From Carcharhinus longimanus (taxonomy: Eukaryota), in NCBI GenBank assembly GCA_030264375.1, contig JASCQW010000099.1, positions 54,218,022 to 54,282,021 of the forward strand: 64,000 nucleotides of DNA, read 5' to 3'. Under the pieces are notes generated by a model. The model was given only the letters and a program-made list of their open reading frames with translations. It was not told the DNA's origin and did not search any database. The position numbers were made by a program, and so were the translations under genes. Shown in pieces: positions 1 through 64,000 of the stretch; the first letter of the stretch is position 1, and each line of letters starts with the position of its first letter.

Positions 1-249
1 CCAGGAATATAATTAGAACTGCTCCAACTCCACCATCATAGATAATGCCAGAAGACCAATGGTAATTCCCTTTATGCAGGAAAATTATTTGTGACAATAT
101 TTTGATGCCAAATTAAGGGTAACTGAATGGATATTCTAGACCATTCACCATGCAATTAATAGTGCTTTAGTTGGTGGGCTTTAAGTGACCATTTAGTGAC
201 TTGAGGTCAACTAATTCATTTTATTTTAATTTTCTCCTCATCCCTCTTC

Positions 250-585
250 TGTAATCTCCATTCCTACAATTCTCAAAGAACTCTGCACTCCACCAATTCT
301 GGCTTCTGATATCTCTTTGATTTCCTTCATCCTATCATCAATGGCCTGTCTTTAGTTGTCTGGGCCCTAAACTATGGAATGTCCCCCAAACTTCTACTTC
401 TCTCTCTCCTTCTTTAAGATACTCTTCCAAACCTAATTCTTTGAGATGGTTTTTGGTCACTTGTTCTAATTTCTGCTCTATGTGACTCCTTTGGTATCAT
501 ACTTGTTTGATAATGCTCCTGTGAAGCAGCTTTGAATGCTTTACAATGCCAACAATGACATATAAATACAAGTTGTTATTATTGG
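250..585 (+). mobile_element. L2-clade LINE 3' end fragment
   Basis: Decayed ORF2 C-terminus (ctgggccctaaactatggaat, tctttaagatactcttccaaaccta) and L2-type tail cctgtgaagcagctttg...atataaatacaagttgttattattg. Confidence 0.6.
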
Positions 586-877
586 TGAAGGCATCAACTC
601 CTGCAGGAGTATAGTTTTCATGGCTTCAGCTGCCTTTTGGTATCTCATCCCAGTGACCATTCTCCATGAGCAAGCCAAGATAGTAAATGTCAAACAGGCT
701 GATCTACCATGGGAACCACCAGCACTGACCTCAATCCTGTCATTTTGCATGTGCATGCACTTCCCTCTGGGATCCTGGGCCTTTAACCCTGTCGGGATTG
801 GTATAACATCAGGTACCACCTTTACCCCAACTCATTCTTCTTTGTCTCGTCAGAATGGGCACATGCTATTTTGTGGA

Positions 878-1030
878 TAAGAAATAAAGCTGCTGGAACT
901 ATCACAGCAGGTTTGTTAGAATCCAGAAAAGAAAATAAGTCATTAAATTTGATCCAAAATTTTAGCTGCTCCTTTCTCTTTCAGATGATGCCAAAACAGC
1001 TGCATAATTTTAGTATTTTCAGCTTCTAAT
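878..1030. repeat. Short foldback repeat, Penelope-like (PLE) terminal-derived, degenerate
   Basis: aaagctgctggaactatcacagcagg... pairs loosely with ...tctctttcagatgatgccaaaacagctgcataattttagtattttc. Same family as 13982-14165. Confidence 0.4.
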
Positions 1031-1886
1031 CCAAAGCTTTTTGAAATGATCTGTTTCTTTGGTGTAAACATAAATGATAAAGATATATACTTAGTGGTTA
1101 ACATATATCTGTTGTGATTATCATCCAAGCTGTTTAACATAGGTGAAGTGGCTGTGATGGAGCTCAATGATAAGGCGTATGTAGTATGCAAATCAAAATG
1201 ACAGATATGCTTACTCTGCTCTTTAGCGTGGGTAAAAAATATTCTGTAAACCACAGATCAATGCCTCCCTCACTCTGAAGTGTTGCAAAAACTAGCAGCA
1301 TTTGTGCCAATTTACCTACCTCTATGTATAGGTCCTCAGTGAGAGGCTGTGTCCTGGTCTCTATAGTCTGGTCCATAAACTCAAATAAAAAATTCAGAAA
1401 ATGGATTGAAAATCTCCCAAACTTAGAAGTGAACTTAAGGTGAAACTTACTGAACAATTTGTGTGTTCTTGAGGTTATTTAGACATGCATGCATCTTGAA
1501 GCCGCTTCTGCTCCCCATTCCCAAAAATCCAGCAGATACTCACAGTCACAAGCACACATTAAAATGTTTCTTCCCCAAGATCAGATGGATTCTTACTCAT
1601 GACAAATACATGACTCCAACCACCGCCCCCCTGCAACCATCCCCCCCTCCCCGCCTCCGCAGACTACAAGGAATCAGATCCACAATGAAAGCAAAATCCT
1701 CTCTCCACAAATGAGAAATTGGACAAATATGTAATCTCTCTTCACTACACATAGAAACTTACATTTTGAAATATCAAAATTAAAACTTTATCCTTGGCAC
1801 TGGTTTCTGCCAGAAATGGCAGTCACTTGCCAGAATTGCCTTGGAATGGGAAAAGTTAGGGAGTACGAGTGATGCAAAATACTAAC

Positions 1887-2150
1887 GGGTGGCGCTGTGG
1901 TTAGTACTGCTGCCTCACAGTGCCAGGGACCTGGGTTCCATTCCTGGCTTGGATCACTGTCTGTGAGAAAATGCACATTCTGCTGTCTCTGTGTGGGTTT
2001 CTTCCAAGTGCTCTGGTTTCCTCCCACAGTCCAAAAGACCTACTGGTTACGTGCATTGAGCTCGCTGATCTCAGTGTACCTGAACCGATGCTGGAATGTG
2101 GTGACGAGGAGATTTTCGCATAACTTCACTGTTGCGTTAATGTAAACCTA
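1887..2150 (+). mobile_element. V-domain tRNA-SINE, tail type B
   Basis: tRNA-like head (gtggttagtactgctgcctcacag...gggttccattcc), V-domain (gggtttcttccaagtgctctggtttcctcccacagtccaaaagac), tail ...gattttcgcataacttcactgttgcgttaatgtaa. Confidence 0.9.
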
Positions 2151-2689
2151 ACACTTAAGCTAACATTGAATTTGTCCTACGATGCATCTGGTCTAAAGGA
2201 CAGACCTTCTAAAGGCAACATGGCTGAATTACGTATAAAGTGAGGAATCTGTGAATTATATTGAAGTCATTCAAATTAAGTAATTTTAAGTTCACAATTT
2301 CTATTGAGTTCTGCGATGTCAGGAATTATACACTGCTGCATTGCAGAGCCTGTGCTGCTCCTGGCACCTGCTCTCATCTGAATCAAATGTGCTTGCAAGC
2401 TAGATGGCATTCAAGGTAGTTATAGTGCACAACAGTTTACTCAGGTTTTAGAATTCAAGAAAATTGTTATTTACAATGAATGTGCAAGTGATCATTAGTT
2501 TTGTACATTTCCACAATGGATACTTATCTTCATATTTTATTTCCAGCTCTCTTAAACTAACTGAGCCCTGTAGCAATGACTTGCACAATATCCTCTGCTT
2601 AAATTCCTTAAATTCAACACAATGCTGAATAGATACTCCTGCTTAGCATCAGTGCAACATAGATGATACCTAGAACTCAGAAATCTTGG

Positions 2690-2855
2690 AAATTGAGTGT
2701 GCCTCCCTAAATTGGTCTGCTTCCTGACCTCTCTCCTCCTTAAAAATGGTCCTTAAAACCCGCCTCTGATATTGCTTTATGAAACTTGGTGTCAAATTTT
2801 GTTTAACACTCATGTGAAGCTCCTTGGGATTTTTTTCTGATATTAAATGCACTAT
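2690..2855 (+). mobile_element. L2-clade LINE 3' end fragment
   Basis: tcctccttaaaaatggtccttaaaacccgcctctgat...catgtgaagctccttgggattttt, homologous to 250-585. Confidence 0.55.
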
Positions 2856-2903
2856 GGCATTTGACAGTGCGGTGGCATTGTCACTAGACAAGTAATCCAA
2901 AGA

Positions 2904-3120
2904 ATCCCTACAGTGCAAAAAGAGGCCATTCGGCTCATTGAGTCTGAATCAACTTTCCAAAACAGCATCCCACTCAGGCTCTCCCCTCTGCCCTCTCCCC
3001 ATAATGTTGCACATCTTTGGACTGTGTGAGAAAACCAGAACATCTGGGAAAAACGCACACACACGGGAAGAATGTGCAAACTCCACAAACCTGGCCTCTT
3101 AGTGCTGCGAGGCAGCAGTG
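2904..3120 (-). mobile_element. HE1-like V-SINE, tail type A (internally deleted)
   Basis: Reverse complement of V-domain and CR1-type tail (atccctacagtgcaaaaagaggccattcggc). Confidence 0.85.
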
Positions 3121-3432
3121 TCATAGAATCCCTACAGTGCACAGGGAGGCCATTTGACCCATCAATTATGTGCCAACCACAATCCCACCTAGGCTCTATT
3201 CCTGTAATCCTACACATTTACCCTGCTAATCCCCCTGAGTCAAGGGTCAATTTAGCATGGCCAATCAACCTAATCCACAGATTTTTGGACTGTGAGAAGA
3301 AACCAGAGCAAGCACAAACCCATGGAGACATGGGGAGAATGTGCAAACCGCACACAGACAGTCGCCCAAGGCTGGAATTGAACCTGGGCCCCTGGTATTG
3401 TGAGGCAGCATTGCTAACCACTGTGTCACCCA
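3121..3432 (-). mobile_element. HE1-like V-SINE, tail type A, full length
   Basis: catagaatccctacagtgc...ggactgtgagaagaaacc...gaattgaacctggg...ctaaccactgtgtcaccc. Confidence 0.92.
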
Positions 3433-4384
3433 GGCAGTCCATTGCAATCCAAAGACCAGGGCAAGTTCTAGGGACCTGGGTTCAAATTCCACTGTCGCAC
3501 ATTGTAGAATTTGAATTCAACAAAAAATCTGGAACTAAAATCTCAGGATGGCCATGAAGCCATTATCAACTATTGTAAAAATCCACCTGGTTCACTAATG
3601 TCTTTTAGGGAAGGAAATCTGCTGTCCTGACCTGGTCTGGCCTACATGTGACCCCAGACCAACAACAAGGTGATTGACTTACAAGTGCCCTCTGAAATTG
3701 AAGGCAGACCCCCAGTCAGTGACATCTACATCCCATAAGTGAATACAAAAAATAACTACATGCTGTTGCTGTTAACTGAACTTTTTCTCTCAAAGATGGT
3801 TCACCACTATCCTCTGCAAGGCTTCTGTCCCAGATACTTACGCTAACATTCAACACTAAATACTATTTCACTTTCAGTTGTGCAATTTCTTCTGCAGGAT
3901 CCTGCTGTTTATCACTATCCTCTGAGTTATCCAACAAATATATGTGTTGAAAACTAAGAATAAAATTACTGACAAAAACTAATAGACCATAATATGGAAC
4001 AGCAAATTTGAAATTTGTTTTGAGAAGATAACACAGCTTGGGGTTTGTGCTTGCAGATTATAAAACGTCCAAACCTAAGAATGTGTTAATGCCTCATAAC
4101 ACACTCCAATCTACATGCATAATATAGAAACCTCCCTGATTATCACAAATTCTGGGTTTTTTTTCATTTGAAGACACAATGATGTAATTTGATAAGTTGT
4201 TCACCGTGCAACTTCATAAATGTGCCATAAGAGAAAAAATTGTAATACTTTACATACAAAAACACATTACAACGTAGAACACAAGATTGTGAAGCAAAAA
4301 TTGAGCTTTCTGGGTTAATACAAATAAAATGGGGGAGCAAATTGGCTCAGCCGTAGTGTGGAATTATCTTATGAATGTACTTTG

Positions 4385-4845
4385 GAAGCATTTATTAAAT
4401 GGCTAAACATAGTAAATAGAATGCAGTGAGAGAATCTTGTGTTATTCTCCTTGGAGCAGAGGAATTTTAAGACGTTTATGGAGGTATTCAAAATCAGAAA
4501 TGGATATGATAAGAGTATATAAAGAGAAATTATGTCCAGAAGGGTTGGTAGCCAGGGCACATATATTTAAGGTGGTTGCCTTTAAGGTTTTTACCGAAAG
4601 AGCCAGAGATGACATGAGAAAACAGTTTTCTTGACATGGCAAGTTATTGTGCTCTGGAATGCACTGTTTGAAAAGGTTGTGAAACAACAGTAACTTTTAA
4701 AAATAGAATTGGATAAATAATTGAAGATAAAAATCATTTCCAGCGCTATGGCGAAGGGTTGGAGTTGGTGAGGTCCACTAAAAAGCTTACAGAGACATCA
4801 TGGGCCAAATGGCCTCCTCCAGAGTTGTATCATTCTATGATTTGC
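4385..4845 (+). mobile_element. CR1 LINE 3' end
   Basis: Degenerate LFSLEQR...EVFKI...RGH-type ORF2 C-terminus; 3' tail tgggccaaatggcctcctcc...cattctatgatt. Confidence 0.8.
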
Positions 4846-4863
4846 ATAAACTTTATAATGTAC

Positions 4864-5016
4864 AGATCAAGTCCAAGAACAGATGCACTGCCTTTTCTTA
4901 TCAGCTTGGATTTTGTATGTTTCTCTTGTGGCAGCATGAATTGGATTCAATTTGAATTTGACTTTTTTTTGGAGCAAGAAGGGAGATGGGTTAAACGCTT
5001 GCTTATCCTGTCCACT
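4864..5016 (+). pseudogene. U2 snRNA-derived repeat or pseudogene (diverged)
   Basis: Colinear U2-like blocks agatcaagt, ttcttatcag, tttttggagca, gggagatgg, gcttgct, gtccact, compared with vertebrate U2 from memory. Confidence 0.6.
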
Positions 5017-6234
5017 GATGTCCGTAACTTTAAGAAATGACTTTTTTAAAAAAATAAGTAGTGAATAATTACTCTCAAAAGTACATTCAAAGTCCTTTTC
5101 AGAGCAGGCTGTTTGTACCTGCTCCCGAAATAATGTAGCCAAAATCTCCGTGTTAATAGTTTTTTTTAAGTAGCTTTTGGAGGCACTGAACCACATGAGC
5201 TTAACATTCCAAACCAAAATATTTACATGCAACAAATAAAAGCTCGTCCGCCTACGTAGGTAAATATGCCCTAATATATTAGTGTAATGCTTGTGTTAAG
5301 TGCTATTTTTAAATGGCAAATTAGAAATATCGAAAGCGGTGAACACGTGCCTGTGTGTGTTTCTGTTCCATGCAGCCTAGCTTCCCTGCTCACTGCAGTC
5401 TATCAATCAGGGTGAGATAATGCGTAGTGGCTGCACCTATGACAGGTTATGATTGAGTGCTGTGCCCGAGCCCTCTCTATACATGTGGCTCTGTGCTTTT
5501 GTCTTGCTTTGGGCCACTTTTGAGGGGTGGGGGGTGGTTTGCATTCGGCGAGATCATTTGTATAAATGCAGGTACTTATTTTAGCCACTACGCTATCAAT
5601 ACCAACTAGCAACAGTTAAAACCCTGATGGGGTGTGTTACCCGAGTCCAAATGTGGACTTGGTCAGAGTTCAACAATACACTGTGTGGCCGCCTGTTATT
5701 TGGTGTGTCTACAACATCCACTTCTAAGTAAAACAAAACTACATTCTTCCAGCGATTTAATTAATAAACGAATTTCCTTTGTGGGTTCTTTTTTAATCTC
5801 GTCCAATGCTCTGACCACACAAACGAGTAGGAAAATAATCTCTGCAGAATTCTAACGCTGAATATTAAAAAGCGGCAGAGCGAAATGTATCGAAGTTCCA
5901 TCCAAATAAAGTGAGAGGCTGAACCGATGAGTGTGTTTTGATTTCCAGCCGCGTTCCTCGGAAGGGGTTAACTGGCTTCCCATCAAGATTTCGTTTGATC
6001 TCGGGTGACATTTTCAATCCGAGCCGTCACCCAATTGATGATTCCGGAAAGTTTCTTTCCCGGAAATGTTTGAGGCATCGTGTGTGCCGAGAACGGTTGA
6101 AACAAGATTTGTGCGTATGTGAGAGTGAGAGAGAGAGAGGCGCAGGGACTACAGCGTAAAATGTTAAAAGATATATTTATTTTTAAAAAAAACACCCCAA
6201 GGACCCTGTCACCTACAGGTGTAGGATATACATT

Positions 6235-6420
6235 GCGAAAGGGCTGTTGGTCAGATTAAAGCAAAGGTCAAGATTCCTTCCCCATAATCTAACTAATTGA
6301 TGTTGATTTGTTGATCTGCTGTGACATGAACCATCAGGTAATTGCAGGCGTGTCAATTTCCTCTGTCAGTCGCCACAACATAAAAATATTGTGGGGGGAA
6401 TTAACGCGGGGTTAATTACT
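6235..6420. promoter_or_regulatory. Putative conserved non-coding element (enhancer)
   Basis: Unique sequence with nuclear-receptor half-site caaaggtca, TAAT cores and a Meis-type ctgtca. Conservation not tested. Confidence 0.4.
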
Positions 6421-6974
6421 GAAAAAAACAAAACGTGCAAATAATTAAAATCGTGCCTGGTTTAAAAAAGAGGTAGAAAAATACAACACAGTCTCAACAC
6501 GAGATAACCGGTTACTATGTGTCCCCGTTGATAAGGAGAGGAATATTATTATAGTCAGCTGGTCAAATTGTGCAAACTGTAATTTACAAAGCAGTTCCTC
6601 TGCTGACACCCCCCCCCCCTCACTTTATTAAAAAAAAAGCACCGTGTACGTGTCTGCACTGGAATTATTTTAACAAATGATGAATGGGCAAGGCGGAATT
6701 ACCATTTCCCAGTTAAATGTTTCAGCAAATCGCTGATGGTTTGTCTCCCCCCTTTAGGGAAGCTATAAAAAGGAACAATAATGGCTGATAGTTGGCTATA
6801 AGTTTTCCACAATCACCGGCGGTTTCGAAACTGGCCGTCTTTAAAAAGGAACATCTGGGGAATGTGCCATATGTTAAAGCTTTGTCTTGTCCTTCAAAGT
6901 TAGGCTGCCCTTGNNNNNNNNNNNNNNNNNNNNNNNNNNNNNNNNNNNNNNNNNNNNNNNNNNNNNNNNNNNNN

Positions 6975-7250
6975 TGAGAACGCGTGCATTGTGGCTGCCT
7001 CTGCAACCAGCCACTGAACTGATTAGGGTGTAATTAAAGCCTTAAAGCTTTCAGATGATCCACCTGGTTATTTGCTAAGTCACCAGCTAATCAGCCAAAT
7101 GAGCTGTTCCAGTGTGCACATCGGGCCAAGAGCTATACTGATTAATGAAGTTTATTGGGAGCTGTTAACGGCATTAACTGGAGAAAATCTATGTAATTCG
7201 TCATATTTAGTGAGGGAAATTAAATCTCTGCATGCAAATGAGAACTGGCA
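6975..7250. promoter_or_regulatory. Putative conserved non-coding element (enhancer)
   Basis: TGATTAAT (Pbx-Hox type) at 7139, octamer ATGCAAAT at 7232, multiple TAAT/ATTA cores. Conservation not tested. Confidence 0.45.
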
Positions 7251-10049
7251 ACACACACACACACAATCTTTTGGAGGTTAAGAAACTGCAAGTGTGCAAC
7301 TGCACCCAGAGAATTCTGTTATTCCTTCACTAGTGTGCGGGCACATATATACTTCTCAGTTCTATAAATAAATGTATAGAACGCATGTTGGACAACAGCT
7401 ATTCGTGGGGTAGGCTGCAGGTGAAGTGGGCTCTTGCACGGATAGAATCAAAACGGCACAAGTCTGTTTTATTTTTCCATCCCATTCCTTTGGTTAATTT
7501 TAAGACGAATGTAAACATTTTAAAATGACGTGAATTGGTTCTGCCCACGAACAAAGACGCGCGGGGAAAAGGGCTCTTTGGAGGAAAAAGAACAGTTTTT
7601 GTTTCATTGAGACTGATAAAATGTTGGGTAAAACAGCGAAGCCTCGTTGCTGCTAGCATTTGATTTCTTCTCCCCTGCATTCCAGGCTACAATGCATATT
7701 TTTTTTTGCAGGGCAGTAAAATTAATTCAGCCCTTTACTCTCCAACAGTGCAGTTATCTCAGCAACATTGAAATTCGCACCAACCCCACGTGCTAAACAT
7801 CGTACAAACAGTTCCACACAAGGGAAGGCGATTATGTAAATAGACAACGTCCTAAAGTTCGGTAAGGTTAGCACCGAGCTTCAGCCACGAGTTTTGAGTT
7901 CCTTTTTAAAACACTTTCTGCCTGTGACAACCTTCTTGTAAATCATCTCCACGCACGTGTAAAACCAAATGAACTGGGCCACTTTCATTGCCTACTGATC
8001 AGGCGAAGATGTGACAAAAACTTGAAGCTCCCAAAACAATGTGCTCATTCGTACTCTGAAAGTATTCAGATGTCTGGAGCATGGGTGCAATTTTGAACAG
8101 CCACGTAGCGGGGAAGCGATGCGTTTATTAGAGCATTTGAGAAAAGATATACATGGTTCACAAATGTATTATGAAAAGGTAAAACCTGCGCAAAATTTAA
8201 AATAACGTGCTTTCAAGTGAAAGTTTAATAAGTGAATTGTAGTGAAAGGATCTTAATTGATGGAAATAAATCATGACAGAAAGACAGCCCTCCTTAGGAT
8301 GTACCCTTTCAAGTGCACACATCAAAATAGTGCTGCAGGTTGGCAGAATGTATATTTCCAAAATTATAGAAAAGGAATTGTACATACAAAACTAAATAAT
8401 CATACTTAACTCACATCAGCCTCAGTAACCCTGAATGGATCATTTTTGAAACCGTATTAAAAGGGGACAAATTTGAAAGGACGCCTACACAAAATCTTTA
8501 GAATTTTGAAACTGCAAATATTCTATTTCTGTTTTAAAAATAAACTTACACTTTCCTATTAAAAACAATTATAAGTTCAACTCTCTCTTACTGAAAATAT
8601 CACTTTTGGTTTGGTTGCTTGCTGGTTTTGTATTTATACAGTATACAAAACGTAAGGGCATTCACCAATCTAACATCAAATGGCATGTTATAGCCTCAAG
8701 GAGGTGCTGTACACTGGCTGCAGTTTGACTGATTTAAGTCAGAGAAGTTTGTTTATAAGTCCTGTTTGAATCCCCTTTCTTATTATATACTGTTAATGCC
8801 ACTGAAGGAACTAACAGTTCAGGCATCCCATCTGGAACAGTGCACGAGGTATAAGTGGAAACACTCCCCCAGCCCACCCCTCCATCCCACCACACCCCCT
8901 CGCCTCCCCAGAGAACTACTGTACCAGGAGAAAACTGCAAAATATGAAGGGGTCAGGATACTGGAGGTCAACTATTAGGACACAGAAACTGGTCATACAG
9001 GAGTAAAACTTGCATGAACTGAATCCAATTATACCCCTGATGTAAAGGCAGTGAGTGTTCAAGACTTGAGTACAAGAAGTCTGTCAGGACACTACAGTAC
9101 ATTGCTTTCTAGCAGATTTGTCAATATTAATGAAGAGGAAGTAAATAGGACCTGCTGAATGGAAGAGAGAACTGTTAATTTTTTATTGTTCTGTTTTCAG
9201 TAAAAGGCCAACAATGTTTATTATGCATTTCAGTTTAATATCTCTTGGAGGAATAACCTTTTGGAACATAATTATGACAATTGCCTTTGGAACACTGGGG
9301 AAGGAGCAGGAGCAGCACTGCCACCTCTTCCCGTTGTCTACATTTACAATGATACATATATTTCTGAGTATTCTCAGGACTGTACTCCTGAGTGGCCCTG
9401 TAACTATTTTGCGAGCTGCAGTGGAGGCTATGAGCTATATCTGACATGCCAGGGGCTGTTGCAACTAACAAACAACTGCAGTCAATTAATTAAACAACAA
9501 CTTTCGTTAGTCTTTGCAGAAAGTATTTTGCAAGTACTCTGCTCCATATATTGTGCCAGAAGTCTACGGTGCTAACAATGAATGTTTTCACTTTCAGGAG
9601 AAGTGGCATAATTATCTTACCAGCATGTATTTTGGAGTCTTGCAGATGATCATGATTTGAAGCAATATTGCACAGCAACTTGAATATGCCATGTTGGTTA
9701 GTTCTAAATTTCAGGTGTACCATTTGATCTGATATACAATGACAGAAGGACTATGCCCCTCACATTTAGACAGGAGAGTACGACTGGATTCTGTATGCAT
9801 CGTAGAAATGCATGCATCAGATGAAATGGCACTGGGTCCTGTCTGCAAGTAAATTATTGGGCTTTGCTACTTTTAAAAATCAACTCGCACTCTCCTTTAA
9901 AAGAATATTGCCTTGTTAGTCATACCTCCTGATGTCTTTAAGATCTGGAAATGCAGCTGTTGCAGAAAAGGAAAGAGGAAACATGTTTATCTTTTTTTCA
10001 GTTCTATTACTTTGTACCTCACAGAGTGACACGAACGTTTCATTTTTTT

Positions 10050-10370
10050 AAGTAGGAGAGTAAAGCAATGAAGGTAAGTGAAAAGATGTGTCCATTTTAA
10101 ATATAACAGCAAAATCATTTTAAAGGACGCTATAGTGTTTATAGCCCAAGGTCCTGGTTTTGCGAGGTCATTAAAGAAGACAGAGAATCCAATAAATGCT
10201 GCAATTATTGCCCTAACAAACTGGTGCAAGTTATAATTCAAGTTTAATGAAAAATTAAAATGCTATAATCTTAAAATGTAAAAGATTTGGTGTAACTCTT
10301 GCTATAACATGCCTTATTAATTTTCAGGGCCTTTTAATCGAGCTCAGGGTGGAAAATAAAATTTAAAAAA
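10050..10370. promoter_or_regulatory. Putative conserved non-coding element
   Basis: AT-rich unique block dense in homeodomain-type motifs (ccaataaa, gcaattattgc, ttattaatt, gaggtcattaa). Confidence 0.4.
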
Positions 10371-11149
10371 CAGATTATTATTGGTTTAAAGGACATGTCC
10401 TATTCAAGGTTGGGCTTTAGGCTGCATTTCCAGGGGCTTATTATATTGTCACTTTTTATAACTACTCCACAATGCTTAGTGAGACTACCAGATATAAAAA
10501 TAAAACCGATTTCTTACCCACCGCTGTCAACTCTTGTCACTGAATACAGTCATCTATCTACAGTACCATCATTGGTGGCTGCAGAAAATGCACGCTAAAG
10601 TCAGAGATGCCATTAGAAGGGTATATTATATGGTTTTACTGTTAATGAAGAAGTCATATACATTATGTATAATATTAATAGTCATTGTATTTCAGACAGT
10701 GGTAGCAGGAAGAACTGTTGTATTTCTCTAGAGGTAGAGATTTGACAGGCGACAGTGTTCCTATTCATTACATGTATTTACAAATCTAATTTCAGAATTA
10801 TTCCAATTTACCACTTGAAAAATGACAACGTGTAGCCATAAAAATCCTACGCCAAATTAAATTTTACAGGTTTGGACAATGTAAGCAAGCAAGCACATGA
10901 AAAAGTTGTTCAACTCAGCTAACTCATTCAGCCACTTCTGGTCCTGACAGGTCACTGTTACATGCCTTCTGCATTTCCCTGCTTGCAGCTGGGCAAGGAA
11001 CTTGTTCATTTTCTTTGTAAATGTTTCAACATTCGCTCTTTAAGGTAGTAATCTGTTCCACAAATAAACAATTCTACATGATTGTGCTTTTTTTTTGTCC
11101 AGTACTGGTTCACAGAAAGGACTATTGCCTCAACTTTATTTGGTCCCTA

Positions 11150-12130
11150 CATCATTAAAAAATGTTGCATTAAATATCATCCAATGTCAACATGTCAAAT
11201 ACCATCTTAAATGGATGAAAGTTTATTTTATTCCTCTTTGTCACAAATTTATTTAGACCTAGCACTTTGTTGCACCACTTTAAAACCTTATCAATGTCCT
11301 TTTGGAAATACAATGTCCGGAACTGGGCTCAGTTAACTCATGTGTTATTCAATCAATACTTCATAGTGCTAATGAAACTGCCTTGAATTTGTATTCTATG
11401 ATTTTCCATAATGTTCTATCTGCGTTAACAATTATTCAAGTCACTAGAATAAATTTTCCACATTTAGCTAATTTGCTAACTTAAATGTGTTTCCTGCTTC
11501 ACTTAATTATCAACCTTTTATTTTGCAATTATGCTGCTATTTCTAAGTATTGAACTACATTACTTTATATTTCACAATATTAATGCCATTTTTAGTTTGA
11601 CTGCCCATTTTCATATCTTTCCAGATTGTTTTGAGTGAAATCAGTCATCGGGTATATACCCTTACTCTCCTCCACAACCTGTAACCTGCAAAGAAAGAAG
11701 ATTTAATTACGTTAGTCAATATCATTAATATATTTTAAGGCAAGGGTCCCTGAACTGATCTTTAAAAAATTCCAGTGGTCGCAGTTACCGAGTTGAAATG
11801 GTTAAACTGATTGCTAAAACTATTAGCAATTTATCTAGCCTGTTAATGTAAGTTACAATTTCATCTACATATCCAATAATACCTCAGTTTAAATAAAAGT
11901 ATGCCAAGGCAGATGATATTGAGTGCTTTCTTAAAATTAATTCATTCATTAACTCAGGGATATGCTCTTCAATCATGACTTAGCTTTCATAACCCATGTT
12001 GGCTCTGAATTACTGCCTGAATTTTGCTTTGCATCATAGATGAAGAGTTGTCAGATCGTGATCAACACATTTTGCAATATTTTTCACAGCACCCCTTATT
12101 TTCAATTTAAACTGGCTGCAAAGCCTTTGG
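11150..12130 (-). mobile_element. Old CR1 LINE RT-region fragments
   Basis: Reverse-strand CR1 hallmarks: tgcacca, tgtccagaactg-like, atcattaatatatattt...aagggtccctgaactgatc, aacccatgttggct (SQHG motif). Confidence 0.55.
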
Positions 12131-12339
12131 AACAATATTCCCTCTAAGCTGTGTGGAAACACTCAAAAGTTCCCATGGGGGCCATGCACAAGCCAGCACC
12201 CTTTAAGTTACCACATTTGTATGGCCGCACAAAAAAAAATGAAGAGGTTCACGTACCAAAGTGAATCAGCCACAATCGACAAAAAAAATTAAGAAGGTGG
12301 GTTGCTTCAGAACATTCTTTAAGCCGTTCAGAAAATCTT

Positions 12340-13375
12340 AGTCATGATTCAGTGGATGCCAGTCTCACTTCAAAGTTAGAAGGTTGTGGATTTGTGTGCT
12401 TGAGCTCAAAATCTAAACCAACACTCCAGTGCAGAAATAACAAATTTCTGGGTTGTTCTACCTGCCCCGAGTGTTGCAAAGGATGGGTCTGGCCACACTG
12501 CCATGGAACGCTCCAAGTAGTTGGACCGTACCGCAGCACCTGTCCTCCATGGAGAAATTTTTCCGCAAACACACCTTTGACCACATGGCAATTAAGCAGT
12601 GGTCAGCGCGTAACGTCCTTGGGGCCCTGAGAGAAAAGGAGANNNNNNNNNNNNNNNNNNNNNNNNNNNNNNNNNNNNNNNNNNNNNNNNNNNNNNNNNN
12701 NNNNNNNNNNNNNNNNNNNNNNNNNNNNNNNNNNNNNNNNNNTGTGCCAATCTGAGCAATAACGGCACACAGTAATTTATTGAGGCATGTATATAGTTTT
12801 AAGTATTGAAATGTAATGACGGTAATTTGTATAAACCTGTAAAAATGTTTGATTCTGCATTGTTTGCAATTCAAAGCCCTGTACATTTGCAATAGTTTAA
12901 TCAAGATTTTTATGAATAAAGTATTTTTTGGAAAAAAAAATTGCTGGGTTGTTAAATGTTTTGGATGAAATGTTGAACTGTGGACTTGGTGTCCACACAT
13001 GTGAGGCAGACATGAAAATTCCATGCGCTAATGGAAGAAGAGCTGGAACATTTTCCCTAATGCTCTGGTTAATATTTTTCAGTCAATCAACAGCTAAAAA
13101 TAAATTACCTGGTATTATTCCTCTTTTTTCATTCATTTATGAGATATGGGTGACATTGGCTGAGCCGGCACTAATTGTCCATCCCTAGCACCCCTCCATT
13201 TCAGGAGTCAACTCAATGCTGTCCTAGAGACTTTGCTGTATGCAAACTGGTTGCTATGTTGTCTGCATTACAACAGTAACTACACTTCAAAAACAACTTC
13301 ATTGGCTATAAAGCACTTTGGGGTGGTTTGCAGTCATGAAAAGTGTGTAAAAACTGCTAGTTCATTTTTCTCTTT
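12340..13375 (+). mobile_element. DeuSINE (SacSINE1/AmnSINE1-like), interrupted by a Tx1 insertion and a SINE-C fragment
   Basis: Head agttagaaggttgtggattt...ttgagctcaaaatcta; Deu domain and tail gctgtatgcaaactggttgct...cattacaacagtaactacacttcaaaa...cattggctataaagcactttggg. Confidence 0.7.
12458..12940 (+). mobile_element. 5'-truncated Tx1-like (L1-clade) LINE with target-site duplication
   Basis: Open frame YLPRVLQRMGLATLPWNAPSSWTVPQHLSSMEKFF...WSARNVLGALREKE; aataaa plus A-tail at 12915-12940; 16-bp TSD aaatt(t/g)ctgggttgtt at 12442 and 12938. Confidence 0.8.
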
Positions 13376-13981
13376 CTGTATAATCCTTTTATTCCTAACT
13401 ACTATTCTGTGCAGAAACTAAAATACATTATCAACTACTATCATTATGCATCTGGAAATGTTCCTGATATTTCTCATTAGTTTTTATGTTGATTTTCTAT
13501 CACATTGAAACATTGCAACATGACTAGAGAATGCAATACCTGTGTTGTAAGCAATAAGTTCAAAAACAGTTGTAGAACTAGTGAATTTAATAATCCCGGG
13601 GTGACGAGTCTATGTTCAATGCTACACTTCAAAAGCTGTCTCATTGTAAAACCTTGGTATATCTTCAGTTAATAACAAACCGTAACTAAATACTAATTCT
13701 TTTCTACCTAATATAATTAGTCAGTGCAATAACTGATATAATTAGGAAAGATTGCTGCCAAATTGATGAGACATCAAATTTCACCAAATAACTTTAACTT
13801 TGTAACTGTCATTTGGGTGTTAGAAACACATCTCCTCATATGTAGAACTCTGCTTTCCCTCATCTGTAACAGGTAAAATTCACATGGACTTAAAGGTGCA
13901 TAGTGGATATAATGTAAAGTATCATATATGGATTACCGCCCACTCTTGTGTCAGGGGCTAAATCACAATACAAGTTATATC

Positions 13982-14165
13982 AACAGAAAATGCTGGAAAT
14001 GCCCAGGAGATCACGCAGCACCTGTGGAGGGAGAGAGAGCGGGACAATTAATTTTTCAAGTCAATTACCTTTCATNNNNNNNNNNGATAGTCCTAATCAA
14101 AAGTCTGATGCAACTTGTCTTGCTGCAAGTGCTGTGGGGCTTTTCCAGAATTTTCTACTTTTAAT
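13982..14165. repeat. Penelope-like terminal-derived foldback repeat with hammerhead remnant
   Basis: aacagaaaatgctggaaatgccc...gcagcacctg pairs with gctgtggggcttttccagaattttct. Minus strand reads ...ATGA-aaggt-aattg-actt-GAAA next to the gap. Confidence 0.55.
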
Positions 14166-14904
14166 TCAGATTATCAAATCTTATTTCATATGGATTCACA
14201 TTCTAATCCCCCTGTTCTTTGATATTTAAATCATGACTCCATTGCTGACTTTAACCACTTTCTCCCTGTATCTGCTTTGCTAGTGTTTCGAGTAGAGTCA
14301 AGAGTTGGAAGGGCAAGTTATATAAATGTTATAACCTTGTACTGGAAAGACAGCTGTTAGAAACTGTTTCCCCATGGCTGTGGTGTTTACAATTTTTTCC
14401 TTTCATCCAGATTATATTTTGGCATCTCTTATTCCTGTATATTTTCAATCTATTTTTCTCTTATGTGAGATTGTGTGATATACCTTTACATTTGTGTTGT
14501 CCTCCTTTTGTAACTGGTTGACATTAATATACAGCTCTGTATGGCACATATTATATTCCATCACATGCATGAAAAGTATTTAATTTTTGAAATATTTTCT
14601 TCTGCAGAACTATGCCCCATTGTTACCTCCTCAGTTCTTTTCTCATTGCTTTAAAATTGCCTCTCAATTAATCCTTGCTCTAGTCCATACCACAATATCA
14701 AACTTAATGACATTATAATCGCTGATACACAGTTTTCTCCAGCCTACAAATTTGCCACTATCTCAAGCTCACTCCCAAATACTAAATCAAGCGTGTCTCC
14801 CTCTCTCATTCCCCTTAACCTGCTGCATCAAGAAGCAGTGCTGTATTAACACAATAAATTTGCCTCCTCCTTTTGAAGAATCGGCACCCTCATCTTGCTT
14901 CAAT

Positions 14905-15170
14905 TTCAAGTAATTAAAATCACCCGAAATTAGTGCCCTCCCCTTCTCTGATGTACTCTTTATTTGCTTGAATAATTCTGCATCATTTTATTTTTCCTTT
15001 TACCCTGGTGGTCTATAGCAATCCCCAATTAATAATTTGCTTCCCTTGCTGTCGCAGTTTTCCACTTAAATTGACTCAGACCTCCACTCATCTGAGGTTA
15101 AATCAACTATTTCAATAACTGTCAGATCCTCCCTCACCAACAACACCACCCCTCACCCACCCGATGTTTT
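14905..15170 (-). mobile_element. CR1 LINE apurinic-endonuclease domain fragment
   Basis: Minus-strand translation GVVLLVRED...KGSKL...CYRPPG...GDFNY, with stops and frameshifts. Confidence 0.7.
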
Positions 15171-16987
15171 CCTCTTCCTTTCATACATTTTAAACCACGC
15201 TAAATGAAACTCATATAAAGATAACACTGATGTAAAAGAGCTTACACAGGTTCATTATATTGCTACTAAATATGATAAGACATTTGGTAATTCTCTACTC
15301 AAGTGATGCTTTTTCACTGCTGACATCTCCTTACACACTCAAATAGCTCGAGGTTATTATTTTAAACAGTGTAGCGATGGTTATCAATGGTGTATTATTC
15401 TGATTAAGGTTTAAGTTGTTGTATATGTATATACATGAATGATGTAAGAGAAATAGCTCCTCTAACAGTTAGTATAACTTCTGTAATGGATCCTGTAACA
15501 GACTTCCAAGATATTTGATCCACTGTCTGCGGTGTGTTTATTAATATTAAATATGCAATTCATTTGCCTCTATTTTCCATATATCATTTAGAAAGGAGCA
15601 CAAAAAGACCTTCACCATAGGAACTCAATCTTACTTTATTCTGAATTAAGAATTTTAATATTCAGAATAAAACGGCTTACAGTATTATACTTACACATAC
15701 AGGTCATACCGTAGATAATGAACAACCTAATATATTAGCACTGCCAACAGTGAGAATGGATTGTGCATTGCAAAGCTACACAGAAAAAAAAAACCTAAAA
15801 TGATTAATTTCATAGAACGGGAAACCATAGAAGAGAATGGACAGTAATTTAGCTTTAAATTACATCAGTATCTGTTTGAAACAAAAACGGTTACAGAGAA
15901 ATATCATTAATAACCTTCTTCTTTTCATTTTTATTTAATCAATTTCTATCATTAAAAAAAAGTACATGTATATATCTTCCTGGTCCAGTTTACTTAATTA
16001 AAAGAGCTGGATCATAGCTATTGAGGCTGGAACAGTACAAATTCTTTTTGGATCCCATATTTTACAATTCTTCTACCTCCTTTGCCATGGTGTTTTGCTT
16101 TTCTGCGTGATGCAAAGAGGGAATAATGTGGGACACTCAGGAACTGACAAACATTGTCCTCTTTTTAATATCCCCTTACCTCGCCATTGCTAAGGTTACT
16201 CATCCAAGTGCTGTTGGAGCCGTTGCTGAGAATACGCACTAACAGAGCCTTTGCCACTACCCGACGTGAACAAATTGACCTGGTCATGTTACAGTGCAGA
16301 ATTTGGCTTGATGGAGGTGGCCAAGAAATTTGGCTTCCTCATTAATTTGCTACGATACTGAACTACCATCTGCTCCTTGCAAACACACAGCTCAGGGATG
16401 GCACCATTCTGACCTTTCTTGGATCCTCCGATAGCCAACCCAGTGGGGTTTTTGGGCAATCTTAAACATCCACTTGGTTAATGTGCTACTCCTTTCAGAG
16501 TCTGACCCTGTGGAGGACCTTAATTAATGGCCAACATCAAAATTTGATGTAATGCTGTCCACAGTTTTGCGAATATCAGCTGTAGCAAAATTAACAATTG
16601 ACATTCTGATTCAAGAATCCATAATACATAAAAAAGTTTGCTCACCTTTATTAAATATTGCTTTATTAAATGTTACATCATTTTTCTCGCTACCATAAAG
16701 TCAGGTACCAGATCAACATATTTTGATGTTGTGGAGGCAGTGGCATTAGGTTTTTTTGTGCGCTACACTTCCACGTTCTGAAGTGTTCTGGAAAATGAGT
16801 TGTGCATTGACAATGAATCTCCTAGAATTAATACAATCTGCAGCTGTGCACTTGTTATTGTTCCTTCAATTACACGATGCAGTTTTCTTAAGCCATTGTA
16901 ACTAGATTTTAAATGTTACACTTTGTTCACAAACCCCGAGATTTCTATGTAATTGCATCATACAATTGGTAGTTCATCATAAAATTT

Positions 16988-17310
16988 TCATAGAATAGAA
17001 TCTATACAATGCCAGTCCCATTAAGAGGTCAGTCGGCCCATCGAGCCTGCACTGATCACAATCCCACCCAGGCCCTAATCCCAGGTATTTACCCTGCTCG
17101 TCCCCTCAACACAAAGGGGCAATTTACCATGGCTAATCCACCTAACCTAACATCTTTGGACTGTGGGAGGAAACCGGAACACCTAGCGGAAACTCACGCA
17201 GACATGGGGAGAATGTGCAAACTCCACATAAACAGTCACCCAAGGCCAGAATTGAACCTGGATCCCTGGCACTGTGAGGCAGCAGTGCTAACCACTGTGC
17301 CACCCTGTTG
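16988..17310 (-). mobile_element. HE1-like V-SINE, tail type A
   Basis: Full head, V-domain and catagaat tail on the minus strand. Confidence 0.92.
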
Positions 17311-17640
17311 CTGATGTCAGAAGAAAATTGTGAATTTTCTTATNNNNNNNNNNNNNNNNNNNNNNNNNNNNNNNNNNTTATACTCAAAAATTGCCACCAA
17401 AGATTGGTTGTAAATATGAGTCTGTTGCCTCCCTTAATTTTCGTTAAATTCACAGTTTTATATTTGTTTTTAGTTGAGTTTGGCATTTATCATTAAATCA
17501 TAATGTGGTAAATTTGCCCAGGAAACAAACTTTGAGCTTTAATTTTAGTTCTTATTTAACAAATTGGCAATGTTTATGAATCATAACTGTCTATAACACT
17601 GCTTGTTGGTCGTGTAACTACAACACTGCTTGTTGGTCAT

Positions 17641-17823
17641 GTTTCCTCCCACAGTCCAAAGATGTGCAGGTTAGGTGGATTGGCCATGCTAAATTGCCCC
17701 TTTGTGACGAGGGGACGAGTAGTATAAATGCGTGGGATTAGGGCCTGGGTGGGATTGTGATATGTGCAGGCTCAATAGGCTGACTGACCTCTTAATGGGA
17801 CTGGCATTGTATGGGTTCTATGG
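17641..17823 (+). mobile_element. HE1-like V-SINE 3' half, inverted twin of 16988-17310
   Basis: gtttcctcccacagtccaaagatgtgcagg...gacctcttaatgggactggcattgtatgggttctatgg. Confidence 0.88.
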
Positions 17824-19243
17824 TCCTCCTCCATGAAGAGTTTGGAAGTCTGTCGGTATCTTGTGAAGAAACTATGTGCATGATTTCAAGAACGTACAAA
17901 TAAATATGATCCATTTGAAGCATTTCCATTTAATAATTAGTCAAGAGCAAGCCTTTGACTTTAATGTTAGTCTTTCCACCTCTGAGTACAAATGAGGAGA
18001 GCTCAAGCCTGTTTCCAATGAGTGGAAGATTAATTAATCGTCCCCAATTTTCTTTCCAAAAGACAACTTGAAAGGAGTTTTAATTGCACAAATTTATACT
18101 CAAAATGTTATACCAAACATTGGCTTGATAATCAGTATAGAGCCACATCTGGATAGATGAACTGCAGGCTCAATGGTAGTTTAACCACATCCGAGTCCCA
18201 ATCCAGACAGTTCCAATGAGCAGAGACAGCCTCTGATTAATGGGTTAACGTCCATCAGGGGTACTTATGCTAAAGGGATGTGGGTAGGGCCCCTAATGTA
18301 AAGCATTAATGGGCCTCTTTAGCCCACCTGGGAGAATGTTCACTGAAGATAAGAATCGTGCAGAAGCCACCTTGACTACTCTTTTCTAGTAAGTCTCTCA
18401 AATTTCTTGTGTGAGGCATGAATTAGGACCTGCCCTAAGGTAGAACACAATGGGTGGAGAGAATAGTTACTTTGCGGAATGGAACTTCAATCAGTGTGTG
18501 AAAATTTAGACTTCAAAATGGTATCTTTTACACATGATTACCTGATGGATGGAAACAAGTGGATATATTCTAATTTGAAAATGCAATTAATTTCTGATCT
18601 GAATTTCACCAGAGGAGAAAGAATTTTAGAATCAGGCAGATATGAAGGAGTCTGGGAGACTGCAATTTTGGCAATCAAAGTAAGTTGGTGTATGGAAATT
18701 CTGGTCAAGTGAAGTCAGCGGGGACACAAAATGTACTCATCAATGTACGTTGGTAAAAGGGATTTTAAGAATAGATGTGATTCGGAAGTAAATTGGTCCA
18801 GGTACTTTCTGTGCTCACATTAACTTTTTGTCCAAAGTCAATTTATCTTCAAAGTGAAATGAATTTGTGGATGATTTCCACACGAAGAAATGTTAAGCAA
18901 TTTTTGGTTGTAGATATGATCACATGTCAGAAATGATGAGTGATTAATAGAGGATGTTATCAAGTTGACCATCAGGACTAGTTGCAGGGTTGGAATATAA
19001 TGAAGTGGGTCCAATTATATAATAATGAAAATTGGGTATAGATAATTTGCCTTAAGATCACCTTCTGTAATGGCTATTATTACATGTTAGAAAGACAAAT
19101 GTTCCGAGGTTTGTTTACTCTTCCCATTTCTGCCTTTAATTCTTAGGAATTAATGAAGTTCAGAAATCTGTGCCTATATTTCATGGTGAAAGCGACTTTC
19201 TGTACCACTTTGTGGATCTTCTGTTGACAGATAAAAATCATGA

Positions 19244-19680
19244 GGGTGATCCTCTCAGCCCATTGCACTGCTTTTGTAGCGCAGTGGGCTGCGAGACTCT
19301 AGTAGAGGCTGTTTCATGGGCTCCCTGCTGATACCACAGCCTCCGTGTGTCCCCTGTAGTTGGATTTCCAGCGCCGTCAGCTCTGTGCTGGAAGTTGGCA
19401 TGGAGCTGAATAAATCATGTAAATCCCGATTTGAATGCAATTTAGATGCCATTAGCGAGCCTGGGACTGAAATCTCTGAGCCCACTATCCCCCCGACCCC
19501 CCTTGCAGGGTGTTGGCAGCCTGACCCCACTGGAGTGAAGGGCGAGCAGGTGAGGCCCGCAATGGGTCAAGGACTGGGGGGGTAGTGTCCTCTGGGCATT
19601 GCCACCTTGGCCCCCTGGTACTGCCCAAGGGGCAAAATGCCAATGCCCGGGGGCATCTTGGCACTTGGAATTATTCTGAA
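19244..19680. mobile_element. GC-rich DNA-transposon terminal region (Harbinger-like)
   Basis: GGG-initiated end and clustered ggca(c/g/t)tgcc motifs shared with 37475-37900 and 56034-56490; lies next to a Myb/SANT relic. Confidence 0.4.
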
Positions 19681-20059
19681 CCAGGTGCTTGTCATCTAGC
19701 CAACCGAGTTAATTGGCCCACCATGGTCATGATACAACGACAGAAAGGCATACTGGGTGAGATGCAGAGGTCTACTGCCACCTTTGGAATCATGAGTTAG
19801 CCTTTTCAGAAGAGAGGCAACAAAAAATTTGCTATAAATTACATCTGCTTCCCATTTATTACTATTACTAGTGAATATGGGGGGAGGCGATTCTCCCCAA
19901 AAAATTCTAAGTGTCGATATTGCGTAAAAACTGGAATAAATCACATTTTCTTTTCAGCAGGATTTTCAAAATGAATTTTCCATACTCTGAGCACTGAGGA
20001 GCAGACAGCATCGATAAGCACAGCTGCTGAAAGTGGTGAGAGAGACCAACACTGCCTCG

Positions 20060-21460
20060 TCTGTCTCTCTTTTGTGCTTGCAGAAGCAGAGGCTGCACAA
20101 TGATAGGGAGAGGACTTGCTCAGGGGATGAATACACCAGCTAACCATCCTCACTGCAATGGAGGAGGTGGCAGTTGATATCAAGACAATGGCATCTCATG
20201 AGAAAGTGAGTGATATACAGATACGAGCACTAGGAGGAGTGGGTGAAAATGAATTCTGTAGATGAAGGGCATGGAGTGCTCACCTCTATCTGACAACAGA
20301 CCAAACCTTCTGCTGCATTGGGAAGCCTCAGCTCTGCTTAGGCTTTAACATGATGTGGGTATGCCGGCGTTGGACTGGCGTAAACACAGTAAAAAGTCTG
20401 ACAACACCAGGTTTTAGTCCNNNNNNNNNNNNNNNNNNNNNNNNNNNNNNNNNNNNNNNNNNNNNNNNNNNNNNNNNNNNNNNNNNNNNNNNNNNNNNNN
20501 NNNNNNNNNNNNNNNNNNNNTGAGTATATTATCAAATAAATAGGTTGGACTAAAACCTGGTGTTGTCAGACTTTTTACTGTGTTTAAGCTTTAACAATCA
20601 GAGGAAAATCCTCCGGATCTCCTCTTCCTTCCGCCTCCCAAAGGGCTGGTCGGGGAGAGGAGCAGTCCCAATGCTGCAGAAACATCACCAGGGTCCTCTG
20701 AGGAGATGGAAGTCACAGAGCTAGCACTGTCACAGCATTCAAGTGCTTCTTCCACCAACCCAGATAAACTCACATCATTGGGTCCTCGAGGATGGTTAAA
20801 AAGGGCAGCACTGGGGGGAAAGCATGTCACAAGTGAGAAGGAAGAGGTGAGAGAAGCAAAGGTAGCTGTGGGCTGTCAATCTTGGGGGAAAGAGGGTATA
20901 CACAGCCTTGGGGGGTCACAAGCAAGTAGTACTTTGGCTAGCAGCATGAGATGTGTATCATGAACTAAGAATGGAGGAATCCATTCAGTGACTTGCACCA
21001 TTGTGGCTCACACATGAGCTCCTCTATTGAGAGTATGACCAACATAATGGAAAGTTATATGCAGCAGCACCGAGTGGATGCAGGACAATATACTAGCATT
21101 CACAGAACGCATGTCATGTTGAACAGTCAGTGGTAGTGATGGCACAAAGATGCACGGAGTGGATGGTGGTTGACCCCTCTAGCAATCCAGAGTGTCATCA
21201 AGTGGCTGAGACTGTTATCGAGGAGGATAAAACTTCCATCTTTCATGTAGCATCATCAACATTGATCTTCTTAGCCCCTCTGACTGAGGAACCATCCATG
21301 CAGCAAAGCTCTGTGATGGAGGCTGCCCCTGCATAGACACTGGCATTGAAGCTCTTGGAAGTGCTCCCTCTGTTACCTCTACAATGAGGATGATTGCCAC
21401 AGGTATCTCAGCCTCAAGTAGACTGGAGGCTGCCTCCATTTTTTCCATGGCCATAAGGGG
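20060..21460 (+). mobile_element. Harbinger-type Myb/SANT-like gene relic (internal exons)
   Basis: After acceptor cttttgtgcttgcag: KQRLHNDRERTCSG.../QLTILTAMEEVAVDI; later SEEMEVTELALSQHSSASSTNPDKLTSLG. Many stops; paralogous to 45885-47249. Confidence 0.55.
20351..20587. mobile_element. Penelope-like element with inverted ends (interior in assembly gap)
   Basis: Perfect 40-bp inverted repeat 20381-20420 / 20547-20586; end motif tgatgtgggtatgccggcgttggactgg; direct repeat gctttaaca at 20342 and 20588. Confidence 0.65.
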
Positions 21461-21630
21461 AGCACTGCATGGAAGTGACCAAGAGTAAAGTCTTCATTTG
21501 TATCTGGATAACTTCTTTTCATGGTAGTGTAAGTTGTTATTTTCTAAATTATATTGGAGATGTTGAGCCATGCTCTCTAACATGTGAACTTCCATTCTTT
21601 AATGGCAAAACCGGTGAGGAGGAAAGTCAT

Positions 21631-21883
21631 TGGTGGCACAGTGTTAGCAGGGACCTGGGTTCGATTCCTGGCTTGGGTCACTGTGTGGAGTCTGCACGTT
21701 CTCCCTGTGTCTGTGTGGGTTTCCTCCCACAGTCCAAAGACATGCTGGTTAGGTGAATTGGCCATGCTAAATTCTCCCTCAGTGTACCCGAACAGGTGCT
21801 GGAGTGTGGCAACGAGGTGATTTTCACGATAACTTTATTGCAGTGTGACTGTAACCCTACTTGTGACTAATACATAAACTTTA
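21631..21883 (+). mobile_element. V-domain tRNA-SINE, tail type B
   Basis: gggttcgattcctggcttgggtcactg...tttcctcccacagtccaaagac...ctacttgtgactaatacataaacttt. Confidence 0.9.
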
Positions 21884-22527
21884 CAAAAAAATCTTTAGTA
21901 GTTAAGGGAAGCCATGGTCTTTGAATGGAAACACACTTTGAAAAATACATGCAGGCATTATCAGTAAGAATGTACTATTTTGCATGTTCCTCTCCCTCCA
22001 CTTAATTGTAGTGATCTAATCTTGACCCTATTTGAGGCCCACATTTCTCTGGAGGGCCATCAGAAAATCAGTAACTGCACTTGTTGAGTCCATGGTGTGA
22101 TTTCTTTTATTCTTAATCCTACCTGTTCATTCATTTCCCAATGAACAAATGACTCTATTTAGTTATATTTTTAAAAAGATTATTTCTCCCTGTCTTTGTT
22201 TGCCACAACTTCCCATCATCCATCTAATCCTGCCGTGTTCCCATTGGTCTTGGGTTAACTAACCAATACTGACATTTTCAACTGTTAAAGAAAAAGAAGC
22301 TACAAGCAACGGGAATCTAAAATTAATGCTGCAGATATGCAGTAGGTAATTCACTCTATGTGAAGGATAAAAGTGGGTTAATATTTCCAGCTCTCTGTCA
22401 GAACTAACGGCTAAAAAAACAAGAAAAAAAACTTCAAGTAAGGATATAAAATGCAAAGAAAAGAGAAATCTGACTATTAAAGGGACTGAATGGCTTGCAA
22501 ATTGTTAAGCAGAAATTGTCAGATAAT

Positions 22528-22718
22528 ATCATAGAACCTCTATAGTGCAGAAAGAGGGCATTGGGCCCATCAAGTTTGCACTGACTCTCAGACAGAGCAT
22601 ATTACCCAAGCTCTATTCCCGTAACCCCATGTATTTACACTAATCCCCCTAACCTACACGTCTTTAGACACTAAGGGGCAATTTATGGTGTCCAATCCAC
22701 CTAACCTGCTAACCTTTG
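22528..22718 (-). mobile_element. HE1-like V-SINE 3' fragment, tail type A
   Basis: atcatagaacctctatagtgcagaaagagggcattgggcccatc...ccaatccacctaacctgc. Confidence 0.8.
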
Positions 22719-23139
22719 AACATAAAAGATGTAAGTGATGGGAAGACATTAGACACAAAATACTGTTTATGTTGTTCAAAGACTTAAAGGACATGGGGGT
22801 GGGCCCAAACACATAAAATCGCTTGGAGGAAGGCTGTTTATCAAGTAATTTGCAACAGGATTGAAGTTGAAATTTAGGTCATTCCTTGAAAGAAACAGGT
22901 GAAGCCTTTGGTGTAGATCCTTACCAGTGTCCAGGGGAAGGATGTGACACTGTTCCTTGAGTTGAACTTGATTAAAATAACATGTAAAGACTGAGACGCC
23001 AGAGTCAGAGATCAAGTAGGGGAGTTAATGGAGAAAAATGGCCATCTAATCTGCATTTGGGTAGAGGATCATAATTTTAAAATGTCCTGATATCACAAAA
23101 GGTTTGACAGGCTATGAGAAAACTATCAAAACTTTGCAA

Positions 23140-23830
23140 AGATACTGAATGTACAACTGGCAGGTGTAATTTAATAGAGATGAATGTGAGGTAACAGACT
23201 TTGGAAGAAAAGATAAGAAAGATCACTAACCAAAATGTTTTTAAGGATGTGGATACACAGAGAAATATACACATTTAAAAGCACTCTTGTAAGTACTAGG
23301 GTAAGCAAATAAAGTTGTTTCAAAAACTGATAGTATTTGGGGTTTTATCAGTAGGGTATTAAAGGCACAAAAGTAATGCTTATTTTATGCAAACCATTGA
23401 TTAGACCACTACATAGTAGCACTATATAAAGTTTTGGACACCTCCTAACAGTAAGACCATTAAAACAATAGCATATGTACAATGTGCATTCTCAAGGATA
23501 GTAGGAGGGATGAGAAACTATTGTTATGAGATGAAATTTGAGATATTGGGATTATTTTCACTTTTTAAAAAATTCCTTTGTGGGACATGGGCATCACTAG
23601 TTGTCAAGCATTTATTGCCCATCCCTAATTGCCCTTGGAAGGCAGTTCAGAGTCAACCACATTGCCATGGCTCTGGAGTCACGTATAGACCAGACCCGGT
23701 AGGGAAGCAGATTTCCTTCCTTAAAAGACATTAGTGAGCCAGATGAGTTTTTCCGACAATCAGCAATGGTTTCATTGATTCACTGCAGTCGAGAAGGCTG
23801 GGAGAAGATTAAATAGAGATTTCTTTTTAA
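23140..23830 (+). mobile_element. CR1 LINE ORF2 C-terminal fragment, interrupted by SINE-C
   Basis: WQV.FN..EC-, LVRP.LEY- and LGLFSL/RRLGGDL-like decayed motifs flank the SINE. Confidence 0.6.
23570..23780 (-). mobile_element. tRNA-SINE family C fragment
   Basis: gcatttattgcccatccctaattgccctt...agagtcaaccacattg...gcagatttccttcctt...ttagtgagccagatg. Confidence 0.85.
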
Positions 23831-25069
23831 AGCAAAGAGCCAAATTCCTGGCAGAACTTGTGCAGAGGTTTGGGCTGATGCAGGTGGTAAAGCGCCTGGC
23901 ATTCCTCAGCGCGATTTTAATTCTTGGGCTTCAGCTTTGTGGTATTCGGAGTAGCAGGAAGCTGTCGTAAGAGACCCAAAGAAATGACCCCTGATAATCA
24001 GATAAGTGGTTCAATGGGATTTGGGTGGGAATTGCGGTCAGTGGAAGTGGAAGAAAGCCCAGGGCATGGAAAACCCAAGATTTCCTTGTGGGGCCCATGA
24101 GATATTGAAAAATGAAGTTAACTTGCCCTCCTGTGACTTTTTCTCTGGCCCTAGCTCCTCTTCTTCTCTTGGCGGAGAAACTATGATATCTTAGTCACAC
24201 AAGTCTCAGGTTAAAGTTGCAGCCAATGACATGACAAGACCCTAATCTGCATGTTTAAGGGATAACCATGCTGGCACTTGCCTGTTCAAAACCAGTCAAA
24301 AAAAGATCAGTGGGATCAATTTCTGTGGAATGGGCAAAGTTAAAATCAGGTCTTATTGTCTTGATAGAGAGAATAATAAAAAAAAAATTCTTCGAACTGG
24401 CAAGTGAGTGACGTGGGATCATCAATCTACATTGACTGGATTTTGCAATCAGCAAGGTAACAAGGGTAGATGTTCACCACTCACCTTAAAGAACATGCCC
24501 AATTCTTGTGACATGCAATTTTTGTAATGCAGATTCCCAGCCTCGAGGTGCAGTAATGTCATCAATGTAGGGGGTGGTGTTGGGGGTGGGGAAGGACGAG
24601 GAGGTGGGGTGGGTGGGGTGCTGCTCCCTTTGCTGCAGGTCAAATCACAAGACCCTCAGGCCATCAGTCCCACCAGTAAAGGTGAGCGCAAGGGCATCAT
24701 AACCTGAAGGCATCCTCAATTGCCTGCAGAGGGAACAGAAGCTACTGGGGCCATTCACAAACAGAAGTGCAAACTTCCATCCCCACCACCTCCATGCCTG
24801 GTGGGAGGCTCAATCAAAAGCCTCTCTGGGACAAAATTGCCCCAAAGTGGGGTTCATTGCATTAATTAGCTGTCAGCCTCCATGAAACAGACAGGTAATC
24901 CAATTCCCACTTCATCCCAGGAAAAACACCCCAGAGATTGGAATGTGTGAGCCATTGTAACATAGCTACCCCCCCCACCCTATTCTCCTGGTTCCTCTGG
25001 AGCAATTCTATGCCCACGATCATCAGTAAGGCTAAGAGATCCCTTAGGCCATCCAGTACCCCAGTATTA

Positions 25070-25470
25070 GGGATGGCACGGTGGCACAGTGGTTACCACA
25101 GCTACCTCAACAACAGGGCTCCAGGTTCGATTCCCAGCTTGGGTCTCTGTCTGTGCGGAGTCTGCTAAAGAAAACCTGAAGGTCACGAACACCACGTGAT
25201 CCAGTTTGTGACATCATTGATATTACTTCCAGGTTACAAAAATAACTAACCTACTGCACCTCAGATCACATGCATGGTATAATTTTCCTCGAGACTGCGT
25301 GGGTTTCCTCCAGTTGCTCTGATTTCCTCCCACAGTCTGAAAGACATGCTGGTCAGATGTGTTGGCCATGCTAAGTTCTGCGTCAGTGTTCCCAGAGTGT
25401 GGGGATTTTCACAATAATTTCATTGCAGTGTTGATGTAAACCTAGTCGTGACAAAGAAATAAACTTTAAC
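25070..25470 (+). mobile_element. V-domain tRNA-SINE, tail type B, carrying a 123-bp foreign insert
   Basis: Head ggcacggtggcacagtggtt...ggttcgattccc; V-domain broken at 25165 and resuming near 25289; tail gtgacaaagaaataaacttt. Confidence 0.88.
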
Positions 25471-26338
25471 TTCATATCATCCATGCCAACTTCTATTTCC
25501 CAGAAGCAATTGATTATAAGTGGGTGGCACTGTTGCCTTCAGAAGGCCATTAGCAAGCGTTCCTTAGCTCACTCAGAACTACCGTGCAACCAATGATAAA
25601 GGTAAATGTCTGCTGCCACTGGACATCCAATGGCCACCATTAATGCCGGCTACTGCAAGGCTGAGCATTCAGAGATCTCAAACAAGTGAACAATAGGAGT
25701 TACTGCCATTGCCGATCTGTTAAAACCTGCGGAAAGTCTGGGACTCAGAAAATGTCTCAATTGTCACTGATGCCCCATAACGTTAGAACAGTCCACAGTT
25801 CAAACACATTCTGCATTGCTTCCAGTGATGCAGTTCACACTAGGTTATGATTGTGTGATTAAGTGGAGGAAAAATGTACAAAAAATGTGTATTAAGTTTT
25901 CAACAGGAAAAGTAGTGTTTCTGAATGAGAAAGCTAAGGTATAAGGTTGAACTTGTGAGCCACAGACTTCATGTATCCAAATGCAATACTCCATTGCTTT
26001 GAACTCAGCATGTCTATTTGTAGCACATGTTCTTGTAGTAAAATGACCTAATAACATTTTACAATTAATACTTTGAGCCTGTAGTGTGTACAGCAGAGAA
26101 CTCTGCCACACGCGAGGAGTAATGTTTAACAGAAATGCATGGAGTCATTGACACGTTCCATTGAATGTAATGTGTTCCTAAAAGGCTGGTAATACATAAT
26201 GCATTCTTGGGGGATTTTTGGGAGGGCTTGCTTAATGAGTCATGAATTTTGAATATATATGTATGTATGTATCTGTCTAGTTTGCCTTGTTTTATGTATG
26301 AAAATAAATTAATCTGATCACTTTAACAAATGGAATGT

Positions 26339-26461
26339 TAAAGAAAACCTGAAGGTCACGAACACCACGTGATACAGTTTGTGACATCATTGATATTACT
26401 TCCAGGTTACAAAAATAACTAACCTACTGCACCTCAGATCACATGCGTGGTATAATTTTCC
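26339..26461 (+). repeat. Unique 123-bp segment duplicated at 25166-25288
   Basis: Direct repeat with 2 mismatches (gatac/gatcc and catgcg/catgca). Confidence 0.95.
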
Positions 26462-27619
26462 CTTTGCTGTTCCTGAGGAACAGTACGAATGCACAACTCT
26501 TTGCCCCTGTCCCCCGCAGAAGGAATAAAATATTTAAACTAAACTTAAGCGAACATCAGAAACAAGCATGAACATAAAAATTAATTTAAAGCTAAGGAGA
26601 TTATTTTGTAAGTGACTTTTAAAAAGGATTCTGGGATGAAGAACTCTGTTCTTTAACCATTTCATTTACACACACACACACACGCAGGTTTACTGGATAC
26701 GGGAGGTACTATGCTCCATTCTGGCAAATGCAGAGCCTCGATGTAAAGGAAATGTTTGGATCTACAATGAAAATGAGTGTCACAGATTTCAAATCTAGTT
26801 AGATCATATATTCAGCTATTTTCCCTGTTCGGGCAAAAGCACATTAAAATAGGTTACATTCTGAAACTCCCTTAACATGAATGAGACTGTAGAAGTCCAT
26901 GGATATGGAACTACATCTGAGTTAGCTTTTGTAAGTTTAATTTATCTGGAGTGAACATTGAAGTTATTCTCTTGAAGTATTTATTCAGCACTTTATTGAA
27001 AGCTGCACAGCTAGGCTTTTTTAAATTATTTGGTAATTGTTGAAAAATGAAAAACTGACCAAACTTCCAAAACTGGCCCACAGGAAAGCTTGTTTCAAAT
27101 GATCGTTATGAAATGATCTTAGATTCCTTTTCTTTCTTTTATAAAAATCAGCAACTATCCGAATCATGTTCTTTTTCCCCCTCATTTCATTCTTGCGCTG
27201 TAAACACAAAACGTTCCACTGTTCATAGCATCCTTTGGGATAAGATGCAGCTGTTTCTAAATCCTCCACCTCATGACCTCCACCTGCAGTTCTGGGTCAC
27301 TGGCAGATGATGTTCGTTCTTGCAAGCTATTCTTAATTTCTGCCTGCTCTGTATAATTTCTCTTAAGAATCCAAGTTATTTTGGCTCACCTTAGGTAGTA
27401 GCGTGTACTAACCCAAATTAGACATGGTTCAGCCTTTATGCTCAATTTAATCATTAGGTGATGCAGGAATTTAATTGTCCTCTTTTTTTTTAAAGAAGGA
27501 AAGCAACATTAATACATCGGTTGAAAAAGAAAGGGATGTGTGTTATTTTCTATGGACTTGCAATGTTAGGCCAAACTCTCTAACCAAATGGAATTAATTA
27601 GTGTTAATTAGACTTCAAT

Positions 27620-27830
27620 GGACAGCACAGTGGGTGAGAACATTTTCTTTTCAATCCATGGATTTGGGCTTAAATCTCACCAAAATGATAAGGTGCCTTC
27701 TCTCTTGCAGCTTTCCAGAGTCTAATTAAAATGAATTGGTTCATTCTCAGCCCAGTTTCAAGTGGGTACAAATCCATAAGTCCATAACTACTAATAACCC
27801 AATGCAGATTGTCACTTTATTAATCATTTT
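27620..27830 (+). mobile_element. LF-SINE-like ancient SINE fragment
   Basis: aaatgaattggttcattctcagcccagtttcaagtgggtacaaatcc resembles the LF-SINE core (aaatgagttggtggtctcagtccagttcctagtgg), preceded by a decayed tRNA-like head. Confidence 0.5.
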
Positions 27831-28469
27831 CTAGCAATCTGCTTTGGTGTAATCTGCTGGATCCTTTTAGAACGCCAAGGATAGCACCGTATCCACCTTT
27901 CATAGGCGTTGCTAAGTTCCACAAGTGCATTCAAACATCATGGAAGGGTATTAGAATCTTGATTTAAAATTGAATTCACCCCTCGCCACTCCTGCCGTCC
28001 TTTATCTCATTCTAAAAATAACACTGTTAACTTTTACTTCTGATCTCCTGTCTTATTCCTCAGTTCTCTCTCAGAATGATGGCATTTTTGTTTGTCCAGG
28101 GTTTTCCGTCTCTGCTCTAACCAGCTCCCTGTGTTTCTCCTCTTCGTTTTAATGATTAGGAAAATCTTGGGCTGATAGGGAAAAGGCACAAAATCCCAAG
28201 CTTTATCTCTGCTTCCTTCCACAAGCTTAGCATCTAATTATAACTTCCTGATTTATCGCATCTATGTTATTCTGTTCAACCTTGGTGGTGTACTGCCATA
28301 TGGGCTTTTATCCTTCACCTTGATTTCTCAATAAAAAGAACTCTCATAAACAGAAGCCACAAAGATGGTTGCTGTGGGAAATGGGAGTATCCCATTAGTA
28401 GAGGAGGGGGCCATCTTCTGATGTTAAAGTACATTAGATTAGATTTCAGAGCTGTTAGAAAATAGAGAT

Positions 28470-29100
28470 GGGTGTAATTTTCAACTTCACCCGGTGAAGC
28501 TTCTCACCCTATGAGGATCAGAATGTTCAGAGGCCATTGGGTCACCAGTCAAGTAGGTCGCAAAGGGATAATGGCCTGAGTTTAATGCTCTCTGACCCGG
28601 GAGGGAGGATGGGTCGGTGGTGGGNNNNNNNNNNNNNNNNNNNNNNNNNNNNNNNNNNNNNNNNNNNNNNNNNNNNNNNNNNNNNNNNNNNNNNNNNTAA
28701 TGGGAAGTCTGCCCTTGCCCCAGTTGAGTGGCACTTAAGGGCCACTTCCTGTCCAGCCTCAATTTTTAGGCTGGCGGGAGGACTGACCTTGTGGCGGGGG
28801 TGGTGGGGGGGAGGTGTTGAGGCTGGAAATTGACAGAGTTGTACCTTGAGCTGGAGGGGGCACTCCATCAGAAGCCCCCTTCTGAAGTTGGGCACCACCC
28901 TCTTAACATCCAATAGGCTCCAGACCACTCTCTTCCCCCAAGACCCCAATTGTCCGTTCATGCCTGCCCCTCCTCCACCACTCAATCTTCCCCCAGGCCT
29001 TCCTTACCCTCCCTTGCATGGGACCCTTTGAACTTGCCAAGGGCCTAGGCTTAGGCTGAGGCATCCTCCTGCATTTATGTGAGGTGATACACTTTGGAAG
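28470..29100. mobile_element. GC-rich non-autonomous DNA transposon fragment (Harbinger-like)
   Basis: Abrupt GC-rich block starting gggtgtaattttc, similar to the GGG..TTTTC ends of the MITE at 61805; spans a gap. Confidence 0.35.
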
Positions 29101-29999
29101 GAGTAACTTGACAAGGAATGGCATGACACCAGGAAGTTCTCTGGAGCAGAGGGACCTTTTCCATAGATCTCTAAAGAAACTTTGAAGTTTTATCTTTCGG
29201 TGTCTTGAGGCTTGGAAATAAAATGGATTAAGTAGCTTGTAACCCTGAGGAACATTTGAGCAGGTCATTATGCCCTGATGTTCTGGAACTCTCCGCACCA
29301 AACATCAATGTATCTTAACTTGCCAGTTCTTCGTAGGGGGAAAACTAATTGGAAATTAGGTGGAAACAAATCTTATGTCAATTTACCATATTACCAATAC
29401 CACCATCTGCCCTGGTTTGGGGGAAATGTGAAAGGGCCTTTGCTCTGTATCTAATTGAAGTTTTACCCTAATTTAGGTGAATGTGGGGCTGACATTGGAT
29501 GTTCAAAGTAGGATATCAAGCAGTCCCTAAATCTCTGACCTCTCAGTGATAAATATAGTGTTTAAACTCCCTTCCACACCCACTGAATTAATGCAAGCTA
29601 TGTAGCTTCCATGGCCCAGCGGGAGGTCACTGGAAAAGAGCAGCAAGTTGTCGAAGTGACGGAGGCAATTTTGTCAACTTTCCTTCTCTCACTGAGGCCC
29701 CTGGACAGGCCTCCGGTTCTGTATGGAGGTCAAAAGTAAGGTCTCCACATTAAGTAAAGTTTTAAAAATTATATCATAACAATAATGACTTGCGACATTT
29801 CCTTACAGCAGTGGGAAATGTTGGCTGTGAGCCCCATAGCCCCGAGTGTTAAGAATTACACTGTGGAAAAATAATAAAACATCCACAGGCTGTACGTGTG
29901 AACGAAATGCATTCCACGAAAAAGCTTTGTGGAACCACACATCTTGTGTGAAAATATAGCCTTGAGTCCTTAGCCCTTATTCATAGTGAGAAGCTAGAA

Positions 30000-31360
30000 A
30001 TTTACTTCCTTTGTAGAATTAATTAATGACTGCAGGTACAAAATAACCATCCATCCCAGTTGGGGTCTCAGAGTCTCTGACTGGATGATTTTCGATGATT
30101 CCCAGGGTTCTTGATTGTTGATTTTAAAGAGCCGATCGCCGCACGTAGGTTTTATGTATGAGGGTTAAACTAGTTGAATTAATACAGAGCATAAAAGGCA
30201 TTGTAAATCAAATAATCATGAATTACTAAAAACTGCAAGGGGCCATCCATAATTTTCATCCTTTCATAAGAGTAAAATCATTGCTTATCTCCGTATTACA
30301 CAAACATGCCAAGAAATGATAAATTGATCATTTTATATAGATAAAGAATTAACTCTTTCCCATCCCAATGAATTTTTGTGACAATGGCTATAACTATACA
30401 GACAATCCCTTACCTATTTTGTAAGACTATTTAATTACTGAAGTAATAAACATGTTCCACTGTTTCCAAGATATATACACATATTGAGTTTCCCGTCGGA
30501 GCTTGTGAGAATTATTCTCTTCTATCTAATGTTCCTAAATGGTATTTTCACATTCTTGTGTTGCTTTGGCCTTGCAACGAACAATAGATATTTCACAAGT
30601 TAAAAAAAATTATAAATTCGTTCCCCACAAAATGCAAGTGCCCTTAAACTGAGCCCCCGACTCTAACTTTTACATCTACATTTAAAAATCCCACTCAGTA
30701 ATATTAACAAAACTACCGATTAAACAAGCACATTATAGCAAAGTGATTGTAATGTAGGAACCGAAACACAGACCATTGTGTGACAGACTTAAATGACAAT
30801 GAGAGGTTTACAGGAATATTTTAGAAACATTTTGTCTAAAGGCAACGACAGCTTGATTATTCATGTTACTACATTAGTCTGAAGATGACACTTGCACCAA
30901 CATTCGCTTGTGATCAAAATTGTTAGCTACACAGTGTCATACATTTAATTACCTGCGATGAATGATGCTCTTTATTTTATTTTGTGATTATTTTTCTGTG
31001 TACAAGAAAGGTCACTATCCTGTTTAAAGAAAAAAATCCTTTGTCAGATTTCCACAGCCCTCACGATATCTAAAGTGGAACATGGAAAGGATTAGAAGGG
31101 AATGCATTTCGATACAAATTTTAGACAATAGTGGCCGTCATTTCAGACCTGGCTTCCTGTTCCCTGCACTAGTTATGGAACTGCACATTTAAAAGGAATT
31201 AAATCCCATTTAAAAAGCATGACAGCAAATTAGAAAATGTTAGGCAGCATTTAGAAATAGAAAGAACATTTTGCATTACATTAGCTCATCAAACCCCCAC
31301 ATAATTAGGAATCCATTTTATGTGGCATTAAATTTTCCAGTTCTTTCAAGAGTGGTGCAA
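30000..31360. promoter_or_regulatory. Cluster of putative conserved non-coding elements
   Basis: No recognisable repeats; homeodomain-motif-dense blocks near 30015-30300, 30840-30970 and 31130-31350. Confidence 0.4.
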
Positions 31361-31482
31361 ATATTATAAATCTGAAAATGACAATATATGTGTATGTTTG
31401 AGTATTGTGTGATTGCCGAGTGACTCTGTGGGAGATGACAGCTTTGTAATTTGCATATTGTTAGTGGAGGTTGTGATATGTT

Positions 31483-31501
31483 TGTGTGTGTGTGTGTGTG
31501 T
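31483..31501. repeat. (GT)n microsatellite
   Basis: tgtgtgtgtgtgtgtgtgt. Confidence 0.9.
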
Positions 31502-32479
31502 ATGGTGGGGGAGTGCTATTATTGAGAAGCGAAGACTGTTAACAGTAAAGTGCAGCATCTGCTGGACTGATATGAAAATAGCAGCAAGCGCACTGTGGAG
31601 CAGGAGCCTCAAGGCATCTGCAAAGAAGTTTGGAAATGCTGCAGTCAGTTCCGAATGCTGGACCTAATTTTTTATGTCTGCTTTTGTATATGTTTGATCG
31701 AGTTCTGTTCAGCAAAATAAAAATAACTAATCTTTAGCCAAGTAGATTTATTTCAATTATGCTTTTTTCTCTCTCTCATAAAACTGTATGATATGGTGAA
31801 ATGTTATTAAATGCACATAAGCAGCAAAAGGAAATAGCTATATCGTCTTCCCGATGGAAGCAGTTCCCAAAGCATTTGACTTGTCCTGTATTCAAGATGC
31901 TTGGATGAGAGAGTCATGGTTGAGCCCAGAAGCTGGTAGGTGTTGTGTCATCTTTCAACAGCCCATAGAATGCATTGCTGTTCCCAGCAAACTGAAACAA
32001 TGACTTAGATTTCTAAATGAAAATGGAAGTTAAAATTCCAACCTCTATACCCGTTCCAATTCCAATGCCTTTGACTTTTCTTAGTCAAGTATATGGAGAT
32101 TCAAAGCATGAAATGGGACATTTAGGACAAACCACCAGTACAAGAAGCGATCAATCTTTTGTGTTAAAGTCTTTCAATCTTCCTTCATTCTTAGCTTTGA
32201 TGTGGACCTCACACTCATTGCCTTCTGCGCACCCCCTTAACCCCCTTAACATCTCTCAATTTTCCGTTACCCGAGATCTCAGTCAATGACTGGTAACTTC
32301 TGATCAATTCCCCCTCACAGCTCTCCCACCCAAAAATACTCAAATGAACTAATTCCCAACTCCTTCACCTTTGATGCTCCATCACAACGCTTCTGTAGCT
32401 TTCTCATTTCTTCATTTCAATCTCTAGCCCCCAGCAACTTAATCTCTATAATCCCGTCCCTGAAATGAACAAGAATGAA

Positions 32480-33210
32480 AGAAAATATAACCATTCTGAA
32501 GGGGGTATAGGAGATGAGGGATCAGGGAATGCATTTGTCTCAATTGTTGAAGGCAACAGTGAAGGTTCAGAAGGTGATTAGAAAGGCACATCAGACCCTG
32601 GATTTTATCAATTGAGGCACTGAGCTCAAAATTAAGGAAGTTTTGATGAAACTTTATAAAACACTTGTTGGGCCTCAGCTTGAGCATTGTTCCTAACACT
32701 AGGCACCACATCATAGGAAGGCGTTGGAGAGAGTTCAGAAAAGATTCCTGCGAATGATTCCAGGGATGAGGGACTTCAGGTATGTGGGTAGGTTGCAGAG
32801 GCTGGTGTTGTTGTTCTTGAAGAGAAAGAAGCTGAGAGGAAATTAGATAGCAGCGTTTAAAATCATGAAGGGTCTGGACAGAGCAGACACAGAGGAACTG
32901 TTCCCCTTGGCAGAAAGGTTGAGAACCACAGGACACCGATGTAAGGTGAAAAGCAAAGGAAGCAAAGGCAACATTGGAAAAGTGATTTTTAAACAGTGAG
33001 CAGTCAGGGACTGGAATGTACCACTTGAGGGCAAGGTGCAGGCAACTTCAATCGTGGCTTTCAAAAAATAATTGAATAATTATCTGAAGAGAGATGTTTT
33101 GCTGGGCTACTGGGAAAGATCTTGGGAGTGGGGCCAGCTGAGTTACTCTTACAAAGAGATAACATGGGCAGTAAGGAATAAATGGTGCTATACCCTGCCT
33201 ATAATTCTAT
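32480..33210 (+). mobile_element. CR1 LINE 3' portion
   Basis: KLYKTLVGPQLEHC...LERVQKRFLRMIPGMRDFRY...LRGN...FKIMKGLD...TTGH motifs, followed by a decayed 3' UTR. Confidence 0.88.
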
Positions 33211-33640
33211 CTGCTCCCATTTCCAGCTGAATAAGAAAGGGCAGAGATCAATGTAACCACACCCTGCCCAAATCTCTGCTCTGTCCACCCAGATAACAAT
33301 GTACCTCCAAAGTTAAGAAATATTTCCTTTCTTGTCTTTGGCATGAAATTCTCAAATTGACATCATGTTAATATTCTGAAATTTAGAAAAGTAAGTTTAC
33401 TGAAATATATTATCATAAAGCTGACCATAATTCTTTTCCATGATGATCTCATGCTTGTAGAGGAAAAAGTTATAATTACTTTCAAACCTACCCAAGCCAA
33501 TACTGAAGCACTTCATTGCTGAATCAACTATTATTCTTCACGCTCCTCCATTGCAATCTCATCTAATCTTTCTCCATCACAATTCATCCTTAATTTCTTT
33601 AGCCATCTTCCTATATTGCATAGCTATTCAGACACTTGCA

Positions 33641-33938
33641 GCACAGTGGTTAGCACTGCTGCCTCACTGTGCCAGGGACCCAGGTTCGATTCCCAGCTTG
33701 GATGACTGTGGTGTGGAGTTTGCAGGTTTGCCCTGTGTTGGCATGGGTTTCCTCTGGGTACTCTGGTTCCCTCCCATAGTCCGAAAAACGTGCTGGTTAG
33801 GTGCATTGGCCATGCTAAATTCTCCCTCAGTGTACCCAAACAGATGCCGGAGTGTGGCAACTCATGGATTTTCACAGTAATTTCATTGCAGTGTTCATGT
33901 AACTCTACTTTTGACATTAATAAATAAACTTTAAACTT
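33641..33938 (+). mobile_element. V-domain tRNA-SINE, tail type B
   Basis: gcacagtggttagcactgctgcctcac...ggttcgattccc...ttttcacagtaatttcattgcagtgtt...taataaataaacttt. Confidence 0.92.
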
Positions 33939-34494
33939 GAATCAGATAAAATCTCTACTCCATAAATTTCACCTGGTTTTACACAATAATTTCCCCATTT
34001 CTTCTCTATCTTTGAAGATGGTCAAACATTGACTTGTTTTTATCACATTAAATTGTTCCTGAACGCAGAAATATGGTAACTACTGAAATCAGAGCAAATG
34101 GATTTCCTCACAAGAGGAAGAACTCTGATCCTCATGCATGGTCATTCTATATAAACATTATTTAGGAATGCATTAATAATGTCACTACACGCTGCAATCA
34201 TACAATTCTTGCTTCTCAATGTCATATTTCTCATTTTACAAGGTTACTAAATTTGATATATAATTGTTCTGAATTGTTATGAACGAAAAAAAAGCCAGCA
34301 AACAACTGATTGCTCCTGGACTTGGTTCTGTCCAGTTTTATTAAGATCAACAAACTAGATAGGACTAACCTACTTCACAAGAAGACGTGAAAATAGAAAT
34401 CAGACAAAACCATTTGGCCCATTAAGCCCACAGATGGTTTACAATTAGCATAAACACGAATTTTCTTCATCGTCATTATGCAGTATAGAAGTTA

Positions 34495-35139
34495 AGTATT
34501 GATGAGAAAATAGAAGCCATTTTTGGAGCTTTTTGCCTTGTACTCATTAGGATATTTGTGACAATATTAATATAAGGGAAATTAACAAAAGTGTGCTGTC
34601 TGAGAAGAAAATGCTGATTTGTTGCCAAGTGGACTCTTTGGACAGCACGGTGGCACAAAGGTTAGCACTGCTGCCACACAGCAGCAGGGACTCGGGTTTG
34701 ATTCTCGGCTTGGGTCACTGTCTGTGTGGAGTCTGCACGTTCTCTCCATTTTTGCACGCGTTTCCTCCAGGTGCTCCAGTTTCCTCCCACAGTCCAAAAG
34801 ACATACCGGTTAGATGGATTGGCCATGTTAAAATTTGATTAGGGGATTTTTACGGTAACTTCTTCAAGTGTTAATGTAAGTCTACTTGTGACAATAAAGA
34901 AATAAATTGATTGGTAGATGTGTTGCCATGGAGAGTGCACTTCTTAATGGTGACTGACAGTTTACTGTGCATTCACCATGGCAACACATTGACCAATCCG
35001 AGTCCACTTGCCAACCAATCAGCACTTGCTTCTCATACCGATTACATTTGTTGATTTCCCTCACATGGTTGCAATTGTTCTGATGAGTACAAGACAAAAA
35101 ACTTTGACAAAAAAGTATCCTTTTATTTTCAGCTGTACT
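34495..35139. mobile_element. Foldback (palindromic) Penelope-type element with a decayed type-I hammerhead ribozyme in each arm
   Basis: Left arm 34495-34940 (excluding SINE 34640-34907) is the diverged reverse complement of right arm 34967-35139; 26-nt loop; ttgtt-CTGATGA-gtacaagac-aAAA-aact-tt-gacaa at 35075-35110. Confidence 0.7.
34640..34907 (+). mobile_element. V-domain tRNA-SINE, tail type B, inserted in the foldback arm
   Basis: Head, V-domain and tail ctacttgtgacaataaagaaataaat. Confidence 0.92.
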
Positions 35140-35947
35140 CAATTTTATTTATCCAAAATAAAATCTAAAACCAGATGGCTCTCTCCACAAGTTCAGAAGA
35201 CCAGTAAATCAGGGGAAATAAAACAATGTAAGTGATTTTTAAATGACCTAAAATGAGGCATATTCCTCGCATGGCTAATTCAGAACATGAATGATGTGGA
35301 CGGATATCTCGTTAGCATAACGTTATTATATACATTTTTTTTGGATCCAGCAAGAATAGTTCAATTTTGCGCATGGTCGCAAGTCATGTCCGATGTCAGG
35401 AAACAGACACAAAAAGTCAAAGGCTTGTTTTGTCTACAAACCGCACGTTCATTTTCATGAATTTGTGGCAAAGGAAGGATATTTTAGCTTTCCTCCTCAA
35501 TAAATGTAAAAGTTATGGCTGGGATAAACAGAGGTTGTAAATTGAATCTAAACTGAGAAGAATTTGATTCTGGCATCACTATACACAGTTTGTTTCCAGA
35601 TTGTCTTGTACTATTCATGAAAAAGGGAGCTGGGGATATGCAAAGATTAATGTTTTCTGGTTTCTGTCTGCTAAGTCAACGTATATTGTTATTTTTAAGG
35701 TGATCAGCAATATTACCATTCTTTAAGCTTGACGTATAATAGATACTGGAAATTTCAAAACAATTTTATATGTACTTCATCTAATCTAATAAGCTGTATT
35801 CACCATGCACAATGTGATCATTGGGCTATGATGGGCTAATCAAATACTGAAAATGTAACCATTTGCCATTCATCTCCATTCTGTCTGAAAGTGCATTCCT
35901 GAACTGCCAGTGGCTCCCCTTTCCTTCTCTTACCTCTGAAGCATTGG

Positions 35948-36251
35948 TTTTAATTTTATTAGTGTCACAAGGAGGCATACATTAACACTGTGTTAAAATT
36001 ACTGTGAAGCTCCCCTAGTCACCACACTCTGCCATCTGTTCGGGCATATCGAGGGAGAATTTAACACGGCCAAAGCACCTCACCAACACATCTTTTGGGC
36101 TATGGGAAGAAATCAGAGCACCCAGAGGAAACCCATGCAGACACAAGGAGAAAATGCAGACTCCGCATAGACAGTTACCCAAGCCAGGAATTGAACCCAG
36201 GTCCCTGGTGCTGCGAGGCAGCAGTGCTAATCACGGTGCCACCGTGTTGCC
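35948..36251 (-). mobile_element. V-domain tRNA-SINE, tail type B
   Basis: ttttattagtgtcacaagg...gaggaaacccatgcagacac...ggaattgaacccagg...cacggtgccaccgtgttgcc. Confidence 0.92.
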
Positions 36252-36269
36252 AGTGGTTAGCATTTACTA

Positions 36270-37200
36270 ATCTGATAAGGTTTAATGGATTTAAAGGGGA
36301 GTGACAGGAGACTGAAAGTAATGAACAGTTATGTTTCAGATTGGATAAAAGTATACAATGGTGTTATCCAGGAGTCAATACTAGGAACACTGCAGATTTT
36401 GCTACATATTAATGAGCTGAACATGGCAATAGGGAGCATAATTTCAAAGTTTGCCAATGATGCAACATTTGGAAATGTGGTTTGTGATTGTTCAAGAAGG
36501 TTGAGCAAAGTTTTGAAAGAGGTGTTCAAAATATGCAACTTCTTCCAAAGTGACCTGCTCAAAAAGAATTCAGGATTTGAAATTCCTGGGCTTCATTCCT
36601 TGTCATCTTGTCCTACAAGTTGGCAAGTAGCCTTAAGATTTTGCAAGTTTAAGTACCACAGACAGTGACTTACAGCTGCCCATTCTCCAGAACATCCTGT
36701 CTGGTTCTAAATGAACATGCGTCATTCAATTAAATTGTCTTACAAGGATTTCCTGTGTCAAACCCCCTTGAGATTTCTATCTGACTTCACTTTCAGTTCT
36801 AAACTGCTACTTGGATTTTTCCCAGACTATAATATGACTATGTATGGTAAGCATTTGGTAACTGGAACCCAGACATGCTACAGGTTGTGGCTTGTATACT
36901 TTGACCAAGTAATTAGCATAGAAAGCTTTACTGCAATGTTAACGCTACAACTTCAATCATCCTCTCCCCTCCTAGTCTGTACCCATATTTAAATACATCA
37001 TGCAGAAGATGCAAAAAAAAATCTTTTTGAGAATGGTACGAGAATTGAGAGGTTATACCCATCAGGGAAGATTAGCAGGTTGCGGCTTTTAAAGAAAAGG
37101 CAGAGGGTGACCTGATAGAGGAATTTCAGATTATCGAAGGGCTTGATAGGGTAGAAGTAGGATCTCGTTTTGGCCAATCAGGTTATGGTGAAGCTTTACC
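36270..37200 (+). mobile_element. Discontinuous CR1 RT and C-terminal fragments (36270-36560 and 37030-37200)
   Basis: NGVIQESILG...INEL...ISKFANDA (decayed GVPQGSVLG...KFADD); later RMVRELRGY...RGDLIEEF. Confidence 0.7.
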
Positions 37201-37218
37201 TGAAGGAATTTTTTAAAA

Positions 37219-37375
37219 GCCGTCTGGGCCTTTTGGCTGAGATGAAGCTCAGATCGAGCCTGGGTGGTGGTGTAATGCCTCATCCTGTCAGCTTGGGTTT
37301 TGTTGTATCAAGCCCAAGATGGGAGGTATATGGTCTGTCTTGTCAGCTTGGATCAATTTGAATTGGATTTTTGAT
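37219..37375 (+). pseudogene. U2 snRNA-derived repeat with internal tandem duplication
   Basis: gccgtctgggccttttggctgagat matches U2 stem-loop I (gcttctcggccttttggctaagat); two tgtcagcttgg units; Sm-site-like ggatttttg. Shares cagcttgga and caatttgaatt with 4864-5016. Confidence 0.6.
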
Positions 37376-37474
37376 TGTGAATGAAGTACCAAAAAGTACA
37401 CAAAAGATATGGGAGCCACTCTCCGACCTCTCAGCAGCTGGCACAGATGGCAGCGATCCTGTAGAATGGCGTGT

Positions 37475-37900
37475 GGCCCTGAAAATTGGTTTCGCAGCCA
37501 GTGCCAAACATTTTGCAATTCACCCAGTCCCTTTCTAACCAGATCGTGCCCAGAAAGGGTGTGAGGCCAATTAGCATATTTAAATTAGTATTTGAATATG
37601 TATAGCGTGTTCAAATCCCAGTGCACGGAATTCTTCAGCCTTCGGACTTGGCCCAATAATGGCAAGAATGACTACTGGTCTCCAACAGTGGAGACCTGGT
37701 ATGATGGTCGCATCATGAGGCTTGGAGGCCATTGAAGCCCCTGGGTGATTAGAGGCATCATGAGGAAGTGCCCACCTAGCACTGCTCATTGGATATCCTG
37801 GCAGTGCTAGTCCGGCACAGCCAGTGTGCCTGTTGGGCAGTGCCAAGGGGGTGGTACCTGAGTGGGAGCTATGGCATGAGGGGCAATGCAGGGGAGGGTG
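37475..37900. mobile_element. GC-rich DNA-transposon terminal region (Harbinger-like)
   Basis: Repeated ggcagtgc(c/t) motifs as at 19244-19680 and 56034-56490; ends at a gap. Confidence 0.4.
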
Positions 37901-38693
37901 NNNNNNNNNNNNNNNNNNNNNNNNNNNNNNNNNNNNNNNNNNNNNNNNNNNNNNNNNNNNNNNNNNNNNNNNNNNNNNNNNNNNNNNNNNNNNNNNNNNN
38001 CTGCGAGGCAGCAGTGCTAATCACGGTGCCACCGTGTTGCCAGTGGTTAGCATTTACTAATCTGATAAGGTTTAATGAAAGATTTGTGAACATTAGAAGC
38101 AGAAGACAACTTCAGCTGGTGTGTAGAACAGGTGGGGGTGAAATGGCCCCTGCAATGAATTGCACCAATTTTCCTTTCTATCCACTTACTTGCATTTCCT
38201 TGGGCCTCCCATTTCCTCAGCATTTTACATAGAAAGATACAATATGAAGCTGCCTGATCTATCCAACCAATCCACATTGATGCTTAGCTGCACATAAGCA
38301 GCAACCTTAATGTAATGTGCCCACCTTGATCTCATGTCTCTTTATTCTCTTTTTCTTTTTCTAATATCTAAGATTTCCTCTGGGGCTAAGAGCCACAGGC
38401 CTCTGACCAGCTTCTTCATGCTGTCCTTGCTCCTTTAGGATTTACTCATGGAAGCTGCCAAAGAGGCAGACTGCTCAACATTTAATCCGTCAGCCCAGTG
38501 ATTGTCTGTGAAGGTGCTTACAGATGTTGTCAAATTGCTCCGATTATACTGAGGCCCCCAATTCTGGGCCAGTCGTGAGCATCCAGTTCTGGGCACGCTT
38601 CCCTGTCCAAAACTGAGTATCGCCACATTTCTCATCTGATGTTTCATTGTTAAGTTACTCCTCTTTCCTGCTGGCATAACTTAAATCATCTAA

Positions 38694-38999
38694 GCGGCAT
38701 GGTGGCACAGTGGTTAGCACTGCTGCCTCACACCACCAATAATCTGGGTTCAATTCCTGTCTTGGGTCACTGTCTGTCCGGAGTGTGCACATTCTCCCTG
38801 TGTCTGCGTGGGTTTCCTCCAGGTGCTCCGGTTTCCTCCCACAGTCTGAAAGACATGCTGGTTAGTTGCATTAGCCACGCTAAATTTTCCCTCGGTGCAT
38901 CCGAACAGGCACCAGAATCTGACGACTAGGGGATTTTCACAGTAACTTAATTGCAATATTAATGTAAGCCTACTTGTGACTAATAAATAAATTTTAAAC
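38694..38999 (+). mobile_element. V-domain tRNA-SINE, tail type B
   Basis: Complete head, V-domain and tail gcctacttgtgactaataaataaatttt. Confidence 0.93.
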
Positions 39000-39889
39000 A
39001 TGAAGTGTCATTTTGGTATAAATGGTGGAACTTCCAAAACAGCAGGATTTATCTTATCAAAAATAATTAATTCACAGAACGTCCCAGAATGTCTCAGTTT
39101 CACAGAGGCATAAAGAAACAAAATATGAAACAAAGCCATATGAGGAGATGATTAATAGGCTGGTCAAAGAGGTAGTATAATCCTTTAACTTGTATACATG
39201 CAACTTCTTAGAGACAAGTTGCTTTTTGAGAATATATACTCCACTGCAATTAAATGTATATATTACAATGTATGTTCTGTTTTATTTGAGATGCACTCCA
39301 ATTCTTACTCTTTACATCATTTTTACCTCCATTTTTTAAATTTGGAATGGTAGGTTATTGTATTCTCAAAAACAGTAAAGGAAAATGAGGCGTGTAAACA
39401 AAACACAAAATACGATTTTAAATAAATGGAAGAGTATAAGACTCTCAACGAGTATAATGGTGGACTTGGGAAAAATCCATTATCAAATAATCAAAAAGAT
39501 TATTAACAGCTTTTAGTGTNNNNNNNNNNNNNNNNNNNNNNNNNNNNNNNNNNNNNNNNNNNNNNNNNNNNNNNNNNNNNNNNNNNNNNNNNNNNNNNNN
39601 NNNNNNNNNNNNNNNNNNNATGAGGTCTGAAGGGAAATCCAGTATACTTAAAGTTGAAAGAAGTGTGAAGTGATTTACTTTATTAGTTTCAATACACAAT
39701 TTAGCATTATGACTTTTCATCCTATTTTTGTGAAAAGTAACATTTTAATTTGTGTCATATTTTAAAGGAAATAAACCTTACTTTCTCAGCGACAAGAATA
39801 TTTTAAAGCAATATGCCTTCACTGAATGAAAGAAAGAGGAGAAAGAAGGAATGGAACAGGAGAAAGAAGAAAAGATAGAAAGAGGAGAA

Positions 39890-40008
39890 AGAAGGAAAGA
39901 CAAACTTTATATTGCACTTTTCACAACCCCATGATGTCCCAATGCACTTTATTATCAATAAATTACTTTGAAATAGAGGAGTCACTATTGTGACATAAGA
40001 AACCATCT
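39890..40008 (-). mobile_element. DeuSINE 3' tail fragment with purine-rich simple repeat
   Basis: cacttttcacaacccc...gtcccaatgcacttta...aattactttgaa...gtcactattgt is the reverse complement of the Deu tail. Confidence 0.6.
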
Positions 40009-40399
40009 CCCACCCTAAATTGTAATAATTGTTTAAAGAGCTACCATCACTCACATTAATACTTGTTATTTAGAAATAGAAAGAATGAGTGTACATTTCA
40101 ATGTTCTTTACAGCTGTCTTTCTGCTGGCATTTTTCTTCAGTCATTGAGCCTGACATCAGGGACCTGTTTTCCCTGTCCTGTTCTTTAACATCTTTTAGA
40201 CGACTCTCTGTCCTCCTCTGAATTTTGAGGCAAGATCTAGACACTGTTTTATCTTATCCTTCTTTAAAGAAAATTGAAGCGTTTTACAGAATGTAAGACC
40301 AGGGACATCAGTGCCTCTACTTTCACATTCACCGATGGCCTGAATCACAGAGTGCTTTGGATGTTTTTTTGCGTGCTGACACTGGTGACCGCTCAAACC

Positions 40400-40555
40400 C
40401 GATTGAATATTTCATCAATCACTTTGATACAGGTTACTATATGGTCAGAGGATGTAACAGCAGAGATTTGGTCTGTTGCTCAGGGGCAGGGGATAAACAA
40501 GTTGCCTTTCTTTGCCCTGTTCCACCTTGCATCAATCAGACAAATGACAGGATGA
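40400..40555. promoter_or_regulatory. Putative Pbx-Hox/Meis/TCF enhancer
   Basis: ATCAATCA at 40414 and 40531, CTTTGAT at 40422, TGACAG at 40545, Fox-type TAAACAA at 40494. Confidence 0.4.
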
Positions 40556-41647
40556 ATGGCACTGAGTTTACTGAATGTACACTTGAATATTTCTCAAATG
40601 TCATATTTAAAGAGACATTGGGCTATCCAGACTATTATTCAGAACTATCAACGTCTGAGCTTCAGATCATAATTTCAGAAGTCAAAATGGTCCGTTTAGT
40701 TTCCTCAAAAGAAGTCAGCTCAAGTGCCAGCCAGAGATTTTACATCTATCATTGTTTCTATCTCAGTAGACCCTGAACATGGACCCAAATGAGAAAGTGA
40801 ACTAGATGGGTTGGATGGGACTCTCTCATCGCTCTCTTATATGTAGATTGATCTACCTTTCATCCTATGGATTTGATGGATGGTTTTACAGCAGGAACTA
40901 GCTTTTATTTAACATGTGTCACACATGTGCCACCTACTGGTCCCAAATAGAACACCAGACACCCATTCCTTTGTCAAGGAAGCCAGATAATGCATGAGAG
41001 GCTGACAAACTGCCATCCGTGCGAGGGGCCCATTTAATTTACATGTATGAATCATTTGAATTTGGAAACCTAAGAATCTCTGTGTTCACTTACCTCAAAA
41101 CAATCCTTTGTTCATGCTTTACTTTGCTCTAATTTCAGTTTTAGCCTCTCTGCTTTCTGACTGCCAGACAACCTTCCTCAGGATAATGTGAGCATAATAG
41201 ATTTTTCCAAGGCCACCATTACAATTGGCTAGCCAGAAATGACCTTGCAGCCAGATGAAATGACGAATATTATTTTATATTTTTACCAAGATGGCATAAG
41301 CAAGAGGGAATAAACTAGCTATAGGTGAATTACAGTGAAACTTCAGGACTATGTGATTTAACACAAGAAGTTGTCGCTGCTAAATACAGGATGAGTTTGT
41401 GTGTCACTTTGGAATTGGGTATTATTTGAACTGGGCCATTCAGATTCATCAGCTTCATTTTCTTACCTTATTCATCCAGCAGTGGAATAAATTCCACAGT
41501 CTCACCAGGCTGCGTAAGTGTTTGCGCTTTTTAAAACTTTTAACCAAATGTTGTTGCCTGGAACTGAATGGAGGGTTTAAGTGGGCAACATGATGAAAGA
41601 TATGTGAAAAACAGATGCTTTGATACTCAACATGAAGTGGTTGTACA

Positions 41648-41830
41648 TTTGATTTGTTTTGATTTATTATTGTCACATGAACTGGGATACAGTGAAAAGG
41701 ATTGTTTCTTGCGCGCTATACAGACAAAGCATACTGTTCATTGAACATGCAGTGGAGAAGGAAAGGATAGGGTGCAGAATATAATGTTGCAGTTACAGGT
41801 AGATTGAAGGGAAAGATAGAGTTCAGTTTT
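41648..41830 (-). mobile_element. Rex1/Babar LINE 3' UTR
   Basis: gatttattattgtcacatg...acagtgaaaagg...cttgcgcgctatacagacaaagca is the reverse complement of the 45720-45880 tail. Confidence 0.75.
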
Positions 41831-43574
41831 TAACTGAACAGGAGAACAGGAGTAAAAGGTGAAACTAGAAGGTATGCTGTGGACAGCTAGCAAGAAATCA
41901 CCTCATTTTGGTGCCTCTTTTTGTGAAAGTTAATCATCAATTGAATGTAATCAAAGAATATATCATAATTCTATTACAATTTATTTCAATTATATCAATG
42001 CAGCTGTGGGGAATCAAATTTCAAGGAACACATTGCTTTATTTTTTTCTGTCTTCCTCTTATAGTTTATGTGCACTAAATACATCTATATTAACACATTA
42101 GAGACAAATTAATTCATTCTGTTTCAATGCATAAGCGATAATAGAACGGTGAGCCTTTCTTTTATTGGGTTTCCGAGTAACAGCACAATAATAACCGCCA
42201 TCAACGACAGCATATGAATTGCCCTGTTTACATATTTGCGAGGAACACATTTAAGACCCATATTGTTTGAGTACACATTTCATAAAGTGCAAATGTACCA
42301 TGCTCAATTAGAGCAACCATTTACTCAGCAGCAACTGACAGTTAAGAATATGACTTTACCAAAAGAAAGTGGAAGGGAAATGACTGAATAACAAAAATGC
42401 CGCTGACAGGTTATCTACAGTCCTATCATCTACCACCCAATCTGTCATAATATACACTCACTCATATATTATTGCTTAATTACAATAGCAAGTGTGCACA
42501 CTGCTGCTTCGAAGAGCTGCCAGTCATGTGGAGTAGCACTTTTATGGCAAATTATTCTATTATCGTTCAGAGGATGCACTGTTCTCATGATACAGAAATC
42601 AGTAGGAAGACAACAACAACTTGCATTTATATAGCACTTTTAGCATGTGAAACGGAAGAGGTGATTTCACCAAGGTCAACCTACCACTGCCAGCTGCAAT
42701 ATCAAACCATCAAGAAATTACAGAACTTTAGTAAAACTCCAACATATTTGACGCACATTACATGAATACATGAATGACTGAATCATGAGTTGCTATTTTA
42801 ACCAAAACTGTTGATTTTAAATGCTCATTAATATTTAAAGATTAAATAGGTGATAACAAACTGGGATCCTGCTGACTGCCTCAACTGACTCTTCTCCAAA
42901 GGAAAATAAAGGTAATAATGAATAATGAAATAAAGGTGATGAGGGGAATGACTCACCGTTTAACCCATCCCTGAGCCATTGGACCAAGATCTATTTTCAT
43001 GTTTATTTCCCCAAACCACCTCAGTCTCACCCACTCTCTCACTTTTTCAATCTCGTGCACCAGTTCCTACATTTTCACTCAGGACAATGTGGCAGTGGCA
43101 GAGGACAAATGTAATCGAAAATGTGGGAAGTGGCTTCACTGTTTCAGCCTCCCAGCAGAGGACAAGAAGAACGCTGTCCACAAAGTCAGATTTTCGATAC
43201 CCAGAACTCAATATATCATCCAGAAGGAAGGATGTTCAAGGGATATATAAGCCTTGTTGCAGATACCAATAAGACTTTTTCTTCATGTCAGCTTCATTGG
43301 ACTCCCACTTAAGAAGCAGTCAATCATTGCCCTCTTTATCTTGATGATGAGGATATCAGTAATCAGCTTCTAGACTATAGTGGTCAAGACACAGGCTGCT
43401 TTCTCTGAGCGTGTTCAGTAACTCACAGCTATCGTTACATTTGTCAGCCCATTGATCAATGGCACAGATCCAGGTGCCAATGGAATAGGGGACAGCAGAA
43501 ACAGATCTTTGCATCTATGTTCTCTCAGGACACCAGCACATACTAGAGTCTGGTTTTCCTCCTCAGAGTAGAGA

Positions 43575-44500
43575 GCGCAAGAACCCATAAAGCAGCAGAG
43601 TGGGAAAAAGCCCATAAATCAATGGGAGTTCAAAGAAAGAGAGCCTATAAAACAGTGGGAATTCGGAGAGAGAGAGAGAGAGCCCATAAAACAACAGGGA
43701 GAGAGAGAGAGAGAGAGCCAGGGTTTACAGATGAAACCTAAAAGTGATGCCACAGGTATCCCATAAGTTGAATGATTATTAAGTATAGACCTCTCTGGAT
43801 TCGGCACAGAGGAGATGATTGGTGACTGACGTATGAATTATTATGTTGTACCATGCTGTAGTAAACACTTTAATTACAGTTTAAGATATGCACTGATCAT
43901 GAAATGTGCATCCTGCGGGATGTGGGAAATTGTGCAGGTACAAAGTGCCCCTGATGACTACATCTGTGGAAAGCATCACTAGCTGCAGAAACATGAGCTC
44001 TGGGTTGCATAATTCAAGCAGCACTGCAGCTAAGAAGCACACAGGTAGAGAGGGAATGGGTAGCTGTCAGAGCATCTGAGAGAAACAGGTAGTTAGTATA
44101 GGCAGCCCTCCAAGGCTATCTCGCTCTCTAACCACATTTCCATTTTGGGTACTGGTGAACAAAATAGTTTCTCAGACAACTGTAGCAAAAACCAAGCTCA
44201 GGACACCATGGGTAGCTCAGCTACACAGGAGGGGAGGAGGAAGAATGGAAAGGATTTAGTAGTAGATGGTTTTTTTAGTTAGGGGAGCAAACAGGCATTT
44301 CTGCAGCCGTAGATCTGATTGCAGGAAGAAAAGTTGCCACCTTGGTGCCAGGGCCAGGGATGTCACTGAACGTCTGGTTCAAGATTCTTTTGGGGGTAGG
44401 GTGAATGGTCAGAGTTTGTTGTCCACAATGGGACCAATGACCTAGGTAGGAAAAGGAATAAGATTCTGAAAGCAGATTTTAGGGAGATAGGAAGGACATT
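43575..44500 (+). mobile_element. CR1 LINE 5' UTR (tandem monomers) and ORF1 (zinc finger plus esterase) relic
   Basis: Four ~30-35 bp ccc(c/t)ataaa-type units; CASCGMWE...VPDDYICGK; SGNH-esterase-like LVVDG/FC...LGARARDVTERL/VVHNGTND. Confidence 0.8.
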
Positions 44501-44514
44501 CCCATCTCCCTGGG

Positions 44515-44780
44515 GGTTGGCCGACTATCCCTGGAGAGGGAGCATGCAGTATCTGTGGGCACCCATTGAGGCCTTCCATGCTCGTTGGGCACTGTTGGGG
44601 TGTCTTATTGACCTCTTTAATCAACTTTTGATTTGGTGTTGTAAGTTTTGTTTTTGTTTCAGGTGGTTCCCCTTTAAGGACTGCCCTTTTTTATGTTGTC
44701 CCTCAGTTTATTTAATTCAATTTAATTGTTTAACTCCAAATGGACTAATGTGGGAGAGGCAGTACAGATTTATTAATAGT
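44515..44780 (+). mobile_element. Tx1-like LINE extreme 3' fragment
   Basis: SLEREHAVSVGT/EAFHARWA C-terminal peptide followed by a T-rich UTR. Confidence 0.5.
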
Positions 44781-45075
44781 TGACTAAATGCATTGAGTTT
44801 TTCTTAAGGCGGTGAATGGAATGGTGAATGAGGACAGTGCAATTGATGTTGTGTACACGGACTTCCATAATGTATTTGATAAAGTATCATATGTTAGGCT
44901 TTGTAGCAAACCTGAAACTAATGGACTAAAGAGGACAGTAGCAGCATGGGTACAAACTTGGCTAACGGATAGCAAACAAAGTTGAATGAATGGTTTTTTA
45001 TCATCTGAAGGGAGTTGTACAATACAGTACCCCAAGGTTCTGTAACAGGATCACTGCTGTATTTGATATATGTTA
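44781..45075 (+). mobile_element. CR1 RT fragment
   Basis: AIDVVYTDFHNVFDKVSYVRL...AAWVQTWLTDSKQ...VPQGSVTGSLLYLIYVND. Confidence 0.85.
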
Positions 45076-45473
45076 ATGACACTGCATCAGCTTGCTAATG
45101 GAATCAGCCACCACTCCCACATTAGAAAGGACTGTCTCCCAACTCTGCATGAAACCCNNNNNNNNNNNNNNNNNNNNNNNNNNNNNNNNNNNNNNNNNNN
45201 NNNNNNNNNNNNNNNNNNNNNNNNNNNNNNNNNNNNNNNNNNNNNNNNNNNNNNNNNNNNNNNNNNNNNNNNNNNNNNNNNNNNNNNNNNNNNNNNNNNN
45301 NNNNNNNNNNNNNNNNNNNNNNNNNNNNNNNNNNNNNNNNNNNNNNNNNNNNNNNNNNNNNNNNNNNNNNNNNNNNNNNNNNNNNNNNNNNNNNNNNNNN
45401 NNNNNNNNNNNNNNNNNNNNNNNNNNNNNNNNNNNNNNNNNNNNNNNNNNNNNNNNNNNNNNNNNNNNNNNNN

Positions 45474-45880
45474 CTCCTGCTCTGCCCAAGACTGCAAGGA
45501 ACTACAAAAGGTCATGAATGTAGCCCAATCCATCACACAAACCAGCCTCCAATCCATTGACTTTGGCTACACGTCCCACTGCCTCAGCAAAGCAGCCAGC
45601 ATTCTCTCTTCCACCTCTTTCCATAGGGAAAAAGATACAAAGTCTGAGGTCACGTACCAACCGACTCAAGAACAGCTTCTTCCCTGCTGCTGTCAGGCTT
45701 TTGAATGGACCTACTTTGCATTTAAGCTGACCTTTCTCTGCACTCCAGCTATGACTGTTATGCTACATTCTGCACTCTCTCATTTCCTTCGCTACGAACA
45801 GTGTGCTTTGTCTGTATAACATGCAAGAAACAACACTTTTCAGTATGTACCAATATAAGTGACAATAATAAATGAAATAA
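45474..45880 (+). mobile_element. Rex1/Babar LINE 3' portion
   Basis: SCSAQDCKELQKVMNVAQSITQTSLQSID...CLSKAASI / RSRTNRLKNSFFPAAVRLLNGP; tail gtgacaataataaat. Confidence 0.85.
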
Positions 45881-45884
45881 CTTG

Positions 45885-47249
45885 TGTAAGATCTCATCTT
45901 CCAGCAAGCTGGCACCCCTGCTGCCCTTTTACCCCTGCCCATGCTGCAAGCCACTTGGGTCCAGTGTATCACCATACATGATGCTACGTTTAAACTATAG
46001 TGTAAAGTATGTGGAGCATCAGCATCTGGTCTAGTGACCGCAAGTGTGAGAATAAGTGTTGGTGTTTCTTCATCAACATTGTCTTCTGGCTCTTCCATCT
46101 CTTGCTTTTCCATCACTGCCTGGGCAGGTGGCTGTTCTTTGGATATTTGCAAAGAGAAAGGTACCTGCGTAAGGTTTTGGGGAGGTATGGGGAGGGGTAA
46201 GGAAGAGGTACACACTTACCCCAGCTTGTAAAACAGAATTGCTCATGGAATGAGCAAGATGTGGGATGTGAGGAAGAGGATTAGCTATAGGCCCGCTCTC
46301 GCCTTCAATATTATTATGGCAACTCCAGTGATGGAGAATACCATCATATACATTCAGGTAAGGACATATAGGTTCTCCTGTCACCTATTCATTAGGTTCT
46401 GTAGTCTCCAGTTATATGCCGCCTTCTCTGCAAAAGATAGGGAGTAGGTCAATGAGTGTAGCGCAGTATGTTTCTGTGATGAGGCTGTCATGGAAAAATA
46501 GTTGATAGAGTGTGCAAAGTGTGAAATCTGGGTGTGAGGCTTTCAGCAGTGCCTTGTTTGTGAAGGCGAGGTAAAGCTTTGAGTGCTAGGTATAAGTTGT
46601 GACTGATAGACATTGTTGGTGAATGAATGAAGGGAATATTGTGCATTGAGTGGTATGTGAGCATAGTGAAGATTGGTGGGATGTGTTTTTGAAGCTACAT
46701 TCACTGACCTTGACTATTCGTGTGAAGCCATAGAATCCGTAAAATCCCTACAGTACAGAGGAGGCCATTCGGCCCATCGAGTCTGCACCAAGCACAACCT
46801 CACCCAGGCTCCATTCCCACAACCTCACATATTTACCCTGTTAATCCCCTGAAACTAGGGTCAAATTAGCATAACCCGCATATCTTTAGGCTATGGGAGG
46901 AAACCGGAAAATCTGGAGGAAAGCCACGCAGACATGGGGAGAATGCGCAGACTCCACATAGACAGTGACCTGAGGCCGGAATTGAACCTGGGTCCCTGGC
47001 ACTGTGAGGCAGCAGTGCTAACCACTGTGCTGCCCATCATTGAATTTGTTGTGGCAATGCATGCAGGTCCTTAGGGCTTGGCCTTTGGCATTGACTGCCA
47101 ATCTGCTCCCACTGACTTCACCATGTTTGCATAGAGGGCTTCTCAACACCTTATGAATGGGTGACATCTCTTGTCCTCTCCATCTCCTGAACCAAGGCCT
47201 CCAGTGTAACTTTGGAAAGTCTTGGAGCCTGCTTTCTGACATGTGCCAT
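45885..47249 (-). mobile_element. Harbinger-type Myb/SANT-like DNA-binding gene relic, 3 exons, split by a SINE
   Basis: ATG at 47249: MAHVRKQAPRLSKVTLEALVQEMERTRDV.../AVNAKGQALRTCMHCHNKFN[SINE]FTRIVK|gtcagt (donor 46708); acceptor near 46428 KAAYN; third exon PPAQAVMEKQEMEEPEDNVDEETPTL. Confidence 0.72.
46729..47035 (-). mobile_element. HE1-like V-SINE, tail type A
   Basis: catagaatcc...gaggccattcggcccatcgagtctgcacc...ggaattgaacctggg...ctaaccactgtgctgccc. Confidence 0.93.
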
Positions 47250-48148
47250 TGTTGTGTCTTTTCCATCTCAAAATTGTTTGTAGAATGACCTCCAGCTCTT
47301 ACTCCAGTCAAGCTGTTCCTGCATTTATAGAGGTGCAGGCTTGCTTTATGTAGGATAGGTTTACTTGAACTTGTGCTAGCCTCCCGTAGCTGAGCGCCAC
47401 CTGCTTAGATATGCAGCCATTCATAACAACTGCTGGTATGCTGCAATCATTTAAGTTAGCACAAAGTCAGCACATTATTTGCATCAGAAGGAATGGGAAC
47501 AGGTTAATCACGCTTTATGATCATCATGCCCATTTTTCAAGGCTATTGAACTTTGCAGCCCGAGGGTAGAAACACGATAAAGATATGTTATCCTTTGGAG
47601 CATGGGTATGGGATAATTGAGAGGGCACAACATTTCTGTCTCAGGAAGACATAATGAAAAGAAAAATATAAAGCTTATGACGCCAACCCTGGCTTCAGCA
47701 CTGCTGTATTATACAACAAAAAATTAACCAGGGACTTAGCTCAGGCCATAGGGAGAGCCTTGAAAGAACATAGATCCTGACAACTGCTGCACATCATTTA
47801 AATACAAGTACCCCTGAGTAAAACAGTGGTCCAAATCTGGGAAGCTGTGAAGTGCTTTGCCATTAGCTCTCACTTTGATCTATCCAAATGGAGCCAGTGA
47901 TGGCGCAGTGGGCAGCTCATGGTGGAGCTGCAGAGTTGTGGGGAGATTCACACAAAACTAGTCCAATGAGGAAAAGGAACAGAAATGCTTTTCATGCATA
48001 TCTCCTCACCAGCAAAAAAGCCAGTACATGGTAAGTGTGCCAGAAATGGCAAATAAATTCACTCCTTTAAAGTTTTGTAACATGGAATTGCATAGGTATC
48101 ACAGTTCGGCTCAATAACTGATGTTGGTGTTTATCCCCCAGATGAGTA

Positions 48149-48431
48149 GCAGTGGCATGGTCGTTAGCGCTTCTGCCTCACAGCGTCTGGGACGCGGGTT
48201 CGATTCCTGGCTTGGGTCACTGTCTGTACAGAGTCTCTCTGTGTCTGTGTTCTAGTTTCCTCCCACAGTCCAAAAGATGTGCTAGTTAGGTGCATTGGCC
48301 ATGCTAAATTGCCCTTTACTGTTCCCGAACAGGCACCAGAGTGTGGCGACGAGGGGATTTTCACAGTAACTTCATTGCAGCGTTAATGTAAGCCTGCTTG
48401 TGATACTAATAAAATAAACTTTTAAAACTTT
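48149..48431 (+). mobile_element. V-domain tRNA-SINE, tail type B
   Basis: gggttcgattcctggcttggg...tttcctcccacagtcc...gcttgtgatactaataaaataaacttt. Confidence 0.92.
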
Positions 48432-49074
48432 AATCCAACATATTCTCACATTCCCCAATTCCCTTTTCTATCAGCCATCTATCTAATCTATTCTTAAAAC
48501 GTTGACATGGTTTCTGCTTCGGTCATTAATTCCAGTAGTGCATGCCCACAACCCACCATGTAATAGGTTACCTTATGAAATACTCAGAAGTTCATTGTCT
48601 AATGTAGCCTACAAGCTCCATACAAAGAAAAATTATCTTTACATCCCAAAGGTGGCTTGCCTCTCTCTCAGAGAAGAAAGTTGTTTAATTAAATTTGGAA
48701 GCACCGTGAAGAGGCTGGGGGACTTGCTGTGATAACGTGGACGGCTGCCAACCAATCATATGAATTCATCTTCCAGCCAGGTTTTGGTCATATGGGAAAA
48801 CTGAAATCCTCTTCAACTATTCCGTTGTGAAAGGAAATCTTTATACCCCTTTCAAAATATCAACAAAAGGAAAGGCAGGTGCTGTTAATCACAGGTTTTG
48901 TCTCGCTGTCTGTGAGGTGAATTGAGCAGTTCATAATAGAAGCCATGTATTTCTTAATATTGTGAATATGAAACTTGCTTGAATTAAAGTTTTCAATCTC
49001 CAGATAACAGAAATAACTCTCAAGCCCTCACAGAATGATGACTTGAACCTTCAAATCAGAGAAAACTTAATAGT

Positions 49075-49425
49075 TTTTTTTATTCGCAAGACATGTGCAT
49101 CGCTGGTTGGCCAGCAATTATTGCCCATCCCTAGTTGCCCAAGGGCAGTTGAGAGTCAACCACATTGCGGACGCTTTGGAGCCACATGTAGACCAGGTAA
49201 GAACAGCAGATTTCCTTTCTTAAAGGATATTAATGAACCAGATGGGTTTTTCTGCTAATCAACAATGGTTTCACGGTTATCAGTAGATTCTTAATCTTAA
49301 TTTTTTTTTATTGAATTCAAATTCCACCATCTGCTGTGGCAGGATTCAACCCCAGGTTCCCAGGATATTAACTGAGTTTTCTGGATTAATAGTTAAGCGG
49401 TAATATCACTAGGCTATTGCCACCT
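49075..49425 (-). mobile_element. tRNA-SINE family C
   Basis: Full-length reverse complement of the 2856-3750 family. Confidence 0.88.
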
Positions 49426-49599
49426 TCCCATCCCATTGGGAGCATCTGCCAGCTGCATGTGCTCACAAAACGCATGGATGTGGTTAATACCTCACTAAAC
49501 TTCACCAACCCTATACCACCCACCATCTAACTTACTAAGCATCTAACTAAGTGGGCATCTAACTCACTAAACTTCATCAACTCTGTACCACCCACACTC

Positions 49600-49770
49600 C
49601 CACCGCCCATCTTTAAAATCTCTCTTAAAACCTACGTCTTTGTCAAAGTTTTTTTATCATCTACCCTAATATCTCCTCATGCAACCAATTTTGCTTTATA
49701 ATATTCCTGTGAAGAGCTTTAGGACATTTTATCCTGTTATGGGTGCTATATAAATGCAAGTTGTTGCTGT
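49600..49770 (+). mobile_element. L2 LINE 3' tail
   Basis: ctttaaaatctctcttaaaacctacgtctttg...cctgtgaagagctttaggacatttt...gctatataaatgcaagttgttg. Confidence 0.7.
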
Positions 49771-49914
49771 TACTTCCTTTCATTGTTCTGCAGAAGGCTC
49801 TCCTCTTTTTGCATGTTTGAAATTTCAGTGACTGGTGATTATTGATCAGGAAATGTTTTTAGCAGTTCAATCAGTTCACTGTTTTTGCTTTGGTACTTTC
49901 TGCCAGCAGATTTT

Positions 49915-50275
49915 ATTTTTATTTATTCATGGGGCATGGGTATCGCTGGCTGGCCAACATTCATTGCCCATCCTTGATTGCCCTTGAGGGCAGTTGAGAC
50001 TCAATCACATTGCTATGAGTCTGGAGGCATATGTAGGCCAGACCAAGTAAGGACGGCAGATTTCCTTTCTTAAAGGACGTTAGTGAACCAGATGGGTTTT
50101 TCCGGTAATCGACAATGGTTTCATGGTCATTGGTAGATACTTAATTAAAGAGTTTTTTAATTGAATTCAAATTCCACCATCTGCTGTGGTGAGATTCGAA
50201 CTCAGGTTCCCAGAACATTAGCTGAGTTTCAGGATTAATAGTCTAACGATAATACCACTATGCCATTGGCTTCCC
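49915..50275 (-). mobile_element. tRNA-SINE family C
   Basis: atgtaggccagaccaagtaaggacggcagatttcc...ttagtgaaccagatggg...gagattcgaactc. Confidence 0.9.
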
Positions 50276-50635
50276 TACAGAATGGGTGATTGTTTTCATA
50301 AGTCCTTGTATTTGCCCACTGAATGTTCTCTAGCCACCTGTCTCACTTTCAATTTTGGGCTAAAACATCTATTTGGGGCAGGAGTGGATGTTGCAGAGTG
50401 CAGGTGGTGGGAAGATGGCTGCAAGTAGTCTCCTGATCCCCGACTGTAACATTACTGTAAAATCAATAGAAACCCCAGAGAAATGGAGTGAATGACTGTT
50501 TTTGATGGAGACCAAGGATTTTCTGGTGATGTTCTGGGAAATCTGGAGACAGTCCTGTTGAAATTTTATCCCCATCTCTTTTACCTGATATAAATATGAC
50601 AAATGGGTAATCCTGCATTAGATGCAAGTCTTTTT

Positions 50636-50931
50636 AAAATTTATTTATCAGTGTCACAAGTAGGCTTAAATTAACACTGCAATGAAGTTACTGTGAAAAT
50701 CCCCTAATCGCCACAGTCCAGCACCTGTTCGGGTACACTGAGGGGGAATTTAGCATGGCCAGTGTACCTAATCAGCATGTCTTTCGGACTGTGGGAGGAA
50801 ACCGGAACACCCAGAGGAAACTCACGCAGACTTGGGGAGAACATGCAGCCTCTGCGCAGAAAGTGACACAAGCTGGGAATTGAACACAGGTCCCTGGTGT
50901 TGTGAAGCAGCCGTGCTAACCATTGTGCCAC
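50636..50931 (-). mobile_element. V-domain tRNA-SINE, tail type B
   Basis: tttatcagtgtcacaagtaggc...ggactgtgggaggaaaccgg...gggaattgaac...ctaaccattgtgccac. Confidence 0.93.
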
Positions 50932-51658
50932 AATATCAGCCTGGCTGATCTACTTCCATGGAATTCTCATGCTGAGACAGGCGATATATTGGTTCAGGTG
51001 CATTAAACCAAGCAATGCATTGTGTACTAACATGGAAAGGCATTCCCTACCTGTTTATTTCCAACTTGTTGCTGTTTTATTTGAACGTGCTAATATCTGC
51101 TATGGAAGAGGTGGAACAAGAAATCGTTATTATAAGAAGTAATTGTAGTAAACACAAGGCTGCAGCAAGTGCATACAGCGCTCATGACTTTCCATAGTGC
51201 TAGTTGGGTCGCCAGGCAGGAGTTAAGGCTCAACGCAGTATTCCAGCCAAGCAAGATGTAAGGGAAGGGGACTTGTGAGGGAGGAAAGGGTACAAGGACG
51301 GAGGTGGGATCAGAGGAGAAGGGGAAAAATAGTCGGGGGGGAGCGGCGGGTGCATGAGAAGTAGAAAAAGAGGATGAGGGAAGAAGATGGATGAAGCTAA
51401 GGATGGGAATAGGAAGAGAAAGATTTGTCAGGGAGAATGAGAGAAGGCAGAGTGCAGAAGAGGCAAAGCAGAAAACTCTGTTGCAGTAAATGTGGGTGCT
51501 CCCTGCATTTAATATTTTTTTCAATGCCATGGGAGTAAATTTTTCATTGTGACCAACTATTTGAGCAACTGGCAAAACAGGAAAGGATGTTCGCAGTGCA
51601 CCATGATCCCAAATTTCTGCTACGTTGGAGAATATTCATGCTCCTGAACCCATCCACT

Positions 51659-51862
51659 TGTATATTGGAGATTGCCACTAGGAGCACGGAGGGTTCAAAA
51701 CATTGGAGCTTTATTTACAGGTGTGTATTCTCCGACATTGCAGTTTCCTCTGAGCCTGTTTCCCGTGCTAGGGACTTGTGATATCACTTCCAGTGAATAC
51801 ATGAATATTTTGACACAACAGATCTTCAATGAGTTAATCAGAATTAATACAAATACATAACA
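51659..51862 (-). repeat. Gypsy 3' LTR (about 204 bp)
   Basis: TGT...ACA ends, minus-strand aataaa near 51710, polypurine tract aagggagatgaaa immediately upstream (51863-51875). Confidence 0.6.
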
Positions 51863-53850
51863 TTTCATCTCCCTTAAATTGAATGTCCCCAACAAGTTCA
51901 ATAATCAATAAGTCAGCCACTGTTAACAAGTCAGATGGTCTGGAGGTTATTGCTTTCTGAGTGGTTGAGGGCAAACATCTGGCGTTTTCTTTACACTGGT
52001 GTTAACCTCTGACTTTTTCGTCTTTGCACAAACATTATCAGTGGTGAGTTTAACCAGTGTTAATGTAGGCATTAGAGGTTGTCTCAGTACCTGATCCAGG
52101 GTGAGGTGGTACTTTCCTTAACAGTGTCTTTTGGTGTCGTGGTTGCAGGAAAGTTCACATCAGAACTTCTATGATGGAATCTAGATTCTCAGCAGGTTCC
52201 AATTCTGGCTGATCTATTCACCCAATCAACAGCCGGTCCGCATGTTTCCTCCAGGTAACATCACCTCTGGTCTGGACAGTGTAAGAGACAGGTCTGTGCA
52301 AAGGATTGTGGCAGGGACCCATTTCTCTCCTGTGGAGAAATTCCTAGCCAAAACTCCTTGTCCTTGGTAGAAAATCCTCTGCTTTGATTAGCTTTCCTAC
52401 CATTCCAGTTGTCGCTGCTGTTGCTGTTTTGCAATGTCTTTTGTTTTTGGGGCAACATGTCGATGGTAGCTGTCTCTTCATCATTAGTAATGCAGGAGCG
52501 ATCCTGGTTGTAGGAATTTGTTAAGACATTTGATCAGTGAACCTTATTGCCTGGTTATTCTCAAGGTATGTTTCATGGTTTGGATGGAAAATTCTGCTAG
52601 TCCGTTGATAGCAGGGTGATACGATGTGGACATCATATATTGAATATCATTCTCTTGTGGGAAATGTTTGAATCCTTGTGAGACAAATTACCACTTACCA
52701 GTTGTTCAGGGAATCCAAACTGACCAAATACTTCTCCTAACTTCTCGATAGTCTTCTCCAATGAAATGGATTTCATCGCAGCAATCTCTGGGCACTTTGT
52801 GTGAGCATCGACTGTTACCAGTCCTGCAAAGTCCACATGCACTCATTGCCAAGCCTCTTCAGGTCATTGCCATGAAAGCAGCAGTGCTACATGTGGCTGG
52901 TTTCTTACCTTTGCACAGGAAGAACATGTTCTGGTTATTTCTTCAATCTCCGTGTCCAGGCCATGCCACCAGAAATAACCCCTCGCTATTTCCTTCATGT
53001 GTATGATTCCTCAATGGCCCTCATGTAACTTTTAAAACACTCACTTTCTCAATGATGATGGAATGATCACCCTGAGCTCTCGTAAAAGACATCCTGACTA
53101 TGTTGACAGTTCCAATCTCCTGGAGTAGTACGGCTTCAGGTTAAATGCTAGTTTTGAGGTTTTCTGTCATAATGCCATATTCATTAGTTCTGAGAGTAAT
53201 GGTTTGCTCTGAAAATGCTTCCTCACTTGTCTGGAATTGACCTCTAGGTTTATATCGACCCAATTGTACAACATGAACATTTCTCCTTTTCTTCCATTCA
53301 TGTACTGTTTGGTTTTGTTCTTTCTTCATATTTTTACTTCGAGCTTGCTTTTTTTTCCATGCACTATGTGTCCTTTTCTCCACAGCTTTGACATACCATG
53401 TCTTTACACCTACATTCAGCTTCAAAATGCCATGGCTTTGCACATGGGTGACACGTACAAATTTGGAGGTGATTGGGTATTCAGTTAGCTGCCATTTTGT
53501 GTATTTGAGTACACAAACTCACTGCTGAGCTTCCTTTGCAACCAGTTCCATTGAAACAGCAATTTCCATGGTCTTTATCGGTGTAAGGTTATTCTCGGTT
53601 AGCAAATGTAGCAAAAACACATCTCCAAACTTGTAATATTCTGCAAGTATTTCAAGCATAGCCACGAATTGCGCAATTGATTCTCCATCTTATTGGTTTC
53701 TTTAATGGAATCTATTAGCGCTCTTCAATAACCAAAGACTTCAATGGAAAATGTACTTGCAAAATATCTACAATACATTTTAGTGCCTGGCTTCTCAGAT
53801 GTATAAACTTCTGTAGAGATTAATGTTTCCCCCCCCCCACCCCGCCACCC
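51863..53850 (-). mobile_element. Gypsy (Mag/K02A2.6-like) LTR retrotransposon, decayed: gag plus integrase only
   Basis: gag RFH.RNQ..GESIAQFVAML; double zinc knuckle CHPCAKPWHFEAECRCKDMVCQSCGEK; integrase LHEGH.GIIHMKEIARGYFWW...CSSC and HVDFAG..VDAHTK.PE...FGFPEQLVS. Confidence 0.9.
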
Positions 53851-54659
53851 CATCGTGCTAATATCTGGTTAAGGATATCTGTATATAGTTCTGTTATATC
53901 TGATTAATTAGTAACTGTTTAGAAAACCAATATCTCCGCAATTGTTCCTCAGTCCAACCAGCATGCAACATGGTGGCAGCTGTGAAGGACGCCAACACCT
54001 TAAAAAATCAATGTTAAAGGAAGTTGCAAGTCTGACCTGAAAAAGGGGTGTCCAAATGGCAGAACTGGAGAATGCCTCTGTATCTGTGCATGTAAGGCAC
54101 CGTTGAAGAATTCCAAAGCTGCTTCATTGACAAAGTAGAGGCAGAACGAGTCAGAAAATCAACTGTTCAACTGCATGACAGCATGTGGTAGTCTGTGAGG
54201 AAAGTCCTGTTCTAATGATTGGGTCAGAGCACCAAGCAAAGATCATGGAACTAGTGGGGGATCCTTAAAAATGTTTTTTTCTGGAAATTGCTTTTAGTGG
54301 CACGCTAGGCACACAGCACTAGGCAAATTGCATCCCTAGCAAGTATCGATTTCGATACATTCTGAAGTTTGGGTCTGAGGGTAGCACTGTTGCACACGGT
54401 GATTGTGAGGCAGCAAACGAACAAAAATAAAAGCCACAAATACTCAAAGATCCAGGGAAAGGGAGGGAAGAGATTATTACAATACCTTCAAGCAAAGAGT
54501 TTGAAGGCTCCACCGCCAACAGTGTCCCCAACATACATTCTGAATGATTGAAACCCTGAGCTGCATGTCCTTTTTGACATCAAGCAAAGATAAGTTTGCT
54601 GATATGCATAATGAACAATATAATAAAGAAGAATTCAGTGAACACACAAACTGAGAATT

Positions 54660-57000
54660 CCTCACCCAGGGGACCCATAAAGTGCATCTAATGGTGTGTT
54701 GGTTTATGTTCCCATCTGTTTCTACAGGGTGCTCCCCCCATGGTTGAAAATGAGGTGGAGGTGGTTGGTTCCATTGTCTCGGTTCATAACTGAGATACCT
54801 GTCGCTTCTGTCCTCAACCTGGAGGTGTCTGTATGATCTGTGCCTGCAACATTGCCGTGGCAGACTCTGTCACAGGGTCCTGAGGTGGAGGGGAAGGGAG
54901 GTGAGGATTGTCTTCCTCATCAGCATCCTCCCCTGCTTCAGCCATTGCAAGATGGATGAGACCACTGGCTGGGATTCAGTCGGCATCCATTCCATTCATC
55001 CCTGCACCATTAACAACACTGGGCAGTCAATGCCACAGAGTGTCAGCCAGTGCATTACCCTTACATCCATTCAGAATGGTGTTGCATATGGCTCTCCATG
55101 ATGATGGCCACTCTCTGAAGGTTATGGAGGTCATCTGCTTAAATCCCTGAGTCATCATGGAACACATGGATCAGTGGACTAGTCGTTTGACTGCATGGCT
55201 GAGCAATATCTCAACCTCTAATAATTGGGAACTTTTGAAAAATGTTTTCATAGGATGTGGCCAGCATTTATTTGCCCATTTCTAATTATCCTTGAACTGA
55301 GACCATTTCAGAGGGCTTTTAAAAGTCAACCACATTGCTGTGGATCTGGAATCACATGTAGGCTAGACCAAGTAAGAATGGAAGATTTCCTTCCCCCTAG
55401 GGGCATTAGTGAACCAAATGGGTTTTTGCAACAATCAACAATGGTTTCATGGTCATCACTAGACTTTTCAGTCCAGATTTTTATTGAATTCAAATTTCAC
55501 CATCTGTCACGGTGGAATTTGAAACTCAGTCCCCAGAGCATTACTCTGGGTCTCTGGATTACTAGCCCAGTGATAATACAGTATTCCATTAACCACCTCT
55601 GATGTGAAGAATCCTGCTTTGGACACCATGAAATAGGCTTTGTGTACTTTCATTATTTTAACACCAAATCAGGACTGATAACTAAGTACATATTTACAGC
55701 TGAGGATACAGGTAGTGAGCTGACTGCATTACACTATCCATCTCTACACTGCCCCTGTTTCTGGGTCATGTGCCTTCAGTAATCACCCCGTGGGCAGTAC
55801 TGTACTCAATCCCACATTAACCACTTATGCACCCCACCCCCTACTACTACACAATACTCCAGGATGATTCTCCTTCTGTGTAACACTTCATTTTTGCCAA
55901 GTAGATCGTGGCCATCCAAGTGGGTTTGCCTATAGCGGAGTCTGCCGCACCTCTCACCCTCCTGCACAAGTGTGAGATACAGTTCACCTATTGCTCCCTG
56001 TTCCAGGCTGGATTCAGACCAATCAAAGTCAGTGGGCATGATTTTACCATTTGCCATGCCTGCCAAGTAGCACCATGAGCTTGGAAACAAGCATGTGATG
56101 CTAAAAATCCGATTCACGCCTGATAAGAAATAGTTTGCCATGTTCCCAGTCTCTTCCCAATGGCCCGAACTGCTATGCACCCAGAAAGGACACAAAGCAC
56201 ATGAACATGAGATTAATTGGATTTCAGTATCATTAGCGAGATTGGCACACATGCTTCTCCCTCCCAAATGCTTTCCATCTCTCCAGGATGACCTCATGCC
56301 GGCGTGATCATTACTGGTCTCCACTAGCGGAGAGTAGGTGTGATGACCACCTCATGGGGGATCAGAAGCCTTTCAAGTCCTCTTGGTCGCGGGCATGGTT
56401 GGGCAGTGCCCTTTGGGCACATTGGCAATGCCCAACTGGCACACTGGTGGTGTCTGTTGAGCATTGTAAGTGTGTTGTGTCAGTGCCATGAGGGTGGGGC
56501 AGCCTGAGTGGGAGTGGAGCCTGAATGGGGTGGGGCCTGAGTGGAGGCTGTGATGGGAAAGCTATGATGGGAGGGGGCTAAGTGGGGGCTGTGAAGGAGT
56601 GCGGGACGCTATGAAGGGGAGGCTATGCAGGGTGCAATATGCAGGGAGTGTTGTACATGAGGGTCAGGGTGGGGGTTGTGCAGGATGGGGTTCATGAGGA
56701 GTGGACCTGCATTCAAACCCTCCTTGTGATTCCTTGCCTGTCGATCTCTGTTGTCATTTCCATCCATGTCCTCTAGGTTTGGTTTAGAGGGCCTCTCCTT
56801 CTGGACTAAGCTAAGGGAAGATCACATCTCCCTCTTCAAGGGAGGCATCAGAGAAATGTGAGTTTGCTGAGGGATGGCTGCTCAGGTCAGCGCTGTCCCT
56901 CTGCGTTTCCAGATACTCTATTCCTCCAGGCAATGGCAAGCCCAGTCATGGCTATCACTGGCCCTTTTAAAATTTCCCTCCATTACTATGTACACCCCCA
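54660..57000 (-). mobile_element. Fragmented Harbinger-like element(s): Myb/SANT relic near 56700-56870, terminal-type region 56034-56490, downstream-exon-like 54660-55210
   Basis: Minus strand SHFSDASLE...DVIFP...RRRGPLNQT*RTWMEMTTEIDRQGITRRV*MQV; ggcagtgcc motif cluster. Confidence 0.5.
55245..55590 (-). mobile_element. tRNA-SINE family C
   Basis: ccagcatttatttgccca...agtcaaccacattgctgtgg...cattagtgaacca...ctctggattactag. Confidence 0.88.
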
Positions 57001-57269
57001 GGCCACTCCCAGCACTGCTAAACCGAGCCCCCACCTCGACTTTGGGCTAATTAGGCCTTTTGTATTTGAAAATGGTGTTGTGTCAGTTGTGTGGGGTCGA
57101 CACTCGGCCCTATAGCTCCAGCACGATCAACACCTCAGGCCAGCTGCCAGTGAGGCTGAGAACTCTGCCACTCCTCTACTGCTAAATACTAATACTTATC
57201 TCCAGCTGGCACATCATGCTAACCATTCTACGATGTGTGCTCAGCTTGAAGTACACAGCAAGTGCATCA

Positions 57270-57600
57270 GCGAACAAATATATCAAAGTATCGAAATGGT
57301 AGCCATTTATAATATCACCTAATAATAGTTGCAGAATTTGATCTCCAGAGCACTGGTAAAAATCCCTGGTTAGTTTGTATTAAAAATCAGTTTATTCATT
57401 CAATGTGAATCAGTAACCCTGTTATTACATTATCCCTCACATGATAGAACAGTCAGACATTTACAAGGTCCTCTGATTCACAATGAGCAGTGCCACACGA
57501 GATCTGATAATATTGTATCAACTAAGTCACTTTCCTTCAGCTGGTTTCCTGCTCTCACAGATTTCTATTGCCGCTCTAATGCACTTTAAAAATATCCAAG
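57270..57600. promoter_or_regulatory. Putative conserved non-coding element
   Basis: Unique AT-rich block with no recognisable repeats; conservation untested. Confidence 0.3.
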
Positions 57601-57929
57601 AACCCTGCCGTTCATAGAACACCGAACACCCAGATCTTTAAAGCACAAAAGTGACAATTGAAAAATTAGTTTTCCAAAACAAATAAAATAACCCACTTTC
57701 ATTCTACATTCTAGCTTCTGTGCACATGGACAATGCACCCATGGATATTCAACAGATGAGGGACATCAGGCGCAGTGGGCAGGACATTCTGTCCACGCTC
57801 ACCCCAAAACTGGAAAATCTCACCCCCCCAGGTCAACAAACCTTTTCATGATTTGCCCCTCATCCACTACAATTCCCGTGGCGAGTGGAACAGAAGAATT
57901 CACCTCAGTGTGTGTAAAGTGCAATGTTA

Positions 57930-58207
57930 AGAATCCCTACAGTGCAGAAGGAGGCCATTCGGCCCATCAGGTCTGCCCCAACCACAATCCCACCCAAGTC
58001 CTATTCCCGTAACCCCACTCATTTACCCTGTTAATCCTCCCGACATGAGGGTCAATTTAGCATGGCCAATCAACCTAACCTGCACATGTTTAGACTGTGG
58101 GAGGAAACCGGAGAAAGTGCACACTCCACACAGACAGTCACCTGAGGCCGGAATTGAACCTGAGTCCCCGGAGCTGTGAGACATCAATGCTAACCATTGT
58201 GCCGCCC
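57930..58207 (-). mobile_element. HE1-like V-SINE, tail type A
   Basis: agaatccctacagtgcagaaggaggccattcggcccatc...gactgtgggaggaaaccgg...ctaaccattgtgccgccc. Confidence 0.93.
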
Positions 58208-58212
58208 ATTGA

Positions 58213-58610
58213 TGATAACCTTGTCTCTGAGTTAGAAGGTTATGGATTTAAACCGACTCCAGGCATCTGAGCACATTATCTCGGTTGACATTTTAGTATA
58301 GTACTGAGGAAGTGCTGCACTGTCAGGAGTGTGTCTTTCAGGTGCGACGTTAAACCATGGGCCTGTCCAAAGTTCACCCTTGTGTCCTGACCATTACTTA
58401 TTCCTCAACCGACATCACGTAAAAAGTAGGTGACCTGATCCTAATCACATTGCTGTTTGTAGAATCTTGCTGTGCGCAAACCGACTGTCATTTTCCCCTC
58501 GTTGCAACAGCCACTCCACTTTAAAAAGTGCTTCGTTGGCTGTGAAGCGGTTTGGGACATTCTGCGGTCACACAAGGTGTTAGATAAATCCAAATCTTCC
58601 TTTCTTTTCA
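58213..58610 (+). mobile_element. DeuSINE (SacSINE1/AmnSINE1-like)
   Basis: tctgagttagaaggtt...agtactgagggaagtgctgcactgtc...cattgctgtttgtagaatcttgctgtgcgcaaa...ttggctgtgaagcggtttgggacatt. Confidence 0.82.
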
Positions 58611-59278
58611 TTAGGACTGTGCATAAGTTAATGATGCCAAAATGACATTAAGTGTGTGTGCTCATGTGATGCTGCCCAATTACAATAAAAAAAAATACAA
58701 ATTTAGCATAAAGAGGACATCTCCTGTCCATGCAGATGTAACCTGCATCTTTCTGCATTGGGAGCTGAGCCTTGGTCAAAGTCAGAGTATGCCCAAATTT
58801 GTTTCCACGTTAATGTACACCCATATTTTGTCTTAACAAGCATTGAACAGTTACACATGTTGAAAGACATTCTCAATGAGACTTTAACCACACTGAGCTG
58901 GTGTGTATTATTAAAATTCACAGCCACATCTGTTGTACAGATAAACACTTTGATGTGCTACAAACGGTTCACTTGTATAGAAATAGGGAACAATCTGGAA
59001 GTCTGACTTATGCTAGCTAATTTAGTGGTGATCATTTCAAATGGGACCTTGCAAAATTGCTGATTTGTAAAGAGAATCAAAATGATGTTGCTGTACTCTG
59101 CATACATACATGTAAAATTTAAAAAAACACCCGTTATTTTTTAATAAAATTGCATATTTCTTGATACCTTAGCTCCAATTAGTTATATTTTTTCTTTCTG
59201 TATGTAAATGGGCTAAATCGGCCCTAACAAAAGCTCTTTTTTGTATCCCCGTCTCCCATTTTGTGCTTTCACCTCTAG

Positions 59279-59402
59279 TGAAGAAATTGTGCAGGTTTAT
59301 TCAGTGGGCTGGGATGCTTGGGACAGAACCTCCATCAAGATATATGAAGGTTCACATAGGAAATTTGTATGCAAAGCGAAAGCAGCTGGTTCCACCCTCC
59401 AG
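59279..59402 (+). other. Candidate internal exon (124 nt) of an unidentified transcript
   Basis: Branch-point-like ccctaac at 59222, long pyrimidine tract, ctctag| acceptor, CAG|gtaaga donor; two frames open, peptide not recognised. Confidence 0.35.
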
Positions 59403-59499
59403 GTAAGAGTGGCCAAGTTTTCACCTTCACATTTACTCGCAGCTCTTCTCCCCAAATGATCAACCTAAGGAACGGAAGAAAATAGGAGGCAGGAGCGGT

Positions 59500-60330
59500 G
59501 CAGTGGTGCATGCCTGCTCAGCTTATTAAAACTGGAAGAGGAGGCAATATTTCACCCCAAGAAATAAAAAAAAAGATGGACAAGTGAGGGAAGCTAATCC
59601 ATCTGATGAAATTAGCAGGCAGAGTATGTAGCTGTTTGAAATGATAAACGAGGTTGAAATAGCTACACAGGGTAACATCCACTGGGATAATTACTCCTAG
59701 CTCTCGGGCTAAAATCTGTCTTGAAGAACTTGCAGCTTTGATGACTCAATTTCAATGGGCACGCTTATGAAATACATAGTAAAAGCTATTAAAATTAAAA
59801 TTGTTCTTGGGTGGTATCTGCCGCTTGCTGCTGACCTTATCAGCGCTCTCTTAATAAGGTGCAAACTATTTTGGCTCCCTCACTGGCCCATGGACTTGAG
59901 TTGCCCACCCAAATAGCTTATAGGTTTGTGGATTGGGTCACAGCTTTAGGGGATTTTGGATAGAGATACTAAGACAAAAAAAAAGCAAGTGTGCAGGAAA
60001 GAAATAAAGACAGAGAGAGACACGCACGCACAAAATATAATTAACTCCATTCTCGTAGACTCAAATGGAAAACTTCAGACCCCCACTCACAGCACAAAGT
60101 AGCAGTGTTCCCTTGTCAATTATTGCTATAAGACAGCTTTGGTTCTGAGGCACAAACGTCAAGTGAAATGGAAACAACCTGCCTAGATTAATGTCACTAG
60201 ATCATTAAGGAGTACACGAATAGCCCAGGATTGCCAGAAAGCATTTTATTTCAGAACTGCAGGTTCTCCTAGTGCTTTGAAATTGATAATTACCCACCAC
60301 TAAGAATGAATGGGTAATAATTCTTTATCT
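59500..60330. promoter_or_regulatory. Putative conserved non-coding element cluster
   Basis: No recognisable repeats; TAATCC (K50 homeodomain) near 59596, overlapping CTTTGAT/TGACTCA at 59736-59748, GATA-type cttatc near 59836. Confidence 0.4.
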
Positions 60331-61639
60331 GCCTGAGTTAGAGAACCACCAGCATCTCCTAGTTTCAAAGACACAAAAATGGCTTTATAGTTTAACCTTT
60401 ATGATCCTATTTCCATTTTCTCATTATGCTTTGTACAGAAAGTTTAATTTCAGCCAGAGTATTTTAAAACTAACAGCTTTCCACCGTCATTTGCTGGTGA
60501 TAAACAGTCATTTGGTAAATGTCTGAGTAATAGTGCAATTTTGCAGCATTAACCCCAGTCCACATAGAACCTTCACTTTCTCTTTTAATTAATTTGTTAA
60601 AAAAAACACCAAGGTGTACCTTATATATAAATAAAACTATTTGCTAGCGGGCTCGTTCTCTCTTAGCTATGCTGCATCTTTAATGCCCTAGTTAGAATAA
60701 AGATGTTATGGTTCGAAGGGATGTGATATTTAATAAAAAAAAATTGAGTTATGAATGAAGGTACAGACTGTTGGAATTAACCCTTAATGTGACGATTATG
60801 GTGATAGCACATTATGGGAGTTTTTTTACATTTCAGGAGGGAAAGGCAACAGCAACAATAAAATTTTTAACTTTGATTAATGATATTTCAGAAAGCTAAA
60901 AGAAAATAGTTAAAGATGGAGGGATTGGACACAATGGGATTGCGAATGATGTACATCCTATTGTTGCAAAGACATTCCCTTGACTCAGGTTCAAGTTAGA
61001 CAGGTTGTGAAAAGGACTACCTTTACATTAAGTTGGGACTGAAAGTTTGCTGGATCTCCGCACCACTGCTGCGGCTGCTGTGACGAAGTTCACTAGGTAG
61101 ACCCAACAGAGGGACAGCGGTCTTTTGTTTCCAGCAAAGCTTTCCTGAAGGAGCCTGGGGATAACTGAAGGCATGCTTCCAAATTTAGTCCCTCTGACTA
61201 CTTTCCCTAATCATCCAAGAAAAGCAGTCTGTTTCAGCTGGCTGAGGGCCAAACAGGCAGTGCAGGTTAGGGTGGCTATAATCCTGAGTTTTACAATGTA
61301 TATACATTCTTGAGCACTTTTATATCATAACTTATCCTAGCATTTTCTGCAAGTTCAACAAATCTCCTTGCTTTTACGTTCAGTATTTCTGAATAGAAGA
61401 ATTCAATTTGCTTTTTATGGCCTTTTTCTATTTACGCTCCCATATGGCCACATCATTTCCCTTACTTTAACATGCCATCACAGTTGATACCTTACAAACT
61501 CAAAGAATTTCATAGCACAGAATGAGGCAATTTAGCCTATTGCACCTTTTGTAAGATGGTGATCCAATACCACAGCTCTTTTCCCAAACTTTTCATTTTC
61601 AAGTATGTATTTATCTATAAAGTTTATGAAATGCTTTTT

Positions 61640-62345
61640 GTGAATTGATGTAATCCACATCCACTGCATTTAATTTATCTTTGTTTTCATTTCTTCAAAG
61701 AATTCCAAAAAGGTGATGAAGCGTGACTTTGGAAATCCATGCTGACTCATTCTGATTCACTCATGTTTCACTAATTGCTGAGAAATTCTAACCATAATTA
61801 TACAGGGTGGGATTTTCTAGCTGTTCCTGCCAGTCAGTTCCACTGAAAGTGACCCACCATGGTAGGTTCCTTGGCAGCGGGAGCAACGAGCCACACAAAG
61901 CGCAATAGACATTTGTGGGATTGGAAGATTCTCTCTGGCCGCCATTGGCAAGTCACCTCAATGCCAGGAAACCCACCATGGGTGTTGGGGGAGGGGGGCA
62001 ATTGAAAAATCCCTCCCAAAATCTACTAGTTTACTAACAACAGAAGCATGACTAACTGGCCAACGTTCCTCATTTTTTTTTGACCGTCCATCTTTTGGGC
62101 ACAATTTTAATTTCCACAGAGTTTTAGAAAATTTTAGCCAAGAGTATGTCCCATTCCTTCCCAAATTTCTCTTGGGATTTTTGAATGCAGATGATGAGAC
62201 CCCACTGATTTGTCTACTTTAAGTTTGAATAACTTCTTTAGTATCATTTGCCTGAGTAATAACTTCCATCTACTCTTCTACACCTCTGTCAAAACTGAGA
62301 CAATGTAGTTATTCAATATCTCTACCATGCCTTTACTCTCCACTA
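61640..62345 (-). mobile_element. CR1 ORF2 fragment interrupted by a MITE
   Basis: Minus strand IRMSQHGFP...LEFFEE near 61690-61760; further CR1-like sequence at 62060-62345. Confidence 0.6.
61805..62017. mobile_element. MITE (about 213 bp) with ~13-bp terminal inverted repeats
   Basis: gggtgggattttc ... gaaaaatccctccc; GC-rich interior. Confidence 0.6.
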
Positions 62346-62359
62346 CAAGAATGTTGTGT

Positions 62360-62684
62360 GGTGGCACAATGGCACAGTGGTTAGCACTGTTGCCTCACAG
62401 TGCCAGGGACCTGCGTTCAATTCCGGCCTCAGGTGACTGTGTGGAGTTTGCACATTCTCTCTTGTCTGCGTGGATTTCCTCTGGGTGCCCAGTTTCCTCC
62501 CACAGTCCAAAGATGTGCAGGTTAGGTTGATTTGCCGTGCTAAATTAACTCGAGTGTCAAGGGGATTAGCAAGGTAAGTATGAAGGGTTGCAGGAATAGG
62601 GCCTGGGTAGGATTATGGTAGTTGCAGACTCAATGGGCTGAATTGCCTCCTTCTGCACTGCAGGGATTCTATGGTCCTATGATT
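62360..62684 (+). mobile_element. HE1-like V-SINE, tail type A
   Basis: Complete head, V-domain and tail gcctccttctgcactgcagggattctatgg. Confidence 0.93.
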
Positions 62685-62944
62685 TGACACAAACAATATC
62701 ATACTCTTGAGAAATGCTGTTCATTTTCATAGGACTACTCAAGTTTGTGTTTCTGCAGCCTCCTGTCTTCATAAATGACTGGACATGATTAAGTTCACTG
62801 TGGTATTGTCAAGAAACGACAGACACACAGCCATGTTACCCCAAGAAAGAGGTAACAAAGCTTATGAGTACGAGCGGGAGTTACTAAGGAGAGTCTTGAT
62901 AAATCCCCAGGTGGAAAGAGAATCATTCACAAAGCGGGTTACCC

Positions 62945-63270
62945 TAAACCTATAATCTAGACTGACCCTCTGGTGCAGTGCTTCACTGTTGGAGATGCTG
63001 CCCTATGGATAAGATGTTAAATGGAGACATTATCTCTGTTCTGGTGGTTCAAATAGATGTTAAAGATCTTATCGCACTAATCAAAGAGATCAAAGATTTT
63101 TTGGTTTCTGGCCAACATTCTAAATTAATGCCAGCAATAAGAAATTAATTGAATTGCTCTCCTTGCTGCCTTTGGGATGCTGTCCTATACTGCTACATCT
63201 GCCTGCATAGCAACTACAGTTACACTCAATGTAATATTTGATTATGGAAGACATTTTCGTGAGGGACATC
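62945..63270 (+). mobile_element. Old DeuSINE fragment
   Basis: cagtgcttcactgttggagatgctgcc...gatgttaaa...gatgttaaagatc...ctggccaacatt. Confidence 0.55.
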
Positions 63271-63539
63271 ACAGCTAAACCCAATCTTGCCTGCACTTCT
63301 GTGTATTTTCAAAAGGACTGGCAAGATATCAATCACAATTGGAAACCCTCACTAATTCATAATCTAAAGGCCGATTGTGACTGCTTTGGCTCAGCAGATA
63401 TGGGAGTTTGATAGTATGTACGGCTCAATATCCACTGGATTAGCTCAGTGGACTGTCAGAGTAGTATTGGGTCGATGAGATAACAGCTTAACAAAGGGAA
63501 GGGAAAACAAAATTTCGGTTTGGGTTAGTCGGTGCCAAT

Positions 63540-63925
63540 TGTGCCTCTAAAATAAAATGGTTTGGAGTTCAAACTACTCCAGAGCCTGACTGAGTAAGCT
63601 GGGCAGCAGTACAGGGAGTACTACAGAGGAAACATTTGAATGCAACTTTAAATCAAAGCCCAATCTGTTTGATCAATTGCACTTAAAAAAGATCTCCTAG
63701 AACTATTTGAGGCAAGGCATGAAGTGGGAGCAACATCCTTCCCTCAACCTGCACCATCCAGTGGAGATAAGCTGCTCATTTATTGTAGTGGAAGCCTTGT
63801 TATGTGCAAACTAGGCTATTGCATTTAACTATACAACATCGACTGCAACCCAAAAATAAACTAGTGGCTTTAATTAGAATATTTTAAGTTTTGAGAAGAT
63901 GTGATGAAATCCAGATTTTTCTTTC
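63540..63925 (+). mobile_element. Old DeuSINE
   Basis: gagttcaaactactccagag...gcagtacagggagtactac...ccttgttatgtgcaaactaggct...acaacatcgactgcaac. Confidence 0.55.
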
Positions 63926-64000
63926 AGAGAGGAAATTAAAAATTAATCACAGAATGTCACAGAAATCCGTATGCCGAATCACTTCCTGTTTATCTGTATG

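Follow-up and report, generated by a model that had tools for sequence, protein, structure and literature searches.

A palindromic repeat with two decayed hammerhead motifs in Carcharhinus longimanus, a probable fold-back remnant of a Penelope-like element insertion

A palindrome at positions 34472–35140 of the window (the whole 64,000-nucleotide stretch of Carcharhinus longimanus DNA analyzed here) carries a motif resembling a minimal hammerhead ribozyme in each of its arms, one on either strand, which raises the question of whether it is a mobile element in its own right or the residue of something else. The preliminary description favored the former, namely a distinct non-coding fold-back retroelement in which the transcript of either strand would end in a ribozyme. 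Our analysis of the arms, of contigs from the same repeat family, and of published insertions points, with good but not complete confidence, to an old, dead fold-back stump of a Penelope-like element (PLE), left by one truncated insertion of its terminal repeat (pLTR). The assignment to PLEs is made by analogy of architecture.

Geometry and boundaries of the palindrome

The inverted repeat was borne out by a repeat search, which recovered three colinear arm pairs, and by alignment of the arms after removal of a SINE that interrupts one of them (score of 166; the best of 300 shuffles scored 44). The global alignment of the arms contains 132 matches and 38 mismatches, corresponding to 78% identity, and the SINE-less palindrome has a folding energy of −172 kcal/mol, compared with −90 ± 6 kcal/mol for 60 shuffles. 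The right arm (34967–35140, plus strand; 174 nt), delimited by the repeat search, the arm alignment, and the family contigs, resembles the end of a pLTR read in sense on the plus strand. The left arm (34472–34639 and 34908–34940; 201 nt) comprises an outer part, which is a pLTR-like end in sense on the minus strand (34494–34639), an inner part on the same strand (34908–34940) that is 88% complementary to 34967–34998, and a 22-nt extension beyond the outer part. Between the arms lies a 26-nt center (34941–34966, minus strand), which is covered by family contigs and is contiguous in them with the left arm, being family sequence that continues that arm. The arms are arranged head to head, with their sense strands pointing away from the center and the hammerhead motifs located near the outer ends, and there is no host DNA between or within them. 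The right end of the center (34958–34967) is one mismatch short of a 10-bp palindrome.

The element had previously been placed at 34495–35139. The palindrome itself stands, but its start has to be moved to 34472, because the left arm bears the 22-nt extension (34472–34493, minus strand) that has no partner in the right arm. This overhang, unpaired in the arm alignment and found at one end only, is a putative 3′ tail. The palindrome is bracketed by a 13-bp direct repeat (34459–34471 and 35141–35153, plus strand; 11 of 13 positions identical), a candidate target-site duplication that is suggestive only; when the two 46-nt boundary regions were shuffled 1500 times, 81 of the shuffles (5%) gave a match of this quality.

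The SINE splitting the left arm (34640–34907, plus strand) looks like what we take to be a shark SINE. Because it lies within the arm and belongs to a family with at least a dozen other copies in the window, which are approximately 70% to 79% identical to its body, it is the younger of the two elements, in agreement with the preliminary description. Members of the SINE family are dense in the window, at 33641–33930, 34640–34907, and 35950–36249 and in a dozen other places, with the copy at 35950–36249 inverted relative to the first two. The window also includes 894 N bases, distributed over several runs.

The hammerhead motifs

The right-arm motif (35075–35110, plus strand) comprises a 5-bp stem I (35075–35079 with 35106–35110) including one U-G pair, an exact CUGAUGA box (35080–35086), a helix II of 2 bp (35087–35088 with 35094–35095) with a 5-nt loop, and a cleavage-site base at 35105, with UUU at the site; the sole core position lost is G12, replaced by A at 35096. 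The left-arm motif (34521–34555, minus strand) has lost stem I and is altered at G5 (A at 34548), G12 (A at 34534), and U16.1 (C at 34526), and it retains an AGCT loop. The letters of both motifs are as originally read, except that the left motif starts at 34555 rather than 34556. In both arms, 9 nt separate the hammerhead boxes (35087–35095 in the right arm), and helix II opens with the G10.1-C11.1 pair, is only 2 bp long, and has no bulged base. The first four bases of the 9-nt stretch, GTAC, are palindromic, a property that could be relevant in a dimer.

The GAAA box, with its catalytic G12, is absent from both present copies. Because G12 is the proposed general base of the hammerhead (PMC6155905), both motifs are, judging from their sequence, very likely dead relics, which supports the earlier claim that neither copy is active. 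Neither motif folds better than its shuffles, and the left copy is not hammerhead-like in its fold (z of 0.65). The covariance-model scan proposed in the preliminary description did not recover the motifs: with the Rfam models, there was no hammerhead at the gathering score in the window and none at E ≤ 10 in 34400–35300. The 11 sub-threshold Rfam matches, mostly of miRNA hairpin models on the center and none of a hammerhead, were rejected as generic hairpin matches. A pattern fitted to both motifs matched twice in the 64 kb against 0.03 matches expected and, having been derived from these same arms, demonstrates rarity rather than ribozyme identity; no third copy of the motif was found in the 64-kb window.

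The suggested kinship with the minimal type-I hammerheads of PLEs is supported. As in the metazoan PLE motifs (PMC4209133), the layout is of type I, with a 5-bp stem I, CUGANGA, and G10.1-C11.1; the flanks are U-rich on the 5′ side and AU-rich on the 3′ side; and there are twin copies on opposite strands. The vestigial helix III, which in one of the arms has an AGCU loop, finds a counterpart in the row for D. willistoni in Fig. S3 of the same paper. Unlike in those motifs, G12 is missing from both copies, and helix II, which in PLE-type motifs usually measures 3 to 8 bp and has a bulged base after A9, spans 9 nt here without such a base, compared with 11 nt in the shortest of the 56 rows of Fig. 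S3 (PMC4209133). Twin minimal hammerheads on opposite strands have been described at distances of 100 to 700 bp, and dispersed motifs have been ascribed to truncated PLEs (PMC4209133); the twin motifs of the palindrome are about 260 bp apart without the SINE. PLE-type motifs need a partner on the same strand and cut weakly even as dimers (PMC4209133; dimer cleavage is summarized in PMC6765202). The searchable part of the supplement to PMC4209133 names no cartilaginous fish, and a search of the literature returned no publication on this motif in sharks and none on minizyme helix II length.

The repeat family and its ancestral letters

Contigs from 4 of 24 runs (X1, X6, X14, and X15) were aligned to 34908–35270 at 80% likeness, yielding 1868, 1319, 1592, and 2695 aligned contigs. 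Depth over the arm is in the thousands to tens of thousands, compared with 3 to 17 in the flank, and reaches 26,000 to 49,000 in X1, X14, and X15, for a flank depth of 7 to 17. Both arms represent the end of a highly abundant dispersed repeat, which terminates near 35115–35140. The center bin (34947–34959) has a depth of 754 to 2451, well above that of the flank and the lowest of the inner part. The contigs stop at the inner end of the right arm; the number with a loose end before 34967 is 61 in X1, 42 in X6, and 91 in X15. One of the 32 pieces listed, which are among the longest (7741 more lie beyond the list), crosses the center; this contig (X14 record 9) has 6 differences and is read as the orthologue of the palindrome. 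Among the listed pieces, two-armed copies sharing this center are not the pattern of the family, although young perfect hairpins can be hidden by short-read assembly.

The family contigs also restore parts of the ancestral repeat. At 35079, the family letter is C, in 71%, 73%, 68%, and 77% of depth in the four runs, so that stem I becomes a fully Watson-Crick helix of 5 bp, in keeping with the stem previously obtained by combining the arms. Upstream of the motif on the plus strand are putative promoter boxes (34993–35046), namely CCAAT at 34993 and 35015 and TATAAA at 35041–35046. The last is decayed in this copy and is restored by family letters at 35039, 35041, 35042, and 35045 (60% to 80% of depth) and by the loose-end consensuses in all four runs; the family TATA box follows the two CCAAT boxes and precedes stem I by 34 nt. 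Joints such as 35017–35081 and 35024–35083 connect the CCAAT region to the motif, in that order, within a single contig. The majority of the family differs from this copy between the TATA box and the motif, and at least two different sequences precede the inner end of the arm (34967) in the family contigs; judging from such sequence differences, several subfamilies of the repeat appear to exist. Downstream of the right motif, a pyrimidine run ending in CAG (35125–35134) resembles a 3′ splice site; introns are possible in the terminal repeats of PLEs.

All four runs contain the orthologous flank. The X6 orthologue is identical to the window over 35046–35270, and that of X15 has 3 differences over 35083–35270 (two in the flank and the third apparently at 35120), apparently none of them in the motif. 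The loss of G12 therefore predates these lineages. The template itself may already have lacked G12, the A being common to both arms. An apparent orthologue in X14 (record 16; 35002–35270) has 11 differences, 2 of which were placed in the flank; the contig could be chimeric, or the arm could have decayed unevenly. A joint of opposite strands (34992/35069) occurs in one contig per run in all four runs and is possibly another inverted insertion of the family with a different center. Other opposite-strand joints, mostly explained by the symmetry of the stretch itself, were not counted.

Whether the ancestral motif carried GAAA bears on the reading that the repeat is not a PLE end, that the motif was never a ribozyme (with AAAA as its consensus), and that the palindrome is MITE-like or some other repeat. 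In agreement with this reading, G12 is absent from both arms; the family contigs, at a listing threshold of 15%, show no G at 35096 in any of the four runs; Rfam gave no match; helix II lies outside the published range; and no coding link was found. At the same threshold, the contigs also show neither G at 35101 nor C at 35105, which tells against the PLE reading. We modeled alignment with a toy seed-and-extend procedure, from which the real aligner may differ in behavior: for seeds of 17 to 23 nt, an ancestral G12 would surface at only 1% to 15%. Because a true G would be expected at or under the listing threshold, the missing G at 35096 is uninformative. The observed coverage of the motif relative to the CCAAT region is 0.15 to 0.36, compared with 1.26 to 1.50 in the model with an AAAA consensus and 0.27 to 0.60, in most settings, in models of G12 within a decaying CpG. 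This modeled ratio argues weakly against AAAA and weakly in favor of an ancestral CpG at G12, bearing in mind that depth is not copy number. No version of the toy model fits all of the family-contig data.

Further points against a non-PLE repeat are that, with the family letters, an exact CUGAUGA is enclosed by a stem I of 5 Watson-Crick pairs, that the observed/expected ratio of CpG in the window is 0.29, and that family copies with a single arm are at odds with a MITE; overall, we regard such an origin as highly improbable. The palindromic AGCT loop and stem III of the preliminary description fared less well, and the evidence leans against them. AGCT is present in the left arm only, and the right arm and the contigs aligned to it read A at 35101, where a G would be predicted by the toy model to appear at 17% to 84% and where none was observed, so that the case for a palindromic helix III reduces to the left arm.

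Neither the 59 N-free stop-to-stop frames examined in the window (49 from 24–45 kb and 10 elsewhere), which gave no Pfam match, nor the translated arms, which gave no protein match, link the repeat to a frame for RT or GIY-YIG, and neither a host gene nor a PLE frame was placed in the window by the Pfam scan. This lack of a coding link counts against the PLE assignment; a truncated stump would not be predicted to retain the frame. The same reading frame runs open through the motif in each arm (34993–35232, plus strand, 80 codons; 34479–34637, minus strand, 53 codons; 61% identical) and, having neither a protein nor a Pfam match, is probably due to chance. DNA pattern scans for relatives of the repeat found none in viral contigs and none in prokaryote genomes; scans of metagenomes gave 0 and then 6 matches, all over 20 to 27 nt only, which were dropped as chance.

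Origin of the palindrome

A dead fold-back stump of a PLE is the most likely origin, because head-to-head inverted pLTRs, one-sided tails, and twin minimal hammerheads on opposite strands have all been published for PLEs. Inverted pLTRs of 181 to 218 bp, with a 31-bp tail, duplications of 8 to 10 bp, a TATA box, and palindromic junctions interpreted as traces of self-priming, have been described (PMC3846280), and an inverted 5′-truncated copy with a one-sided tail is a general trait of PLEs (PMC8557442, PMC8969392). The palindrome shares with insertion units of endonuclease-positive PLEs (PMC3846280; PMC8557442) the head-to-head inverted repeats of approximately 180 to 220 bp, the near-palindrome at the junction, the extension at one end, the target duplication (here a candidate), the TATA-like box, and extreme 5′ truncation. 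It differs from them in that no reading frame is left, in the length of its tail (22 nt, compared with 30 to 40 bp at one end in PLE units; PMC8557442, PMC3846280), and in the length of its candidate duplication (13 bp, compared with 8 to 10 bp).

Under the stump reading, the target would have been nicked by the PLE endonuclease, and reverse transcription, starting from the left end, would have run through the tail, the hammerhead, and the promoter region for about 227 nt before halting within a short stretch complementary to itself. The nascent strand would then have folded back, primed itself, and recopied the arm, ending 22 nt short, and joining would have left the 13-bp duplication. The priming site would correspond to the near-palindromic right end of the center (34958–34967). 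Family letters beside the inner end of the arm (loose-end consensus before 34992, four of four runs) would pair the two ends of the center. Because the present-day letters of the center do not fold (−0.3 kcal/mol), and one of the three letters expected for a perfect priming hairpin is restored at 34941–34943, we infer the fold-back step rather than read it from the locus; priming on antisense RNA, as proposed in PMC3846280, would yield the same shape. Later, the left arm was interrupted by the SINE, and the two arms drifted apart to their present identity. In the parent element, the ribozyme would have cut the RNA near the start and the end of the element, as a dimer formed by tandem pLTRs. 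The present palindrome offers no partner motif on the same strand, and nothing in its sequence points to activity.

The reading closest to the preliminary description is that of a fossil, non-coding fold-back family that propagated as one unit, moved by a PLE, with the transcript of each strand ending in a hammerhead whose 2-bp helix II would be the shortest seen so far among PLE-type motifs. The geometry is compatible with a sense motif close to the end of either strand, and the candidate duplication brackets the whole palindrome; moreover, short reads assemble hairpins poorly, and the X1 loose-end consensus before 34967 ends in letters that fit a fold-back center too (agreement of 0.51). However, the family contigs stop at the center, which consists of arm sequence, is crossed by the single listed piece, and has the lowest depth of the inner part. 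On either strand, a read-through transcript would contain the antisense arm ahead of the motif, and the motif bases are predicted to pair with the other arm (mean probabilities of 0.71 and 0.75, with or without the SINE), burying the motif. The promoter-like boxes point outward, so that RNAs would begin at the motif and leave the element; the tail is one-sided; and no second copy is present in the window. We therefore consider a distinct, ribozyme-terminated element of this kind very unlikely.

Equally poor prospects attend the proposal that a solo pLTR was made palindromic later by inverted duplication at the DNA level, or that two independent insertions came to lie back to back. The arms differ at 38 positions and at the base equivalent to 35101, and PLEs tend to insert beside older copies (PMC6765202), as such a history would allow, but host DNA is absent from between and within the arms, one candidate duplication brackets both, the center sits at a near-palindrome, and both arms share non-majority letters, including the A at G12, as expected of one template.

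Like retrozymes, the palindrome is short, non-coding, and apparently PLE-related, with a type I hammerhead. Metazoan non-LTR retrozymes are head-to-tail tandem repeats with ribozymes on the same strand, from which circular RNAs are released (PMC7229834, PMC7761336), whereas the palindrome is head to head, with one motif per strand and no further copy in the window. Retrozymes have been counted in one chondrichthyan genome (bioRxiv 10.64898/2026.07.22.740005), and the supplements to that study may list the present family.

A palindromic unit moving whole would, if real, be a new kind of retroelement, and the family data argue against it. Read as a fold-back PLE stump, the locus adds one decayed instance of an insertion shape already in print and as such is of little importance. 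Its center would nonetheless illustrate neatly the kind of self-priming junction that has been proposed for PLE insertion. Should GAAA prove to be the consensus of the family, the 2-bp helix II would be shorter than in any of the 56 published PLE-type motifs and would offer a natural test of the lower size limit of dimeric hammerheads.
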